From Trueperaceae bacterium (GTDB lineage Bacteria; Deinococcota; Deinococci; Deinococcales; Trueperaceae), in contig CBDCDZ010000004.1 of NCBI GenBank assembly GCA_965215565.1, forward strand, positions 224,001 through 288,000: 64,000 nucleotides of DNA, given 5' to 3'. Shown one piece after another: positions 1 to 64,000 of the stretch. The notes below the pieces were generated by a model, which saw nothing but the letters and a program-made list of their open reading frames with translations, was not told the DNA's origin and searched no databases. The translations under genes were made by a program, and so were the position numbers. Position 1 is the stretch's first letter; each line of letters begins with the position of its first letter.

Positions 1-93
1 GAAGGAGAACCGCTTCCCTAAGCGTATGGTGCGCCAGGTTCCTCTGCCGCTTTGTTGAACGTCGGCTCGAGGATTGACCTTGACTTGTGCCAT
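1..93 (-). CDS. 5' end of a probable second iron-siderophore ABC permease (FecD-like), running off the window
   Basis: ATG at 93 overlaps the TGA of the FecCD gene (TGATG). Open to the window edge ([31 protein letters not shown]). Identity inferred from operon position only. Confidence 0.55.
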   Translation of the reverse strand, partial: MAQVKVNPRADVQQSGRGTWRTIRLGKRFSF

Positions 94-1121
94 CAGCGCC
101 GCACCTTGTACCGCGCCAAATAGATAAAGAAGGGCGCACCAACGAGCGCCATCATCACGCCGACGGGTAACTCCTGCGGTTGGATGACGACTCGAGCCCC
201 GACGTCCGCGAGCGTCACTAAGACCGCGCCTAAAAGCGCCGAGTAGGGCAGTATCCAGCGGTAGTCCACGCCGACGAGAAAGCGCGTAACGTGAGGAACA
301 ACTAGCCCGACGGAGCCGATAGGACCAGCCAACGCCACCGCGCCGCCTGCCAAAAGTACGACTATCACCGCCGCGAGAATTTTGAGCCAGCCCGTATTTT
401 GCCCTAAACCCGTCGCTACGTCGTCCCCTAAGCTGAGCGTTGTGATCTGCCGTCCCAAAAGGAGAGCGCCGACGAGCCCGGCGAAGATGTAAGGCGAGGT
501 CCATAAGAGCAGCGGCATCTCGCGCCCTGCCAGTGAGCCCGCCGTCCAGAAGCGCACCTGGTCTAACGTATTCTGATCCATAATGAGAATCGGGGTGGTG
601 AACGAGCTGATGAACGCCGTGAAGACCGCGCCCGCAAGCGTCAACTTGAGCGGTGTCGCGCCGCCGCGCCCTACCGAGCCGAGCGCGTAGACGAAAACGG
701 CGGCGAGTGCCGCGCCGATGAAGGCGAACAGCGCATACGTCGAAAGCGGTAGGCTGCCTAGAATGAGCACGGCTAAGACGACTGCAAACGACGCGCCCGC
801 GTTGACGCCTAAGATGCTCGGCGACGCGAGCGGATTGCGCGTAAGTCCCTGCATGATCGCGCCCGCCACGGCTAATGCCGCGCCGACGACTGCGCCCGCT
901 AAAATACGTGGCAAGCGCACCGTGCGGATGATGAGGTGATCGAACGACTCGTCGAACGCGAAGAGGGCGGCGTAGACCGTCCTCACCGAGATGTCTGCCG
1001 CGCCTAGCGTGATGCTGAACGCGAGACACGCGAGCAGCAGTCCCAAGCCGAGCGGCAAGCCCAGCCACTTGGAGAGGCGCAGGGTTCTTCGCTGTGAGGG
1101 AGAGGTAGAAGGGTAAGCCAT
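93..1121 (-). CDS. Iron chelate (siderophore) ABC transporter permease, FecCD family
   Basis: Motifs [48 protein letters not shown]; hydrophobic throughout. Confidence 0.93.
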
Positions 1122-1155
1122 GATCGTCTCGAGCACACATCATCCTGAAATCAGC

Positions 1156-1180
1156 AATCCTGATCGCTGTGCTCGGAATT
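1156..1180. promoter_or_regulatory. 25-bp imperfect palindrome, candidate Rrf2/IscR-type operator
   Basis: AATCCTGATCGCTGTGCTCGGAATT upstream of fecCD; two similar 25-mers lie upstream of the Fur/SBP operon. Confidence 0.5.
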
Positions 1181-1336
1181 AAGCGTACTCTATTTTGCAG
1201 CCGTTCGTCAAAGAGGTGAGGCACCGTAAGAGCTGTCCAGGACGAGAATCGTAATGATTCCGAGGTTTGCTTTTGCTTCACGCTTACGCTGATTTAGTCT
1301 TCAGCACACACTACCCTTCGAATCTGCGCGACTTTT

Positions 1337-2467
1337 TTACGCCTTGCGCCAGGGCTCAAAAATCTCTTGCGCCACGCCGCGCCCCTTAGGGGTCAAGAAC
1401 AGCGCCTCGCCCTCGCGGTTCACGAGCCCGTCGTCTAAGCTGCGCACGAGCACGCGCTGCGCTTTGGCGTCGTCCCAGCGCAGGTGCTCGCGTAGAGCGC
1501 TCACCACGTTCTCCTCCGCCTGGCGCGGACCCTTCTCGTGGTGGTAGAGGTGCACCGCCAGCGCCCGGCTCGCGTCCTCGTCGCGGCGCTGCAAACGCCT
1601 GATCTCTTGCGCGAGGAGCCCGTAGCGCGGTCCAAACAGGAAGGCGAGCGTCAAGAAAACGCCCGTCATGACTGCCATCATGCCGCCGATGGAAACGTCT
1701 AAGGGGACGGCGATAAAGTAGCCGCTGACGCTCGAGAAGATTGATATAAGCGAACCGTAGAGCATCATCTTCCAGAGCCTATCGGTCAAGAGGTAGGCGG
1801 CGGCGGGCGGCACGATCACAAAGGTGATAAAGAGCACCGCGCCCACCGCGTCAAAAGCGGCGACGGCGGTGGCGCTCGTCAGGGAAAGAAGCGCGTAGAA
1901 GAGCGCTGTGGGCGCGAAGCCGAGCGCTTTGGCTAAGGGGGCGTCGAAGGTGGCGAGCTTGAGTTCTTTGTAGAACAAGCTCACGAAGGTGAGGTTCACA
2001 AGCGTCATCACGGACATCCAGAGGAGCGCGTTCGGCACCTCCACGCCGCCCAGCGTCACCGTATCGAGCCAGACAAAGCCGATTTCGCCCAGCAGCACGG
2101 TGTGCTCGTCGATGTGTACGTCCCGGGCGTAGAGGTTGAGCAGCAACACTCCTATGGAGAAGAGCACCGGGAACACCAGACCGATAGCCGCGTCGTACTT
2201 GACGCGGCGGCTCGACGCCACGGCTTCGGTCAAGAAGACCGTCAGCACACCTGTGAGCGCCGCGCCGATGATCTGTACAGGTCCGCTCTGCTGATTTGTC
2301 AGTAACCATACGATGACGATGCCGAAGACGATGGAGTGGCTTATGGCGTCCGCCAACATGCTATTTTTGCGCAGGACTAAAAAGGTTCCTAAGAGGCTCG
2401 CCGCAACGCCGACGAGTGCGCCCGTCGCCATGATGGTAAAAGGAATGTTGGAGAGTAGACTCACCAT
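1337..2467 (-). CDS. Mn/Zn/Fe ABC transporter permease (TroD/MntD-like) with C-terminal winged-helix extension
   Basis: LGTFLVLRKNSMLADAISH, YKELKLATFD, AFDAVGAVL; C-terminal LFLTPKGR. Confidence 0.9.
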   Translation of the reverse strand: MVSLLSNIPFTIMATGALVGVAASLLGTFLVLRKNSMLADAISHSIVFGIVIVWLLTNQQSGPVQIIGAALTGVLTVFLTEAVASSRRVKYDAAIGLVFPVLFSIGVLLLNLYARDVHIDEHTVLLGEIGFVWLDTVTLGGVEVPNALLWMSVMTLVNLTFVSLFYKELKLATFDAPLAKALGFAPTALFYALLSLTSATAVAAFDAVGAVLFITFVIVPPAAAYLLTDRLWKMMLYGSLISIFSSVSGYFIAVPLDVSIGGMMAVMTGVFLTLAFLFGPRYGLLAQEIRRLQRRDEDASRALAVHLYHHEKGPRQAEENVVSALREHLRWDDAKAQRVLVRSLDDGLVNREGEALFLTPKGRGVAQEIFEPWRKA

Positions 2468-3603
2468 CACGCGCCCTGCGGGTTGAGCGCGTCCAGGATG
2501 CGCTCCGCCTCACGCCGCCCCTTATCGGTCAGCGCCCAGTGCTCGCCCTCGCCCGGCATGTGCGTCTCGCGCGCGACGAAACCGTCCTTTTGAAGACGCC
2601 CCAATGCCCCTGTCGCGTCGGCGCGGTAGTACACGTTGACCATCCCCTCCTCGGTGAGATAGCGGGGGTCTCGGTGTTTCTCCGTAAGCTGATAGAGCGT
2701 CGTCAAGACCCGCTGCGCCTCCAAGACGCGGCGGTTACGCCACCGCTGCAACGCCTCCCATACGACGCCGCGCCCCGGCGCGAACAAGATGGAGAGGAGC
2801 ACGAACGCCGAGATGCTCAAGATAATGAGCGGACCCGTCGCCAAGTTGCGCCCCGACGCGCTGATGAGCGCCCCTGTGACGCCCCCGGCTGCGCCGATGA
2901 GAGCGGACACGAGTACCATGCTCCCTAAGCTATTGACCCATTGCCGCGCCGCCGCCGCCGGCGCGATGATCATCGCCGCCATAAGGACGACGCCCACCAT
3001 CTGCAGACCCACGACGACGGCGAAGGCGATCATCGCGGTCATAAAGACCTCGAGCACCACCACGGGCAGCCCGAGCGAGCCCGCGAAGAGCGGGTCAAAG
3101 GTGACGAGTTTAAGCTCTTTCCACAAGAGCGCAACGAGCAGGAGCGCCACGCTGGTCACGCCGCCCATCACCCAGAGGTCACTGCGCAGCATCGCAGCGG
3201 CTTGACCGAACAAAAAGGAATCCAGCCCGCCCTGCGAGGCGTTACCCGTCCCTTGAATGTAGGTGAGAAGCACGATGCCCAGCGCGAAAAAGAGGCTCAG
3301 CGAGATGCCCAGCCCCGCGTCCGTCTTGAGGCGACTGCGGCGCGTGAGGAGGAGCATAAAGAGCGCGGCGAGGACGCCCGTAAAGAGCGCCCCCGCCAAG
3401 ATGCTGCCGAGCTGCCTCGAGCCCGCCACGATAAACCCCAGACAGATGCCGGGCAGCGCCGCGTGCGAAAGCGTGTCCCCCAAGAGGCTCTGCTGCCGCA
3501 AGACCGCGAACGTGCCGAGCACGCCGCTGCTCACGCCTAGGAGTGCCGCGCCCATCGCGACGTTTTGGACTGTGTAGTCACCTAAAAAGCTGAGGAGCGA
3601 CAC
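2467..3603 (-). CDS. Mn/Zn/Fe ABC transporter permease (TroC/MntC-like)
   Basis: SLLGDTLSHAALPG, GLDSFLFGQAA, WKELKLVTFDP, PAAAARQW. Confidence 0.9.
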   Translation of the reverse strand: MSLLSFLGDYTVQNVAMGAALLGVSSGVLGTFAVLRQQSLLGDTLSHAALPGICLGFIVAGSRQLGSILAGALFTGVLAALFMLLLTRRSRLKTDAGLGISLSLFFALGIVLLTYIQGTGNASQGGLDSFLFGQAAAMLRSDLWVMGGVTSVALLLVALLWKELKLVTFDPLFAGSLGLPVVVLEVFMTAMIAFAVVVGLQMVGVVLMAAMIIAPAAAARQWVNSLGSMVLVSALIGAAGGVTGALISASGRNLATGPLIILSISAFVLLSILFAPGRGVVWEALQRWRNRRVLEAQRVLTTLYQLTEKHRDPRYLTEEGMVNVYYRADATGALGRLQKDGFVARETHMPGEGEHWALTDKGRREAERILDALNPQGA

Positions 3604-4439
3604 TAGTTGACCTCTTGAGCGGCGGGGTCTCGAGGCTCCACCTCTTTCGGGGCGTCTTGCGAGTCCTCTTCGTCCTCGAGCTGCTCCGCGAACGCCTCGC
3701 TCTGTAAAAGTGCGATCTGCCCGCCATACGCCGCGCGCAAGTTCTCCGCCGTGTAGACCTCTTGCACGGGTCCTTGCGCGATGGTGCGCACGTTCAAGAT
3801 GAGCATCCAGTCGAAGTAGCTCGTGACGGTCTGCAAGTCGTGGTGCACGACGATGACGGTCTTGCCCTCGTCGCGCAGCTCGCGCAAGATGTTCACGATG
3901 GCGCGTTCCGTGGTGGCGTCTACACCTGCCATCGGCTCGTCTAAAAAGTACACGTCGGCGTCTTGGACCAACGCCCGCGCCAAAAAGACGCGCTGCTGCT
4001 GTCCGCCCGAGAGTTGGCTGATCTGCCTGGGCGCGTAGTCCTGCATCCCGACGAGTTCCAGCGCGTGCTCCGCCTTCTCACGCTCGCGCCGCCCCGGACG
4101 CCTGAACCAGCCGAGCTGCTCGTAGAGCCCCATCGTGACGACGTCGATGGCTGTCGTCGGAAAGTCCCAGTCCACCGACGAGCGCTGCGGCACGTAGCCT
4201 ATTCTGCGCCGCTGCTCCTTATACGACTTACCGTACACGTAAATATGGCCCGCGCTCTTCTTGACGAGCCCCAAAATCGACTTGATGAGCGTACTCTTGC
4301 CCGCGCCGTTCGGTCCGACGATAGCGGCTAAAACGCCCGGCGGCACGTCGAGGTCAATGTCCCACAGGACGGGCTTAGAGTGATAACTCACCGTCAAATC
4401 TTCGATGTGCAGGGCTAAATCGGGTTCGTGTTGTGCCAT
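3603..4439 (-). CDS. Metal ABC transporter ATP-binding protein (TroB/MntB-like)
   Basis: Walker [28 protein letters not shown]. Start moved to ATG 4439 behind AGGAG. Confidence 0.93.
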
Positions 4440-4586
4440 GTTGCTCCTAAATATTACAGGGAGATAGTCGTTAGTAATAGGTCGTTTAGAGAATGTCAGC
4501 ACTTCAGGAAAAAGCTTAAAACCTGTTACGGAGTTTTCGGAACGAAACAAGCTGAAATGCTGACTGGCTGATACGAGAGAATAGCG

Positions 4587-5549
4587 CTACGGGTTCGCCG
4601 CAACGTCCCACTGCGCCGCCCATTCGCTGAGGGCTTCGGGTAAGGGGGGCACGTCGCCGCCCAGCGCCTCGACGATCGTCCTTGTATTTTCAAAGAGCAT
4701 CCCGATGTATGTTCCCCCTACGGTTCCTTCTTGCCCCATCGCGTCGGAGTACAGCTCGCCGCCGACTTCGACTTGATGACCGCGCTGCGCCGCCGCGTCG
4801 ATGACTGCCCGGACGGTGCGCGGGTTGATGGTGCTCTCGATAAAGACAGCGGGCACCTGACGCTCGGCGATGACCTGCGCCATATTGCGGATGTCCGCGA
4901 CACCCGCCTCGGACTCGGTGCTGATCCCCTGGACGCCTTCAACCTCGATGCCGTAGGCGCGTCCGTAGTAGGCGAAGGCGTCGTGCGCGGTAACGAGGAC
5001 GCGCTGCCCCTCGGGGATGCTCGAGACCGCCGCTTCGATCCAACCGTTTAGCGCTTCTAACTGCGCGGCGTAAGCCTCTGCGTTGCTTCTAAACCGCTCG
5101 GCGCACTCGGGGCGCAACTCTGCGAGGGCGTCTGCAATCGTAGGCGCGATCTGGGCCCAAAGCCCCGCGTCCATCCACAGGTGCGGGTCAATGCCGTATA
5201 CATCTTGCGTGGTGATGAGGGCGTCCGGGTTGATGGATTCGGGCGAGACGGCGAGGGTAGGCTTCCGCTCTGCGAAGCGCTCCAACACGTTGCCGAGCTG
5301 CCCCTCCAGCGAATACCCCGAGTAGAAGATGATGTCCGCGCTACTAAAGGTCCGCACGTCGCCCGAGCTAGCCTGGTAGAGGTGCGGGTCGATTCCCGGT
5401 CCCATAATAGCGGTCACGTTCGCGCACTCACCGCCGACGTTTTGCGCTACGTCACCGATCATGCCGATGGTAACAACCGCATTTATAGGTTCCTGCGCTA
5501 CCCCGTAAGCTGAAACGCTCAGCGCGAGCGCCAATACCAGCATCTTCAT
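4587..5549 (-). CDS. Metal ABC transporter substrate-binding protein (TroA/MntA-like)
   Basis: Signal peptide; DPHLY, DPHLW, TAHDAF, LYSDAMG metal-ligand motifs. Confidence 0.93.
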   Translation of the reverse strand: MKMLVLALALSVSAYGVAQEPINAVVTIGMIGDVAQNVGGECANVTAIMGPGIDPHLYQASSGDVRTFSSADIIFYSGYSLEGQLGNVLERFAERKPTLAVSPESINPDALITTQDVYGIDPHLWMDAGLWAQIAPTIADALAELRPECAERFRSNAEAYAAQLEALNGWIEAAVSSIPEGQRVLVTAHDAFAYYGRAYGIEVEGVQGISTESEAGVADIRNMAQVIAERQVPAVFIESTINPRTVRAVIDAAAQRGHQVEVGGELYSDAMGQEGTVGGTYIGMLFENTRTIVEALGGDVPPLPEALSEWAAQWDVAANP

Positions 5550-5592
5550 TTAGAGACTCCTTAACTTTGTGGGCATAAAGGCAAAAAATCTT

Positions 5593-5610
5593 ATTTGCTT
5601 TGCCTAAAAT
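5593..5610. promoter_or_regulatory. Candidate MntR/DtxR operator upstream of the tro/mnt operon
   Basis: ATTTGCTTTGCCTAAAAT, similar to TTTTAGCCATGCCTAATT at the mntR start. Confidence 0.5.
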
Positions 5611-5896
5611 TATGCCACGCGGTTTTACGTCTGTCAATCTGTTCCCTTTCATTTGAGTTTCATAGAAGTAACGGGTAATGCTCTAAACATGGTTTTTTAT
5701 GGAAAGCCCTTAGCTTTTAGCGGTTAGCCTTTAGCCGAAAAGCCTTTTTCGATGATTCTAAAGCGCATCGTAAGTGCTGCTCGGTTGCAACGTTCCTGTT
5801 CGTATTGACGACTAAAGCTTCACTCCACATTTCCTCGATAAGTGCCGAAGACATACCGAGGTCTTATCTGGTTAACATTGTACTAAAGCGGACATG

Positions 5897-6562
5897 TCAA
5901 GTCATCTGACCCTCGATCTGCTGCGCCAAGTCTCCTGAGAGGGCGAACGCTCTGCCTTGACTCGCGACATAGAACAGCTTGCCGAAAGGTTCGATGCTCT
6001 TGACCTCGAGCGCCGCGCCAGGCTTCACACCGAGGTCGAAGAGGTAGTTGAGCACTTCGCTCTCTTGGCTCAGGATGCGGTTGACCGCGAGCGTGTCGCC
6101 CACGTTAAGGTTCGCCAAGGATTCACCTGAGCGTTGTGGCAGGGTGCCGTCTGCTGTAGGGATGGGGTCGCCGTGCGGGTCGAAGGCGGGCTGCCCTAGC
6201 TTCTCGGCTAGGCGCTCCGTGAAGCGGTCGGTCATGGTGTGTTCCATCAGTTCGGCTTCTGCGTGAACCTCGTCCCAGGTGTAGTCGAGGTAGTCGATGA
6301 GAAAGGTCTCGATAAGCCGGTGGCGGCGCAGTAGGCGCAGCGCCGCCAAGCGTCCTTGTGGCGTCAGCGTCGCGCCGTGGTAGCGCTCGTAGGTCACGAA
6401 CTCGAGCCGCGCCAGCTTGCCCAACATGCCTGTGACCGAGGGCGCGGTTACGCCCAGGTGCTCAGCTAGGTCCTTCGTGCTGACGCTGCCGTCTTCAGCC
6501 AGCACCCAGATTGCTTTGAGATAGTCCCCCACCGCGTTCGACACGGGAATTGTTTTAGCCAT
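5897..6562 (-). CDS. mntR: DtxR/MntR-family metal-dependent repressor with FeoA-like C-terminus
   Basis: DYLKAIW, HTH SVTGMLGKL, RRHRLIETFL, HAEAELMEH, DPHGDPIP. Leaderless TAGAAT-N5-ATG. Confidence 0.9.
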   Translation of the reverse strand: MAKTIPVSNAVGDYLKAIWVLAEDGSVSTKDLAEHLGVTAPSVTGMLGKLARLEFVTYERYHGATLTPQGRLAALRLLRRHRLIETFLIDYLDYTWDEVHAEAELMEHTMTDRFTERLAEKLGQPAFDPHGDPIPTADGTLPQRSGESLANLNVGDTLAVNRILSQESEVLNYLFDLGVKPGAALEVKSIEPFGKLFYVASQGRAFALSGDLAQQIEGQMT

Positions 6563-6731
6563 GCCTAATTCTAGCATTTAGGCAAGAGGTCTACAACCGC
6601 TGCGCTAAACTTCGGGGCGAGATTTACCGCGTCATCGCTTCGAGCCATGAGACACGTTTCAGTCTGCTACGCCTCGAGGCGGACGGGCAAGGTTTTAGGT
6701 AGAAGAGGTCTCGAGCCGCACCGCTCTATGC

Positions 6732-6818
6732 TGCAGGTAGCTCGAGGGTTGCGCCTCATTCGTTTTCGCAGGTGTTTCCACTACGTGGCTCTGCGTCACG
6801 CGGTAGTCGAACGTCTGC
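6732..6818 (+). repeat. 87-bp exact direct repeat, copy 1 (3' end of the sucrase-ferredoxin gene)
   Basis: Identical to 7461-7547 by direct comparison. Confidence 0.95.
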
Positions 6819-6830
6819 TACAATCTTTTT

Positions 6831-7397
6831 ATGCCCAGAACGCAAGATGCCGAACGCATGACAGTCGAGGAATATCTCGAGTTTGAAGCTAAAGCTGAGG
6901 TCAAGCACGAGTTCGTGGACGGTTTTGTATTTGCAATGGCAGGCGCGAGTAACCATCACAATCTCATTAGCGTGAATCTTATCAGCGCAATTCGTCCTGC
7001 AACGCGCGCTAAAAACTGCCGAGTCTATGCTAGCGACATGAAACTGCGTGTTCCCACGGGTAACTATTACTACCCTGACGCTTTTGTGACCTGCCAAGAA
7101 GATGATTTTGACGGTAACGAAAAAGCGAGCGCTTGCTTCGTTATCGAGATTCTGTCGGATAGCACCTCGGATATTGACCGGGGCGAAAAGCTCCACAACT
7201 ACCGGAAGCTGAAGGGCTTAAAGGCTTACGTGCTCGTATCTCAAAAGAGCAAACTGGTTGAAATCTACCGTGCCCTAGAAGACGGCAGTTGGCGCTACGA
7301 AACCCTCGAGGAGGGCTCGTTCAGCCTGCCCTGCTTAGACCTCGAGCTGAGCTTGGAAGAGGTTTACGAAGACGTTGATTTAGCACCATCTTCCTGA
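6831..7397 (+). CDS. Uma2-family (putative restriction) endonuclease
   Basis: MTVEEYLEFE..KHEFVDG..MAGAS..H, YYPD, IEILSDST..DRGEK..Y. Leaderless TACAAT-N6-ATG. Confidence 0.92.
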   Translation: MPRTQDAERMTVEEYLEFEAKAEVKHEFVDGFVFAMAGASNHHNLISVNLISAIRPATRAKNCRVYASDMKLRVPTGNYYYPDAFVTCQEDDFDGNEKASACFVIEILSDSTSDIDRGEKLHNYRKLKGLKAYVLVSQKSKLVEIYRALEDGSWRYETLEEGSFSLPCLDLELSLEEVYEDVDLAPSS

Positions 7398-7426
7398 CGA
7401 AAGACGTTTATGGCAAATTTGAATGT

Positions 7427-8389
7427 CTACCGGGCGGGCTCCAAAGCCACCGCTCGGTATTGCAGGTAGCTCGAGGGTTGCGCCTCATTCGTTTTCGCAG
7501 GTGTTTCCACTACGTGGCTCTGCGTCACGCGGTAGTCGAACGTCTGCCATTTTCCACCGAGTTTCGCTTTGAGGCTCACCTCTTTCCAACCGTTGCCCTC
7601 TTTTACAACCTCTCCAGCTTTGGGCGCATCCAACCACGTCCAGCCGTGCTCGAGCATCAACGCCTTCTCTGCGATTTGCAAAAACGGGCTTACCAAGCCT
7701 GCCCAACCGCGATAGTGCCCATCTAAGACGCCGATGTCGCCTGCCAACCTCATCAACACCTCGAGTTCCGCCGTACCTAAGTGCGCCCAGCAACGAGCAG
7801 CGGGCAATTCCAACACAGTCGGCGCGAACACGTGACCGCCGAAGTGCGCCGCTCGCCACACCCGCACGTTCGGATCATCCTGCGCCATCTCTCGTGCTTG
7901 CTGATAGAGCCGATAGCCGAACTTGCCACACGCCGCGTCCACCGCGCCCTGCGTGCAGATGAGGAAGTCACGGCAAGTTGCGTGGACGCGGTAGGGTTCA
8001 AAGTCGGATAAGTTTTCAGTGCCTACGAGCGCCGCCCAGATGAGGTCGCTCAACCGCTCTTCAGGGACGAGGTATTCGGTGCGCCGATAGTCTACAAACG
8101 CGCCCTCGGGTTGCTCGAGCACCCAAAACCGCCTATATCCCTCGGGCGCATAAGCCTCATCCGGCGTAACCATGAGCGGGCGGATGCTCAGGGCGGCTTG
8201 TTCCTCCGGTGAGAGGGTATCAAAATACTCGAACAGTTTAGGGATAGCGTCGGGGACGTGTTTAGGGTTGAACCACATCCCTTTGGGCCAGGGGAGCGGG
8301 TTCTCGAGCGCGAAAAACCGCTTCGCGCTCGTTGTGTAACCTGCTGGGTCTAAACCTATTTTTAGGGCTAATTCTGAGCAGAACTGCAT
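7427..8389 (-). CDS. Sucrase/ferredoxin-like protein (thioredoxin-like 2Fe-2S family)
   Basis: ICTQGAVDAACGKFG and WRAAHFGGHVFAPT motifs; ATG at 8389. Confidence 0.85.
   Translation of the reverse strand: MQFCSELALKIGLDPAGYTTSAKRFFALENPLPWPKGMWFNPKHVPDAIPKLFEYFDTLSPEEQAALSIRPLMVTPDEAYAPEGYRRFWVLEQPEGAFVDYRRTEYLVPEERLSDLIWAALVGTENLSDFEPYRVHATCRDFLICTQGAVDAACGKFGYRLYQQAREMAQDDPNVRVWRAAHFGGHVFAPTVLELPAARCWAHLGTAELEVLMRLAGDIGVLDGHYRGWAGLVSPFLQIAEKALMLEHGWTWLDAPKAGEVVKEGNGWKEVSLKAKLGGKWQTFDYRVTQSHVVETPAKTNEAQPSSYLQYRAVALEPAR
7461..7547 (+). repeat. 87-bp exact direct repeat, copy 2
   Basis: Identical to 6732-6818. Confidence 0.95.
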
Positions 8390-8390
8390 C

Positions 8391-9329
8391 TCACTCCACC
8401 GTCGCGGCAATCTCGGGAACGAGGTTTTCCAAGAGGTGGTCCAAGCTCAGCACCGTACCGAACTGCAAGGCGTCCACCTCTCACCCCGTGACGTTCAGCA
8501 CGCGCCCCTCTTGCACTGCGCCGAGTCTTGACAGGAGCGGGTTCTCCTCCAGAGGCGGCGTGCCCTCCTCAGCGAAGGGAACGTCCAGAAAGACGAGCAG
8601 GTCTCGGTCCAAGAGGTCTAAACGCTCTTCGCTCAGGTCGGCGTAGAAGCTCTCGCCTGCAATTTGGACGAGTTCTTGCGGCACAACGAAGCCTAAGTCC
8701 TCGAAGAAGCGGGCTCTCGAGTCCTGCGCCGTATAGAAGCCGTACGCGCCGCTGCTGTTCTGATACGCCACCGCCACCGTCTCGTCCGCGAACTCAGGGT
8801 GAGCTTGGCGCACCTCTTCGAACTTCGCCTCCAAGTTGCTCACAAGTCCTTCCGCCCGCTCCGTCTCGCCCACAGCCTCGCCTATGCGTCTCACTTGTTC
8901 TTGCCAAGGCGTGCCGAAGTCGATGTACTCGCCCGACTGCGCGAGCGTGGGAGCGATTTGTGAGAGGGTGTCGTACTCCTCTTGGGTGATGCCCGCGTCT
9001 ACCGCTGTGATGAGGTCGGGCTCCAAAGCTAAAATCGCCTCGTAGTTGAGGCTGCCGTAGGGCATGTTGAGGACTTGAGATTGAGCGCCATTCGCCTCCT
9101 CCTCTGCCCAGGGGAAAATAGCGTCATCCTCATCACCGAAGAAGTAGCGCACCGCGACGGGCTCTACGCCTAGCGCGAAGAGCGTGTCTTGCTCGGTATA
9201 GCCTAAGCTAACGACGCGCTCGGGTCTCTGTTCAATCGTCGTCTCGCCGAGTTTGTGCTCGAGCGTAACGGGAAATTGAGCGTAACCGAGATTTATAAAG
9301 AGGCTGAAGAGGATAAGTATGTGTTTCAT
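8391..9329 (-). pseudogene. Iron-siderophore ABC substrate-binding protein with an in-frame TGA about 30 codons before the natural end
   Basis: Signal peptide, PERVVSLG, LEPDLI, LSQIAPT. After the TGA at 8481-8483 the same frame continues EVDALQFGTVLSLDHLLENLVPEIAATVE* to 8391, just before the next ATG (8389). Confidence 0.7.
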
Positions 9330-9338
9330 CCTGAACTC

Positions 9339-10268
9339 CTAGTTACTCGAGGTTGCTGCACGGGTTTCGGCGTCCGCGAGATAGATCAAGAGGTCGTCCA
9401 AGATGCGCTCCGCCCCAATGAGCCCGATGCCTAAAAACCAGTGGTCGTCACTGACCCTGTAGACCTCATCCGCTTGCACGGCGCTTAAAGACTGCCATAG
9501 CGGACTGCTCGTAAAGGCGTCTAACGCCGTATCATCCGCAGCACCAAAGACACTCATGAAAATGATGTCGCCGTCCATGAGGTTGATTTCCTCTTGGCTA
9601 ACCTGCACCATAAATTCGTCACTGCGTTGCGACTTAGGGCGAGCGAAGCCCACGTCCTCCAAGACCGTGCCGACGAAATTGCCCTTTTGCATCACGCGGT
9701 TTTGCCCCGGCACGAAGCGGATGACGGAGACCTCTTGGGAGGTGTCGGCGGCGTTACGGACAGCCTCTAAGTTCGCCTCGTACTCCCCCATGCGAAGGTC
9801 TAAGACCTCTCGCCGCCCGAGCGCCTCGGCGTAGACCTCGAGATTGTCCTGCCACGCCACCCCGACAGTCTCGGTGAAGACGGTAGGCGCGATTTCGCTG
9901 AGTTGGTCGTAAATCGCTTCGTGGCGCAGGTTGCTACTCAAGATGAGGTCGGGCTGAAGCCCTAAAATCACCTCTAAGTTTGGCTCGCTTATCGTGCCAA
10001 CGAGTTCGACGCCTCCTGTCATCTCGGAGAGGTATGCGGGTAAGCCTAAGCCGGGCAGTGCCTCGACTGCGCCGACGGGTTTCACGCCCAGTGAGAGTAC
10101 TCCGTCTAGTTCGCCCGTGTCTAAGACCACGACGCGCGCCGGGTTCTCAGGCACGCAGGTCTCGCCTGCTGCGTGCGTGACGTTGCGGAAGCCCTCGTTG
10201 CAGGACTGCGCCTGAGCGACGCTCAAAAGAACAAGAAGAGAGGTCAGAAAGAGAAAATAAGGTTTCAC
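9339..10268 (-). CDS. Iron-siderophore ABC substrate-binding protein
   Basis: PENPARVVVLD, PNLEVILGLQPDLI, LSEIAPTV. GTG start overlaps the Fur-family stop. Confidence 0.9.
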   Translation of the reverse strand: MKPYFLFLTSLLVLLSVAQAQSCNEGFRNVTHAAGETCVPENPARVVVLDTGELDGVLSLGVKPVGAVEALPGLGLPAYLSEMTGGVELVGTISEPNLEVILGLQPDLILSSNLRHEAIYDQLSEIAPTVFTETVGVAWQDNLEVYAEALGRREVLDLRMGEYEANLEAVRNAADTSQEVSVIRFVPGQNRVMQKGNFVGTVLEDVGFARPKSQRSDEFMVQVSQEEINLMDGDIIFMSVFGAADDTALDAFTSSPLWQSLSAVQADEVYRVSDDHWFLGIGLIGAERILDDLLIYLADAETRAATSSN

Positions 10269-10690
10269 TGTGCTCCTTTGCTTGGTTGAAGTTTCGTAGC
10301 TTGGGACGTCTGACACTGCGGACAACGCCCGACGAGGGTGAGTTGACGAGGTTCAAGCCGCCACCCCAACGCGCTCGCCTGCGCTTCTAAGTCGCGCAAG
10401 CAGGCTTCAGAAAGCGCGTCCGGCGCTAAGTCCTGCACCTCGCCGCAGCCTCCGCAGATGAGGTGCGGGTGCGGCGCGGCGCGGCGTTCGAAGAGGCGTT
10501 CGCCTTCGCTGTAGACCTCGCCGATAAGCCCGGCATTGGCGAGTGCGTCCAGGTTGCTATAGACCGTCGAGAGCGCTATCTTGTGACCTTTCACGGCGAG
10601 CCGGTGGTGAACTGTCGTCGCGCTTAGATGCTCGCGTTCGTTCGCCTCGAGCAGCCGCACGATAGCTTGACGGTTAGGACTCTCTTTCAC
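10265..10690 (-). CDS. Fur-family transcriptional regulator
   Basis: HLSA, IALSTVYSNL, HPHLICGGCG, GRCPQC. Confidence 0.88.
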   Translation of the reverse strand: MKESPNRQAIVRLLEANEREHLSATTVHHRLAVKGHKIALSTVYSNLDALANAGLIGEVYSEGERLFERRAAPHPHLICGGCGEVQDLAPDALSEACLRDLEAQASALGWRLEPRQLTLVGRCPQCQTSQATKLQPSKGAQ

Positions 10691-10706
10691 GCGGGCTCCG
10701 AAACGT

Positions 10707-10874
10707 TCACGGACGCTTGCCCTTTAAGGTCAGAGCGCGGCTCACACCGAAGATGACGAGCGCGGCGAGTGAGGCGAGGGCGTAGGCGCTAGGAGCGCTC
10801 AGCGGGGTCAGCAGCCCGAGCGCCAAGATGCTCAGCGTGAAGCTACCGAAGCCTAGTCCTAGTTCCACTGTCAC
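10707..10874 (-). CDS. Small 55-aa two-helix membrane protein (below the ORF-track cutoff)
   Basis: GTG start after GAGGTGGAAGAAGG; MTVELGLGFGSFTLSILALGLLTPLSAPSAYALASLAALVIFGVSRALTLKGKRP*; first ORF of the Fur/SBP operon. Confidence 0.6.
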   Translation of the reverse strand: MTVELGLGFGSFTLSILALGLLTPLSAPSAYALASLAALVIFGVSRALTLKGKRP

Positions 10875-10920
10875 CCTTCTTCCACCTCTTCAGTAGCGGG
10901 CTCGAGTGCGAGCCCTCCTT

Positions 10921-10989
10921 AAACCCGAGCTATCAACTCGGAATAAAGGCATCTTGGCAGATTTAATCCTGTGTGTCAAGGTTGGAATT
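10921..10989. promoter_or_regulatory. Two 25-bp candidate Rrf2/IscR-type sites (10921-10945, 10965-10989)
   Basis: AAACCCGAGCTATCAACTCGGAATA and AATCCTGTGTGTCAAGGTTGGAATT. Confidence 0.5.
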
Positions 10990-11210
10990 ACGAGAAAGCG
11001 CGTGCTAGACGTGAATCAGAACGATTCCTAACAATGAAGTAGTCGATTTTCTATACGTTTTAGAGAGGTGAATTTGGCGTATAGTAGTTGAAAGCAACGA
11101 GCAATGAGTGAAAAGCTTTAGACTCGTTGCTTTCAACTCATTGCTCATTGCTGTTTTTATCCTGCAAGCCAGCGCCCTGTCTTTTACACGCGCACGCTGT
11201 CTCATGGGGT

Positions 11211-12134
11211 ATGGACTGCACCACCCTCACGCTAACGCCGACGCCACCTTTTGATTTTGAACAGACTTTGAACTTTGTGAGGCGCTTTCGCGCTCGAGAC
11301 TACGAGCGCAACCCTGCGCATGAGCAAATAGAGGGAAGTGTCCTGCAAAGAGTCGCAAGCGTGAACGGTGAGCCCGTGTTTTTTCGGGTTAGAGATGTGG
11401 GGACGGGTGAGGAATTGGGGCTCGAGATTACCCTTCACGCCAAATCGCTAACGGATGAACTCGTCTATGCTACCCAAGACCGCATCCGCTTCTTTCTCTC
11501 TCTAGACGACGACCTCACGCCCTTTTACACACTCGCCAAACGTGATCCCGCCTTTTCAGACGTCGTTCAAAACCTCTATGGCTACCACGCTTTCAAAGTT
11601 CTAACACCCTTTGAGGCGGCGTGCTGGGCGCTCATCCAGCAGCGCACGCCGAACAGCTTCGCGCACCTCACGATGAAGCGGCTCACAGAACTGTTCGGTA
11701 AGAGTTTGGAGGTTGACGGTGTCACCCACCGCGCCTTTCCCGAAGCGTCGCAGATGTTAGGTAATCCTGAAAAGCGCGTTTTAGAGGCGACGAACAACAC
11801 CCGCAAGACGGAGCGGTTTTTAGACCTCATCCGCGTTTTCACGACTGCCGACGAGGACTTTTTGCGCACTGCGCCTTATCAAGAGGTGTCGAAGTGGCTC
11901 ACGGGAATCAAAGGCATCGGCGCGTGGTCGATTGACTTCATCATGCTGCGCGGGTTGGGGCGCTACGAGCGCACGCCCTGGACGGACACGGGGTTGTTGC
12001 CTGCTATTTCAGGCGTTTACACGGGGGGGCTCGAGATCAGCCAGGGCAGTGCGCGAGAGCTTGCCGAGCGCTACGGCTGGTATCAGGGGCTGTGGGCGCA
12101 TTACGTGAAAACGCACTATTGGGGTGATCGGTAG
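11211..12134 (+). CDS. alkA: DNA-3-methyladenine glycosylase II (AlkA/HhH-GPD family)
   Basis: PFEAACWALIQQ, FPEA, HhH LTGIKGIGAWS, PWTD. Confidence 0.8.
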   Translation: MDCTTLTLTPTPPFDFEQTLNFVRRFRARDYERNPAHEQIEGSVLQRVASVNGEPVFFRVRDVGTGEELGLEITLHAKSLTDELVYATQDRIRFFLSLDDDLTPFYTLAKRDPAFSDVVQNLYGYHAFKVLTPFEAACWALIQQRTPNSFAHLTMKRLTELFGKSLEVDGVTHRAFPEASQMLGNPEKRVLEATNNTRKTERFLDLIRVFTTADEDFLRTAPYQEVSKWLTGIKGIGAWSIDFIMLRGLGRYERTPWTDTGLLPAISGVYTGGLEISQGSARELAERYGWYQGLWAHYVKTHYWGDR

Positions 12135-12188
12135 TTAGGGTATAGGGAAAGGTTGACGTGTATAGACCAGTCCGTCAGACTAGTTACT

Positions 12189-12437
12189 ATGCAAACGCCC
12201 GGTGCAAGCGACTTTGAAAAGAAGTGCGCCGCTATCCTAAACGCAATCGACCTGACAGGTGAAACGGTGACGATCTTAAAGGGTGGAAAACTGTTTGCTC
12301 AGCTCATTCCTTCCGAGCAGAGGGTGGTGTATCCGCAAGATACGCTCGAGGGAACGGCGAAAATTGCAGGCGACATCATCGAGCCGCCCTTACCGCCCGA
12401 AGCCTGGGACGCTGAACGCGGTGAGTACGAACCCTAA
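12189..12437 (+). CDS. Phd/YefM-like antitoxin, no adjacent toxin
   Basis: ASDFEKKCAAILNAI..TGETVTILKGGK..AQLIP; GDIIEPP tail. Confidence 0.7.
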   Translation: MQTPGASDFEKKCAAILNAIDLTGETVTILKGGKLFAQLIPSEQRVVYPQDTLEGTAKIAGDIIEPPLPPEAWDAERGEYEP

Positions 12438-13513
12438 GAGACCTGCCTCAAACTAGGAAAAAGTCCAAGCTGCACCACCTTACTCGGTCCTTGCAAATTG
12501 CTCACGCTCACCCCAGCGAGCCGCACGGGTAACTGGTTGAGGTTGGCGCGTACAAGCTGCTGAACAAATAAGGTCATCGTCTCTACGTTTTGGAGCGGCT
12601 GCGCAGGCGTCACGGAGCGGGTGACGCTTCGGTAGTGCTGGTCTTTCAGCTTGAGTGTCAGCGTGCGGGCGCAGAGGTCGGCGTTCTCGAGATAAAGCGC
12701 AACGTGTTCTGTAAGTGGCGTGAGCACACTTAATACCTCTTCCTCACGCTGCAAAGGCGTTGTAAAGGTGCGCTCCGCCCCGTACGACTTACGCTCTCTC
12801 GCCTTGACAGGGCGCTCGTCTTGACCTCTCACAATCTGATAGAGAAAGCTGCCGAACTTGCCGAAGTGCTGCTCGAGTTCTCGCAACGGGCACTCTAGCA
12901 AGTCACCTCCGGTAAAAATGCGACGTTCATGCAGCCTCTGAGCCGTCACCGGACCGACGCCGTGAATTTTGGCGACGGGCAAAGCGGTCAAAATCGCGGC
13001 GGCGTCCTCCGGTGTAATCACAGTGAGACCGTCGGGCTTGTTCATCCCACTAGCGAGCTTCGCTAAGAACTTGCCTGCTGCTACCCCTACGGAGACGGTG
13101 AGCCCCGTCTCCTCTTTGACCTCTCGCTTAATGGCTCTGCCGATGAGCGTGCCCGACGCCGGACCCTGCTTGGGCTGCGTTACATCTAAATACGCCTCGT
13201 CGATGGAGACAAGCTCGAGCACATCCGTGTAGCGTCCAAAGACCTCACGGATGGCGAGGCTGAGTTCTTTATAGACGTTCATGCGAGCAGGTACGAAGAT
13301 GAGATGGGGACATAAACGTTTCGCTTGTACGGACGGCATCGCACTATGGACGCCGTAGCGCCGCGCCTCGTAGCTCGCGGTCAAGACCACCCCGCCCTGC
13401 TCGGACCACCCTACCGCGACGGGCTTACCCCTCAACTCGGGTTTATCACGCTGCTCCACGCTGGCGTAAAAGGCGTCGGCGTCGATGTGGAGGATGCGGC
13501 GTATAGGGGGCAC
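12434..13513 (-). CDS. dinB: DNA polymerase IV (Y family)
   Basis: HIDADAFYASVE, ASYEARRYGVHSAM, SIDEAYLD, KLASGMNKPDG. Confidence 0.95.
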   Translation of the reverse strand: MPPIRRILHIDADAFYASVEQRDKPELRGKPVAVGWSEQGGVVLTASYEARRYGVHSAMPSVQAKRLCPHLIFVPARMNVYKELSLAIREVFGRYTDVLELVSIDEAYLDVTQPKQGPASGTLIGRAIKREVKEETGLTVSVGVAAGKFLAKLASGMNKPDGLTVITPEDAAAILTALPVAKIHGVGPVTAQRLHERRIFTGGDLLECPLRELEQHFGKFGSFLYQIVRGQDERPVKARERKSYGAERTFTTPLQREEEVLSVLTPLTEHVALYLENADLCARTLTLKLKDQHYRSVTRSVTPAQPLQNVETMTLFVQQLVRANLNQLPVRLAGVSVSNLQGPSKVVQLGLFPSLRQVS

Positions 13514-13649
13514 AGTCCAGTTTACCGGAGCGCAGCCTCCGCGCCTCTTCGTTCGTTTTTGTTTATGCTCGCTACACCGCTCCTGACAGAACGTTGTCCC
13601 AACCTCTTGTTAGGCTCGAGCCCGTAGACACGAATAGAGAGGTTACGCT

Positions 13650-14039
13650 ATGAAATTCACCCACGCCCGTCTGCTAGTGAGCAACTACGCCGCTTGCTTC
13701 TGCTTCTACCGCGATGTGATGGAATTCGAGGTGGTTTGGGGTGATGAAGCGGGGAGTTACGCCGACTTTAGAGCGGGAGGCAGCGTACTTCTTGCCATCA
13801 ATGACCAAGAGGTGATGAAAGAGGTCGTCGGAGAGTCGGTGGCGAGTGAGAGGTCAGAGAAGGTCGTGCTCATCTTCGAAGTTGACAATTTGGAGAGGTC
13901 GGTTCAAACCTTGACAGGTAGAGGCGCAACTTTCGTTACCGAGATTCAAGAGAGACTTACCTGGGGAATTCGCACGGCGCACCTTAGAGACCCGGCGGGG
14001 AACTTGCTCGAGCTAAACACGCCCTTAGAAACGGTATAG
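13650..14039 (+). CDS. VOC/glyoxalase family protein
   Basis: HARLLVS..FYRDV; WGIRTAHLRDPAGNLLEL. Confidence 0.88.
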   Translation: MKFTHARLLVSNYAACFCFYRDVMEFEVVWGDEAGSYADFRAGGSVLLAINDQEVMKEVVGESVASERSEKVVLIFEVDNLERSVQTLTGRGATFVTEIQERLTWGIRTAHLRDPAGNLLELNTPLETV

Positions 14040-14044
14040 GGAGC

Positions 14045-14407
14045 GTGACGCTCGCTGACTTACGCGCCCTGTGCCTCGCTAAACCGGGTGCATACGAAGA
14101 CTTTCCTTTCGGTCCCGTCACACTTACTTTCAAGGTTGCGGGCAAACTGTTCGCGCTCTGCAACGTTGAGAAAGAACCTTTAGCCGTCAACTTGAAGTGC
14201 GAGCCCGAACTCGCCGAATTATTGCGCCATAAGTACGACGCTGTCACGCCCGGCTACCATATGAATAAGCGCCACTGGAATACCGTGGTATTAGATGGTA
14301 GCGTACCCTTCAGCGAAGTTGCAACGCTACTTGACCTCTCCTATACGCTCGTCGTAAAAGGGCTCAAAGCGTCGGAGCGAGCCAAGTTACAACTCAGGGC
14401 GATATAG
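14045..14407 (+). CDS. MmcQ/YjbR family DNA-binding protein
   Basis: DFPFG..FKVAGKLFA, NLKCEP, PGYHMNKRHWNTV. Confidence 0.92.
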   Translation: MTLADLRALCLAKPGAYEDFPFGPVTLTFKVAGKLFALCNVEKEPLAVNLKCEPELAELLRHKYDAVTPGYHMNKRHWNTVVLDGSVPFSEVATLLDLSYTLVVKGLKASERAKLQLRAI

Positions 14408-14485
14408 AGCTGCGCCAAAGCTCTAATTTAGAAAGCGTGAACTGTTCTTTGAGGGGGATCAATTCGTCGTGCTAGCTATTTTTCC

Positions 14486-15823
14486 ATGACCAGCTTAAAG
14501 CAACTTTTCGGGCGCTTCACTAGGGGAGACTCGAGCGGCTTCTCCGCCTCGGTGCAGACGCTGGGCGTCAACGTGGCGGTCTTGCTCGTCAACGTGCTGA
14601 CGGGCATTATCACCGCGCGCGTGCTCGGTCCGGTAGGGCGGGGGGAACAAGAAGCGCTCATGCTGTGGCCCGTCTTTTTAGCGCGCGCGTTTACGCTGGG
14701 TTTGCCCTCAGCCTTTGTCTTTCACGTGCGCCGCAACCCCAAAGTTGCGCCCTATCTGGTGAGCGCGAGCTTCTTAGCTGCGCCCGCCGCAGGTCTTTTG
14801 GCGACGCTCGTGGGCGTCACCTTTATCCCGTATTGGCTGGACGAATACAACGCCGACATCGTTCGGATGGCGCAGCTCTTTATGCTCTTTACGCCCGTCG
14901 TCTTAATTGAAGAGCTGTGTATCGCGGCGATGCTCGCGAGAGACGAGTTCAGTCGCTTCAATACCATCCGCATTGTCCGCCCCAGCGCGACGCTGGCGCT
15001 GCTCGTCGCGCTAGTGCTCTTCGGCGCTCTAACGCCCTCTCTAGCGGTGTTCGCGTACATCGCGCCGACGCTGCCCATTACCTTTTACCTCTCGAGGCTC
15101 CTCTGGCGCAGTTATCAACCTCGCTGGTTTGAGGGCGCTAGGCAACTGCGCCGTTCGCTCGTGATGCTCTTCTCTTACGGGCTGCGCTCTTACGGCAACG
15201 AACTCATGACGACGTTGTCCGAAAACCTCGGACGGGCGCTCGTCGTGGGGCTGCTCACGCCCGGTAACATGGGGCTCTTCGTGGTGTCCTTGAGCTTAGC
15301 GCGGATGCTCAACGTCTTTCAGTTCGCGGTGGTCACGGTTTTATTCCCCAGGGCGTCGGGGCAGCCCCTGGCAACCGTTATGGAGATGACGGGGCGGGCG
15401 GTGCGCGTGAGCACCGCCGTGACGTGTGTGGCGGCGCTTACGCTAGGCGCATTAGGACCCTTCGCTCTCACCTTACTCTACAGCGCCGAGTTCAGCGAAG
15501 GCGTGACCTTGATGCGTATCCTCATCGTCGAGACGGTCATTAACGGCATTATCGCCGTGCTGATACAGGCGCTTATGGCGACGGACAGACCGGGCGTCGC
15601 TACGATACTCCAGAGCGTCGGCATCGCCGCGAGCGTGCCGCTCTTGCTCATTCTCGTGCCGCTCCTCGGTCTGAACGGCGCGGGCGTCGCGCTCCTAATC
15701 AGCGCCGTTATGCGCCTCGCGTTCGCGCTGGCTTCCTTTCCCATCTTTTTAGGCGTGCGCGTCCCTTCGCTCCTCATCACGTTGGAGGACTTTAAGGTGC
15801 TCAAAAAGAGGCTGTTGGGATAA
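14486..15823 (+). CDS. Oligosaccharide flippase (Wzx/MOP superfamily)
   Basis: ITARVLGPVGRGE, about 12 hydrophobic segments, LVPLLGLNGAGVA. Confidence 0.82.
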   Translation: MTSLKQLFGRFTRGDSSGFSASVQTLGVNVAVLLVNVLTGIITARVLGPVGRGEQEALMLWPVFLARAFTLGLPSAFVFHVRRNPKVAPYLVSASFLAAPAAGLLATLVGVTFIPYWLDEYNADIVRMAQLFMLFTPVVLIEELCIAAMLARDEFSRFNTIRIVRPSATLALLVALVLFGALTPSLAVFAYIAPTLPITFYLSRLLWRSYQPRWFEGARQLRRSLVMLFSYGLRSYGNELMTTLSENLGRALVVGLLTPGNMGLFVVSLSLARMLNVFQFAVVTVLFPRASGQPLATVMEMTGRAVRVSTAVTCVAALTLGALGPFALTLLYSAEFSEGVTLMRILIVETVINGIIAVLIQALMATDRPGVATILQSVGIAASVPLLLILVPLLGLNGAGVALLISAVMRLAFALASFPIFLGVRVPSLLITLEDFKVLKKRLLG

Positions 15824-16240
15824 TCAGAGGTGGTTCCTCAACTTCAACAGCGTAGGGATAAAGAAGAGTGGATAGAGTAGCAAAAAGAGGTTAGGCAGCC
15901 ACCACACGAGGTCAAAGTCAGCTCGGAGCGTCCAAAATGCGAGGGCTTGCAAACCGGAGCAAGAGGTCAGGACGAGCGAGATGAGCGCGAGGCTTCGCCA
16001 CATCGGGTTTCCTTGCCGCATCAGGTATAGACTTCCTAGACCGGTTGTGGAGATGAAGAGGTCTAAGGGAAGAAAGGACCAGTTCCAAGCGGCGAGAATA
16101 GGGTCATCGTAATCTTTGAAGAGGTACGCTTCAGGAATAAGGTGCAGAAGCGTCACCGTCCAGTAGAATATGAAGCCAATATCGACAATCAGAAAGAAGG
16201 GCTTGAGGGTGCGAGCAAAGTTAGATTTGGTGAGAAGCAT
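15824..16240 (-). CDS. YvaD/DUF5360-like membrane protein
   Basis: DIGFIFYW..LFKDY..AWNWSFLPLD..SGLQALAFW. Confidence 0.75.
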   Translation of the reverse strand: MLLTKSNFARTLKPFFLIVDIGFIFYWTVTLLHLIPEAYLFKDYDDPILAAWNWSFLPLDLFISTTGLGSLYLMRQGNPMWRSLALISLVLTSCSGLQALAFWTLRADFDLVWWLPNLFLLLYPLFFIPTLLKLRNHL

Positions 16241-16242
16241 GT

Positions 16243-16569
16243 TTAGTGAGGCTGGCTCGAGAGATTGAGCCCCACCACGCCCACGATGATGAGACCAATC
16301 GACGCCCCTTGAAACCAGCCCAAGGTTTCGCGGAAGAAAAAGACGCCGATAAGCGCCGCTGCCGCCGCGCCTGCGCCAGACCAAATGGCGTAGGAAATAC
16401 CTATCGGGATGCGCTGAATGCTCTGTGACAGTAGCCAGATGGCCGCGCCGTATCCTGCGACGACGAACACGCTCGGTAAGAAGCGGGTAAAACCTGCCGA
16501 GAGCTTGAGCGCCGTGGTGCCGACGAGTTCGCCTAGAATGGCGAGCGCGAGAATAAGCCAGGGGTTCAC
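16243..16569 (-). CDS. SMR-family (EmrE/QacE-like) small multidrug efflux protein
   Basis: W..LALAILGELVGTTALKLS, YAIWSG. GTG start overlaps the P450 stop. Confidence 0.9.
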   Translation of the reverse strand: MNPWLILALAILGELVGTTALKLSAGFTRFLPSVFVVAGYGAAIWLLSQSIQRIPIGISYAIWSGAGAAAAALIGVFFFRETLGWFQGASIGLIIVGVVGLNLSSQPH

Positions 16570-17969
16570 GCAGGAACCTCTACTTCGACAGGAACACGCG
16601 CCCTCAACCTCACCTTGACGCCGCGCTTTGGTCTCAGCGTGATGGCGGGCTGCGGGATGACCTCTTCGGGTTGGGTCAGGTGGAGGCTGTAGCCCTGCGC
16701 CAGGGTTGCCAAGAGCAGTACAGCCTCCATCATCGCGAAGTTGTTGCCGATGCAGAGCCTCGGACCGCCGCCGAAGGGGAAGTAGGCGTATTTGGGTAAG
16801 CTTTTCTCGAAGCCCTCTACCCACCTTTCGGGCTTAAAGTCTTTCGCGTCCTCGAAGAAGCGTTCGTCGCGGTGGACGAGCCACTGCGGGAGGGAGAGTT
16901 GCATCCCTTTGGGCACCGCGTAGCCGCCGATGTCGCAATCCTCTAGCGCCTCGCGCCCGACGCCCCACACGGGCGGGTAGACGCGCATGGACTCCTTGAT
17001 GACCTGTTCGGTGTAGCGCAGGCGCGGCAAATCTTGCATAGTGGGCGCGCGTCCGCCCAAAACTTCGTCAAGCTCTGCGTGCAGCTTCGCTTCAACGTTG
17101 GGATGTTGCGCTAGTAAGACCCACGTCCACGAGAGCGCGTTCGCCGTGGTTTCGTGACCCGCCATGAGGATGGTCAGGAGTTCGTCGCGGAGTTGCTTGT
17201 CCGTCATCCTTTCGCCCGTGTCGGCGTCCTCGGTTTCCATCAGCATCGACATCAAGTCGCCCTTGTCGCTATTACCCTCCGGGCCGCCCGCCTCGTAGTC
17301 GCGCCGCCGCTCTTCGATGAGGTCGTAGACGAGCCTATCCATCTCCTCGTTCGCCCGCTTGAAGCGCACGTTGGCGGGCGTCGGAACGCCTCTAGGAATG
17401 AGCATCTGCCAGAGCGGTTTGTCGGTGCGGGTATTGTGCATGAACACGTCGAGCGCGTCACTTATCTCGTGTGCGCCGTCCGCGATGTCCACGTGGAAGA
17501 GGGTTTTGGCAACGATCTCCAACGTCAAATTCACCATGTCCTCGTTCACGTCGCGCACTGCGCCGCGCTCTGCGGACGCCTGCCAAGAGGTTAGGAGCCT
17601 CTCTGCGTAATTCACCATCGTCTCGCCGTACGATGCGACGCGCTTGCGGTGAAAGGCGGGTTGCGCGAGCCGCCGCTGCCGCAGCCAAAAGCTGCCCTCG
17701 CTGCTGATAAGCCCGTTGCCTAGAAACCCTAACTCGTTGCGGTAGTCCTTGCTCTTGATGAACGATGTCGACTTCGTGACCAAGACCTCTTCGATGAGCT
17801 TGGGGTGCGACAGGAGGATGAAGTCGTAGTCCAGGACGCGCAGGCGCACCGCGTCGCCGTGCGTTTGCGTTATGCTCTCTAAAAAGCCGAGCGTGTCTTT
17901 GCGGTACTCGTTGAGGAAGCCGACGAAAGGGGTTCCTTTGGGGGCGGGCGGATGCTGGAGCGTCGTCAT
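16566..17969 (-). CDS. Cytochrome P450
   Basis: AGHETT, KESMR (ExxR), PERW, heme ligand FGGGPRLCIG. Confidence 0.96.
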   Translation of the reverse strand: MTTLQHPPAPKGTPFVGFLNEYRKDTLGFLESITQTHGDAVRLRVLDYDFILLSHPKLIEEVLVTKSTSFIKSKDYRNELGFLGNGLISSEGSFWLRQRRLAQPAFHRKRVASYGETMVNYAERLLTSWQASAERGAVRDVNEDMVNLTLEIVAKTLFHVDIADGAHEISDALDVFMHNTRTDKPLWQMLIPRGVPTPANVRFKRANEEMDRLVYDLIEERRRDYEAGGPEGNSDKGDLMSMLMETEDADTGERMTDKQLRDELLTILMAGHETTANALSWTWVLLAQHPNVEAKLHAELDEVLGGRAPTMQDLPRLRYTEQVIKESMRVYPPVWGVGREALEDCDIGGYAVPKGMQLSLPQWLVHRDERFFEDAKDFKPERWVEGFEKSLPKYAYFPFGGGPRLCIGNNFAMMEAVLLLATLAQGYSLHLTQPEEVIPQPAITLRPKRGVKVRLRARVPVEVEVPA

Positions 17970-17995
17970 CGTCTCTCCCTTTATATGTCAAAAGT

Positions 17996-18016
17996 AATGA
18001 CTGACTGTCAGTCATT
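17996..18016. promoter_or_regulatory. Perfect palindrome, probable TetR operator for the P450-SMR-YvaD operon
   Basis: AATGACTGAC-T-GTCAGTCATT, about 27 bp upstream of the P450 ATG. Confidence 0.75.
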
Positions 18017-18058
18017 TATAAAGATAAGATAGACGCTGGCGCACCTTTTGTCAAGCGA

Positions 18059-18298
18059 TACGGATTCCGGGTGAATCCACTACAAAATACATACGTATTT
18101 TTCCGTTAAGTAGGTGCGTGGAAATAACCTAAACTAGAGAGGTTGACGAAACGCATCTTACAGGGAGAAATCTTTCCAAAATAGTTTAGATTATTTAGGC
18201 TGGAGTACTTACTTACCGGAATCCGTAGCTGTTTGTGCTCGCATCCGCTCGGGTTGAATACAAAACTTTATTTCGTATTCAACCGGAAAGGGTATGAC
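18059..18298. repeat. Deinococcus SNR-like small dispersed repeat with a nested 101-bp insert
   Basis: TACGGATTCCGG...CCGGAATCCGTA plus a GTTGAATAC/GTATTCAAC hairpin; inverted homologue at 50401-50537. Confidence 0.8.
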
Positions 18299-18418
18299 CT
18301 AGTCCCACTGTAAGCTCGTTAGGTTTTATTACGTCTTGCCAGCCATATCTCTCTCGAGATGCTTAAACAGTCCTCCGCCACCCATTTGCCGCGCTTTCGA
18401 ACCGTGGGGGAGATGGTG

Positions 18419-19006
18419 CTAGTCACCTGTAGGCGCTAGCGCCTGCAAGATGAAGCGCGTCACCTCTTCGATATAGGGCTCACGCGGCAGTTCGGGGCGG
18501 TAGAGGAGGCAGTCTTCGGTGGCGCGTTCTATAAGTCCCACGACGAGCCGCGCCGAAAGGTCAGGGTCCGCGTCACTGCGAACCTCGCCGGAGGCTTGAC
18601 CTCTTTCAATAAAGCTTGCGACGAGCTGATAATAAGGCTCGTCCAGCTTGGCTAGCTCACTCGGCGTGCTTAAAAAGCCGAGTCTGGCGTTGATGATTTC
18701 CAGCACGTCCTGATAACTCCGACTCTCTTCGAACACCGCCCGGACGCCCGCCTCGAGCCCTACCGCGAAACTCTCCGCCGAGGTGATCGCCGCCTGAACC
18801 GCCTCTAGTATCTGCGCGAACATCTCTTCGCACAACGCCTCGACTAGAGAGACTTTGGAGGGGAAGTAGAGGTAGAAGGTGCCTTGCGCGACGCCCGCGC
18901 TCGCCACGATTTCAGACACGGTGGTGGCTTCGAAGCCCTTTTCGGCGAGGCTGCGCCTGGCGGCGTTTAAGATTTGGGTACGGCGAGAGGTCGCTTGAGT
19001 CGTCAC
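18419..19006 (-). CDS. TetR/AcrR family regulator
   Basis: GFEATTVSEIVASAGVAQGTFYLYFPSK. Confidence 0.93.
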   Translation of the reverse strand: MTTQATSRRTQILNAARRSLAEKGFEATTVSEIVASAGVAQGTFYLYFPSKVSLVEALCEEMFAQILEAVQAAITSAESFAVGLEAGVRAVFEESRSYQDVLEIINARLGFLSTPSELAKLDEPYYQLVASFIERGQASGEVRSDADPDLSARLVVGLIERATEDCLLYRPELPREPYIEEVTRFILQALAPTGD

Positions 19007-19132
19007 GTGTTTATCATACTGCTAGGGAAGGCTCGAGTGAAAAGGTGTTAACGTGAGTTGACCAAAGAGATACGAGCAAACTTTTTTCCGCAAATTCCGT
19101 GATCAGGCAAAGGCTTATCCTTGTAGGGAAAT

Positions 19133-19162
19133 AAAAACCGAGAAACTTGGAAGGTTCCTCGG
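19133..19162 (-). terminator. Intrinsic terminator of the 19190 ORFan
   Basis: CCGAGGAAC-CTTCCAA-GTTTCTCGG-TTTTT on the minus strand. Confidence 0.7.
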
Positions 19163-19189
19163 CTCAAGTAGTTGGCAATGGCCGACTAC

Positions 19190-19492
19190 TTATTCGGCGT
19201 CAGAGTTCTGGTCCGTAAGGTCTTCCTCAGAAGCATCCCGAATTTGCCGTCGTACAGCGTCCAGGTCATTCTGGAAACGCGCCTCTCGCTCGTTCTGGTA
19301 TCTTATGCTCCTGACCGTCAGCAGGAGTGCTACGAGGGGCCAAGCAGCGAGCGTTGCTAGAAGTCCTTTAGGGCTCGTTAAATCTCTGTAACCGACTTGC
19401 ACGCTTACTATCAGTGTGATAAACGCTCCAGCAGTGTATACGACTGCCAGAGAGGTAAAGTAAACTAGTGCAAATATTTGATTGTAGTCCAT
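19190..19492 (-). CDS. Hypothetical membrane protein (2 TM), lower-GC ORFan
   Basis: GGAGG RBS, two hydrophobic helices, charged tail, own terminator. Confidence 0.7.
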   Translation of the reverse strand: MDYNQIFALVYFTSLAVVYTAGAFITLIVSVQVGYRDLTSPKGLLATLAAWPLVALLLTVRSIRYQNEREARFQNDLDAVRRQIRDASEEDLTDQNSDAE

Positions 19493-19578
19493 GAATCATT
19501 CCTCCGATTCAATAAAGGGACCTTTCTAACTTACACAATTTTTTGCCTACTGTTTCGCATAGCGAAGTGAAACCATTC

Positions 19579-21903
19579 TCACCGCCGCAGATACGCCACC
19601 GTCACCCCGTGCCCGCCTTCGTACGGCACGGCGTCCTCATAGCGCTCCACCTTCTTCTCGTCCTTGAGGTAGTTGCGCACCGCGTCACGGAGCGTGCCCG
19701 TTCCCTTGCCGTGCAAAATCCGCACCGAGGGGACTTTGAGCGAGTGCGCCTCTAGGACGAAGTCGCGTACCTTTTCCAAACCTGGCTCGACGCGCTCCCC
19801 GCGTATGTTGAGTTCTTCTTCGAAACGGGCAGGACCCGTAAGACCTGCTGTGAAACTGCCAGATGCCTGTTTGACTTTCGGCTTAGGTTGCTCCGCGAGT
19901 TTCACGCCGCGTTTCGGTACGGTGACTTTCAGCAGACCGAGTTGCACCACTACCTCATCGCCGCGCACCTCTACGACGGGACCTTTCGCGCCGTAGTCCT
20001 CGACGTGAACGAGCGCGCCGGGCTCCAAACTCGGGCGCTTGGGCTGCTGCTTGGACTGAGGGCGCGTTTGCGGCTGAGATTTCTGCACGGTTTTCTGCGC
20101 CGTCCTGCGGAGTTTTTGTAGTTCGTCCAGCGCTTGCGAGCGTGACTCTCTATCCGTCGTCGCGGTGCGCTTGAGTTCTTTGGCTTGTTGCAAGGTGTTT
20201 TGCAACATCTCGTCGGCGCGTTCGGCGGCGGCGGCTAAGACCTGATCCTCTTTGGCGCGCAGCGTGTCGATTTGCGCGCGCAGCACCTCGGCTTCGCGGA
20301 CGGCCTGCTCGCGGACCTCTTGGAGTTCTAACTGGTCTAGCTCGAGCCTCTCCCTCTGATTTTCCAACGTCTGCAAAAGAGACTCTAGCGCCGCCCCTTC
20401 CGGGCCCAAAATCTCGCTCGCGCGTCCTAGGAGGTCGTTCGGCAAGCCTAGCCGCTCGGCGATGGAGAGGGCGTAACTCCTGCCGGGTTGCCCGATGACG
20501 AGTTCGAACTTAGGGCGGAGCGCGTCCACGTCGAAGCTCATGGCGGCGTTCTGCACGCCCTTTGTCTCCGAGGCGAAGACTTTGAGAGGTGCAAGGTGCG
20601 TGTTGATGAGACCGCGCGCGCCACTTGCTAGAACGTTTTCCAAGACCGCTTGTGAGAGCGCCGCGCCCTCATCGGGGTCCGTACCCGAGCCGAGTTCGTC
20701 GATGAGAATGAGGATGCCCTCGTCGGCTCGCTCCACCACAGCTTTCAAATTCTTGAGGTGCCCCGCATACGTGGACAAGCTCGCCTCGATGCTCTGCTCG
20801 TCGCCGATGTCGGTTAGGAGCGCGTCGAAGGGGGGGAGGCTCGGCTCCTTGGCGGCGACGAAGAGCCCACTGTGCGCCATCACAGCGGCGAGCCCGAGTG
20901 TTTTGAGAAGCACGGTTTTACCGCCCGCGTTCGGACCCGTGACGATGAGCAGGCGGCGTTCGGCGTCCAGGGTAATGGCGTTCGGCACGCAGTTCTCGAT
21001 CAAGGGGTGGCAGGCGTCCTCCAGGCTGATCTCGCCGTTCTCGCTAAAGGAGGGTTGGGCGAGCCGCCAATCTTTCGCCAGCCGCGCGCTCGCCGCGATG
21101 AGGTCCAGTTCGGCTAGGACCTCTAAGCTCTCCTCCAAACCGGGCTCGTACGCCAAGCGCTGACCCAGCGCGAGCAAAATCCGCCGCACCTCGTCGCGCT
21201 CCTCGAACTCCAAAAGCGCCAACTCGTTGTTCATGGGCACGACGCTCTGGGGCTCCATGAAGACCGTCGCGCCCGAGTCGGAGGAATCTAAAGCGATGCC
21301 GGGAACTCTGGACTGCGCGCTCGCCCTGACCGGAATCACGTAGCGGTCGCGGCGCAGGGTGATGATGGCGTCCTGCACGCTGTCGGCGTAGCGCGTGAGT
21401 AGCTCCTGAAGCTTGCTGCGGATGCGCCCGCGTAGCGGATTCAAGCGGCGGCGAATGTCGCGCAGCTTGGGCGTGGCGTCGTCGCGGACGCTGCCGTCCG
21501 TGTCGAGCTGTTCGCGCACGAGCCGCAGTGCGCCGTCGAACGAGCCGAGCCCCTGCGCGAGTTCTGAGAGTGCCGGGCGCTCCGAGGTGAGAATCGCGCG
21601 TTTGATGGTGCCAGCGGCGTCCATCGTGTAGGCGATTTCTAAAATCTCCAAGCCCTCTAAGACGCGCCCGTCCTTGACCTTATAGGTGAGCGGGCGCACG
21701 TCGTGGACGCCGCCCAGCGAGAGGTCGGTGCCGCCCACCGCTTCGCCGAGCCGCGCCCAGGCGCGTTCGATCTCAAAGCGGCTCAGCGTGGGCGCTAGCG
21801 CCCACGCCCGCTCCACGCCTAAAGATGACGCGGCGCGTTCCGCTAGCGCCCGCTGCACGCGGGCGAAGTCGAGCTTTTGGAGGGTTGCAGGGCTCACATT
21901 CAC
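19579..21903 (-). CDS. mutS2: Endonuclease MutS2
   Basis: TGPNAGGKT, DIGDEQSI..SLSTY, DELGSGTDP, C-terminal Smr domain ILHGKGTG..GGHGVT. Confidence 0.96.
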   Translation of the reverse strand: MNVSPATLQKLDFARVQRALAERAASSLGVERAWALAPTLSRFEIERAWARLGEAVGGTDLSLGGVHDVRPLTYKVKDGRVLEGLEILEIAYTMDAAGTIKRAILTSERPALSELAQGLGSFDGALRLVREQLDTDGSVRDDATPKLRDIRRRLNPLRGRIRSKLQELLTRYADSVQDAIITLRRDRYVIPVRASAQSRVPGIALDSSDSGATVFMEPQSVVPMNNELALLEFEERDEVRRILLALGQRLAYEPGLEESLEVLAELDLIAASARLAKDWRLAQPSFSENGEISLEDACHPLIENCVPNAITLDAERRLLIVTGPNAGGKTVLLKTLGLAAVMAHSGLFVAAKEPSLPPFDALLTDIGDEQSIEASLSTYAGHLKNLKAVVERADEGILILIDELGSGTDPDEGAALSQAVLENVLASGARGLINTHLAPLKVFASETKGVQNAAMSFDVDALRPKFELVIGQPGRSYALSIAERLGLPNDLLGRASEILGPEGAALESLLQTLENQRERLELDQLELQEVREQAVREAEVLRAQIDTLRAKEDQVLAAAAERADEMLQNTLQQAKELKRTATTDRESRSQALDELQKLRRTAQKTVQKSQPQTRPQSKQQPKRPSLEPGALVHVEDYGAKGPVVEVRGDEVVVQLGLLKVTVPKRGVKLAEQPKPKVKQASGSFTAGLTGPARFEEELNIRGERVEPGLEKVRDFVLEAHSLKVPSVRILHGKGTGTLRDAVRNYLKDEKKVERYEDAVPYEGGHGVTVAYLRR

Positions 21904-22186
21904 AAAGAGAGAGTATACCGCGCCCAAGGCGCTAAGTTAGATGAGGGGCTACGGTTACGGCGTACTTGAATCCTCGAGTCCGTTTCTTGCGTTCTGGAGA
22001 CTTGGCAGGTCGAGCCGTACGCCCGGCTTAGAAGGCTCCAAAGTGCGCAATATGCGAATCCATGACGCGCCACCGCATTTATAGGTAAGATGAATAAACT
22101 TCGTCACCTTACGCCCGAATGAGCGAGATGAGCGTACAAGCTTAGGTCTATCTAGCTCGCGAAGGAACTCAATATAGAGGAGCGAT

Positions 22187-22921
22187 ATGACGGTCAGCCT
22201 CTTTATCACCTGCTACAACGACACGCTCTACCCCGAAACGGGCAAAGCGATGGTCGAACTTTTTGAGCGTCTAGGGCTCGAGGTCCACTTTCCCTTCGAG
22301 CAGACCTGTTGCGGTCAGATGCATTTCAACACGGGCTATCAGCAAGAGACCTTGACGATGGCGCGTAAGTTCGTAGAGATTTTTAGGGATGCTGAGGTCG
22401 TGGTGTCGCCCTCGGCGTCGTGCGTGGGGATGGTGCGCGAGTTCTACCCATATCTGGCGCGTGAGCATGGTGACGACGCGCTCCTTAGTGAGTTGGAGAC
22501 GCTCGCGCCTAAAGTCTTCGAATTTTCCGAGTTTTTGGTCAAAGAGTTGAACGTTACGGACGTGGGCGCGTACTATCCGCACCGCGTCACCTACCACCCG
22601 ACGTGCCACAGCTTGCGCGGGCTCAAAGTCGGCGACGCGCCCTTGACGCTCCTAGAGCACGTGCGCGGTTTGGAACTCGTCCCCTTGCCTGAAGCGGAGT
22701 CGTGCTGCGGCTTTGGCGGCACCTTCGCCGTTAAAAACGCCGACACCTCAGCCGCGATGCTCGGTGATAAGCTTAAAAACGTCCAGAACACCCACGCTGA
22801 GGTGTGCGCGGCGGTGGACAACTCGTGCTTGATGCACATTGGCGGCGCACTTCACCGGCAGCGTAGCGGCGTGAAGACGATCCACCTCGCGGAAATCTTG
22901 GTGGCGACGGACCAGAGTTAG
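22187..22921 (+). CDS. lutA: L-lactate utilization Fe-S protein LutA (YkgE/LldE)
   Basis: QTCCGQMHFNTG, YHPTCH, CCGFGGTF CCG domains. Confidence 0.92.
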   Translation: MTVSLFITCYNDTLYPETGKAMVELFERLGLEVHFPFEQTCCGQMHFNTGYQQETLTMARKFVEIFRDAEVVVSPSASCVGMVREFYPYLAREHGDDALLSELETLAPKVFEFSEFLVKELNVTDVGAYYPHRVTYHPTCHSLRGLKVGDAPLTLLEHVRGLELVPLPEAESCCGFGGTFAVKNADTSAAMLGDKLKNVQNTHAEVCAAVDNSCLMHIGGALHRQRSGVKTIHLAEILVATDQS

Positions 22922-22988
22922 CGGGAAGGGAGAATAGAAGGTACGCAACCTTCTATTCCCCCTTCTACATTCTTAGAGAGAGGTTCAC

Positions 22989-24440
22989 ATGGCACTGAGA
23001 CCGAGCACGACCCCCATCCCCCTCCCGATGGCGTTCGAAGAGGCGGCGAAGCCCGAGTTGGAGAACGCCCAACTGCGGCGCAACCTGCATAAAGCCACCC
23101 ACACGATTCGCGCCAAACGCGCCGAGGTCGTGAACGAACTGCCCGATTGGGAGGCGCTGCGTGACGCGGGGCAAAAGGTCAAAGCGGAGGTCATGCGCAA
23201 CCTGGACACGTACTTGGAGAGGCTCGAGGCGTCCGTCACCAAGGCGGGCGGGCACGTCCACTGGGCGAGGGACGCGGCGGAGGCGCAAGAGGTCGTGACG
23301 CGCCTGGTCAAAGAGACCGGCACGCAAGAGGTCATCAAGGTCAAGTCGATGACCACCGAGGAGATCAAGCTCAATGACGCGCTGGACGCGGCGGGCGTTC
23401 ACGCCATTGAGACCGACTTAGCCGAACTCATCATCCAACTCGCCGGGGAGGAGTCCTCGCATATCCTCGTTCCGGCGATTCATAAAAACCGCGCCGAAAT
23501 CCGCGAACTCTTCTTGCGCACGCTGGACGTGGACGAGCTGTCCGATGACCCTACCGAACTGACTGCGGCGGCGCGGCGCTATCTGCGCGAGAAATTTCTA
23601 AATGTCGAAGTGGGCATCAGCGGCGCGAACTTCGCGGTGGCGGAGACGGGTACGATAGGCGTGGTGGAGTCCGAGGGCAACGGGCGCATGTGCTTGACGC
23701 TCCCTAAAACGCTCATCAGTGTGATGGGGTTGGAGAAAATTCTTCCCTCCTGGCGTGACTTAGAGGTTTTCTTGCAGCTCTTGCCCCGCTCCTCGACGGG
23801 CGAGCGGATGAATCCCTACACGACGATGTGGACGGGTCCCTACACAGATGAAAGTGGCGGCGACGGACCGCAGACCTTTCACCTCGTACTACTCGACAAC
23901 GGGCGCACCGACGTGTTGCGCGATGAGGTCGGGCGGCAGGCGCTCCACTGCATCCGCTGCAGCGCGTGCTTAAACGTCTGCCCGGTCTACGAAAAGGTGG
24001 GCGGGCACGCCTACCGCTCCATCTACCCCGGACCCATCGGCGCGATCCTGACGCCGCAACTGAAAGGTGTCGAGAACGCCTCCTCGCTCCCCTACGCCTC
24101 GTCCCTCTGCGGCGCGTGCTATGAGGTGTGCCCGGTCAAGATCGACATCCCCAAAGTCTTGGTACACCTGCGCGGCAAGGTCATCGAGCACAAAGAGGGA
24201 ACGTTGAAGGGACGCGCGACTCAAGAGGCGCTAGCGATGAAGGGGGCGGCGGCAATCTTCGCAAGCCGACAGCGCTACGAGCGGGCGCAGCGCCTCGCGA
24301 AGCTGGCGCAGACGCCCTTCGTGCGGCGCGGAGCCGTCGAGTATTTGCCCGGTTATCTGTCGGGCTGGACGGCGACGCGGGACGTGAAAGCGGTGCCGCA
24401 AGAGTCTTTCCGTGATTGGTGGCGCAAACGTGGACGGTAA
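22989..24440 (+). CDS. lutB: L-lactate utilization Fe-S protein LutB (YkgF/LldF)
   Basis: KSMTTEEI, ESEGNGR, CIRCSACLNVCP, SSLCGACYEVCP. Confidence 0.94.
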   Translation: MALRPSTTPIPLPMAFEEAAKPELENAQLRRNLHKATHTIRAKRAEVVNELPDWEALRDAGQKVKAEVMRNLDTYLERLEASVTKAGGHVHWARDAAEAQEVVTRLVKETGTQEVIKVKSMTTEEIKLNDALDAAGVHAIETDLAELIIQLAGEESSHILVPAIHKNRAEIRELFLRTLDVDELSDDPTELTAAARRYLREKFLNVEVGISGANFAVAETGTIGVVESEGNGRMCLTLPKTLISVMGLEKILPSWRDLEVFLQLLPRSSTGERMNPYTTMWTGPYTDESGGDGPQTFHLVLLDNGRTDVLRDEVGRQALHCIRCSACLNVCPVYEKVGGHAYRSIYPGPIGAILTPQLKGVENASSLPYASSLCGACYEVCPVKIDIPKVLVHLRGKVIEHKEGTLKGRATQEALAMKGAAAIFASRQRYERAQRLAKLAQTPFVRRGAVEYLPGYLSGWTATRDVKAVPQESFRDWWRKRGR

Positions 24441-25077
24441 AGTGGAGCGCCGAGGAAGCGCGAAAGAGGTCATTTTAGGGCGCATCCGCGAGATCATGCA
24501 GGATGCGCCCGCCGCCGAGCCGATTGCGCGAGACTACGTGCAGACGTCCGGGGATGATTCGGCGTCGCGCCTAGAGCAATTCACCGAGCGCCTCGTCGAT
24601 TACGGTGCGGAAGTTCACCACGTGACCTCGGGGGAAATCGCAACGAAGGCGGCGGAACTCTGCGAGGCGAGAAACGTCGAGAGCTTGGTCGCGCCATCCG
24701 ATCTGCCGCAAGCGTGGTTGCCCGAGGTCGAGATTCGCCCTGACGAGGCGTTGGGGAACGATAGGCTCGAGTCTACCGGCGGCGTCATGACGGGCTGCGC
24801 CCTCGCTATCGCCCAGACGGGCACGATCATCCTAGACGGTGGCGAGCGGCAGGGGCGGCGCGTGATCTCCCTGCTCCCCGACGTTCATATCTGCGTCGTC
24901 TTGTCCGAGCAGATTGCGGGCATCGTCCCCGAGGCGGTAAGCCGCCTAAAGTCCTCCGCGACGCGCCCGCTGACCCTGATTTCGGGACCGTCCGCCACCT
25001 CCGACATCGAACTGAGCCGCGTCGAAGGCGTGCACGGTCCGCGCGCGCTGTGCGTGCTCGTGATAACACCGGAGTGA
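24430..25077 (+). CDS. lutC: L-lactate utilization protein LutC (LUD domain)
   Basis: AIAQTGT, SLLP, ISGPSATSDIE..GVHGP. Confidence 0.92.
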   Translation: MDGKVERRGSAKEVILGRIREIMQDAPAAEPIARDYVQTSGDDSASRLEQFTERLVDYGAEVHHVTSGEIATKAAELCEARNVESLVAPSDLPQAWLPEVEIRPDEALGNDRLESTGGVMTGCALAIAQTGTIILDGGERQGRRVISLLPDVHICVVLSEQIAGIVPEAVSRLKSSATRPLTLISGPSATSDIELSRVEGVHGPRALCVLVITPE

Positions 25078-25237
25078 AGTTCTAAAGATATTTTTATTCT
25101 TGGTACTGTTCAACCTCTTTAGTCACACCACCATCTTTCTCAACAGGGGAGTGCGCAGCGCAGGGGAGACTCGCGAATCTCCCCTACGTCAGCAGTGTGA
25201 GTTAAGGTGGAAAAGCACTGAGCATACGGCGCGGACC

Positions 25238-28072
25238 TCACTGCACTGCCGTCGGCCACACGCACTGAAGACCGTCCGCGTTTCGTGCGTCGGTCAGGGG
25301 GCTCGAGACGCTCACCGCGCCGCTCAGCTCGCAGAGCGCCATAAGGTGAATAAGCGGGTTGTTCGTGTCGCGCTCGAAGATGGACTCTAGTGAGCCGTCG
25401 TCGCCGGGCGCAAGAATCTCCTCGAGGCGTTCACCGTTGAGGCTCGAGGGCAGCTCGGCTTGGTTGCCTTCTTCGTCCACCACGAACGTCGCCCCGCTCT
25501 CAGTCCCTAAAACCGTCTCCATCTCGCTGATGGGAACGCCGTCAACTGCGCTAATCTTAAAGGCTGAGCCGCCGTAGTGGGGTGAGCCCGCCGGATGAAC
25601 ACCGCCCGCTACCGCGCTGACCTCGATCTCATAAAACTCGGCGATGTCTAGTAGCCCCTCCAACATCTCCGGGTTGAGCCACGTCTCACCGCTCGGCACG
25701 CCCCCGAACTGCGTGCGCTTAGCGGGCTCACCACTTGCCGCAGCTTGAATGTTGCTGAGGGGGTCCGAGCCGTCGCTCAGTTCAACCACTGCGAGTAGCT
25801 CTCGCTCTTCCTCGGGGCTCAGATTGAGGTCGGCGTCTAGGAGTTTGCGGCGCTCGAGTTCGCTCACCTCGTCTCCGTTTAGGAGCGTGATCTCGGATGC
25901 GCCCAAGACTTCGCTTGCAAGCTCTTGCGAATTCGGGGGTGGCGGAGCCGGTTCGCCGCCCTGAGCTGGCTGACCTTGCCCTGGCTGAGTAGGATCGCCC
26001 TCCGCTGCTGGAGGAGCGGCTGGATTTTCGTTACTCGGTCCGTTCTCGGGAGGCGCATTAGGATCGGGCGCAGGCGGACTTGGAAGAGTCAGCTTGGCGC
26101 TTGGCCAGAGTTGACCTGGGGCTAAGCCTGCTCTAGGTGACACATAACTGCCAGGATCGGGCTGATCGCCAGCAGCGGCGTGCAGCGCCGCCCAGGTCTC
26201 GGGACCCGTCACGCCGTCAGGCTCCAAACCCATGCGCGCTTGAAAGGTTTTGAGCCGCTGTTCAGTCTCCTCGGTGAAGCGGTTGCCGAGGATGCTCACG
26301 CCGCCGAGGTCAACGCCCGTTACGCTGACACCCACGTTGCCCTGCGCGTTCACGCTTCCCTGAACGCCGACGCCCGCGCCGGTCTCTACCTGACCACCTA
26401 GCAACGAGCCGCCAGCCTGCTCTGCCCTCGCGAGTAGCCGGTCTAGCGCCGCGACCTCACTCCCCTCGTCGCCGAGGCAGAGTACGCCGCTCGAGCCCGA
26501 GCCGCCGAAGAGAGGTAGCGATTCCGCCGGGAGTTTAGAGGTGATCTCGCCCAAACCGAAGCCGAAGCCGCCGCCGCTCGTCGTCTGCCACGTGTCGGGG
26601 TAGGTAGCGCGAGGTAGCGTATAAGCACTTTGGAACCTCCCAATAGCGGCTTTCGTCGCGCCGTCAAAGAGGTGGTCGGCGTTGTCTCTAAAGAGGTATT
26701 GAATCGTCTCGTTCAGATTGAGGGTGCGCGTCACGCCGGTTTCGTCTAAGTGGACGATGGGATAGGTCTGCGCTCCGGTAGGTCCGACGGTAACAGGCGG
26801 GCAGTTGAGAACGTCCGCGAGCGACTCCTGCTCCTCTAGTAAACCGCTCAAGCTGAACCCTTGCGCGGCGTCTGCAAGACCTTCACCTAACCCATTTGAG
26901 CCACCGCTCTTCGCGTCGTCGATGACCTCTTGAGTGATGCTCCTATCTTTAGCGAGTAGAATGCGCAGTTGCAAAAAGGCCGCCAAGCTGAACCTCGGGT
27001 CACCTTCGAAGAGGTCGAGTTCCGAAGGGTCTAAGCCGATCAAAAAAGGTGCTTGCTTATTGATTAGAACGCGGTCAGCAGCCTCCTCTAACGTGTTGGG
27101 CGTATAGGCGGCGGTGGGGTCAGGCATCCAGGGCGTTTCGCCGACGTTGGGAAGGGGATAACCTTCTGCAGTGGTCGTCCAGCGGGTGTAAGCCTGAGGC
27201 AGCCAGGGAACGAGGAAAACCGCAAAGGGCGAGGTTATGGGGGAGGGCGGACACGGAGCGAACACAGAGAACATGTCGAACACGTTGCGCTTGCCGTAGA
27301 CCTCGAAGAAGCTGCCGTGACCGAACTGGCTATACTCGAGCACGCTCGCCGTCTTCCACGCCCGCTTGAGCGGCTCTTTGCTCGCGAGTCCAGGTAGACC
27401 CGGTCGCACCTCGTTCGCGCCGAATGGGATGTTCTGGTCAGGAAAGGCGGGGCGCTGGAAGTAGTAGATGCCGTTCTCCGTATCTCTGGCGAGTCTGGCA
27501 TATTGGTTAGGTTTGGGGAGGAGCGAAAAGCTCGGCACGATGATGCGGTCGCTGTCGTCGTCTGAAAGATCATCTAAACCGGGGAAAGGGAATTGCCACC
27601 AGAGTGCCGAGGGCAGATAGTAAGAGGACGCCACAGCGACCTCAGACCAGTAGCGCAGGCTGGCGTCACCGCTCGCGTAGAGAGCGACGTCGACCGCGAC
27701 TTTAGGGTAGGCTTTCAGAAGGCAACCGACCTCAAACCAAGCCTCTTGCGCGTAGTCTGTAACATCGTCTACGTAACGCTCCCAAAGCTCGTCATAGGTG
27801 TCTTCTAGCTGCAAACCGAGCTTCTCGGGAAAGAAGGGCACGGGGTAGGCGGCGCGTTTACAGTCGCCGCCCTCGTTGCATTCCTTTAACGCTTCGGTAT
27901 CCACAATTTCAGCGTTGCTGGTACATTCCCCGAAACCGTAGATGTCGCGCACGTCGTTTAAGCACGCCCTAAAAAGCTCGAGTGGCGTCGGGTCCATATC
28001 GACAAATGAGAAAACGCCCGCGTGCGCCGTACTGAGGAATAAAGCGATTAAAACGGTGTATAGTGCCTTCAT
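25238..28072 (-). CDS. Large secreted mosaic protein: Cys/Trp-rich N-domain, peptidoglycan-binding domain, Pro linker, M15-peptidase-like C-domain
   Basis: Signal peptide; FQARMGLEPDGVTGPETWAAL (PG_binding_1-like); GGVHPAGSPHYGGSAFKI. Confidence 0.7.
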   Translation of the reverse strand: MKALYTVLIALFLSTAHAGVFSFVDMDPTPLELFRACLNDVRDIYGFGECTSNAEIVDTEALKECNEGGDCKRAAYPVPFFPEKLGLQLEDTYDELWERYVDDVTDYAQEAWFEVGCLLKAYPKVAVDVALYASGDASLRYWSEVAVASSYYLPSALWWQFPFPGLDDLSDDDSDRIIVPSFSLLPKPNQYARLARDTENGIYYFQRPAFPDQNIPFGANEVRPGLPGLASKEPLKRAWKTASVLEYSQFGHGSFFEVYGKRNVFDMFSVFAPCPPSPITSPFAVFLVPWLPQAYTRWTTTAEGYPLPNVGETPWMPDPTAAYTPNTLEEAADRVLINKQAPFLIGLDPSELDLFEGDPRFSLAAFLQLRILLAKDRSITQEVIDDAKSGGSNGLGEGLADAAQGFSLSGLLEEQESLADVLNCPPVTVGPTGAQTYPIVHLDETGVTRTLNLNETIQYLFRDNADHLFDGATKAAIGRFQSAYTLPRATYPDTWQTTSGGGFGFGLGEITSKLPAESLPLFGGSGSSGVLCLGDEGSEVAALDRLLARAEQAGGSLLGGQVETGAGVGVQGSVNAQGNVGVSVTGVDLGGVSILGNRFTEETEQRLKTFQARMGLEPDGVTGPETWAALHAAAGDQPDPGSYVSPRAGLAPGQLWPSAKLTLPSPPAPDPNAPPENGPSNENPAAPPAAEGDPTQPGQGQPAQGGEPAPPPPNSQELASEVLGASEITLLNGDEVSELERRKLLDADLNLSPEEERELLAVVELSDGSDPLSNIQAAASGEPAKRTQFGGVPSGETWLNPEMLEGLLDIAEFYEIEVSAVAGGVHPAGSPHYGGSAFKISAVDGVPISEMETVLGTESGATFVVDEEGNQAELPSSLNGERLEEILAPGDDGSLESIFERDTNNPLIHLMALCELSGAVSVSSPLTDARNADGLQCVWPTAVQ

Positions 28073-28305
28073 AGCCGCCACTATAGCGAGTCCGGCTTCT
28101 GTTAAAGACGTTAAGCACTGGCTTTACAAGGAGTTGTTATGCCGGGAGTTATCAAAGCGACTCGAGGCTGGTGCGTTGGTCTATCTTTCAAGGCTTGATG
28201 AGCGCAACTTCGCGTTTTGTAACCTTGGTTTCGCCAATGACCCTAAAGCCCTTGTGTTTCTAGTGAACCGCGTTGCCAAGTGAGACATAGTACGGCTCGG
28301 CGAGC

Positions 28306-31300
28306 TTACTCCATATGCGCCGCCCACCTGACCGCGGCGTCGAAGAGCGCCCAGGCGTCCTCGCTGTACGCCACTTCGTAGTCGTGAAAGAGCCCGACGC
28401 GGCGCTCTGGCGCGGTCATCCCGATCATCGGCGCGTCCGCCTCGTAAGCGAAGACGGCCGCCTTCGTACTGTCACCTGGAACCGTTGCGACGACGACTGC
28501 GTTAGGGCTCGGCGCTCCCCAAGCGAGCCCGTAAGGTCCTGCGGAGACGCTGACCGCGCCGGAAAGTCCAGCCCTGAGCGGGTGATCGGCAGAGGTGAGC
28601 TGAACCTCCATGTATCCTTCGGACTCGCCGAAATAGATGGACTCGGCGTCGCCCGTCATGCCGAGCGGCGCGAAAAGTTTCTCTTCGGAGGTGACCACAG
28701 GCACCGCAACGTCGCGTAGCGAGAGGTCTATCTCGTCACTATTAACTGAGGGCGATACCACCACGATACCAGCGGCTGCCAGGTCAGTGTCGGTGACTAA
28801 AGTGTCGTCAATCATGGTGACGCCCCAACCGAGTTGCTCGAGCCTCGTCCTAAACATAGGGTCTACCTCGTTGGGCTTATCTGCGCCAACGACGAGGAGC
28901 GCGCTCGGCTTGTCTAGGAGCTGAGCGGGGTTGCTGGCCTCGCTCGACCGTTCGTTTTCAGCGATCAACATGATGTTGTCGAGACAGACTCGGTAAGGTT
29001 CGCTCCCACCCCCTACGCGAAAGATGATGCGGCTCATCTCACTAATCTGCGGTGCACGAAAGTTGTACTCATAAGACTTCTTTTGCGCGTCAAGCCTCTC
29101 CGTCCATCCGAAGTAATTTGCCCACGGCGCTTGGTCTATGCCCACGGCCGCGTAAATTTCCGTGGGCTTATCCGCGTAGGCGTCGAAGTTTAGGCGGTAC
29201 GCCCGATCCGTCTCGAGGGGAATTTTCGAAAAGCCAAGTATGACGTCTTGCAGCTCTTCGCCGCCTCGCGCGACGTTTAAGCAAGCTGCGCCGTCTTCAG
29301 CGACACGCTCAGCGGCAGCGCCGGAATCTTCAGTTACGTAGCGCCACCAACCCTCTGTGCCGCCCTTACCGTCGAACGTGTTGCTCACAAGGATGGTGTC
29401 GTCTATGCTCGCGCGAGCGTCCTCGTTAGCCGCACTGCTCACAACCCTTGCGCTGTCTACGTCTGCGCTTGCACCCGCGTTTTCGTCAGTCGCTTCTTCG
29501 TCAGCCGCCCCGCTAAGCTGCGCGCCGCTTTGAACTAGCTCGACGTTGTCGAAGCAGACGCTGTAAGGCGTGTTTTCGTTTGCACCTATAAAGAAAATAA
29601 GGCGGTTGTCTTCGCTGCTCTGCTCCATCTCGAACGTATAGGAGAAGCTTTCCGCCTGCGGTCCGAGCGTCTCTACACGTCCGAAGAACTCCGTCCAAGG
29701 TGCTTCACTCAAGGTGATAGCCGGACGAAAGGTGACGGGTTTATTTGCGTAAGCGTCGAAGCGGAAGAGGTACGTTTGACCCTGCTCGAGGGGAATGCCC
29801 GTCTGCGCGAAGCCGAGGCTCCACGGCTCTTCGCCGCCCTCGGCCACGTTTGCACACGCTTCGCCATTTTCGAATATGCGTCTAGATTCCGTTCCGACTT
29901 GTGCGTGCAGCGTCCAGACCTCTCTCGCGCTTTCGCCCTCGAAGTCTTCGCGGACGAGCGCAGCATCAGGTGTCGGCGGCGCGCCCGCGTCCTCCGCGCG
30001 CCCAGGCGCTCCGGTGTCGCCCTCGGTTTCAGGCGCACGCGCTGCGTCAGCCTCCGCGCTGCTGTCCGCAACGGTCACCGTAGACGCCCTGTCGTTCCAA
30101 TACAAAGTTTCGTCCCAGCCGTTGCGAAAAACGCCGACTCTCGCCGTGTAGATACCCGCTTCTGGTGGCGTCCAAGTAAAGGTTCGGCTGAGGGTGTCAC
30201 CTTCGCTGAGCACGATATTGTCTAAAAATTGCTGCTCAACGCTCACGTTGTCCGAGGCGAAAATTTCGAAGTTGAGGATGCCACCCTCTAGACGCCCTGC
30301 CTCAGCGGTTACTTCGACCGAAAAGGTCAGCTCCTCGCCTACGCCAGCGCTCTGCAGCTCAGGTGTAACCACCGAGGCGAAGGTGGGCGCGGCTCCGCTG
30401 CCATCGACCTCGTTTGCGGTAGGCAATTCGCTTTCGGCGAGTGGTTCGCTGTCAGTCGCTGCCTCACTTTCAGCGGTTGCCTCACCCTCAGGGGGGGGCG
30501 CGGTGCCCTCGGTAGGTGGTGCAGTGCTCTCTGAAGGGGGCGCAGTGAAGTCGCTAGAATCCGGCATCTTTTCACCCAGGGCAGCCAACAAGTCGACGGT
30601 CTTTCGGTAGACCGTTCCGGGTCCAACCTCGACTAGCGTCCATTCTAACTCCAGGCTGCTCGCATTCGCGGGCACGCCAGGAATCACGATCTGACCGGGC
30701 TCGGAGTCACCTATGGAGAGGCGTCCCGGCTGTCCGGGCACGGGCGAGCCGATGCGTTCGTAGTACTTGGTCACGTTATCTTGATAGATGCGTAGACGCT
30801 GCGGATCGTTGACGAAAGGGTACTCGGTGTTGTTGACAATAGCGTACTGGACGACGACGGCTTCGGCGTTAGGGCGGTAGGCGCTAATCTTGAATTCGAG
30901 ACCGGGTGGCGGCGGCGGAACGTCGTCGTTGTCAGGTTTGGCGAGACCTCCCGGCAAGCTGTTGCCCTGGAGCCCTCTATCAAACGGTTTTTTATCGCGC
31001 ACGATGTAGCGCCTCGGGTTTTCGGCGTCGGGCGCGGACACGAGCTTAAAGAGCGCCGTGCGCCCGCCTACACGGACGAAGAGGTCAGTATTGACTGTTT
31101 CCGGCGTCGCGGCCCTTATCGTCACGATATTGTCGAAAGGTTCTACGACGAGTTGGTCGGGGCGTCCCGACTGTGCGGACTCGACGCTCATCCCCTCGAA
31201 CTCGATGATGGTGAGAAAGTTGGGCGACACCTCGATAACAGCAGGAACGTTGCCCAGGGTATTGAGGTCTAGCTCCTTTGCGACGACGGTTTGGGCTGCG

Positions 31301-31365
31301 CCGAAGCTTCCCAAGTACAGAAGTGTCAATAAAATGGCGAAGCGTAAAGAGTGGCGACTCAACAT
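28306..31365 (-). CDS. Secreted multidomain protein: conjugation-like (VirB9/TraK-type) N-terminus, Ig-like domain, two CBM4/9-like modules, C-terminal alpha/beta domain
   Basis: N-terminus aligns by eye with 53229-54104; two C..G..W/V....Y...FDAYA...C.DN modules. Confidence 0.7.
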   Translation of the reverse strand: MLSRHSLRFAILLTLLYLGSFGAAQTVVAKELDLNTLGNVPAVIEVSPNFLTIIEFEGMSVESAQSGRPDQLVVEPFDNIVTIRAATPETVNTDLFVRVGGRTALFKLVSAPDAENPRRYIVRDKKPFDRGLQGNSLPGGLAKPDNDDVPPPPPGLEFKISAYRPNAEAVVVQYAIVNNTEYPFVNDPQRLRIYQDNVTKYYERIGSPVPGQPGRLSIGDSEPGQIVIPGVPANASSLELEWTLVEVGPGTVYRKTVDLLAALGEKMPDSSDFTAPPSESTAPPTEGTAPPPEGEATAESEAATDSEPLAESELPTANEVDGSGAAPTFASVVTPELQSAGVGEELTFSVEVTAEAGRLEGGILNFEIFASDNVSVEQQFLDNIVLSEGDTLSRTFTWTPPEAGIYTARVGVFRNGWDETLYWNDRASTVTVADSSAEADAARAPETEGDTGAPGRAEDAGAPPTPDAALVREDFEGESAREVWTLHAQVGTESRRIFENGEACANVAEGGEEPWSLGFAQTGIPLEQGQTYLFRFDAYANKPVTFRPAITLSEAPWTEFFGRVETLGPQAESFSYTFEMEQSSEDNRLIFFIGANENTPYSVCFDNVELVQSGAQLSGAADEEATDENAGASADVDSARVVSSAANEDARASIDDTILVSNTFDGKGGTEGWWRYVTEDSGAAAERVAEDGAACLNVARGGEELQDVILGFSKIPLETDRAYRLNFDAYADKPTEIYAAVGIDQAPWANYFGWTERLDAQKKSYEYNFRAPQISEMSRIIFRVGGGSEPYRVCLDNIMLIAENERSSEASNPAQLLDKPSALLVVGADKPNEVDPMFRTRLEQLGWGVTMIDDTLVTDTDLAAAGIVVVSPSVNSDEIDLSLRDVAVPVVTSEEKLFAPLGMTGDAESIYFGESEGYMEVQLTSADHPLRAGLSGAVSVSAGPYGLAWGAPSPNAVVVATVPGDSTKAAVFAYEADAPMIGMTAPERRVGLFHDYEVAYSEDAWALFDAAVRWAAHME

Positions 31366-31445
31366 AGTCAGGTCCTTTGATGAAATTTGCGTGCTGTCTC
31401 GGCGTACTTTTGCGCTCAGCGCGCCCGGTGCGAAGTCCATTGGGG

Positions 31446-31901
31446 TTACTCTAAGAAGTCCAGATTTTGTGCGTTCATCTCGTCAAAGTGCCGCGTAAGC
31501 GCGTAGCGCGTGTTGGGACCCACCTCGGTAAGCCGCCAATAGAACGCTAAATTGTCCGAGTCAACCGGCGCGTCGCGGATAATGACCGCGCCGTACTCGC
31601 TCTCGCCCGCCTTTAGTAGATTGAGTGCGCCTGGCGGCGACGTCCGCACAACTTCTATAGGAACAGGGTCCGCGCCGTAAAGGACAGCAATCTGTTGAGC
31701 ATCGTTAATAATAGGGTTGAGCCCATCGTTGCGGAGTACATACTGCAAGGTGAGCGCGCCGCTGCTCGAGTACGAAAGTGCGCCTTGAAAGAAGAGTCCT
31801 TGGGGCGGACTCGAGCGGTAAAACGTCCCCTGAGCTAGTCCAGCCGAAAGGGTACAGCCGACGATTAAAAGAGCGCTTACAAGCTTCCTGTATATCTTCA
31901 T
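31446..31901 (-). CDS. Secreted protein, stand-alone copy of the second domain of the conjugation-like family
   Basis: QYVLRN..ND.Q..LKAGESEYG..W.L.EVGP matches the 28306 and 53229 proteins. Confidence 0.75.
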   Translation of the reverse strand: MKIYRKLVSALLIVGCTLSAGLAQGTFYRSSPPQGLFFQGALSYSSSGALTLQYVLRNDGLNPIINDAQQIAVLYGADPVPIEVVRTSPPGALNLLKAGESEYGAVIIRDAPVDSDNLAFYWRLTEVGPNTRYALTRHFDEMNAQNLDFLE

Positions 31902-32297
31902 CCGAACCTCCTCGACTCGGTTTTTGTAAGGCACTATATAAAATCTATATCTTGCGCGTATCTTCAAGGGTGGCGCGCTCGAGCTGAGGCAAAAAGGCTA
32001 AAACGTTGCCAAGGGAGGCCATCGGCTTTATCGGACGGCTTCTGGTTGTAGTTGCGCTTTGTCAATACGACGTTGCACATAGAGTGTACGCGGCGTTAAA
32101 GCGTCCCTTTCTATAGATTCACAGCTAAAAAGCAGATTTTGATTCTCCCGATCCAATTATACTTCCGCACAATATGAGATATTTCTGCGCAGTCTCTCAT
32201 AGTATTTAAGGTGCTTTGTTCAGGTGACGCCGCTCGGGTATATCCATCTGGTCACGCTCAATACGCAAAAAGACGAGGTTCGCTTAGGTTGAATATT

Positions 32298-32330
32298 AAA
32301 ACTGAGCAGTGGGGTAAGCCACCGCTCAGT
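32298..32330 (-). terminator. Intrinsic terminator
   Basis: ACTGAGCGGTGG-CTTACC-CCACTGCTCAGT-TTT on the minus strand. Confidence 0.7.
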
Positions 32331-32335
32331 AGGGT

Positions 32336-32545
32336 CTACCCGCTACGGGTAACAGGTAGGCATTTATCCAGCCAGTCCTCGAGGCCATAGAAGTGTCTTC
32401 TATGGCTTCTAGCCATCTTGTATAGACGGCTCCGAACTACCGCCACCGAACCGCGTTCGGTGAGGTTTCTGTCGCTCGTCGAAACGAGCGATACGGTGAT
32501 TTCACCGTTCGAGTGCCATTTGACACTCGGCCTTACTTTTTTCAT
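32336..32545 (-). CDS. Small basic hypothetical protein (ORFan)
   Basis: A-rich AAGAAAAGAATG start context; terminator directly after the stop. Confidence 0.55.
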   Translation of the reverse strand: MKKVRPSVKWHSNGEITVSLVSTSDRNLTERGSVAVVRSRLYKMARSHRRHFYGLEDWLDKCLPVTRSG

Positions 32546-33025
32546 TCTTTTCTTGTTAAATTCAACCAAGCGGCCGTGTGGCTACTCCTTGTCCAGGATA
32601 GCAAGGCGTGGCAGCGGAGCGAAAGGTTAGTGACGAAGTTTGCAAAGGAAAATAAAGAGGTGGGGGTGGTGGACTTAAAATAATGAAGTGTCAAGCTCAA
32701 GTGAGCCGCGCTCTACTGTTGTGGTGCACGAGGGTTTTGGGAACTCGGGCGATGATGAGGGTGGAGCCTTTGCGCGCTACGTTTACTGTTGTGATATTCG
32801 TACCCGAAATGGGATGCATTGTGTCAGTTTTGTCCGGCACAAATGTAGCAGCACCTTGTTTCCTCGCTACGTCGTAGGTTAGGCAAACCTACTCAGCGCT
32901 GAATAGATGAGGGCGCGAAGTTTACGAAACAGGCTTCGCGCCCTTATCTGCCTAGCGTGCATCAGCGTTTCTAAACTCTGACTATGCTCTTTTCGTCCTA
33001 ACTTGTACCCGTCCGGTAACTTGGT

Positions 33026-34831
33026 TTAATGTTGCATGTGTTTAGGCGTGCAGTAGGCGGCTGCAGTAGCAGAAGCTAGCTCTCCTCCTTGTGGGCACAG
33101 CTCGCGGTGGAGTGTTTCCGCTGCAACCCTGTCGGGTCCATCGTATTGGGGGCGAAGCTTCAAGGCCGGACCGGGGTAAGGATTATTCACATCTGGTCCA
33201 TGGTTGCTCAGGTAGCCGTTACCGCAGCCGTGCGGCTCGCTACTCTTGTAGTTGACACAGTTGTCGATCCACTGTTGGTTGATATCTGGATGCCAGCCGC
33301 CCCACCAGTCGCCGTGGTTTGAGGCACCTGGGTTAGCGCTAACTTTCTTCGTCATCGGGTCCACATCAGACGCGAGATACCAGCCTGCAGTGCTCTCGTC
33401 TAACTTCAAACGGTAGTAGATGATGTACTGCAGGTGCGGCGTATTTGCTCGCTCCTCGCAGTCGCCCCAGTACCAGTCAAATTTCCTTGGGAGAAACCAA
33501 TTGTCCGGGTTAGATGGGTCCTCTCTATTCCAGCATACAGGAAACTTCACCTGCATCCTCAAGCGTCTGAACTGATGATTTAGGGGGCTCTGGGCGCAGT
33601 CGGGAATAGTATTGCTGGCAGGATTAAAAACTTCGTTTCGCGCATCCGAGCATAAAAAGTTGACTTCGCCGCTCCTCCCTATTCCCAACGTCCCACCTTT
33701 ATCTGCGGATACGTTGTTGCCTTGCTTATCGCCCTTAGCAATCATAGCTGAACCTGGCGGGTACACTATAGAATTCCCATAGCCAAGGTTCTCACCTTTA
33801 TAGTAAATTAGGACGCTTTCCGGAATGCGAACATTACCTTGAGCATCGAATAATGCAGGTACCCAGTAGCCTGTGCGGTTAAGTTCCTGACCGTTACAGG
33901 TGCTGCTGCCGCTATCTTTAAGCGTATCGTAAGTACTGTAAGCGTTCACATCGGTGTTACCGAAATACATGTGCAGGTGTGATGCGCCGGGCTGACCGGG
34001 GTAAACAAGAGGATCATCATAAGCGAAATGCGAGAACCCGCATGTGGTACGAAAAGAGCCCGAGTTCTTGAATGCGACACCCGTTTGGTTGTTGTCAACG
34101 TACTCCTGCCGTGACCCAAAAAGTGGGCTCGTTGCTGGGTCGAGCGGCAGGTCTAGCAGGGGCGTATTGATGAAGGGTGAGTCGTCGTGGTTGCGATTTC
34201 GCACCGAGGCGGATTTGATTAGCTCGAGGTTTTCTTTGTAACTGCCTGTCGTTGGAGCGGGCTTGGGGTTGGCCGGTTGAGTCGGCGTAGTGTTGGGTGG
34301 GTCTGTAGGCGAGCCGCCCGTTGAGGCGGAGCGTAGATTTACGTCGTCGACAAAAACATCTTTACCTGACTGACCTGCGTAAAAGATGAGTTGCTGGTTG
34401 TTCGAAGCGCTCGCTGTAAAGGTGTAAGAGAAGGTCTTGGTTGAGGTGGCGAGGTTAAGCGTTTCATTCCACGAGTCTTGATAGTTTGAGTTGTTCCTTG
34501 TAGCAACTTGAAGTGGACGGTTAGCCGTCGCTTTGGCTTTGAAGCTCAAGGTGTAACGTTCACCCTGCTGCACCGCTACGTTTTGGTAGAGTTGCGCTTT
34601 CCACGGTGTTCCGTCCGAGTTTTGGATGTTGAGTTTGCCCATGCCGTTTTCGGTGACGAGTCGCCCGGTCATCGGAGAGTCGGCGTAAAATGACCAATTA
34701 CTCGCGCCGTTAAAGCTACCGTTCTTGACGAGATTTTGGGCGGTTGGCTCGAGGGTTTCTGGCTCGACTTGCGAACAGGCCACGAGAGCGAGTAAGGCAA
34801 AAAGATAGGTTAGATGCGTTTTTATCTTCAC
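33026..34831 (-). CDS. Lipoprotein with CBM4/9-like module and DUF1996-like domain
   Basis: Lipobox LVAC; NLVKNGSF CBM; FRTTC..DDPLVYPGQPGASHLH.YFGN, NRTGYWVP, HGDWW. Confidence 0.85.
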   Translation of the reverse strand: MKIKTHLTYLFALLALVACSQVEPETLEPTAQNLVKNGSFNGASNWSFYADSPMTGRLVTENGMGKLNIQNSDGTPWKAQLYQNVAVQQGERYTLSFKAKATANRPLQVATRNNSNYQDSWNETLNLATSTKTFSYTFTASASNNQQLIFYAGQSGKDVFVDDVNLRSASTGGSPTDPPNTTPTQPANPKPAPTTGSYKENLELIKSASVRNRNHDDSPFINTPLLDLPLDPATSPLFGSRQEYVDNNQTGVAFKNSGSFRTTCGFSHFAYDDPLVYPGQPGASHLHMYFGNTDVNAYSTYDTLKDSGSSTCNGQELNRTGYWVPALFDAQGNVRIPESVLIYYKGENLGYGNSIVYPPGSAMIAKGDKQGNNVSADKGGTLGIGRSGEVNFLCSDARNEVFNPASNTIPDCAQSPLNHQFRRLRMQVKFPVCWNREDPSNPDNWFLPRKFDWYWGDCEERANTPHLQYIIYYRLKLDESTAGWYLASDVDPMTKKVSANPGASNHGDWWGGWHPDINQQWIDNCVNYKSSEPHGCGNGYLSNHGPDVNNPYPGPALKLRPQYDGPDRVAAETLHRELCPQGGELASATAAAYCTPKHMQH

Positions 34832-35350
34832 GGTTATCGTCCTCCCATAGAATAGTGTCCTAAACTAACTCGGTGTAGATTCGTCCTGTTACATCAGCGA
34901 CCTCCCCAGCACGCTGTAAAGGGCACGCCTGCTACGCTGTTACGTCCACCACATACCCGACAGGTGTATCCATTCGCGGGTGCCAGATGCGAGTATAGGT
35001 AGAGCGCTCCAGCCGATGTAACGCTAAGCTTTTTCTCATCGAGTATCACCGGCACTTTGAAGCGCGGAAGAATTGAGAGATGTGTCACGGTATTGAGTAG
35101 AAGAAGCGCGCGGTGTGGCAATGCCGATTGACATCTACGTAAGATGACGTACGTCTTAGTGAGCTTAGGCTTTAGATTTAAGAGGGATGTCCGAGCTTTG
35201 ACGAGGGTGATACGCGCCGCTTCTGAGCCTCGAGACGTGCGTCCTCACCCCATCATCTACACGGGTATTTCACAAAGGTGAGCACGCAAAGAGAGGACAC
35301 GAACGCCGTGCCCTCTAGGTCCTCTTAGACGCACTTGCGGCGTTTAACCT

Positions 35351-35953
35351 TTAGTTGCTCGCCCTAAGCTCGACATCGTCCAAGCAGATAGTCACGGGCG
35401 CAGCGCTGGCGAATTCACCACCCGTACTCAAGCTGACGCGACCTTCGTTTGCGCTTTCAGTGACCTCAGCGGCGAGCGTGTAGTCGGTCCGGTTGTTGGT
35501 GAGCGCGAACATCTGCTCGCTTAGTGAGGTGTAGTCGTTGCCGTCCTCTTCCAAAGCCGCTCGTATCTGAACGGGTTTGTTGGCGTAGGCATTAAAAGAG
35601 AGCGTGTAACGTTCGCCTGAGCGCAAGGAGAGACCGCCCTGAACGACTTGAGAGTTCCAGACGGCGTCGCCCGCGCTCTCGATGTCGAGGCAGAGTTCGC
35701 CGTAAGAGAAGCTGCTCTCGCCCTGCGCCGCCTCGAGAAAGTACGCGCCCCACCCATCCTCACGGTTGAAAGACGAGTTTTGCAAGAGGTTGGGACCCTC
35801 GGCCGCCTCGCTACTCGCTGCACTATTTGCCATATCATCCGCCGCGCCGCCCGTTGTTCCGCCCACTGTCCCACCTGCTTCTGTTTGTGGCGCGCAGGCG
35901 CTAAGACCTAAAAGAGCAGTGAGTAAAAGGGCGGTTATGTAGGTTGACTTCAT
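35351..35953 (-). CDS. Lipoprotein with a single CBM4/9-like module
   Basis: Lipobox LSAC; NLLQNSSF..LCLDI..W..Q..YTLSFNAYA..ICLDDVEL. Confidence 0.82.
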   Translation of the reverse strand: MKSTYITALLLTALLGLSACAPQTEAGGTVGGTTGGAADDMANSAASSEAAEGPNLLQNSSFNREDGWGAYFLEAAQGESSFSYGELCLDIESAGDAVWNSQVVQGGLSLRSGERYTLSFNAYANKPVQIRAALEEDGNDYTSLSEQMFALTNNRTDYTLAAEVTESANEGRVSLSTGGEFASAAPVTICLDDVELRASN

Positions 35954-36071
35954 GTTCGAACCTCCTCGATAAGGTTGCTTGATAGACGCTCTAAAAATGC
36001 TCATAGGGGTTTTATAGGTTGCCTTTCGGAATAATAGGGTGCGGCGACTTCGTCGGGCCGCCGCTCTAAGA

Positions 36072-36665
36072 TTACTCGTCCGCTGCACCATCTTGGACGC
36101 GCACCTCGATGTTATCGAGGCAGAGCGTGACGGGCGTCGTGCTCACGAGGTCGCCGCCCGTGCTCAAGATAATGCGGTTATTGTCGGCTGCCTCCTCTAC
36201 GGTCCCGGTGAATTCGTAGCTGGTCAGCGCGTCCGTAAGTTCGAACGTTTCTCCCGCCAAGGCGGTGTAGTCGTCGCCCTCCTCCTCGAGCAAAACGCGC
36301 ATCTGAAGGCTCTGGTCCGCTTTCGCGTCGAAGCGCGTTGTGTAAGTTGTCCCTACCTCGAGCCCTAGCTCGCTCTGCACAACCTGAATTTGCCACACGT
36401 CGCTGCCTCCATCAGTGATGTCGAGACAAAGCTCGCCCTCCCTGAGTTCGGCTTCACCCTGGGCTGTCTCGAGAAAATAGGACGCCCAGCCTTCGAGCGT
36501 GTCGAACTCACCGTTCTGGACGAGGTTGGGCGATTCTTCGGGTTCGGGCTCAGGCGCAGGTTCTTCAACGGGCTCCGAGGGGGGAGGTGGCGTGTCGGTT
36601 TGAAAGCAAGCGCTCAGTGTCAAGATGGTGGCGGCGGCGAGGAGGCGTAAAAATACCGATTTCAT
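36072..36665 (-). CDS. Lipoprotein with a single CBM4/9-like module (paralogue of 35351-35953)
   Basis: Lipobox LSAC; GWASYFLETAQGE vs GWGAYFLEAAQGE; LEEEGDDYT vs LEEDGNDYT. Confidence 0.82.
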   Translation of the reverse strand: MKSVFLRLLAAATILTLSACFQTDTPPPPSEPVEEPAPEPEPEESPNLVQNGEFDTLEGWASYFLETAQGEAELREGELCLDITDGGSDVWQIQVVQSELGLEVGTTYTTRFDAKADQSLQMRVLLEEEGDDYTALAGETFELTDALTSYEFTGTVEEAADNNRIILSTGGDLVSTTPVTLCLDNIEVRVQDGAADE

Positions 36666-37071
36666 AACTTGAATCCTTTCAAAGTGTTTTTGCGTTGACC
36701 GCTTATATGTCAAGGTTCCTTTTATGTGCCGAGACCCCTCTTCCTATCAAGTGGCACACCACATAGCCAAAAGCGTACCTTGCTAGAGAGGCGCAGTTGG
36801 ATTTTATGAGAATTCTCAGCCGTGATTCGGGAACCTCGTGCGAGCGAAGCGTAGGAGGCGGTTGGCGCAGTGGGTAGCGTGACCCACAACCTGACAGACG
36901 ACAAACGGCTAATAGATAGGCGACGATTGGACAGTGGATAGCCCCTTCCTGACAGAACAAATTAGTTAATTTACGTTGCCCATCATACGAACGGATAATG
37001 TGAAAAATGTGTGATTTTCTGTGCTGCCTCAGTCGCTTTGAGCGGCGCGTTGACGGGCGTAAAACGCGCCG

Positions 37072-38169
37072 TTAAAAGCGCGACTTGTAAACTTTTTCGG
37101 TGAAGTCGAGCCAGGTGACTCTGGCGTTGGCTTGTCCTCGCCACCCCGGGGGCGGCTCGAGGCAGAGTTCGAAGTAGGCGGACTCGCCCTTGGCGATAGG
37201 GCCTTCCACCTCGCCCAAAACGAAGCGCTGAGCGCGTGTCTCTCCTCGCACCTCGAAGTCGACGACGACGGTGGCGGTGCGCAGATCATAAGCTTCGTTG
37301 CGCAGCGAGAGCGAGGCGCGCGTCTGACACGTGTCGCCTGAACCGAGCGTGAAGTCGGTGAGTCGGACGCGCGCTAGGTGCGGCAGCATCCGGCGACCTC
37401 GGCTCGCGGTGCGCGTGACGGCGGCTCGGGTCTCGCTATCTAAATTTGCAGCGAAGCGTCCTACTTCGGCTAGGAGGTCCTGCGCCTCCTGGAGCGCGCC
37501 GTCTGCGGCGAGCGTTTCGGCGCTCGCGAGCGCCGCCTCGACGCGCCACAAAGGGTAGGTAACGCGCCACGCGCCCTCCTCCTGGATCAGCTTGAAGCGG
37601 TGCCGCGTCTCTTTGAGGGGCGGCTGGCGCAAGTTACGCAGCGCTTGCGCCAGGCGCTGTTCCTGAACGACGCTGAGCGGGGCGTCAGGACGCCCGAGCG
37701 CCGCCGTGAACGTCCCTCCTAAACTCCGGTAGTCGGGTGCTACGAGCCGCGCGGTGGCGGCGGCGTAAGTCTCTGCGCGCACCACCTCGCTCACCTCGGT
37801 GAAGGCGACGCCCTCTTGCGCCGCCTCAGCATCCGTGATTACCTCAAGGCGCGCGCCGCCATACTGCGAGAAGAAGAGGTGCGGGTAAAGCTCGAAGCGC
37901 ACCCGCGACGAGAACGCCTCCTCGCTGATGACCTCTCTGTCGCCGCTGCTCAAGTAGCGGTACGCCCGCCCTACCTCTCCCGTTTGCAGGACTCGCCAAT
38001 AGTCCTCGGCGGTCTTTTCAAGCGGCGTTTGCGAACTGCAGGCGCTCAAGTAAAGAAAGGCGAGGAGCCACCCGAGTCGGTTGAGAGAGGGTGAAGCAGT
38101 GAACCGGACGGCACGCCGGGCTATCCGGCGAGCCAAGTCGAAAGTTTGAGAAAGGACCGTGATGCTCAT
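37072..38169 (-). CDS. Hypothetical lipoprotein
   Basis: Lipobox LSAC; AYRYLS...EGAWRV (NTF2/DUF4878-like by eye). Confidence 0.65.
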   Translation of the reverse strand: MSITVLSQTFDLARRIARRAVRFTASPSLNRLGWLLAFLYLSACSSQTPLEKTAEDYWRVLQTGEVGRAYRYLSSGDREVISEEAFSSRVRFELYPHLFFSQYGGARLEVITDAEAAQEGVAFTEVSEVVRAETYAAATARLVAPDYRSLGGTFTAALGRPDAPLSVVQEQRLAQALRNLRQPPLKETRHRFKLIQEEGAWRVTYPLWRVEAALASAETLAADGALQEAQDLLAEVGRFAANLDSETRAAVTRTASRGRRMLPHLARVRLTDFTLGSGDTCQTRASLSLRNEAYDLRTATVVVDFEVRGETRAQRFVLGEVEGPIAKGESAYFELCLEPPPGWRGQANARVTWLDFTEKVYKSRF

Positions 38170-38226
38170 ACGGGCGCAGTGTAGCGAGGATCAAGAGGGC
38201 GCGTCGGCGCTAATTACCGCCCTTAA

Positions 38227-38269
38227 TGCTTAACGTCCCATTTGCTTAACGTCCCATTCGCTTAACGTC
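38227..38269 (+). repeat. 16-bp tandem direct repeat (about 2.7 copies) in a divergent promoter
   Basis: TGCTTAACGTCCCATT x2 followed by CGCTTAACGTC. Confidence 0.85.
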
Positions 38270-38303
38270 TCGCCGCGCCGCGCCCTGAACTAAGCTATCT
38301 CTC

Positions 38304-41114
38304 ATGCAACCTGAAGCGCCTACACAACCTAAAGCCCCTGCGCAACCTAGAACGATGTGCACGCGATCTACAGCGCGTCCCTACAGCGGATTTCATCACA
38401 AGGTTTTTCATCACAAGGTTGAGACCGCACCCTTCACCGCTGCCAAGTTGGGTTGGCTGAGCGGCGTGCTGCTCCTTGCGCTGCTTATGGGTTGCGGCTC
38501 GAGCCGCAACCCGCATACCTCCGAAGACATCCTCGTGCCGACGCTCAGCGTGACCGAGACGGACAGTTTCACCTTCAGGTTCGCCGCGCTCGGTCTCGCG
38601 CTAGACCTCTCGCCCGGCGAGCCGTCCGAGGGCGCGGAAGACGAGGGCTACGCCTGGAGTTTTGGCGACGGACAGGGTGCTGCGGGCAGGGTTGCCGAAC
38701 ACACCTACGCCGCCGAAGGGCGCTACGAGGTAACGCTTGAAGTCACCGACGCGAACGGGGCGCGCTACACGTTGACGCGCTACGTCTACGCCCGCCCGCT
38801 CGCCCTGAGTCTCTCCTCAGATGCAACGGACCTCGCCCAGAACCGGACGTTCACCTTCCGAAACGTGACGGACGCGCCGCTGACCTGGAGCCTAGACGCC
38901 GAGCCTGACCCGGCGAACCCCAGTCCGGGCGGGTGGTTTGAGGCGCGCCCTGAAAGGGGCACGCTCGCTAGAGGCGAGCGCGTCACGCTCAACCTCACAC
39001 CTGACCCCGGACTCGAGCCGGGGTTTTACTTGTCGACGCTGAGCGTCGTGCACCCCGGAGGCTCGCTCGAGTTCGACGTCGCCGCGCAGCTCGGTCCCGC
39101 ACAGCCGCGCGTGTCGCTGTCCGTGCCCCGCGCTGTGGTGACGCAGGGGCGCAGCGAGGCGGACCTCAGCGTGTGGGTCAGCGGCTTTGCAGAGAGCGCC
39201 TATCTGAGCCTGGAAAACCCGCCGCCCGAGTTGCAACTGCGCCTGCCTGATCCTAAAATCTCCGACACCGAAGCGGGGCTCTTGAGCGTATCGCCCACCC
39301 TGGACGCGCCGCTAGGCGAGCACGTGGTTACGCTCAGCGCGCAGAGCGGTGAGGCGCAAGAGAGGCGAGCGAGCGTCACGCTCATCGTCGAGGTGCTGGC
39401 GCGGGGCGCAGGGCGCGCGCGCGTCAGCGGGCAAGTCGTAACCGAAAATGCAGCCATTCGCATTCCGGTAGATGAGAGCGGGGCCGAACTGAGTGGAGCG
39501 GGGCAGAGCGGGGCGGGGCAGAGTGTCATGACTATCTCTCCAACTGTGAGCCGAGCGCGACCCGCTTTCGTGCTGGGACAACTTCTGCTCAGCTACCGAG
39601 AAGAGGTCCAAGCTGCGAATGCAGAGTGGCGCGGCGCGTTTCTCGAGCGTCAAACCCGGCGCGCCGCACTCGTCGCTGAGTTAGAACGCACCTACGGCTT
39701 TGACGTAGTTGCATCTCTGGGACGCGCCGCCGAGCCGGGTCACGTCGATCTCGTGACACTCGCGCCGGGGCAAGACGTATTGCGAATGGCGGCGAAGCTC
39801 GCCCGCGATCCGCGCATCGCGCACGCGGAGCCGAACTACTACGTAGACGCAGCTTCGGCGACTTCGGCTGCCGAGCATTCGGGTCTGCCCGATGACCCTC
39901 TGCTGTTCGAGCAGTGGGCGCTAGCCGCAGCAGGTATCCCCGCCGCTTGGAGCGCTATTGACGCGGGCGCAGTCTCCGCTGATGTGCCCGCCGATGTAAC
40001 CGTCGCCGTGCTCGACACAGGCTTCGATCTCACTCACCCTGACCTCGCCGCGCAATTTTTGCCGGGTATTGACTTTTGTGCGGGCGAAATGGCGTGCGGC
40101 ACCCAAATGGACGATGACCCAAGTTACAGCAACCCTTCCAACGGGCACGGTACGCACGTCGCGGGCATCATCGGCGCAGTTCCTGATAACGGCGTAGGTG
40201 TCGCAGGCGTCGCGCCCAACGCTCGCCTCTTGCCCGTCAAGGTCTTCGACGATTTTGGCGAAGGCGCGACCGCGGCGGCGCTGATTCAGGCTATCCGTTG
40301 GTCTGCCGGGCTCAGCGTCTCGGGTGCCCCCACCAACGTTCACCCTGCTGATATTATCAACATAAGCCTGGGCGGATTGTTTGGTAGTGCGGCTGTTCAA
40401 AAGGCGGTAGACGAAGCCCGCGACGCAGGCGCACTGGTCATCGCGGCAACCGGCAACAACGACCTCGCAGGTGTTGTGCGGACGCCCGCCGCCGCCGAGG
40501 GTGTACTCGGGGTAGGCGCGGTCAACACTCGTTTCGAGCGGGCGTGCTTCTCGAACTATGGTCAAAAGGGTGTTTACGGTCCCGGTGGTGTAGACCTTAT
40601 GGCTCCGGGTGGAGGCTGCAATGGACTCGGCGTGCTCAGCACGTGGCCGGACGGTTACAGCGAGCAAGCGGGCACCTCGATGGCGACGCCCATCGTCTCG
40701 GGTCTCGCCGCGCTCATGTTAGCCGAACAACCCGAGTTGAGCGTGGCGCAACTTGAGCGCAACCTCCTAGACGCTGCCTACTTCGACGTTGAGTTTATGG
40801 ACACTTACGAATACGGCGCAGGCGTCATCCGCGCCGAGCGGCTCTTGGGCCTGCCTAGCCCCGGCGACGAGGTCACGGTTGCCGCGAGTGCGACGTCTGA
40901 TGGCGAGGACAGTGATGAGGGCGGCGCGGTGGACTACGTCACGCTTGATCTCTACGGAGGCTCGGAGCCCTTCATGCTTAAAGGGCTGCAAGAGGCGCGC
41001 TACACTTTGGAGGTGTCGGCGGGCACGACAAACCGCGCTTACAGCAGCAGCAAGACCCTCGAGCTAGCACTAGGAGAACTCGAGACGACGCTCCCCCTCT
41101 CCTTGAACCCTTAA
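38304..41114 (+). CDS. S8 subtilisin-like serine protease, lipoprotein, with PKD and Ig-like domains
   Basis: VAVLDTG, HGTHVAG, GTSMATP triad; WSFGDG PKD; lipobox LMGC. Confidence 0.92.
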   Translation: MQPEAPTQPKAPAQPRTMCTRSTARPYSGFHHKVFHHKVETAPFTAAKLGWLSGVLLLALLMGCGSSRNPHTSEDILVPTLSVTETDSFTFRFAALGLALDLSPGEPSEGAEDEGYAWSFGDGQGAAGRVAEHTYAAEGRYEVTLEVTDANGARYTLTRYVYARPLALSLSSDATDLAQNRTFTFRNVTDAPLTWSLDAEPDPANPSPGGWFEARPERGTLARGERVTLNLTPDPGLEPGFYLSTLSVVHPGGSLEFDVAAQLGPAQPRVSLSVPRAVVTQGRSEADLSVWVSGFAESAYLSLENPPPELQLRLPDPKISDTEAGLLSVSPTLDAPLGEHVVTLSAQSGEAQERRASVTLIVEVLARGAGRARVSGQVVTENAAIRIPVDESGAELSGAGQSGAGQSVMTISPTVSRARPAFVLGQLLLSYREEVQAANAEWRGAFLERQTRRAALVAELERTYGFDVVASLGRAAEPGHVDLVTLAPGQDVLRMAAKLARDPRIAHAEPNYYVDAASATSAAEHSGLPDDPLLFEQWALAAAGIPAAWSAIDAGAVSADVPADVTVAVLDTGFDLTHPDLAAQFLPGIDFCAGEMACGTQMDDDPSYSNPSNGHGTHVAGIIGAVPDNGVGVAGVAPNARLLPVKVFDDFGEGATAAALIQAIRWSAGLSVSGAPTNVHPADIINISLGGLFGSAAVQKAVDEARDAGALVIAATGNNDLAGVVRTPAAAEGVLGVGAVNTRFERACFSNYGQKGVYGPGGVDLMAPGGGCNGLGVLSTWPDGYSEQAGTSMATPIVSGLAALMLAEQPELSVAQLERNLLDAAYFDVEFMDTYEYGAGVIRAERLLGLPSPGDEVTVAASATSDGEDSDEGGAVDYVTLDLYGGSEPFMLKGLQEARYTLEVSAGTTNRAYSSSKTLELALGELETTLPLSLNP

Positions 41115-41142
41115 ACGGTACTGAAAGTTCGCGCTTTGGACT

Positions 41143-41177
41143 AAAAAAAGAGGACGGGGGTAAGACCGCACCTCTTT
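41143..41177 (-). terminator. Intrinsic terminator
   Basis: AAAGAGG..TCTTACCC..CCTCTTTTTTT on the minus strand. Confidence 0.6.
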
Positions 41178-41192
41178 AACCAACTGGCTAGG

Positions 41193-41468
41193 TTAGTTCG
41201 TAGCTGGTAGATAAGCTACGTGAACTGTGACTACTGACAAGTCGAGCCCGAGCTTATCCTTGGCTAATTTTACAACGGCGCGGTTGACGAAACCCAAATC
41301 GACATCTCGCCAGCCGCTGCGTCTGCGGAGCACGAAACGAGACCCCGAGACGACGAGGGTGGCTTCCCATCTCACCCGCTGCTGGTAGTCCGTGTAAACG
41401 AGGACGCCATCCCCGTTTTGCAAGGTGATCGAGAGGTCTCGAGCACCCTGCTCGTAGTTGAACTGCAT
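41193..41468 (-). CDS. Hypothetical protein (91 aa ORFan)
   Basis: GAGGA RBS before ATG 41468; lies between two terminators. Confidence 0.6.
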   Translation of the reverse strand: MQFNYEQGARDLSITLQNGDGVLVYTDYQQRVRWEATLVVSGSRFVLRRRSGWRDVDLGFVNRAVVKLAKDKLGLDLSVVTVHVAYLPATN

Positions 41469-41525
41469 AACGCTTTCCTCATAGAAACTACCCGGTGAGT
41501 CTAACAAAGACGTTGCGCCCTCAAA

Positions 41526-41556
41526 TAAAAAAGCCCAGACCTGGTGAGTCTGAGCT
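41526..41556 (-). terminator. Intrinsic terminator after the 41603 ORF
   Basis: AGCTCAGAC-TCACCAG-GTCTGGGCT-TTTTT on the minus strand. Confidence 0.7.
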
Positions 41557-41602
41557 AGTAGAGGGCTAGGCCCTCGATGTTGCCGGAAAAGAGCAGCGTG
41601 AG

Positions 41603-42442
41603 TTACAAGGTGGCGAGCGCGAATAGCACGAAGTAATTTGTGAACATCCGCACGTAGGAACGCCGCGTGGTCAGCCAAGACGCCCGCATCTGCGGCGTGA
41701 CCACTTTGCCTCTTCTCTTGAGACTCGTCTCGGTCAATCGGACTGACAGCGCGATGACGAAACCTTGCAGATAGAGAGCGATAACGCCGCTGAGAAGCGC
41801 GAGGACAAACGACATGACGAGGTCGTATATGGAGACCTCAACCGTGCGCAGCTTCAGGGCTTCACTAGCCGTTAGCTGCAGAAACAGGTCCCCGCTCACT
41901 TGCGTCAGTAAGCTGGCTCCTACGGAGAATAGTGCGAGCACGCAAGCGTACATGGCGCAGAACTGGAGCCGTTTCCGCAGCGGTACTCGCTCCCCGTCAG
42001 GGCGTGAGAGGCTCGAGGTATATGCAAAATCTCCGCCTACTTTAAGAGGACCCCTGACGACCTCGAGGACGACGAGTGCGGTTGGCCAATCCTCAAGAAA
42101 AGGGATGAAGAACTGGAACATCCAGCCTACAAGGAGGGTGCTGCCGATGTTTTTCAGCAGCGTCTTTGCGCCCTCGGCTGTTTCCCACCGGGGTGAGAAT
42201 GGGCTGTGCGGCGGATGCGCCGTCTGTTCTTCAAGTTGCTCGGTCTGCTCCGCTTCTATACCTGCTCGAAAGCCTTGCCTATAGGCTTGGTCTTTCGCCC
42301 GCTCCAAGTCCCGCTGCAAGAGCAAGCGGCAGGCGTGGAGGTCTGCGCTGGTGAGATTTGCGGGGGCGACTGAGGGGCTCCCTACATCGCTCATCAAAAA
42401 GTCAAGTAGCTCTTTTCCGTTTTGTCGATTGTCATAGTTCAT
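41603..42442 (-). CDS. Hypothetical membrane protein (ORFan, 3-4 TM)
   Basis: Long ORF with hydrophobic helices; own terminator. Confidence 0.7.
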   Translation of the reverse strand: MNYDNRQNGKELLDFLMSDVGSPSVAPANLTSADLHACRLLLQRDLERAKDQAYRQGFRAGIEAEQTEQLEEQTAHPPHSPFSPRWETAEGAKTLLKNIGSTLLVGWMFQFFIPFLEDWPTALVVLEVVRGPLKVGGDFAYTSSLSRPDGERVPLRKRLQFCAMYACVLALFSVGASLLTQVSGDLFLQLTASEALKLRTVEVSIYDLVMSFVLALLSGVIALYLQGFVIALSVRLTETSLKRRGKVVTPQMRASWLTTRRSYVRMFTNYFVLFALATL

Positions 42443-42800
42443 GGCAAAGATTAAGTAAACGCCACCCCTAAATTAGCTTATTTTCGTCAGGGACGTGCAA
42501 GTAGAGACCGAACAAGGAGCTAAACGCGGAGGTGAAAGAGGAGAGGGACTGTATCTTTTTAGGCAACGCGCCCCTCTAGTTGTGCATTTCGCTGTCCTAA
42601 GCCCCTTAGAAGAGGTTAGATACCTCTTCAATCCGCAATTTAAGGTCTGAGTCTTGGGCATCTTGATAGCTTCCAACTATCGGAACGCTGTTCAACTAGC
42701 GTGTTAAGAAAATCACGGACCTTTCGCGGTGTTAGGCTGACTAAGCCCAGTGTAGAGGGGCAAAGGACAATGATAATTTAGGCTCCCCTCAGGGAGCAGG

Positions 42801-44837
42801 ATGAAAAAAATGTTGAGGAAAATCGCCGGTCTAGGGCTTGCCCTAGGCCTTGCTTTTACAGGTGCTGCCGTCAGCCCTGTAAAAGCAGTAGAAGAAGAGG
42901 TGCGCTCCGAGCGCATCTCACCCGTTCTCACTGAGAACGCCGCCAGCGCCGACGCTGGCAAAAAAGAAAAAGAGGTTGCGCCAGTCGCGCCTCTCGAAGG
43001 AGCCTTCTCCTTCGTACCCTTCAGTGGCAACACTGAAGCTGCTAGCGCCGACGCTAGCGAAGAAAAGAAAGAAGAGGTTGCACAAAGTGCGCCTCAAGCT
43101 CTCGGCGGCGAGAGCGAAGCGGCTGCACCAGCAGCCATGAATAATTGCGTCCCGTTCAAGCGGGTACGCTGTCATTCAAACGCGCCACCTGGCGCGGAAC
43201 CGGTAGTAGCGGGCCGTCCCGCTGCGCAAAATGTCGCTCATGACCCCCGGTCTGAGCGATTGGTAGGTAGAGGTGTTGACACCTCGAGCCTAGACAAGGC
43301 TTGGAAAAGGATTCATCAAGGGGCGGACATCAATATGTCGCCCCTTAATGACTATTGGAAGAGGCGACAGGAGGAAATCGCCCCTCCCCCCACCTCTTCG
43401 GAGGTGACGCCTTTACCAAAGGTGGAAACTGAGGCGCAACCTCACGCTCCGCCAGAGGGCAATAACCAAGCCGAGATCGACTCGGCACCGTCCAACCGCG
43501 AAAGGGTTGGAATAGAAAAAACCTCAACGGATGTTGAGGGAGGGGCACAAAATCAGGAGGAACCCGCCTCTCCTGCAATTGAAGTTGAACTTGATGAAGA
43601 GGTCATTGAAATACCGGAGGAGCCGACCTCTTCATCTGTCCAAAATGAATCAGAATCTGTGCAAATACAAGCACAGGAGGAACCAACTAAGACAGGTTCT
43701 GATTCTGTCACCGAGGGTGACAACCTTACAGACGAAGATGCGCAGGTTGAAGCGTCCGAATCTGTAGTTGAAGAAAATGTAGTACAAACACAGGAGGAAT
43801 CCGTAGATGAAGCGTCGGGAGGAAACGCCGGCCTAGAAGACAATGTTTCCACAAACGAGAGCGGAAATGCAGAGTCGCTCGAGTCACAAGAAAACCTAGA
43901 GGTACAGGAGATCTCCAACGAAGCGTCAGAGTCTGGGAAGGCTGACGCGGATTTAGAAGAAACTATTCCCGCAGACGAGAGCAACATCGGTGCAGATGAT
44001 GGGCTCGAGTCACAAGAAAACTTAGGAGTGCAGGAGACTCCCAATAACGAAGCGCCAGGGGACGGGAACCTTGACGCGGATTTAGAGGAAACGATTCCCG
44101 CCGACGAGAGTGAGATCGATGATGAACCGCTCGAGTCGGTTGAAGAAGTTGAAGAGGGTGGCCCCCCGGAAATTTCGACAAGTTTAGGATTCACCGGCGT
44201 CGGTGACGAAGAGGAAACCCCCACGTTTGATGTGGGCGTTGGCTTCGTCCAAGATGATTTCGGTGTTGAAACGATCATCAAAACCCCTGTCGGCGGGGGT
44301 GAAACAGCCGTAGACGCAGAAGTTACGCTACCTTTTTCTGAGATAACGTCTGTCAGCTTAAAAGCTGAAGACCTTCTCTCGGAAGGTAGCACCATTACTG
44401 CCAGTGCAGATATTCAAGTGTTGCCAAACTTGATCGTCAGCCCTGGCATCGAAAAATCCTCTGACGAGGCGCTCAAGACCAACCTGAGTGCAGCGTTACA
44501 GGCGACAGAAAATTTGGCTCTAGCCTTTGATATTGAAAACGTCGCAGCAGAACCCGTTTTCAATATCGAAAGTAACCTCGTGCTTGGCGAGCATGAGGTG
44601 GTAGCTAGAATCAAAGACGTGTCCAAAGCAGCACGGACATTCGATCTGGAGGGCTCTATCCAGGTTGTCGAATGGGCAAGAGCCCGCGTCAAATTCGAGA
44701 GCATTTTCAGTAGTCCAGTCGTAGGACTTGGGGCTGACCTTCAACTCACTCGCAGCACCGAGTTGAATGTCGGCGTCAACGACGCCTTTGGGTCCCAGAC
44801 CTACGACGCGAAAATTAAGTACACGTTTGGCTTGTAG
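42801..44837 (+). CDS. Secreted acidic repeat protein with probable C-terminal outer-membrane beta-barrel
   Basis: Signal peptide; Glu-rich repeats; amphipathic beta strands ending AKIKYTFGL. Confidence 0.75.
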   Translation: MKKMLRKIAGLGLALGLAFTGAAVSPVKAVEEEVRSERISPVLTENAASADAGKKEKEVAPVAPLEGAFSFVPFSGNTEAASADASEEKKEEVAQSAPQALGGESEAAAPAAMNNCVPFKRVRCHSNAPPGAEPVVAGRPAAQNVAHDPRSERLVGRGVDTSSLDKAWKRIHQGADINMSPLNDYWKRRQEEIAPPPTSSEVTPLPKVETEAQPHAPPEGNNQAEIDSAPSNRERVGIEKTSTDVEGGAQNQEEPASPAIEVELDEEVIEIPEEPTSSSVQNESESVQIQAQEEPTKTGSDSVTEGDNLTDEDAQVEASESVVEENVVQTQEESVDEASGGNAGLEDNVSTNESGNAESLESQENLEVQEISNEASESGKADADLEETIPADESNIGADDGLESQENLGVQETPNNEAPGDGNLDADLEETIPADESEIDDEPLESVEEVEEGGPPEISTSLGFTGVGDEEETPTFDVGVGFVQDDFGVETIIKTPVGGGETAVDAEVTLPFSEITSVSLKAEDLLSEGSTITASADIQVLPNLIVSPGIEKSSDEALKTNLSAALQATENLALAFDIENVAAEPVFNIESNLVLGEHEVVARIKDVSKAARTFDLEGSIQVVEWARARVKFESIFSSPVVGLGADLQLTRSTELNVGVNDAFGSQTYDAKIKYTFGL

Positions 44838-45314
44838 GGTTCGATCTCGAGCGGGTTAGCTACCGCTCGAGATCAGCTAAAAGCCAGCGTCTACTCGTCC
44901 TATCGCAGCACGGGCAGTAGACGAGACGACGTGTATCCTGAGGGGAGTGTCGCACTTTATGAGGTTACTCAAACGGTAATCTCGCTAGCATTCGCAGCAC
45001 GCTAGCTTAAAGTGTGACGAATCAATTTCAAGGTGTCAGACCCTGCCGAACCCTGCCGCCAAGGTAGGGAGTCATCTGTTTTTGTCTAACAGATAGTCTA
45101 GGGGAAGGCTGACCCGGCGTGCAGTTATGCACGCCGCCGAGCGAAAAAACGACGTGGGTACTTTGTACGTATCTGCGTTGCTGACGATGCCGAACTGTTT
45201 AGTGTTTTGTTTACACTAAATGGTCTTGGGTGATCCGGCGCGAAACTTGAAGTTTAATTTCAAAACCCTCTCTCGAGGTCAACCAGAACCCCTCCAAGGT
45301 TCTGGTTTTTTCTT
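44838..45314 (+). ncRNA. Candidate large structured RNA / 3' UTR ending in an intrinsic terminator
   Basis: About ten hairpins and two multibranch junctions read by eye; repeated loops; terminator at 45281-45314. Confidence 0.6.
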
Positions 45315-45339
45315 GCCGCTACCTTGAGTAGGTATTAGA

Positions 45340-45804
45340 TAGCAGGTATCATCTGGTCAGAGACACTCTCACTCTACAAAACAATGTCTAGCACGCACTT
45401 TGAAGGATGATACCTGCGCTCATCCGTCTCAGTATGTTTTGGAACTGCCAAAAGTCTGTCTCACTACGTTCGGAGCTGGTTTGAGTGTACTAGCAGGTAT
45501 CATATGGTCAGTTACACTCTCACCAAAAAGAACATCGCCTAGCACGCACTTTCAGGGATGAAGTTCCGCAACGGCAGGGTGGCCTGCCCGTAACGCTAGT
45601 TCTTCGAACTGAGATCTGCGGAGAAGTGTTGCTTCGCATGACTTCGTCCAAGCAACGATAAGTGGAAGTGCTATACGCAATCTTGTGAAGCAATACTCTC
45701 ACTGTAGAAAATACTGCTCAGCACGCACATTATGAGATGAAATTCCGCTAGTCCTTACGGACAGAGACCTGCGGCACTCCGTCTCAATATACGGATACCT
45801 GCTA
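45340..45804. mobile_element. Cluster of MITE-like repeats (45340-45450, 45491-45673, about 45686-45804)
   Basis: Ends TAGCAGGTATC...GGAACTGCCA / GGAAGTGCTA / GATACCTGCTA; shared core AGCACGCAC..GATGA. Confidence 0.8.
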
Positions 45805-45937
45805 AATCTTATAGAATGCTTACAAATCACCGTGTGCTCTCTTTTCGTTACACTACTATGTATCAGAGTTCGGCGAAGCGTTCCTCTGCTGGACGTCAAT
45901 TCAGAGGTGCTGGCAGCCGCCTTATGAGGAGAAGAAA

Positions 45938-48265
45938 ATGCGATATTCGTTTGATCAGATGCGCAGCTTGCGCCTTTTGCTAACCTTTTTGCTGGGGTGT
46001 CTCGTATCAACGTACGGCTCAGCGCAGGTGGGCGAAAATCTCCTCCAAAACGCTAGCTTTGAAGGCGAGATTGGTTGGAATTTGGGAGTGGACGCTACTG
46101 CGCAAGCGAGCGGCGGCGTGGAGAGCGGCGCTTACTGCGCGGCGGTGGAGCGCGGTGGGGATGAGCCCTGGAGCGTCGCCCTGCGGCAAGACGACTTCGC
46201 GCTGACGAGCGGTCTCTACACGCTTAGCTTCAGCGCCTACAGTGCAGCCGAAGTTGACGCTAAGGTGGGCGTTAAGGTAGGTCAGGCGCAAGCGCCTTAC
46301 ACCGAATACTTTTACCAAGAGCGAACCGTACCAGGTGAGTCTACGCTCTACAGCTTCGAGGCTGAAATTTTCGTCGACGAACCCGATGCGCAGCTCGAGC
46401 TGTTTTTAGGTGGCTCCCTCGGCAACGAGGGCGCAGCGCTCTGCTTCGACGACGTCGTGCTGAGCAGGCTCGCGGCGGAAGAGCGCACTCGCGAGTTCCC
46501 TTACATCATGGTGGATCAGTTCGGCTATCGCCCGGTTGACCCGAAAGTCGCTGTGCTCGTCGATCCGCAAAGGGGCTTTAACGCGGACGACACGTACGTG
46601 CCGGGTGAATGGCTCGAGCTGCGCCGCGCCGACGACGAGCGCGTGGTCTTCCGAGCCGCGCCGACGCCGTGGCGAGAGGGCGACGTGCAGTCTACTTCGG
46701 GCGACAGAGGTTGGTGGCTCGACTTCAGCGAGGTCACGGAGCCGGGCAGCTACATCCTCTATGACCCCGACAACGAGGTACGCTCGTATCCTTTCGACAT
46801 CGCTGAGGATGTCTACCACGAGCCCTTCAAGGCGGCGGTGCGCATGTTCTACTACAACCGCGCCAACCTCGCCAAGGTAGAGCCCTACGCCGACCCGCGC
46901 TGGCGCGACGGACCGTCTTTTATGGGACCCGGACAGGATACCGAGGCGCGTTTCGTCGAGGATAAAGCGAACGTTTACACAGCGCGCGACCTCTCGGGCG
47001 GTTGGTTCGACGCGGGCGACTACAACAAATACGTGACCTTCGCCCACGCGCCGGTACACATGCTGCTCAGCGCGTATGAGCAAAACCGCGAGGTGTTCAC
47101 CGACGACTTTGACCTGCCCGAGTCGGGCAACGGTGTTCCTGACCTCATCGACGAACTCAAGTGGGAGTTCGACTGGCTCAAGAAGATGCAAGTCGCTGAG
47201 GGCGGGGTAATTATCAAAGTGGGCAATATCAACTTTAACGCGGTGTCGCCGCCGAGCGAGGACCCGCGCCCACGCTTTTACGGACCGCTCTGCTCTTCGT
47301 CTACCATTGCGGCGGCTAGCATGTTCGCCCACGGCGCGCTCGTCCTCCGCGACGTTGCGCCGCTCGCCGAGTACGCCGCAGACCTAGAGCGGCGTGCGGT
47401 GCGGGCGTGGCGCTGGTACGAAAAGAACCCCAAACGCGAGGACTGCGACACCCAAGAGATCAAAGCGGGGGACGCAGATCGCTCGCTCGCCGAGCAAGAC
47501 GCGATCCAAGCGGTGGCGGCGGTCTACCTCTTCGCCCTGACAGGCGAGCCGCACTACCAAGACACGCTCATGGAGACCTACGCCAGCACGCGCCCCTTCG
47601 CCGACGCCGCGCCGCGGTGGTCTATGTACAACCCCGCCGAGGGGGACGCGCTGCTCTACTACACCACCTTGAATGGGGCTGACCGCGCCCTGCAGCAGCG
47701 CGTCCGCGAGGCGAAAGTCGGCGGCGCTTACGGCGCGTCTAGAGCCATCTACCAATTCAAGGAGGTGCAAGACCTCTACCGCGCCTACCTGCCGGAGGAG
47801 TCTTACCACTGGGGCAGCAACTACGTGCGTTCGGCGCTCGGCAATACCAACTTAGACATGCTGCACTACAGTCTCGACATCGGGGCGCACCCCCTTTACG
47901 AAGCGAAGGCACTGGGCATCGTGCACTACCTACATGGTGTCAACCCGCTCAACCTGGTTTATCTGACCAACATGGCTGAATTTGGCGCGGAGCGCTCCGC
48001 GAGCCAGATGTGGCACGACTGGTTCGCTGACGGTACGGTCTGGGACGACGCTTTAACGAGCGAGCGCGGACCCGCGCCGGGTTATATAACAGGTGGACCC
48101 AACGCAGCTTACTCGGGTCAAGCCGCGCCGCCTGCAGGCGAGCCCGCGCAAAAGGCCTACCGAGACTGGAACTCAAACTCGGGTCAACCGTGGGAGATTA
48201 CCGAACCCGCCATCTACTATCAAGCTGCCTACGTGAGACTACTTGCGAACTTCTTGGCGCGCTGA
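45938..48265 (+). CDS. GH9 endoglucanase with CBM4/9 and CelD-type Ig domain
   Basis: VDQFGY, DLSGGWFDAGDYNK, WEITEPAIYY; signal peptide. Confidence 0.92.
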   Translation: MRYSFDQMRSLRLLLTFLLGCLVSTYGSAQVGENLLQNASFEGEIGWNLGVDATAQASGGVESGAYCAAVERGGDEPWSVALRQDDFALTSGLYTLSFSAYSAAEVDAKVGVKVGQAQAPYTEYFYQERTVPGESTLYSFEAEIFVDEPDAQLELFLGGSLGNEGAALCFDDVVLSRLAAEERTREFPYIMVDQFGYRPVDPKVAVLVDPQRGFNADDTYVPGEWLELRRADDERVVFRAAPTPWREGDVQSTSGDRGWWLDFSEVTEPGSYILYDPDNEVRSYPFDIAEDVYHEPFKAAVRMFYYNRANLAKVEPYADPRWRDGPSFMGPGQDTEARFVEDKANVYTARDLSGGWFDAGDYNKYVTFAHAPVHMLLSAYEQNREVFTDDFDLPESGNGVPDLIDELKWEFDWLKKMQVAEGGVIIKVGNINFNAVSPPSEDPRPRFYGPLCSSSTIAAASMFAHGALVLRDVAPLAEYAADLERRAVRAWRWYEKNPKREDCDTQEIKAGDADRSLAEQDAIQAVAAVYLFALTGEPHYQDTLMETYASTRPFADAAPRWSMYNPAEGDALLYYTTLNGADRALQQRVREAKVGGAYGASRAIYQFKEVQDLYRAYLPEESYHWGSNYVRSALGNTNLDMLHYSLDIGAHPLYEAKALGIVHYLHGVNPLNLVYLTNMAEFGAERSASQMWHDWFADGTVWDDALTSERGPAPGYITGGPNAAYSGQAAPPAGEPAQKAYRDWNSNSGQPWEITEPAIYYQAAYVRLLANFLAR

Positions 48266-48304
48266 CGGTTGACGCTCGAGACATACGCCGAGCCTATCCA
48301 AAGG

Positions 48305-48331
48305 AAAACGCCAGCGTTTAGGCTGGCGTTT
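48305..48331. terminator. Terminator between convergent genes
   Basis: AAACGCCAGC-GTTTAG-GCTGGCGTTT. Confidence 0.7.
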
Positions 48332-48348
48332 AAGACCGTAAGGGGTAA

Positions 48349-48714
48349 TTACGGTTTGTAAAAAGCTCTTAACCGGGCAACAGTCTGAAGTTGACGGAGC
48401 TGCCAAGTCGAGACTTCTCGGAACGCCTCGAGCCGAGCCTCAGTACAAAGCCGGAGCATCGCGAGTTCTCGGCGGTGCTCGCCTCCCCTGTCGGAGAGGT
48501 CAGCCTCGGCGTGCCGCTCCAACTCCCCGATGACCCGTAGCTGCACTGCCACGAGGTCAACGTCGAACGTGCCGAAAAGCTCGCGGCTACTGCCCTCCAT
48601 AAAGCAGTAGCACTGAGCGTCTGAAAACGGCTTGAGCTGCTCAGTACTTTCCAAGGTGAGCGCATCTTTCAACCTCAGCAGTTCTCCTCTGAGACCTTCG
48701 TATGGTTGTCTCAT
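48349..48714 (-). CDS. Hypothetical protein (ORFan)
   Basis: 121-aa ORF with a TATAAC just upstream and a terminator downstream. Confidence 0.55.
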   Translation of the reverse strand: MRQPYEGLRGELLRLKDALTLESTEQLKPFSDAQCYCFMEGSSRELFGTFDVDLVAVQLRVIGELERHAEADLSDRGGEHRRELAMLRLCTEARLEAFREVSTWQLRQLQTVARLRAFYKP

Positions 48715-49210
48715 GACGTTATACCGATAGTAATACTGAACTGAAAGAATGATGGCGTAAATTGAGAGCGTCTGAGGGTACGCGCTGAGAAGCCCTTAGC
48801 CAGAGGTCTAGCGGGAGCGGGACCACGCGACTGCATCTTTGAATCAACGCGCGTCGATAACGGCATAACACGCCCAGCTAAAGGCTCTTTTCCGCGCGGT
48901 TTAGATGTCAAAAGTACGATATCTAAACTTCACTTTAGTATAACAATCACGTTTAGCTTAACCTCTTGCGCGGCGCTTAAAGAAATTTAGGCAGCGCCGT
49001 CGCGCAGCCTAGCAACCTTGTCCGTTGACTTAACCCCACTCGCACGCTGAGCGCTTGCTATGCTCAGCATCAAGAACCATGCACCGCAAGCGGTTCTTAG
49101 AAAAGAAACTGCGGGGAAAGGAGGTCATCCTGAACGCTCTACGCATCTCGTTCGAAAAAACCAGCCCTTTGCCGTGGTTTCTGTCACTGCAAACTCTACA
49201 AAAGAAAAGA

Positions 49211-50078
49211 ATGACAGACACCAACAGAAAGTTCGCTGAGCGTGTGGCTCAGCTCGAAAGAAGACGCGCACAGAACGAAGCGCGCGCAAAAGAATATACG
49301 CCGTCAGGGAGCAAAGCGTTTTGCTCAGAGAGCGCGAGTTAGAGTCGCGTCTCGAGGCGTGCGACATCGTGCTCACGGGCGATGAGCGCGAGCTTAATAA
49401 ATGTGAGACAAGACTCCTTATTCTGGAGCAAGAGCTTCAGAGTAAAGAAGAGGTTGTCGCCGAGTTGGAGAAGCGCATCGTGCGCCCTTCAGATTCGGAA
49501 GCGCCTTCACTGAGCAAACTGGAAGCTCGAGAAGCGCAAGTAGATGAGGCTGATGCGCGCGTTAGTCAACTCGAAAAGGCGCTCTCTAGGCGAGACGTTG
49601 TCTCCGACGCGCCGCATGTCGAGATAGAGGCAGCGCCAGCCCTGCCGGAACAGGAGCTTAACGTCAGCTCCGCTGACGATCCTTGGAAAGCGCCTGAAGG
49701 CGCTCAAGCTGGAGCGCAACCGAGTGCTCTAAGCCCTTCAGAAGAGGCTGAAGCGCCCGAAGTCGAAGAGGCTGAACAGGCTCCGCCTGAAACGCCCGAA
49801 GAAGCCGAACGTGCAGAACGCGCACGTGACCGGGCTAAAAAGGTCCTGGGATACCTACGTGGTTATGGACGACTGCAGGGTTCGCCGGAATCCTCAGCTA
49901 CATCATAGTTCTTAGCCTCGCTTTCGCGCCGGCTCCATACACCCCTTCGTGGGGACCTGCCGTCCGCTACTTCTTCGAGGGCGATCAGCAGAAAAAGCTG
50001 GAGGAAATCCAGAAGCGAAATGCCGAGCTGGAAAAATTGAAAGAAGAGAAGGAGCGTCAGGAGGACCCCACCCGCTAG
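49211..50078 (+). pseudogene. Coiled-coil plus single-TM protein split by two frameshifts
   Basis: Joining frames at about 49295 (GAATATACGCC) and about 49850 (CTGGGATA) gives one coherent protein ending ..EKERQEDPTR*. Confidence 0.65.
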
Positions 50079-50374
50079 AACTTTGACAGTTCGTTAGATG
50101 AGATACCTCGAGCATCCCTTCCCTACGCTGCACTTAGGGAAAATGAGCGCCGCTGCACTCTGCGCTTCTCTTGTGAGCCTCGAGGTTGAGAAGAGGACTT
50201 CTTGGTGAGCACTGCTGCACCGCTCCACCCAGGAAACCGCCTCTACGCTCGTCCGCTCTACGGGCGAGTATCTCTTGGGTCAACGCATCTTCTACATGTG
50301 TTGACCGCGTTTACGGGTGAGAAACCATCCTTTTCTCACTTCTGAATAGACCCCGACTGGGGTCTATTTTTTTT
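50079..50374 (+). ncRNA. Candidate structured RNA / 3' UTR ending in an intrinsic terminator
   Basis: Hairpins with GCTGCAC x3 and (C/T)TCTAC x3; terminator AATAGACCCC-GACT-GGGGTCTATT followed by a T run. Confidence 0.55.
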
Positions 50375-50400
50375 GCTCCTGTGGCGGTTTGAACAGAGGT

Positions 50401-50537
50401 GTAATACCCTTTCCGGTTAAACACGCTACAAAGTAGTGTGTTTAATCCCGAACAGAGTGAGTAGAAACAGCGACGGATTCCGGTGAGTAGCGGAAAAATG
50501 CGAATGCATTTTGTAGTGGATTCACCCGGAATCCGTA
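50401..50537. repeat. SNR-like small dispersed repeat (inverted homologue of 18059-18298, without the insert)
   Basis: Reverse complement aligns with 18059-18108 and 18210-18298. Confidence 0.8.
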
Positions 50538-50799
50538 TAAATCACGCTAACTTGAAATTGGCGAGTCATGGGAAAGAAATCACAAATGATATTGTTAGGT
50601 CTTATTTTAAGAGGATAGGCTAGCGGGGTAGTCGTGTGAAGTTTGAAGAGGTAGAGTTGTATAAGCTGAGGTGCAAACACAGGTTTCATAAGCGAAAGCG
50701 TCAGGAAGATTAAAGAAGGGGAGATGTAAGCGGAAAGCTCACATCTTAAAGTCCCCGAAAGACGCTCAGATTAGCTCTGAGCACCTAAAATGTGTCGGA

Positions 50800-51924
50800 T
50801 TACGCTTTGCTTGCTATACGGTGCAATACTCGCGCTACCCAGTGTCTAAACGGCGTGCTTAGCGCCATCAAGGTAACAAGAGGTAGTATTGGCGCTACGC
50901 CCAGGTTCAGAAAGAGCGGTGAATTAGCCGCTACGAGTTCGCCTGGAATTGTGGCGAGTCTGTACGAGCCGTCAATGAACTGCCGCGCTACAGCAGCCGA
51001 CGGTAAGCCCCGCAGACCCTCTAAGTAGATGATCTCCGACTCCCGCTCCAAGAGCGCGAACATCGCGCCTTCCACGAAGATGCCGAAAAAAACTAGACCG
51101 CCAAGCTCGAGCTGCGCACCTGCCAAGATGAGGGCTAACCCTGCAAATTGAACTGTAAGCAACGCGCGCAAGCTCAAAGGTTTGCGGTAAAAGCAGGTCA
51201 CGATAACGCCAACGAGCGCCGCGAATTGCCGGAGCCCTTTGACCCGCCCCGCGTCGGTGCGTTCCCCAAGCAGCAGTTCTGACAGGGGGAATAGGGCAAT
51301 TTCCACCAGACCGTAGCAGGTCTGAATCGCGACGAAGACGATCACCCCCTTACCAAACGCACTCGGCGGATGGGTTGCGCTAGGGGGCGCTTCTTCGACC
51401 TCTTCTTCCGCCTCGAGAACTTTCTCCAAGCGATATGTTACGTACGCTGAAAAGATCAGCAGTACGATAGCCATACCGAAGGCGAAGCGCCAGCGGTTCG
51501 CTTCAACGAGAAACTCTGCCACTGGACTGAGGGCGGCGTTGGCGAGATAGAACCCGCCACCTGTGATGATAGTGGCGTTACGGGCTCCTAAAACCCTATC
51601 TACAAAACCTAAGTTAGCTGGAATGAGGAAAATCCTCGTGATTCCAACCAATAGGTAACCTGCTGGAAGGAGCGTCCGGTTCATCATCATGACGAGCGCT
51701 ACAACGCATATCATCGCCCCGTAGAGCAAGATGCGCTCGTCGGGAATACGGCGGATGTAGTAGCGCAGGAAGACAGATGCGGCTGCCACAATGTATGTGA
51801 CGGTCCGCAAATTCGCTAGGAGGGTTAGCTGGTCTGACAGCAGAAGGTCTGTTGTGACCCAACTCAGTGTTCCCCAAGCGAAAAAGAACAGAACCGTTAG
51901 AACGGTCAAGGTTTTTTTGTTCAC
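50800..51924 (-). CDS. Divergent MFS-like membrane transporter (ORFan-like, lower GC)
   Basis: About 11-12 hydrophobic segments in two halves with a central acidic loop; WRFAF motif. Confidence 0.65.
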   Translation of the reverse strand: MNKKTLTVLTVLFFFAWGTLSWVTTDLLLSDQLTLLANLRTVTYIVAAASVFLRYYIRRIPDERILLYGAMICVVALVMMMNRTLLPAGYLLVGITRIFLIPANLGFVDRVLGARNATIITGGGFYLANAALSPVAEFLVEANRWRFAFGMAIVLLIFSAYVTYRLEKVLEAEEEVEEAPPSATHPPSAFGKGVIVFVAIQTCYGLVEIALFPLSELLLGERTDAGRVKGLRQFAALVGVIVTCFYRKPLSLRALLTVQFAGLALILAGAQLELGGLVFFGIFVEGAMFALLERESEIIYLEGLRGLPSAAVARQFIDGSYRLATIPGELVAANSPLFLNLGVAPILPLVTLMALSTPFRHWVARVLHRIASKA

Positions 51925-52578
51925 TTTTTTCTTTGTAAATTTTCAATGTGCACGGTTGCTGAGCAACCTGGCGCAGTGCGCCATCATGAGTTGCCAAAGC
52001 AACCCGACACGAAAGACAGTGTTACATATCAACTGGCACGGCGTGAGGCTAACGGTTTTGACCTGTCGCGACGCTTAGATGGTTGTACGCATCCCATTTG
52101 CCACGCTTGCTGATACGTGCGTGAAATTTAGATAGTGGCTCTACTTGAAATGAAACTAATGTCAAAACAAGGTGTTCAACCCCCTGTTCATCACGTGGAG
52201 ACGGCAGAGAGAGCACGCGGCGGCATTCGTCTTAGAACCGCCACCAAAATTTGCTAGGAAACTAACGCCTTTTTTCTTGCCGCAATGGAGGGTGTTGGGT
52301 ACTTCTTCGGTGAAGATGAGAGTGCGTTATACATATATTCATTCTAATTATGAGGACTTGAAACGTAATGACGCGCTGTAGTGAATGGACTTTTTAGTAT
52401 GGAACAGAGCGGCCACAATTTTGAGAATAAGCGTTCAGAACAGCGTTTCTCGTGCTACGTAGACGACTTAAATAGTCCGACTTTGGACTACGTAGCCCAT
52501 TACGTACGCGGTTTTGCGGATGTGGAAAACTTAACAAACCTTCATAATCGTCCTACAACCACTCAAAGGGAGGACATC

Positions 52579-53229
52579 ATGAGTCGTTTTCTTAATCCGT
52601 GCACGAATACCAGCGCAGAGCCTAGGCAACCCGCCTGGCAACGTTACGAAGATTTCGAGGAAAGGTTGCCCAACCACGTGTTGGCGCAACGTGTAGCGGC
52701 TGCGGCCGGCGTCAGCACGCAAAGTGTGATCCGCGCGGCGCGGCGGCGCTACCGCAGCGAAGGCAAACGTGACCGCAGGCGCTTAGACGGTTGCCCCTAC
52801 ACGTTCGTGAGTCTGTCTCTCTGGGATGATTATATGCAAGTCGGTCACATCTTCCGCGTGCCTGAGCGCCCTGCCGGTTGGCTCACCGTCAAAGCGGTGA
52901 TCGCCCAAGGAATCGGCAAGCGCCGCGTTTACGAACTCATTCATAGCGGCGACTTAGAAGCTGTGTACGTGGGCAACACCATGTTCGTCGAGCCCGACTC
53001 AGTCACGCACTACCTGCGCGAACAGCGTGAGTATAAGCCGTGTGCGGGCTGGGTGCTCGTAAGCGAGGTGTACGAGAAAGCGGGCACTTCGAAGCAAGCG
53101 CTGTCGAACTACCTCAAGCGTCACGGCGTCCAGACGCGCCGCTTCAAGCACCCGGTAAGAGACCAGCATGTCGCTTACATGCCCGCCGAGGATGCCGAGC
53201 GCTACCTCGCCATCCCGAGAGACCGCTGA
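52579..53229 (+). CDS. Multi-HTH (excisionase/HTH_17-like) DNA-binding protein
   Basis: GGGAGG RBS; WLTVK..GIGKRRVYELIHSGDLEA..VEPDSV; two more HTH-like segments. Confidence 0.7.
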   Translation: MSRFLNPCTNTSAEPRQPAWQRYEDFEERLPNHVLAQRVAAAAGVSTQSVIRAARRRYRSEGKRDRRRLDGCPYTFVSLSLWDDYMQVGHIFRVPERPAGWLTVKAVIAQGIGKRRVYELIHSGDLEAVYVGNTMFVEPDSVTHYLREQREYKPCAGWVLVSEVYEKAGTSKQALSNYLKRHGVQTRRFKHPVRDQHVAYMPAEDAERYLAIPRDR

Positions 53230-54104
53230 TGCGCCCCTTACGTGGTGCTGCTTGCGTTATGGTGGCGCTACTCGTCGGGGGCGCGTTCGCGCAGAACTTC
53301 ACGCTGCGCTACCTCGATCTAAGCGACCTCTTCCACACACCTGCCACGCTCACGCTTTCGCCTGACTATCAAACCACGCTCCAGTTCGAAGGGTTAGCTG
53401 TCGAGCAGGTGAGCACGGGGCGCGCGGACCTGCTCACCGCCGAGGTCTCAGGGAGCACGATCCGGTTGCGGGCGAACGCGAGCGTCATCAACACCGACCT
53501 CACGGTTATCGCGGGGGGACGCACCGCCCTCTTCACCCTCCGGGCTGATCCTACCTCGGACGCTCCGCGCCACTACCTCGTCCGCGACTTGCCACCCGCG
53601 CCTCGAGGACCACCCCAAGCATCAATTCAAGAATCAACCAGGTCATCTACTGATACATCTGAACGTGGAGGGAGCACCGGAGGTGGCGATAACCAGCTGC
53701 AGGAAAGCCGCGCCGACTTGAGCGGGTCCGCGCGCAGCGTCGTGTCGCTGCCCGGCACGGATTTTCAAGCCTCGGCGTACCGCAACGGGGACGAAGTCGT
53801 GATCCAGTACGTGCTCAGCAACGTAGGAGACGATCCGCTCCACGTTGATCCGCAACGCCTCAAGCTTCACTACGGCGACGCCGAGTTGCCCTACACCCTC
53901 TGGCGCGTGCCCGAGCGTAAAAGCGACATCCGCCTAGCGCCCGGCGCGTCCGAATATGGCACGCTCATTATCTCGGATCCCCCACAGGGCGCGGACCGCG
54001 TCCTGCTGCGCTGGGTGCTCTCGCGCATCGGCTCGTCGACGTTCGGCACGCTCGAGTGGAACCTCACCCTGCCCCCCGTGACAGAGGGGTTGACGCAGCC
54101 CTAG
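53229..54104 (+). CDS. Secreted two-domain conjugation-like (VirB9/TraK-type) protein
   Basis: TGATG coupling to the HTH gene; signal peptide; paralogue of the 28306 N-terminus (FEG..V..GR.D..NTDL...GGRTALF). Confidence 0.7.
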   Translation: MRPLRGAACVMVALLVGGAFAQNFTLRYLDLSDLFHTPATLTLSPDYQTTLQFEGLAVEQVSTGRADLLTAEVSGSTIRLRANASVINTDLTVIAGGRTALFTLRADPTSDAPRHYLVRDLPPAPRGPPQASIQESTRSSTDTSERGGSTGGGDNQLQESRADLSGSARSVVSLPGTDFQASAYRNGDEVVIQYVLSNVGDDPLHVDPQRLKLHYGDAELPYTLWRVPERKSDIRLAPGASEYGTLIISDPPQGADRVLLRWVLSRIGSSTFGTLEWNLTLPPVTEGLTQP

Positions 54105-54112
54105 CGTTGGAC

Positions 54113-55591
54113 TTACTCGATCAGCCTCAGCCGCCGCGCTCTCGACGCGGCGGCTGTTCGCGTGGAGACGCCCAGCTTGCTGTAGACGTTGCTGAGGTGC
54201 GTGCTCACGGTGCGGTGTGAGATGTCCAACTGCTCGGCGACTTCTCGGTTGGAGAGCCCTTGCGCCACGAACTTTAAGACGTCTAGCTCGCGCTCGGTCA
54301 GCGCTTCGGCGAGGAAGAGGTCCGGCTCGTCCGCGCCGATGTTCGTGCCTATATTCGCGTCTACGTCATCTGACGTAAACGGCGAAGGCGCGCCAGAGAC
54401 GACGTTTTGCCCATACGTAGTGCCTTCTGAAGCTTGGGGCGCGCTCTCGCGTGCGGCTCCGCCGGGCGCTTCATCTGAGGTCTCAGGGTTGTCTTCGGGC
54501 TGCGGCGGTTCGGAGGTGGAGGCGAGGTAGTCCTTATAGGCACGCTCTAACTGCGGGCGTTCCCCTGTGGCGTCCACCTCGAGCCGTAAAAAGGACCGGA
54601 TGACGTGGAGTAGACGGTAGCACCCTGTCCCTAGAGGCTCGATGAGGTGGGCGCTGAGGAGCCCCTCGAGGATGAGCGTCAGGGTGTCCGGCTGGTCCAC
54701 TAAGTCCGGCGCGGCGCGCTCCAAAAGGGACGCGAGCGCCGAGTGTTCAAACGGACCCTCCAGCAAACTCGCCACCTTGAGTACGCCCTGCTCTCCGGCG
54801 CTGAGGCGCACGTAGCTCCAGCGTACCGCCTCGAACAGGCTGCGGTGGTGCGCGTCTTTGGCGTTCATCGTCCACAAATTGAGATAGGCGGGGTACTCGA
54901 GTTCTTGTAAGAGCGCCTGGGGCGACGCACGTTTAAGCTGCCGCGCCGCCGCGACGATAGCTAGAGGCAGTCCGTCGAGCCGGTGGCATAGCTGCGCGAT
55001 GGTCTGAGCGGTTTCGCCGCGCAGCGCGGCGGGCGCGAGGTTGGCGCTGCGGGCGAAGAGGGCTACCCCTTCGTTATAGCTGAGCGTTTCATTCTGGCTC
55101 AGATCGGGTAGCGGAAGGGCTGAGACCGTGAAGAGGTGTTCGTCCGCGAACCCGAGCGGGCGGCGGCTCGTCACCAAGATGGTGAGGTTCGGGCAGGCGT
55201 CGAGGAGAAAGCGCACACTGGGCGCGGCGGGTAAGAGGTGCTCGAACGTGTCCAACACGAGCAGCATCGCCCTGTTACGCAAATAGGCTCTTAGCGACTC
55301 CTTGATGGACCAGAGCGTCCGCTCCGAGTCAGGCAAGTCGAGCGCCTCCGCGACGGCGGCTAAAAAGACCACCCAGTTTTCAAGCTCTGCTAGCTCGGCG
55401 GTGACTGCGCCGTCAGGCAGCGTGTGGCGGACCGTGGACGCCACGGCGGACGCCAGCCACGTTTTGCCGACGCCCGGCGCGCCCGTAAGCGTGACGAGCT
55501 GGACGTCAGCGCTGAGGACGAGCCGCACACAGGCGCGCACCTCGTCAGCAGAGCGTTCTGTGATTCCCTCTGAGCGCGTATGCAACATCAT
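54113..55591 (-). CDS. NB-ARC/STAND ATPase fused to a LuxR HTH
   Basis: GAPGVGKT, LLVLDTFEH, VTSR, LDGLPLAI; LTERELDVL..GLSNREVA..TVSTHLSNVYSKLG. Confidence 0.9.
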   Translation of the reverse strand: MMLHTRSEGITERSADEVRACVRLVLSADVQLVTLTGAPGVGKTWLASAVASTVRHTLPDGAVTAELAELENWVVFLAAVAEALDLPDSERTLWSIKESLRAYLRNRAMLLVLDTFEHLLPAAPSVRFLLDACPNLTILVTSRRPLGFADEHLFTVSALPLPDLSQNETLSYNEGVALFARSANLAPAALRGETAQTIAQLCHRLDGLPLAIVAAARQLKRASPQALLQELEYPAYLNLWTMNAKDAHHRSLFEAVRWSYVRLSAGEQGVLKVASLLEGPFEHSALASLLERAAPDLVDQPDTLTLILEGLLSAHLIEPLGTGCYRLLHVIRSFLRLEVDATGERPQLERAYKDYLASTSEPPQPEDNPETSDEAPGGAARESAPQASEGTTYGQNVVSGAPSPFTSDDVDANIGTNIGADEPDLFLAEALTERELDVLKFVAQGLSNREVAEQLDISHRTVSTHLSNVYSKLGVSTRTAAASRARRLRLIE

Positions 55592-55650
55592 GATTATCCT
55601 ATCTTATTGTAATTGTAACTTCTCTTAGGCGCTGAGCACAGTATATCTCG

Positions 55651-55836
55651 TAGCAGGTATCATCTGGTTTGAAACACTCTCGCTTTTTAGAACATTGTTT
55701 CGCTCTGCGAAAACTGCGTAAGCAGCACGCACATTTTGAGATGAAATCCCGCAACGGCAGGGCGGCCTGCCCGTAACGCTAGTCCTTGCGGACAGAGATC
55801 TGCGCCCCTTTGTCTCAGTATGTTTTGGAAATGCTA
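55651..55836. mobile_element. MITE-like repeat, same family as 45340-45804
   Basis: TAGCAGGTATCATCTGG...GGAAATGCTA; shares GCAACGGCAGGG.GGCCTGCCCGTAACGCTAG. Confidence 0.8.
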
Positions 55837-56049
55837 TCGGTATACGCAATACGAATTCCGGTTGATTCGCTAGCACAGCGAATCAAGCCGAGCGAAATCT
55901 TCAGCTGCTCAGGTGCAGGTCTTGCCGGAGACGCAGGAGCGTCCGGTCCCTGGACCTCTCGCTCGAGGGTTCGTCCTTAGGTGCGCTTGTCAGTTATGAC
56001 CGCACCGTCTTCCGAGGTAGACTTTTGTATATGGACGTAACGAACAGAT

Positions 56050-56514
56050 ATGGCTGAACCCATAGAGACGGCTGAGCGCTCGGTCTGCGGGGGCTGCCCC
56101 TTCCGCGTGAGCAACCACGGCAAGCGCGCGCCCAAGGGGTGGTACAGCCGGGCTAACTTGCTGCGCTTGTGGCGAGGGGTCAGCGAGGGGGAACGGCTCG
56201 TCTGCGCCGAACTTCGGGCGGCGCAAGGCGGAGGGGCTAAGCGCGAATGCGCCGGGGCGCTCTATCTGGTGCTGCGCCACCTCGAGGCGGCTGAGCACGG
56301 GACGCTGCACCGCGCCGCGATTCCCCTAAGCACCGCCGGGCTAGCCCGCTGGCGCAGCAGGCTCGCGCCGACTCCTCTAGGGCGGCGCAGTGAAGCTGCC
56401 GCGCCGCCTTTCTACCTCTCCTCGTCCAGGGAATTGGGTGTTCCCTGGGACTGCCCCGTCACGAACGCCTCGGGTGACTTGGGGGATGAACTAGAGAATG
56501 AGGCGTTTAATTAG
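56050..56514 (+). CDS. Cys-rich hypothetical protein (DUF6283-like)
   Basis: CGGCPFR...LVC...ECAGA pattern. Confidence 0.55.
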   Translation: MAEPIETAERSVCGGCPFRVSNHGKRAPKGWYSRANLLRLWRGVSEGERLVCAELRAAQGGGAKRECAGALYLVLRHLEAAEHGTLHRAAIPLSTAGLARWRSRLAPTPLGRRSEAAAPPFYLSSSRELGVPWDCPVTNASGDLGDELENEAFN

Positions 56515-56598
56515 GTGTTGGCTTTCCAAACTGTCCTCTATCTAATGTGAGACCGCTTAACTGCATCTGAGCGGCGGCGTACCGCTAAACTCGAGTCG

Positions 56599-57912
56599 AT
56601 GGACCATGATGATACCCTCGGCGAAAGACGGCGGCGCGGCGTCCCCTGGCAGGAGAAGGCGGACGGTTATCAGGCGTATCAGCCAGCACCTGCGTCCTCT
56701 GCCGAGGAAGACGAAGAGCATATTAGGGATGAACAAGGTGCAGTAACGCCTAACGGGATTCCAAGCGCGCAGGGGCGCGTTCAGCGTCCGACGGGACCCG
56801 TTGCGGCTACGGGTGCGACACCTTCCACATCAACCGCTACCGCCAAAGGAACGCAGGGCGAGCCAAAGGTGCCGCGCAAAGGTCAGAAAAGTCCCCAGGA
56901 GACGAAGGCGATGTTGGCGCGTCTCAACCGCGAGGCTAGGGGCGTAGAGGACACCAAGCGGAGCGCGCGTCAGACAGAAGCTGCCCTGAAACGCAGGCGC
57001 GACGCGGCTGTAGCGGCTCAAAAAGGAAAGGCAACTGGTAACGCGCCCGCCCGTGTCACCCAGCGCCGCGCCGACGGGCGTGAGCGCGAGGTGCAGATGC
57101 GGCGCATCCGTCAGGACCGCAAGCGCAGCTTCTTCTCTCGGCTCGTCGAGCGGCTGCGCCACAAAAAGGTGGAGGAGGACGAGCAGCAATTAGGGGTGCT
57201 GGACCGGCTGCAGCGCGCACGTCTAGCGCGGCAACAGCGCCGCGAGCAAGCCGAGCTTGCCGCCGCTTACCGCGCGCGTTTCGAGAAGCTCGAGCGGACG
57301 CGCAACGCGCAGCGTCAGAAGGAGGGCGGGCGCGGCGAGCCGAAGGGCGTGCGCGAACGCAGCACGAAACGCGACGCCCAAGATATCGAGGCGCGCCTGC
57401 GCGACCGCGCCGAAAAGAAGTACCGCGAAGAGCGCGAGCGGCTACTCAAGCGCTACCGCGAGGAGCGCAGGCGTTTGAGCGCGCGCTACCGCGCCCACGC
57501 GGGCCGAACTGCTCAGGGAGGCGGACGTGCGCAGCCGCGTATACAACGGTTTCTAAAAACCCTGCGCCAGCGCCGCCTCATACGCTACCGACAGGTGCGC
57601 CGAGTCCGGCGTCTCAGGCGGGTCCGGCGAACGCGGCTGAGGATAGAGCGCGACCGGCTCGAGCGTAACCGCGAGTTGAGGCAGCGCGAGCAACTCCGGC
57701 GCGAGCAGGTCCAGCGCGAGCAAGCAAAGCCTGATCCGAGACGAGAACCACGTCACCGAGACCAAGAGCGGCGTGAGAGGACACGTCTCAACGCTGAACG
57801 TGCCGAGCGCCAACGCCGCGAGCGGCGCGTTCGTCAAGATAGGGAGCGGGAGCGCCGCGTGAGAGACCGCGAGCGGGAGCGGCGAAGTCGGGCGCGGCGC
57901 GAGCGCCGCTAG
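56599..57912 (+). CDS. Arg/Glu-rich coiled-coil hypothetical protein
   Basis: 437-aa ORF; leaderless TAAACT-N7-ATG; strongly basic C-terminus. Confidence 0.65.
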   Translation: MDHDDTLGERRRRGVPWQEKADGYQAYQPAPASSAEEDEEHIRDEQGAVTPNGIPSAQGRVQRPTGPVAATGATPSTSTATAKGTQGEPKVPRKGQKSPQETKAMLARLNREARGVEDTKRSARQTEAALKRRRDAAVAAQKGKATGNAPARVTQRRADGREREVQMRRIRQDRKRSFFSRLVERLRHKKVEEDEQQLGVLDRLQRARLARQQRREQAELAAAYRARFEKLERTRNAQRQKEGGRGEPKGVRERSTKRDAQDIEARLRDRAEKKYREERERLLKRYREERRRLSARYRAHAGRTAQGGGRAQPRIQRFLKTLRQRRLIRYRQVRRVRRLRRVRRTRLRIERDRLERNRELRQREQLRREQVQREQAKPDPRREPRHRDQERRERTRLNAERAERQRRERRVRQDRERERRVRDRERERRSRARRERR

Positions 57913-57983
57913 AAGAGGGCGTGACCCTAGCGGATATCTCGGCGGATATCTCGAGGGTCAACGAACACCGCTCGAGCATGGCT

Positions 57984-58676
57984 TTACTCTCCCTCGTCGC
58001 TAGGGCGGTGAAAGAGCGTGAGCGAACCTCCGGTCTGATCCTCGGGTGTAACTTGGAACGGCTGCGCAGCGCCGTTCGAAAAGAGGAGCGAGCTTTCGGC
58101 GGGCTGCGCCCCCTGCACGGTGTCTCTTTGGTAGAGCGTGAGCGATTGAGGCAGCCCTGTCTGTTCTGGCGCGCTTTCTGACGGGGCAGCTTCAGTGACG
58201 ACGGTCTGCGCGGGTGCGGTCTCGCCGCGCTGCCGCTTGAAGTCCTCGTAAAAAGCGATGACGGCGGGCACGTACGCTTGTGTTTCGTCGTAAGGGGGGA
58301 CGCCCCCATAGCGCTTGACCGCGTTCGGACCTGCGTTGTAGGCGGCTAGCGCGTGCTCTAAATTGCCAAAGGTGTCGAGCTGGGCGCGCAAATAGCGCGC
58401 CGCCCCCTCGAGGTTCTCGGCGGGTTGCCAGGGGTCCACGCCTAGCCCCTGCGCGGTCATCGGCATGAGCTGACCCAACCCGATAGCGCCAGCCGGCGAG
58501 ACGGCGTCGGCGCAGTAGCGCGACTCTTGCCAGACCAGCGAGGCGAGCAGCTCGGCTTCTAAACCGTGCCGCGCCGCCGCCGCCACGGTGTCCTCCCAAT
58601 GCTGGACCGTGATCTCGCCACACGCCAGGACCGAGTTTAAGGTGGCGAGGAGGAAGAGGGCACGTAAATAGGTCAT
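57984..58676 (-). CDS. Lytic transglycosylase (SLT domain), secreted
   Basis: QES..AVSPAGAIGLGQLMP..ALAAYNAG..ETQAYV. Confidence 0.93.
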   Translation of the reverse strand: MTYLRALFLLATLNSVLACGEITVQHWEDTVAAAARHGLEAELLASLVWQESRYCADAVSPAGAIGLGQLMPMTAQGLGVDPWQPAENLEGAARYLRAQLDTFGNLEHALAAYNAGPNAVKRYGGVPPYDETQAYVPAVIAFYEDFKRQRGETAPAQTVVTEAAPSESAPEQTGLPQSLTLYQRDTVQGAQPAESSLLFSNGAAQPFQVTPEDQTGGSLTLFHRPSDEGE

Positions 58677-58755
58677 AAGTAGAGGGTCTTACGCAGAACT
58701 TTAGCTTTAGCGCTTTCTATTGTAACCCAGCCCCCCGCGTCTTGCGCACATTATA

Positions 58756-58932
58756 TAGCAGGTATCATCTGGTCAGCTTGGGCGAAGCCATGCGAAGCAA
58801 CGCTCTCACTAAGAAGAACATCGCCTAGCACGCACTTTCAGGGATGAAGTTCCGCTATTGCTGCGCAATGAGATCTGCGGAGAAGTGTTGCTTCGCATAG
58901 TTGCACTCAAGCAATGATAAGTGGAACTGCTA
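58756..58932. mobile_element. MITE-like repeat, same family
   Basis: TAGCAGGTATCATCTGGTCAG...GTGGAACTGCTA; core nearly identical to 45491-45673. Confidence 0.8.
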
Positions 58933-59085
58933 ATAAAACGCGAACCAAAACGCTTCGCGAGCTAGCGGAGCGCAGAGGTCAAGGCGCGCTTCGTCAAACG
59001 TGAGACAGTCACGGGTAACCGGGCTGTTTCATAGTGGAAAGACTTGGGCGCGCCTCGCGGGGTAGCCTAGAGTGAGGAGGACGAC

Positions 59086-60465
59086 ATGGCATTGGACGCG
59101 ATCATTATCGGCGCAGGGCAGGGCGGCGGACCTCTCGCGGGCGCACTTTCAGAGGCGGGGCGCAAGGTGGCGCTCATCGAGAAGGCGCACGTGGGCGGGA
59201 CCTGCGTGAACGAGGGCTGCACGCCAACCAAGACGATGGTAGCGAGCGCGCGGGTGGCGCACGTCGCGCGGCGGGCGGCGCATTACGGCGTTCACGTGGG
59301 CTCGGGGGACATATCCGTCGACATGAAGAGGGTCCGCGAGAGGAAGAATGAGGTTGTCGCCACCTTCCGCGAGGGGAGCGAGAAGGGCGTTCGGGACAAA
59401 GAGAACGTCGAACTGCTGATGGGCACGGCGACATTCACCGGTGAGAAAACGGTAGAGGTCAGCCTAAACGACGGCGGCACCCGCGAGTTAAACGCCGATA
59501 CCATTGTCATCAACGCAGGTCAGCGTCCGAACATCCCGCCGGTCGAGGACTTGGACAGCGTTCCTTACCTGACCTCGACGTCGGTCATGGAGCTTGACGA
59601 GGTGCCGAAGCACCTGCTCGTCTTGGGCGGCGGCTACATCGGCTTGGAGTTCGCACAGATGTTCCGCCGCTTCGGAGCCGAGGTGACCGTCGTGCAGCGG
59701 AACAGCCAGCTTTTGCCGAGGGAGGATGAAGACGTCGCCGACACCGTCGCCGACATTTTGCGGGATGACGGTATCACCGTTTTGCTGAACAGCGAAGCGC
59801 AGCGTGTATCGCAGGAAGATGGAGTCTCGCTCACTGTGAAGGGCGAAGGGGGCGAACGGACCTTGCGCGGCTCGCACCTTTTGGTGGCGACGGGGCGCAA
59901 GTCGAACAGCGACACGTTGAACTTAGAGGCAGCAGGTGTGAAGGTCGATAAGCGCGGCAACATCGAGGTGAACGGGAGTTTGGAGACGAATGTCCCCGGA
60001 GTCTACGCCATCGGCGACATCAAGGGCGGTCCTGCATTTACCCACGTCTCTTACGACGACTACCGCATCTTGAGAGACAACCTCTTAAATGACGCGAAGA
60101 GGACGATTGACGGGCGCATCGTCCCGTACACCGTTTTCATGGATCCGCAACTCGGTCACGTGGGGCTCAACGAGAAAGACGCCAGGGACGCAGGCTACAA
60201 CGTCAAAGTGGCCAAGATGCCGCTCGCCTACGCCGCGAGAGCTATCGAAATTGACGAGACGCGCGGGCTCCTCAAAGCCGTCGTGGACGCCGACACCGAC
60301 AAGATTTTAGGCGCGACGATGCTGAGCTTCGACGGCGGCGAAGTCGTCACCATAGTCCAGACGGCGATGCTCGGCAGGGTGCCCTATCAAGTGCTGCGCG
60401 ACAGTCCCTTCTCGCACCCTACCTTAGCGGAGTCGCTCAACAACCTCTTTTCGTCGTTCGAGTGA
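59086..60465 (+). CDS. Pyridine nucleotide-disulfide oxidoreductase (RclA/YkgC-like, often annotated mercuric reductase)
   Basis: GAGQGG, GGTCVNEGCTPTK, GGGYIGLE, HPTLAE; no C-terminal Cys-Cys. Confidence 0.88.
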   Translation: MALDAIIIGAGQGGGPLAGALSEAGRKVALIEKAHVGGTCVNEGCTPTKTMVASARVAHVARRAAHYGVHVGSGDISVDMKRVRERKNEVVATFREGSEKGVRDKENVELLMGTATFTGEKTVEVSLNDGGTRELNADTIVINAGQRPNIPPVEDLDSVPYLTSTSVMELDEVPKHLLVLGGGYIGLEFAQMFRRFGAEVTVVQRNSQLLPREDEDVADTVADILRDDGITVLLNSEAQRVSQEDGVSLTVKGEGGERTLRGSHLLVATGRKSNSDTLNLEAAGVKVDKRGNIEVNGSLETNVPGVYAIGDIKGGPAFTHVSYDDYRILRDNLLNDAKRTIDGRIVPYTVFMDPQLGHVGLNEKDARDAGYNVKVAKMPLAYAARAIEIDETRGLLKAVVDADTDKILGATMLSFDGGEVVTIVQTAMLGRVPYQVLRDSPFSHPTLAESLNNLFSSFE

Positions 60466-60563
60466 GGAGGAAGTAGGAATAAATGAGGTGAGAACCAAGA
60501 ATTCTACTCTCTTCTTACTCTCAGCTTTGACTCAGGTGCTCGAGCAAGAGGTACGATGTCGGC

Positions 60564-60992
60564 ATGGCACAAGGTTTATTCAACCTCATCAATATCCTCC
60601 CGCTCCCCATCTGGCTCGGGATGCTCCTCTTCCCGCGTGCGCGCTTCACGGAGCGTCTAGTCCTCGCGTACTGGCCCTACATCGCGCTCGGCGGGGTATA
60701 CACGCTTCTCTTGCTCGTCGCGCTCGCGACGGGCTCGGGCAGCTTCGACCTCTCGTTCGATACGTTGCGGGCTAGCTTTTCGCAGGAGTGGACCTTTTTG
60801 GCGGGGTGGGCGCACTACATCGCTCTGGACCTCTTCGTGGGCGTGTGGATCTTTCGCGACGCGAAGTACTGGGGCGTCAACCCGCGCTTATTCGTCTTAC
60901 TCACGCTCTTCTTTGGACCGCTCGGCTTGGCGAGTTACCTGATGGCGCGCCAGCGCAAGCAGAAAGATGACCCGGTGCGGGTGCTGAATTAG
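60564..60992 (+). CDS. ABA4-like (DUF4281) membrane protein
   Basis: GWAHYIALDLFVG, FFGPLG. Confidence 0.85.
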   Translation: MAQGLFNLINILPLPIWLGMLLFPRARFTERLVLAYWPYIALGGVYTLLLLVALATGSGSFDLSFDTLRASFSQEWTFLAGWAHYIALDLFVGVWIFRDAKYWGVNPRLFVLLTLFFGPLGLASYLMARQRKQKDDPVRVLN

Positions 60993-60995
60993 AGG

Positions 60996-61991
60996 CTAGT
61001 CCCGCTCGACTCGGTAGATGACGCCGCGGCTGAAGTCGCTGATCAAAAGACTGCCGTCAAGCCCTAAAAGGTGTTGCGGTGCTTGCAACCCTGTAACGAA
61101 CGGCTCGACGTTGCCGCTCTCAAGCGAAACGCGAACGACGCCCGCTTCTACGGGTCCCCACAGCGCGACTAAAAGCGCACCCTTCTCGAAAGGCGACATG
61201 ATGACGCTCGTCGGCGTCGAGTTGGGCGCGAAGAGTGCCAGGGGAGCCTGGGTTTCCTCGCACTCCTCCGCCGTGCCGCCGTAGTTCCGCGCCGCCTCTT
61301 GCTCTCCGTAACACTGCGGCCAACCGTAGTCGCTGCCCTCAGTGATGAGGTTGAGTTCGTCCGGCGGCGCTTGACCGTTCACAGGGTCGTCGCCGACTTC
61401 GGTGGAGAAGAGTTCACCATTCTTGCTGAAAGTATGCGCGTAGGCCCCTTTAAGCCCCGTCGCGACGGCTGAGGGATTCGTCGAATCGTCGGGGTCTAGG
61501 CGCTGGAGCGTCCCTGAGCCTTCCTGCGCTTTGTTTCCTACGCGGCGTCCGCTCGTCTCGAAGAGAAGTTGACCGTCCGGCGTCACGGTGAGGGTGCCGT
61601 TCGAACGTCCGTTGAAAGGCAAATCGGATAAAACCGTCTCAGGCGCACCTACACCTGGTTCTGTAAGCGGCGCACGGAGCAGGGCGCGTCCCGCTGCAAC
61701 CCACAGATAACCGCCCGAAACAGCAATGCCGGTAGGTTTTAAGAGGCTGTCGAGGAGCACCTCGCGCTCATCCGTTTCCATCGACAGCGCCACGACTTGC
61801 CCCGTCCCTGCATTTTCGCCCCCGGCGAGTTGTGCCAGCCAGAGCCGTTCATCCGGTCCTACAATCATCTGCGTCGGGCCGCGCAGCCCTTCGGCGAAAA
61901 CCGAAGCGCTGTAGCCATCCGGTAACGTCAATTGGGCGAAAGCGAAACTGAGGACGAGCGTGCTGAGCAAAGATAGAAGAGCTTTAGACAT
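60996..61991 (-). CDS. PQQ-dependent sugar/sorbosone dehydrogenase-like beta-propeller
   Basis: LPDGYSASVFAEGL, PPDELN...DYGWPQC; signal peptide. Confidence 0.82.
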   Translation of the reverse strand: MSKALLSLLSTLVLSFAFAQLTLPDGYSASVFAEGLRGPTQMIVGPDERLWLAQLAGGENAGTGQVVALSMETDEREVLLDSLLKPTGIAVSGGYLWVAAGRALLRAPLTEPGVGAPETVLSDLPFNGRSNGTLTVTPDGQLLFETSGRRVGNKAQEGSGTLQRLDPDDSTNPSAVATGLKGAYAHTFSKNGELFSTEVGDDPVNGQAPPDELNLITEGSDYGWPQCYGEQEAARNYGGTAEECEETQAPLALFAPNSTPTSVIMSPFEKGALLVALWGPVEAGVVRVSLESGNVEPFVTGLQAPQHLLGLDGSLLISDFSRGVIYRVERD

Positions 61992-62042
61992 CGTTCAATG
62001 TAACAGCCTCGCCGTGCCCGCGCCGTGAGCTACGTTCACGCT

Positions 62043-63047
62043 TTAAGGTTGCTCGAGTGGCTGAATCCACACGTTGCGGTAATGCACCCTGTCGCGGTGT
62101 GCTTGTAAGACGACAGGACCAACTTCAGAATCTTCGGTGTTACCGAGGCGTGTGGGTCCTGGAATTTGTACGTCCTCTTGAATGAGCGTCCCATTGAGGC
62201 GCACGCTGACCCGCGCGTCCTCGACTTTTGCCCCCGCTTCAAAGCGCGGCGCGCTGAAGAGGATGTCGTAGCGCTGCCACTCCCCGGCGGGCAAGCTCGC
62301 GTTGGTGCTCGCGTCCGACACGCCGTAGACCGCGCCTACATCGTCTTCGCCCTCCAACGTTCGCCCATAAGAGTCGAGCACCTGAATCTCGTAGCGCCCT
62401 TGTAAGTAGACGCCGCTGTTCCCCCGCGCCTGCTCGTCGGCGTCTTCGGGGCTTTCTGGCACGTTAAATTCGACGTGGAGCCAGAAATCTCTGTAGACCT
62501 CTTTCGTGCGGAGGTCGTTGTCGCCTACACTGTCGCCGGGAAGGACCTCGAGCGCTCCCTCCTCGATTGTCCACAGCTCACCGCCTTCTTCTTCGGGCTC
62601 CCAGGCGGATAAGTCCGAGCCGTTAAAGAGTGCGGTTGCATCTGGTGGGAGAGGGGTGACGTCGAGGCTCGAGTACGCTGAAGCCCCTGCCGCATTCACC
62701 GCCCGCAGGCGGTACGTATAAGGTCGCCCTAAGATAACCTCTTCGTCGCGGTACTCGGTTGTGTCAGCGCCCAATGTGGCGACAAGTGCGAAGGTGTCAC
62801 CGGACAAGAGGTTTTGACGCTCGAGTTCGAACGAAGCCTCGCCCTCCACATCGTCCCAAGCGAGGACGGCGGCGGCAGATGTGCCCTCCCCAAAGTCTGC
62901 TGCAACCGTCGACAAGGTGAGGCCGCTGGGAACAGAAGGAACTTCCGATACGTCCGGCTGGGACGGCTGAGTCGGCTCCGCTTCCCCACTACAAGAGGCC
63001 AGCAAGACCAAAAGACAAAGGAGCACCGCTAAGGCGCTCCTCTTCAT
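62043..63047 (-). CDS. Lipoprotein with FN3 and DUF1080 (3-keto-disaccharide hydrolase-like) domains
   Basis: Lipobox LASC; YTYRLRAVN FN3; LFNGSDL..W, GNSGVYLQGRYEIQVLD, LQAH..YRNVW. Confidence 0.88.
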   Translation of the reverse strand: MKRSALAVLLCLLVLLASCSGEAEPTQPSQPDVSEVPSVPSGLTLSTVAADFGEGTSAAAVLAWDDVEGEASFELERQNLLSGDTFALVATLGADTTEYRDEEVILGRPYTYRLRAVNAAGASAYSSLDVTPLPPDATALFNGSDLSAWEPEEEGGELWTIEEGALEVLPGDSVGDNDLRTKEVYRDFWLHVEFNVPESPEDADEQARGNSGVYLQGRYEIQVLDSYGRTLEGEDDVGAVYGVSDASTNASLPAGEWQRYDILFSAPRFEAGAKVEDARVSVRLNGTLIQEDVQIPGPTRLGNTEDSEVGPVVLQAHRDRVHYRNVWIQPLEQP

Positions 63048-63173
63048 TGAGATTGCGTTCGCAGTGATCATCAATATGCCTCTACGATGAATGAACGCGG
63101 GTATTATCCCCGAACGTGCGCTACAGTCAGTGCTTTTTCACTGAAAGCATCGGTGACCAGATAAGACCTGCTA

Positions 63174-64000
63174 CTAGTTGACCATCTTCGTGCGCCGCGA
63201 CTGGAAGTCCATCAGGATGTACTGCCCAATCGTGTGTGGCGTCGTGAAGTAGGCTTTGCCGTTTGTCATCGCTGAGACGCGCTGCACGAACGCCATGAGT
63301 TCGGGGTCACGCGCTAGCATAAACGTGTTCACCTGAATCCCTTGGCGGCGGCAACTGCCGACCTCCCGGAGCGTCTCGCCCAAAACCATCGGGTCCAGCC
63401 CATAAGCGTTTTTGTAGACGCGCCCGTTGGGGAGGGTGATCGCGGAGGGCTTGCCGTCCGTGATCATCACGATCTGCTTCATGTCCTTGTTTTGACGCTT
63501 CAAAATCTTCTGCGCTAAGCGCAAACCTTCAGCGGTGTTGGTGTGATACGGTCCCACCTGCGACTGGGCGAGCTTGGCTAAGGGAATCTCCTCGGCGGAG
63601 TTGTGAAACAAGACGAACTTGATGACGTCGCCGGGGTACTGCGTCTGGATGAGGTGAGAAAGTGCCAACGCCACCTGTTTGGCGGGCGTGAAGCGGTCCT
63701 CGCCGTACAAAATCATCGAGTGCGAGCAGTCGAGCATGACGACAGTTGCAGCCGACGAGTTGTACTCGGCTTGCATGACCTCTAAGTCGCCGTAGTCTAG
63801 ATTGAACTTGCCATCCTCGAAGCCGCGCTGCGCCGCGTTCTTAAACGTTTCGGAGAGGTTGAGGTTCATGGTGTCGCCGAACTCGTACGGTTTGGACTCG
63901 GCGGTGGCTTCGACGCCCGTCGTTTGAAACTGCGTTTCGTGTGCGCCGATAGACGACTTGCCTGCGCCACCTAAGACATCTTTGAGCGTGCGGTAGCCTA
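63174..64000 (-). CDS. VWA-domain protein, 5' part outside the window
   Basis: MIDAS DCSHSM, TN, ITDG; reading frame open to the window edge. Confidence 0.85.

Follow-up and report, generated by a model that had tools for sequence, protein, structure and literature searches.

This locus raises the question of whether a densely folded stretch of about 480 nt, lying downstream of a long open reading frame, is an RNA in its own right or the end of a larger molecule. The window analyzed here is the whole 64,000-nt stretch of DNA, and positions refer to it unless another locus is named. A preliminary description of 44838-45314 had listed a series of helices, repeated loops and a closing terminator, and had proposed either a new large ncRNA or a multivalent protein-binding 3' UTR. 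All of the helices it named were recovered in place, with mean pair probabilities in the full-length ensemble of 0.94-1.0 (44843/44874, 1.0; 44888/44923, 0.99; 44949/45018, 0.98; 45051/45069, 1.0; 45074/45094, 0.98; 45115/45136, 0.94; 45194/45224, 0.97; terminator 45281/45307, 0.98), except for the GTCAG/CTGAC closure of one junction, the sole weak helix of the tail (p 0.49). The excess stability that such a proposal calls for was present: the segment folds with an MFE of -196.3 kcal/mol and a z of -7.67 on the + strand, equalled by none of 100 dinucleotide shuffles, and the reverse strand gave a z of -4.67. No ORF of at least 60 aa lies within 44838-45314, and there were no Rfam gathering matches, tRNA or tmRNA in the window, in agreement with the earlier view that hallmarks of RNase P, tmRNA and introns are absent. 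Near the tail the only Rfam matches were at chance level (E 4.6 and 5.4). The closing terminator, a hairpin followed by a U tract, was also found.

The folded tail is thus real, but it is not the whole feature, as folding begins about 2.3 kb upstream rather than at 44838. In sliding windows the excess runs from about 42600 to 45300, through an entire 678-aa ORF, and the segment described first is the last sixth of an over-folded unit (42540-45314; Table 1). The 5' limit was set by folding alone and the start is possibly as early as ~42463. The unit has an MFE of -1164, whereas 12 mononucleotide shuffles averaged -921.8 ± 10.9 (Z about -22), and 65% of it is paired. In a composition-corrected scan of all four contigs (29,938 windows of 150 nt), this locus was the most over-folded 0.6-, 1.2- and 2.4-kb stretch of the 4.49-Mb genome; by a simple hairpin count it ranked second. 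The 16S rRNA of the same genome gave a Z of -3.5 and the adjoining GH9 gene -1.6. The same kind of measure, in PMC13082091, gives -19 for MS2, -5 for E. coli 23S rRNA and -1 for an ordinary mRNA. Computationally, the message is folded from end to end, the acidic linker of the ORF being the only weakly folded part. We infer a single transcript for the whole unit, and the terminal hairpin and U tract imply DNA-templated transcription. A search upstream of the leader found no sigma-70 promoter, and two weak matches elsewhere were at chance level. The unit is single-copy in the genome.

Table 1. Features of the over-folded unit and of its sister units (window positions unless a contig is given).
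Feature	Position	Strand	Evidence
Over-folded transcription unit, putative monocistronic mRNA	42540-45314	+	folding scans, whole-unit Z
Structured 5' leader	42540-42800	+	folding
Hairpin burying Shine-Dalgarno-like GGGAG before ATG 42801	42782-42797	+	p 0.89
678-aa ORF: signal peptide, acidic low-complexity linker, C-terminal beta-barrel	42801-44837	+	ORF list, homologues
Densest-hairpin coding part, codons 1-225, mainly Watson-Crick stems	42801-43475	+	synonymous z -10.5, -5.7, -4.0
Acidic linker, ~135-nt internal duplication (43877-44011 / 44003-44137)	43700-44150	+	folding, synonymous permutation
Predicted 16-strand porin-like barrel coding region, also over-folded	44163-44834	+	pLDDT 92.4; Foldseek; synonymous z -6.3
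Long-range arm; with tail 45185-45192 it encloses a 3' domain of ~1 kb	44195-44202	+	p 0.88 local fold, 0.79 full-length
Coding hairpin, GCAGCA at 44544, Ala-Ala frame	44526-44570	+	folding
Weak coding hairpin, GCAGCAC at 44628, Ala-Ala frame	44618-44635	+	p 0.42
Coding hairpin, loop ACUCGCAGCACC, Arg-Ser frame (GCAGCA 44752)	44740-44767	+	folding
Structured 3' tail, 477 nt	44838-45314	+	folding z, pair probabilities
Tail hairpin, loop UAUCGCAGCAC	44888-44923	+	folding, ensemble
Tail segment complementary to 5' arm and loop of the ribosome-binding-site hairpin	44937-44948	+	duplex energy
Three-way junction with third UCGCAGCAC loop (44990-45000)	44948-45019	+	folding, ensemble
Three hairpins with UUUGU loops (45081, 45162, 45206)	45074-45224	+	loop lists
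Intrinsic terminator, 10-bp stem and U tract	45281-45314	+	terminator search, ensemble
L008, 876-aa orphan ORF, weak C-terminal GNAT match	G000:C4 2827202-2829832 (L008 1702-4332)	-	Z -12.8
L009, phrog_6160 gene	G000:C4 3582040-3582918 (L009 2040-2918)	+	Z -10.1
L010, amylase-like and MFS pair	G000:C4 ~4369000-4374200 (L010 3000-8200)		Z -13.0

The structure runs on from the coding sequence into the tail, with helices that bridge the stop codon (44819/44936, p 0.94; 44828/44886, p 0.97), which argues against the new stand-alone large ncRNA of the preliminary description. A covariance model of the core, built from one sequence (138 nt), matched the present genome alone among 128 genomes and gave no gene-less copy in the 127 family genomes. 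The other proposal, a multivalent 3' UTR, stands as a candidate: the tail begins directly behind the stop codon and runs to an intrinsic terminator, and it has its loop motif and long-range helices in common with the upstream coding region. Read-through of the stop codon, which is followed by 55 open codons after TAG, was ruled out because the homologues of the protein stop at the same barrel terminus. Very probably, then, this segment is the 3' end of an mRNA that is over-folded throughout, and not an independent ncRNA.

The repeated loops are a less simple matter. The copies that had been reported in the tail are present, but two occurrences of a 9-mer within 477 nt are no more than chance would give (268 of 1000 shuffles), and the repetition is significant only when copies in the coding region are counted. 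Within the unit, GCAGCA occurs at 44544, 44628, 44752, 44905 and 44994 and nowhere else; likewise TTTGT is limited to the three sites in Table 1, of which that at 45162 is additional to the two first noticed. Four of the five GCAGCA copies are in clear loops, distributed over two reading frames and the tail, and four MFE loops carry the motif against a maximum of 2 in 35 folded shuffles. A triple 9-mer arose in only 8 of 1000 shuffles, yet also in 173 of 1099 natural windows. Across the genome hairpin loops hold 79 of the 3707 GCAGCA sites and 207 of the 5689 TTTGT sites, and no other locus has at least three such loops of either motif within 1 kb. The coding copies, falling in an Ala-Ala and an Arg-Ser frame, point to selection at the RNA level. 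By eye, kissing between GCAGCA and UUUGU loops appeared weak. In viral sequences at least 120 stretches had two TCGCAGCAC copies; none of the 80 examined had both copies in hairpin loops and none had BLAST similarity. CsrB/RsmZ-type sponges present one short motif, GGA, in several loops on unrelated stems. The unit shares this manner of display, at a frequency above chance, but its loops are GCAGCA and UUUGU rather than GGA, they are embedded in an mRNA and there is no Rfam match.

Processing of the message might still release the tail alone, or 44195-45314 (~1 kb), as an ornate ncRNA acting as a protein sponge or as a ROOL/GOLLD-like assembly, a homo-oligomer of RNA joined by kissing loops or A-minor bridges. 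Multiway junctions, repeated loops, the self-closing 44195/45192 helix, a Z of -10.8 for 44163-45314 folded alone and the confinement of the loop motifs to the 3' 800 nt would all suit such a product. ROOL, GOLLD and OLE, as described in PMC12286853, similarly extend over hundreds of nt of multiway junctions, and ROOL and GOLLD are linked there to mobile elements. However, the 5' coding part is folded even more strongly than the proposed product, helices cross the stop codon and no gene-less copy was found in 127 family genomes. The unit also differs from those RNAs in having no Rfam match and no tRNA in the window, and in a structure that crosses a conserved protein-coding gene; it is not a stand-alone non-coding locus of the kind often found near tRNA islands in phages and prophages. 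We consider processing to a separate RNA unlikely.

The protein itself matched no Pfam, PHROGs or NCBIfam family. Its signal peptide was read by eye. The model of the C-terminal domain is closest to porins (Foldseek TM ~0.64-0.68, identity 13% or less), and an ESM Atlas search gave weak porin-like leads only. In prediction it has the attributes of an outer-membrane porin, namely a closed 16-strand barrel, a C-terminal aromatic residue and a signal peptide, and the modelled product is thus a putative orphan outer-membrane beta-barrel of porin-like type. It has the same barrel fold as the 16-strand porins of R. blastica (1PRN) and Veillonella (OmpM1, 8BYT), but the sequences are far apart and the predicted barrel has minimal loops and a long acidic N-terminal linker. 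The N-terminal architecture of OmpM1 is an SLH/coiled-coil stalk.

Eleven homologues of the protein were found among 1.84 billion representatives and a second search added one (about 12 in all). Ten were looked up, and all are singletons from metagenomic sources. Full-length homologues all begin with a signal-peptide-like segment, followed by a low-complexity linker that varies among them and by the C-terminal domain. The host is probably a member of the Trueperaceae (Deinococcota). The gene was found in 0 of 127 family genomes and 0 of 363 phylum genomes, a DNA query retrieved homologous DNA from 0 of 60 relatives, and pattern scans of genomes, metagenomes and viral contigs confirmed no relative. 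One protein match among the 60 relatives (G035, E 4.6e-4) was rejected because it proved to be a frame on the strand opposite a housekeeping gene. In comparison with two genomes of the same genus, the surrounding 16 kb matched essentially at intergenic repeats only.

Copies of this genus-wide repeat, ~110-180 nt with an internal inverted repeat, lie at 45340-45800 and also at ~48730-48950 and 50390-50550. It gave 317 BLAST matches in the genome (154 of at least 80 nt) and dozens in each of the two same-genus genomes. It is MITE/REP-like, has no Rfam match and is separate from the tail. Moderate over-folding was also seen at 48100-50500, with orphan ORFs at 48349-48714 and 49321-49908. On the other side, 41193-42442 on the - strand holds two divergent orphan ORFs and a folded terminator region (41400-41600, - strand z -5.8).

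As a proxy for nucleotide covariation, for which no homologous DNA was retrieved, we asked whether the residues of the homologues still permit the predicted pairs of the barrel region, with folds of synonymous permutations as the null. For eight homologues pooled, 8.0% of barrel-region pairs were forced broken against 11.7 ± 1.5% in the null (0 of 261 as low), and for five distant homologues 11.2% against 16.8 ± 2.2% (0 of 261 as low). Taken singly, the effect was clear for P0003, P0005 and P0006 only; the close homologues alone were not significant, and the N-terminal region went in the same direction without reaching significance. The test is indirect, as the homologues are not independent and the codon periodicity of beta-hairpins may contribute; slid-partner controls were biased and were left out. 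Nucleotide sequence from a relative was found in sequencing run X3, where a contig piece covers 44634-45100 with 28 other letters and 8 gaps at a depth of 4.8. This piece crosses the stop codon into the tail, so the relative has the coding sequence and the tail together. A second X3 contig (depth 8.5) joins a match to the gene at 37072-38169 (37929) to the terminator (45311) in opposite orientation and shows changes at 43016-43021, suggesting that a relative carries the unit in another arrangement.

Three further clear over-folded outliers, L008, L009 and L010, emerged from the genome scan (Table 1). The L009 gene faces the 3' end of a 16S rRNA gene in convergent orientation, and its C-terminal motif presumably resembles that of AcrVA2/FinQ-like proteins. 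The L010 cluster combines ~600 nt of folded non-coding sequence, small ORFs that have terminators of their own, and a divergent amylase-like gene with MFS; its terminator loop is identical to that of L008. The over-folded genes of L008 and L010 had no match in the two same-genus genomes. Of 127 family genomes, none had L008 and two had L009. Those two homologues of L009, in G010 and G068, show normal folding, and over-folding is thus not a fixed trait of each gene family. The sister units have no sequence, termini or loop motif in common with the porin unit. A separate locus, L011 (G000:C4 2657500-2661000), is an array of small ORFs with repeated ~60-nt modules between them and folded intergenic RNA, and resembles a phage early region.

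L008 is homologous to ORF68L of cyanophage MaMV-DC (32% identity), which has the same monocistronic layout and is over-folded on its sense strand (Z -9.0 against +0.6 for a control stretch). Of 113 bins of the phage genome, five had a mean z of -2 or below, all within 37.5-60 kb. The 37.5-61 kb region (L165/L166/L167) is the one strongly over-folded part of this phage and carries repeat-bounded cassettes gained or lost relative to LMM01; the ORF68L-67L block is missing from LMM01 and is bounded by ~195-bp direct repeats. Mapped by synteny onto the gp054-gp063 early block given in PMC5780444, it adjoins that block and is not inside it. The ORF68L block differs from the porin unit in that MaMV-DC has no homologue of the barrel gene and no loop motif or sequence in common with the unit.

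Folding of this extent raises the possibility of a DNA copy of an RNA replicon, either a satellite or virus segment, or of an RNA-mobilised cassette, in which case the folding would be a trace of earlier replication or packaging as RNA and the repeated loops would be packaging signals. The Z of about -22 is below the -15 that, in PMC13082091, distinguishes ssRNA phages. Like the genomes of MS2-type phages, the unit is coding RNA folded over its full length, with long-range pairings. Closure of the 5' and 3' ends (42540-42547 with 45266-45273, p 0.84 in the ensemble), a dispersed common loop motif and the occurrence of isolated, strain-specific units would also fit. The unit differs in being chromosomal DNA with an intrinsic U-tract terminator and a single ORF for a predicted secreted beta-barrel. 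It has no RdRp, levivirus coat or maturation protein match in Pfam or PHROGs, and Pfam found no replicase, coat or RT family among the 33 window ORFs scanned. There were no terminal repeats, no target duplication and no termini common to copies, only a 7-nt inverted match (42541/45266), and the direct repeats that bound the phage sister cassette fit DNA recombination. An RNA replicon or RNA-mobilised cassette is improbable.

A similarly small chance attaches to selection of the structure in single-stranded DNA, as a transfer or injection intermediate like the leading regions of plasmids, rather than in RNA. When folded with DNA parameters, the 5' coding half scores better on the - strand (z -12.0 and -13.2) than on the + strand (-9.9 and -8.9). 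The folding of this half is strand-symmetric and its strand tests are ambiguous. Structure of ssDNA matters in leading regions according to PMC13478746, although what is covered there is local ssDNA promoters and not gene-long folding. In contrast, the 3' half including the tail favours + strand RNA (z -5.2/-8.5/-4.4 against -1.6/-5.9/-1.6), and in all four sister units the sense strand is the better folded one and the richer in G-U. Interior G-T outnumbered A-C by only 8 to 4.

Permutation of synonymous codons with the protein fixed abolished the folding signal (0 of 40 and 0 of 25 permuted folds equal). Successive blocks of codons 1-300 gave synonymous z values of -10.5, -5.7, -4.0 and -2.4, whereas the acidic linker (codons 301-375) stood at +0.85, codons 376-450 at -2.75 and the barrel at -6.3. 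Thus, although the RNA hairpin at 44526-44570 coincides with a beta-hairpin, a by-product of alternating barrel codons and low-complexity sequence is largely refuted and hardly tenable, the low-complexity linker being the least folded part and the non-coding leader and tail being folded too.

The pairing of the tail extends to the translation start. The tail segment 44937-44948 can form a 12-bp duplex with 42782-42793 (-31 kcal/mol; 0 of 60 shuffles as good). This duplex came to attention post hoc and is a minority conformation in the ensemble (p 0.09 against 0.89 for the hairpin that buries the ribosome-binding site). The starts of L008 and L010 had no comparable outlier duplex. With these elements the tail may be read as the end of a ~2.8-kb nuclease-shielded, self-gating mRNA for an orphan barrel, carried on a mobile DNA cassette, with its loops as docking sites; we regard the case for this full account as evenly balanced. 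The unit would be one of several over-folded, strain-specific cassettes in the genome, and its most likely source would be a mobile element, for example the accessory region of a large phage. Phages and plasmids gave no match to the barrel, so the phage origin is by analogy only. Dense folding would expose little single-stranded RNA at which host endonucleases or guide RNAs could gain access, and give a long-lived message. The tail would lock the molecule shut by its helices to the barrel region and to the 5' end, and 44937-44948 may displace the hairpin that hides the ribosome-binding site, in which case only full-length (or protein-bound) transcripts would be translated. The GCAGCA and UUUGU loops could offer multivalent contacts, either to a protein or in tertiary packing.

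A broader reading would place the unit in an undescribed class of "armoured" cassettes, found in bacteria and large DNA phages, whose whole mRNAs fold like RNA-phage genomes; the porin unit, through closure of its ends, a translation switch worked by the tail and repeated recognition loops, would be built for protection, packaging or cell-to-cell passage as RNA. We hold this to be doubtful. Guide-RNA resistance and packaging loops are pressures that the authors of PMC13082091 suspect for RNA phages. A literature search, with most subscription journals outside its reach, found no account of DNA-encoded mRNAs folded in this way. According to PMC13082091, ssRNA phages are now recognized by a whole-length Z of -15 or lower, and in one dataset RdRp left 54.8% of the ultrastable contigs unclassified. 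A chromosomal porin mRNA with a Z of about -22, together with three sister units and an over-folded homologue in a DNA cyanophage, suggests a separate class of hyper-folded mRNAs of cells and phages, which could explain part of those unclassified contigs. With such a class it could be tested directly whether mobile genes escape the RNA surveillance of their host through extreme mRNA structure.
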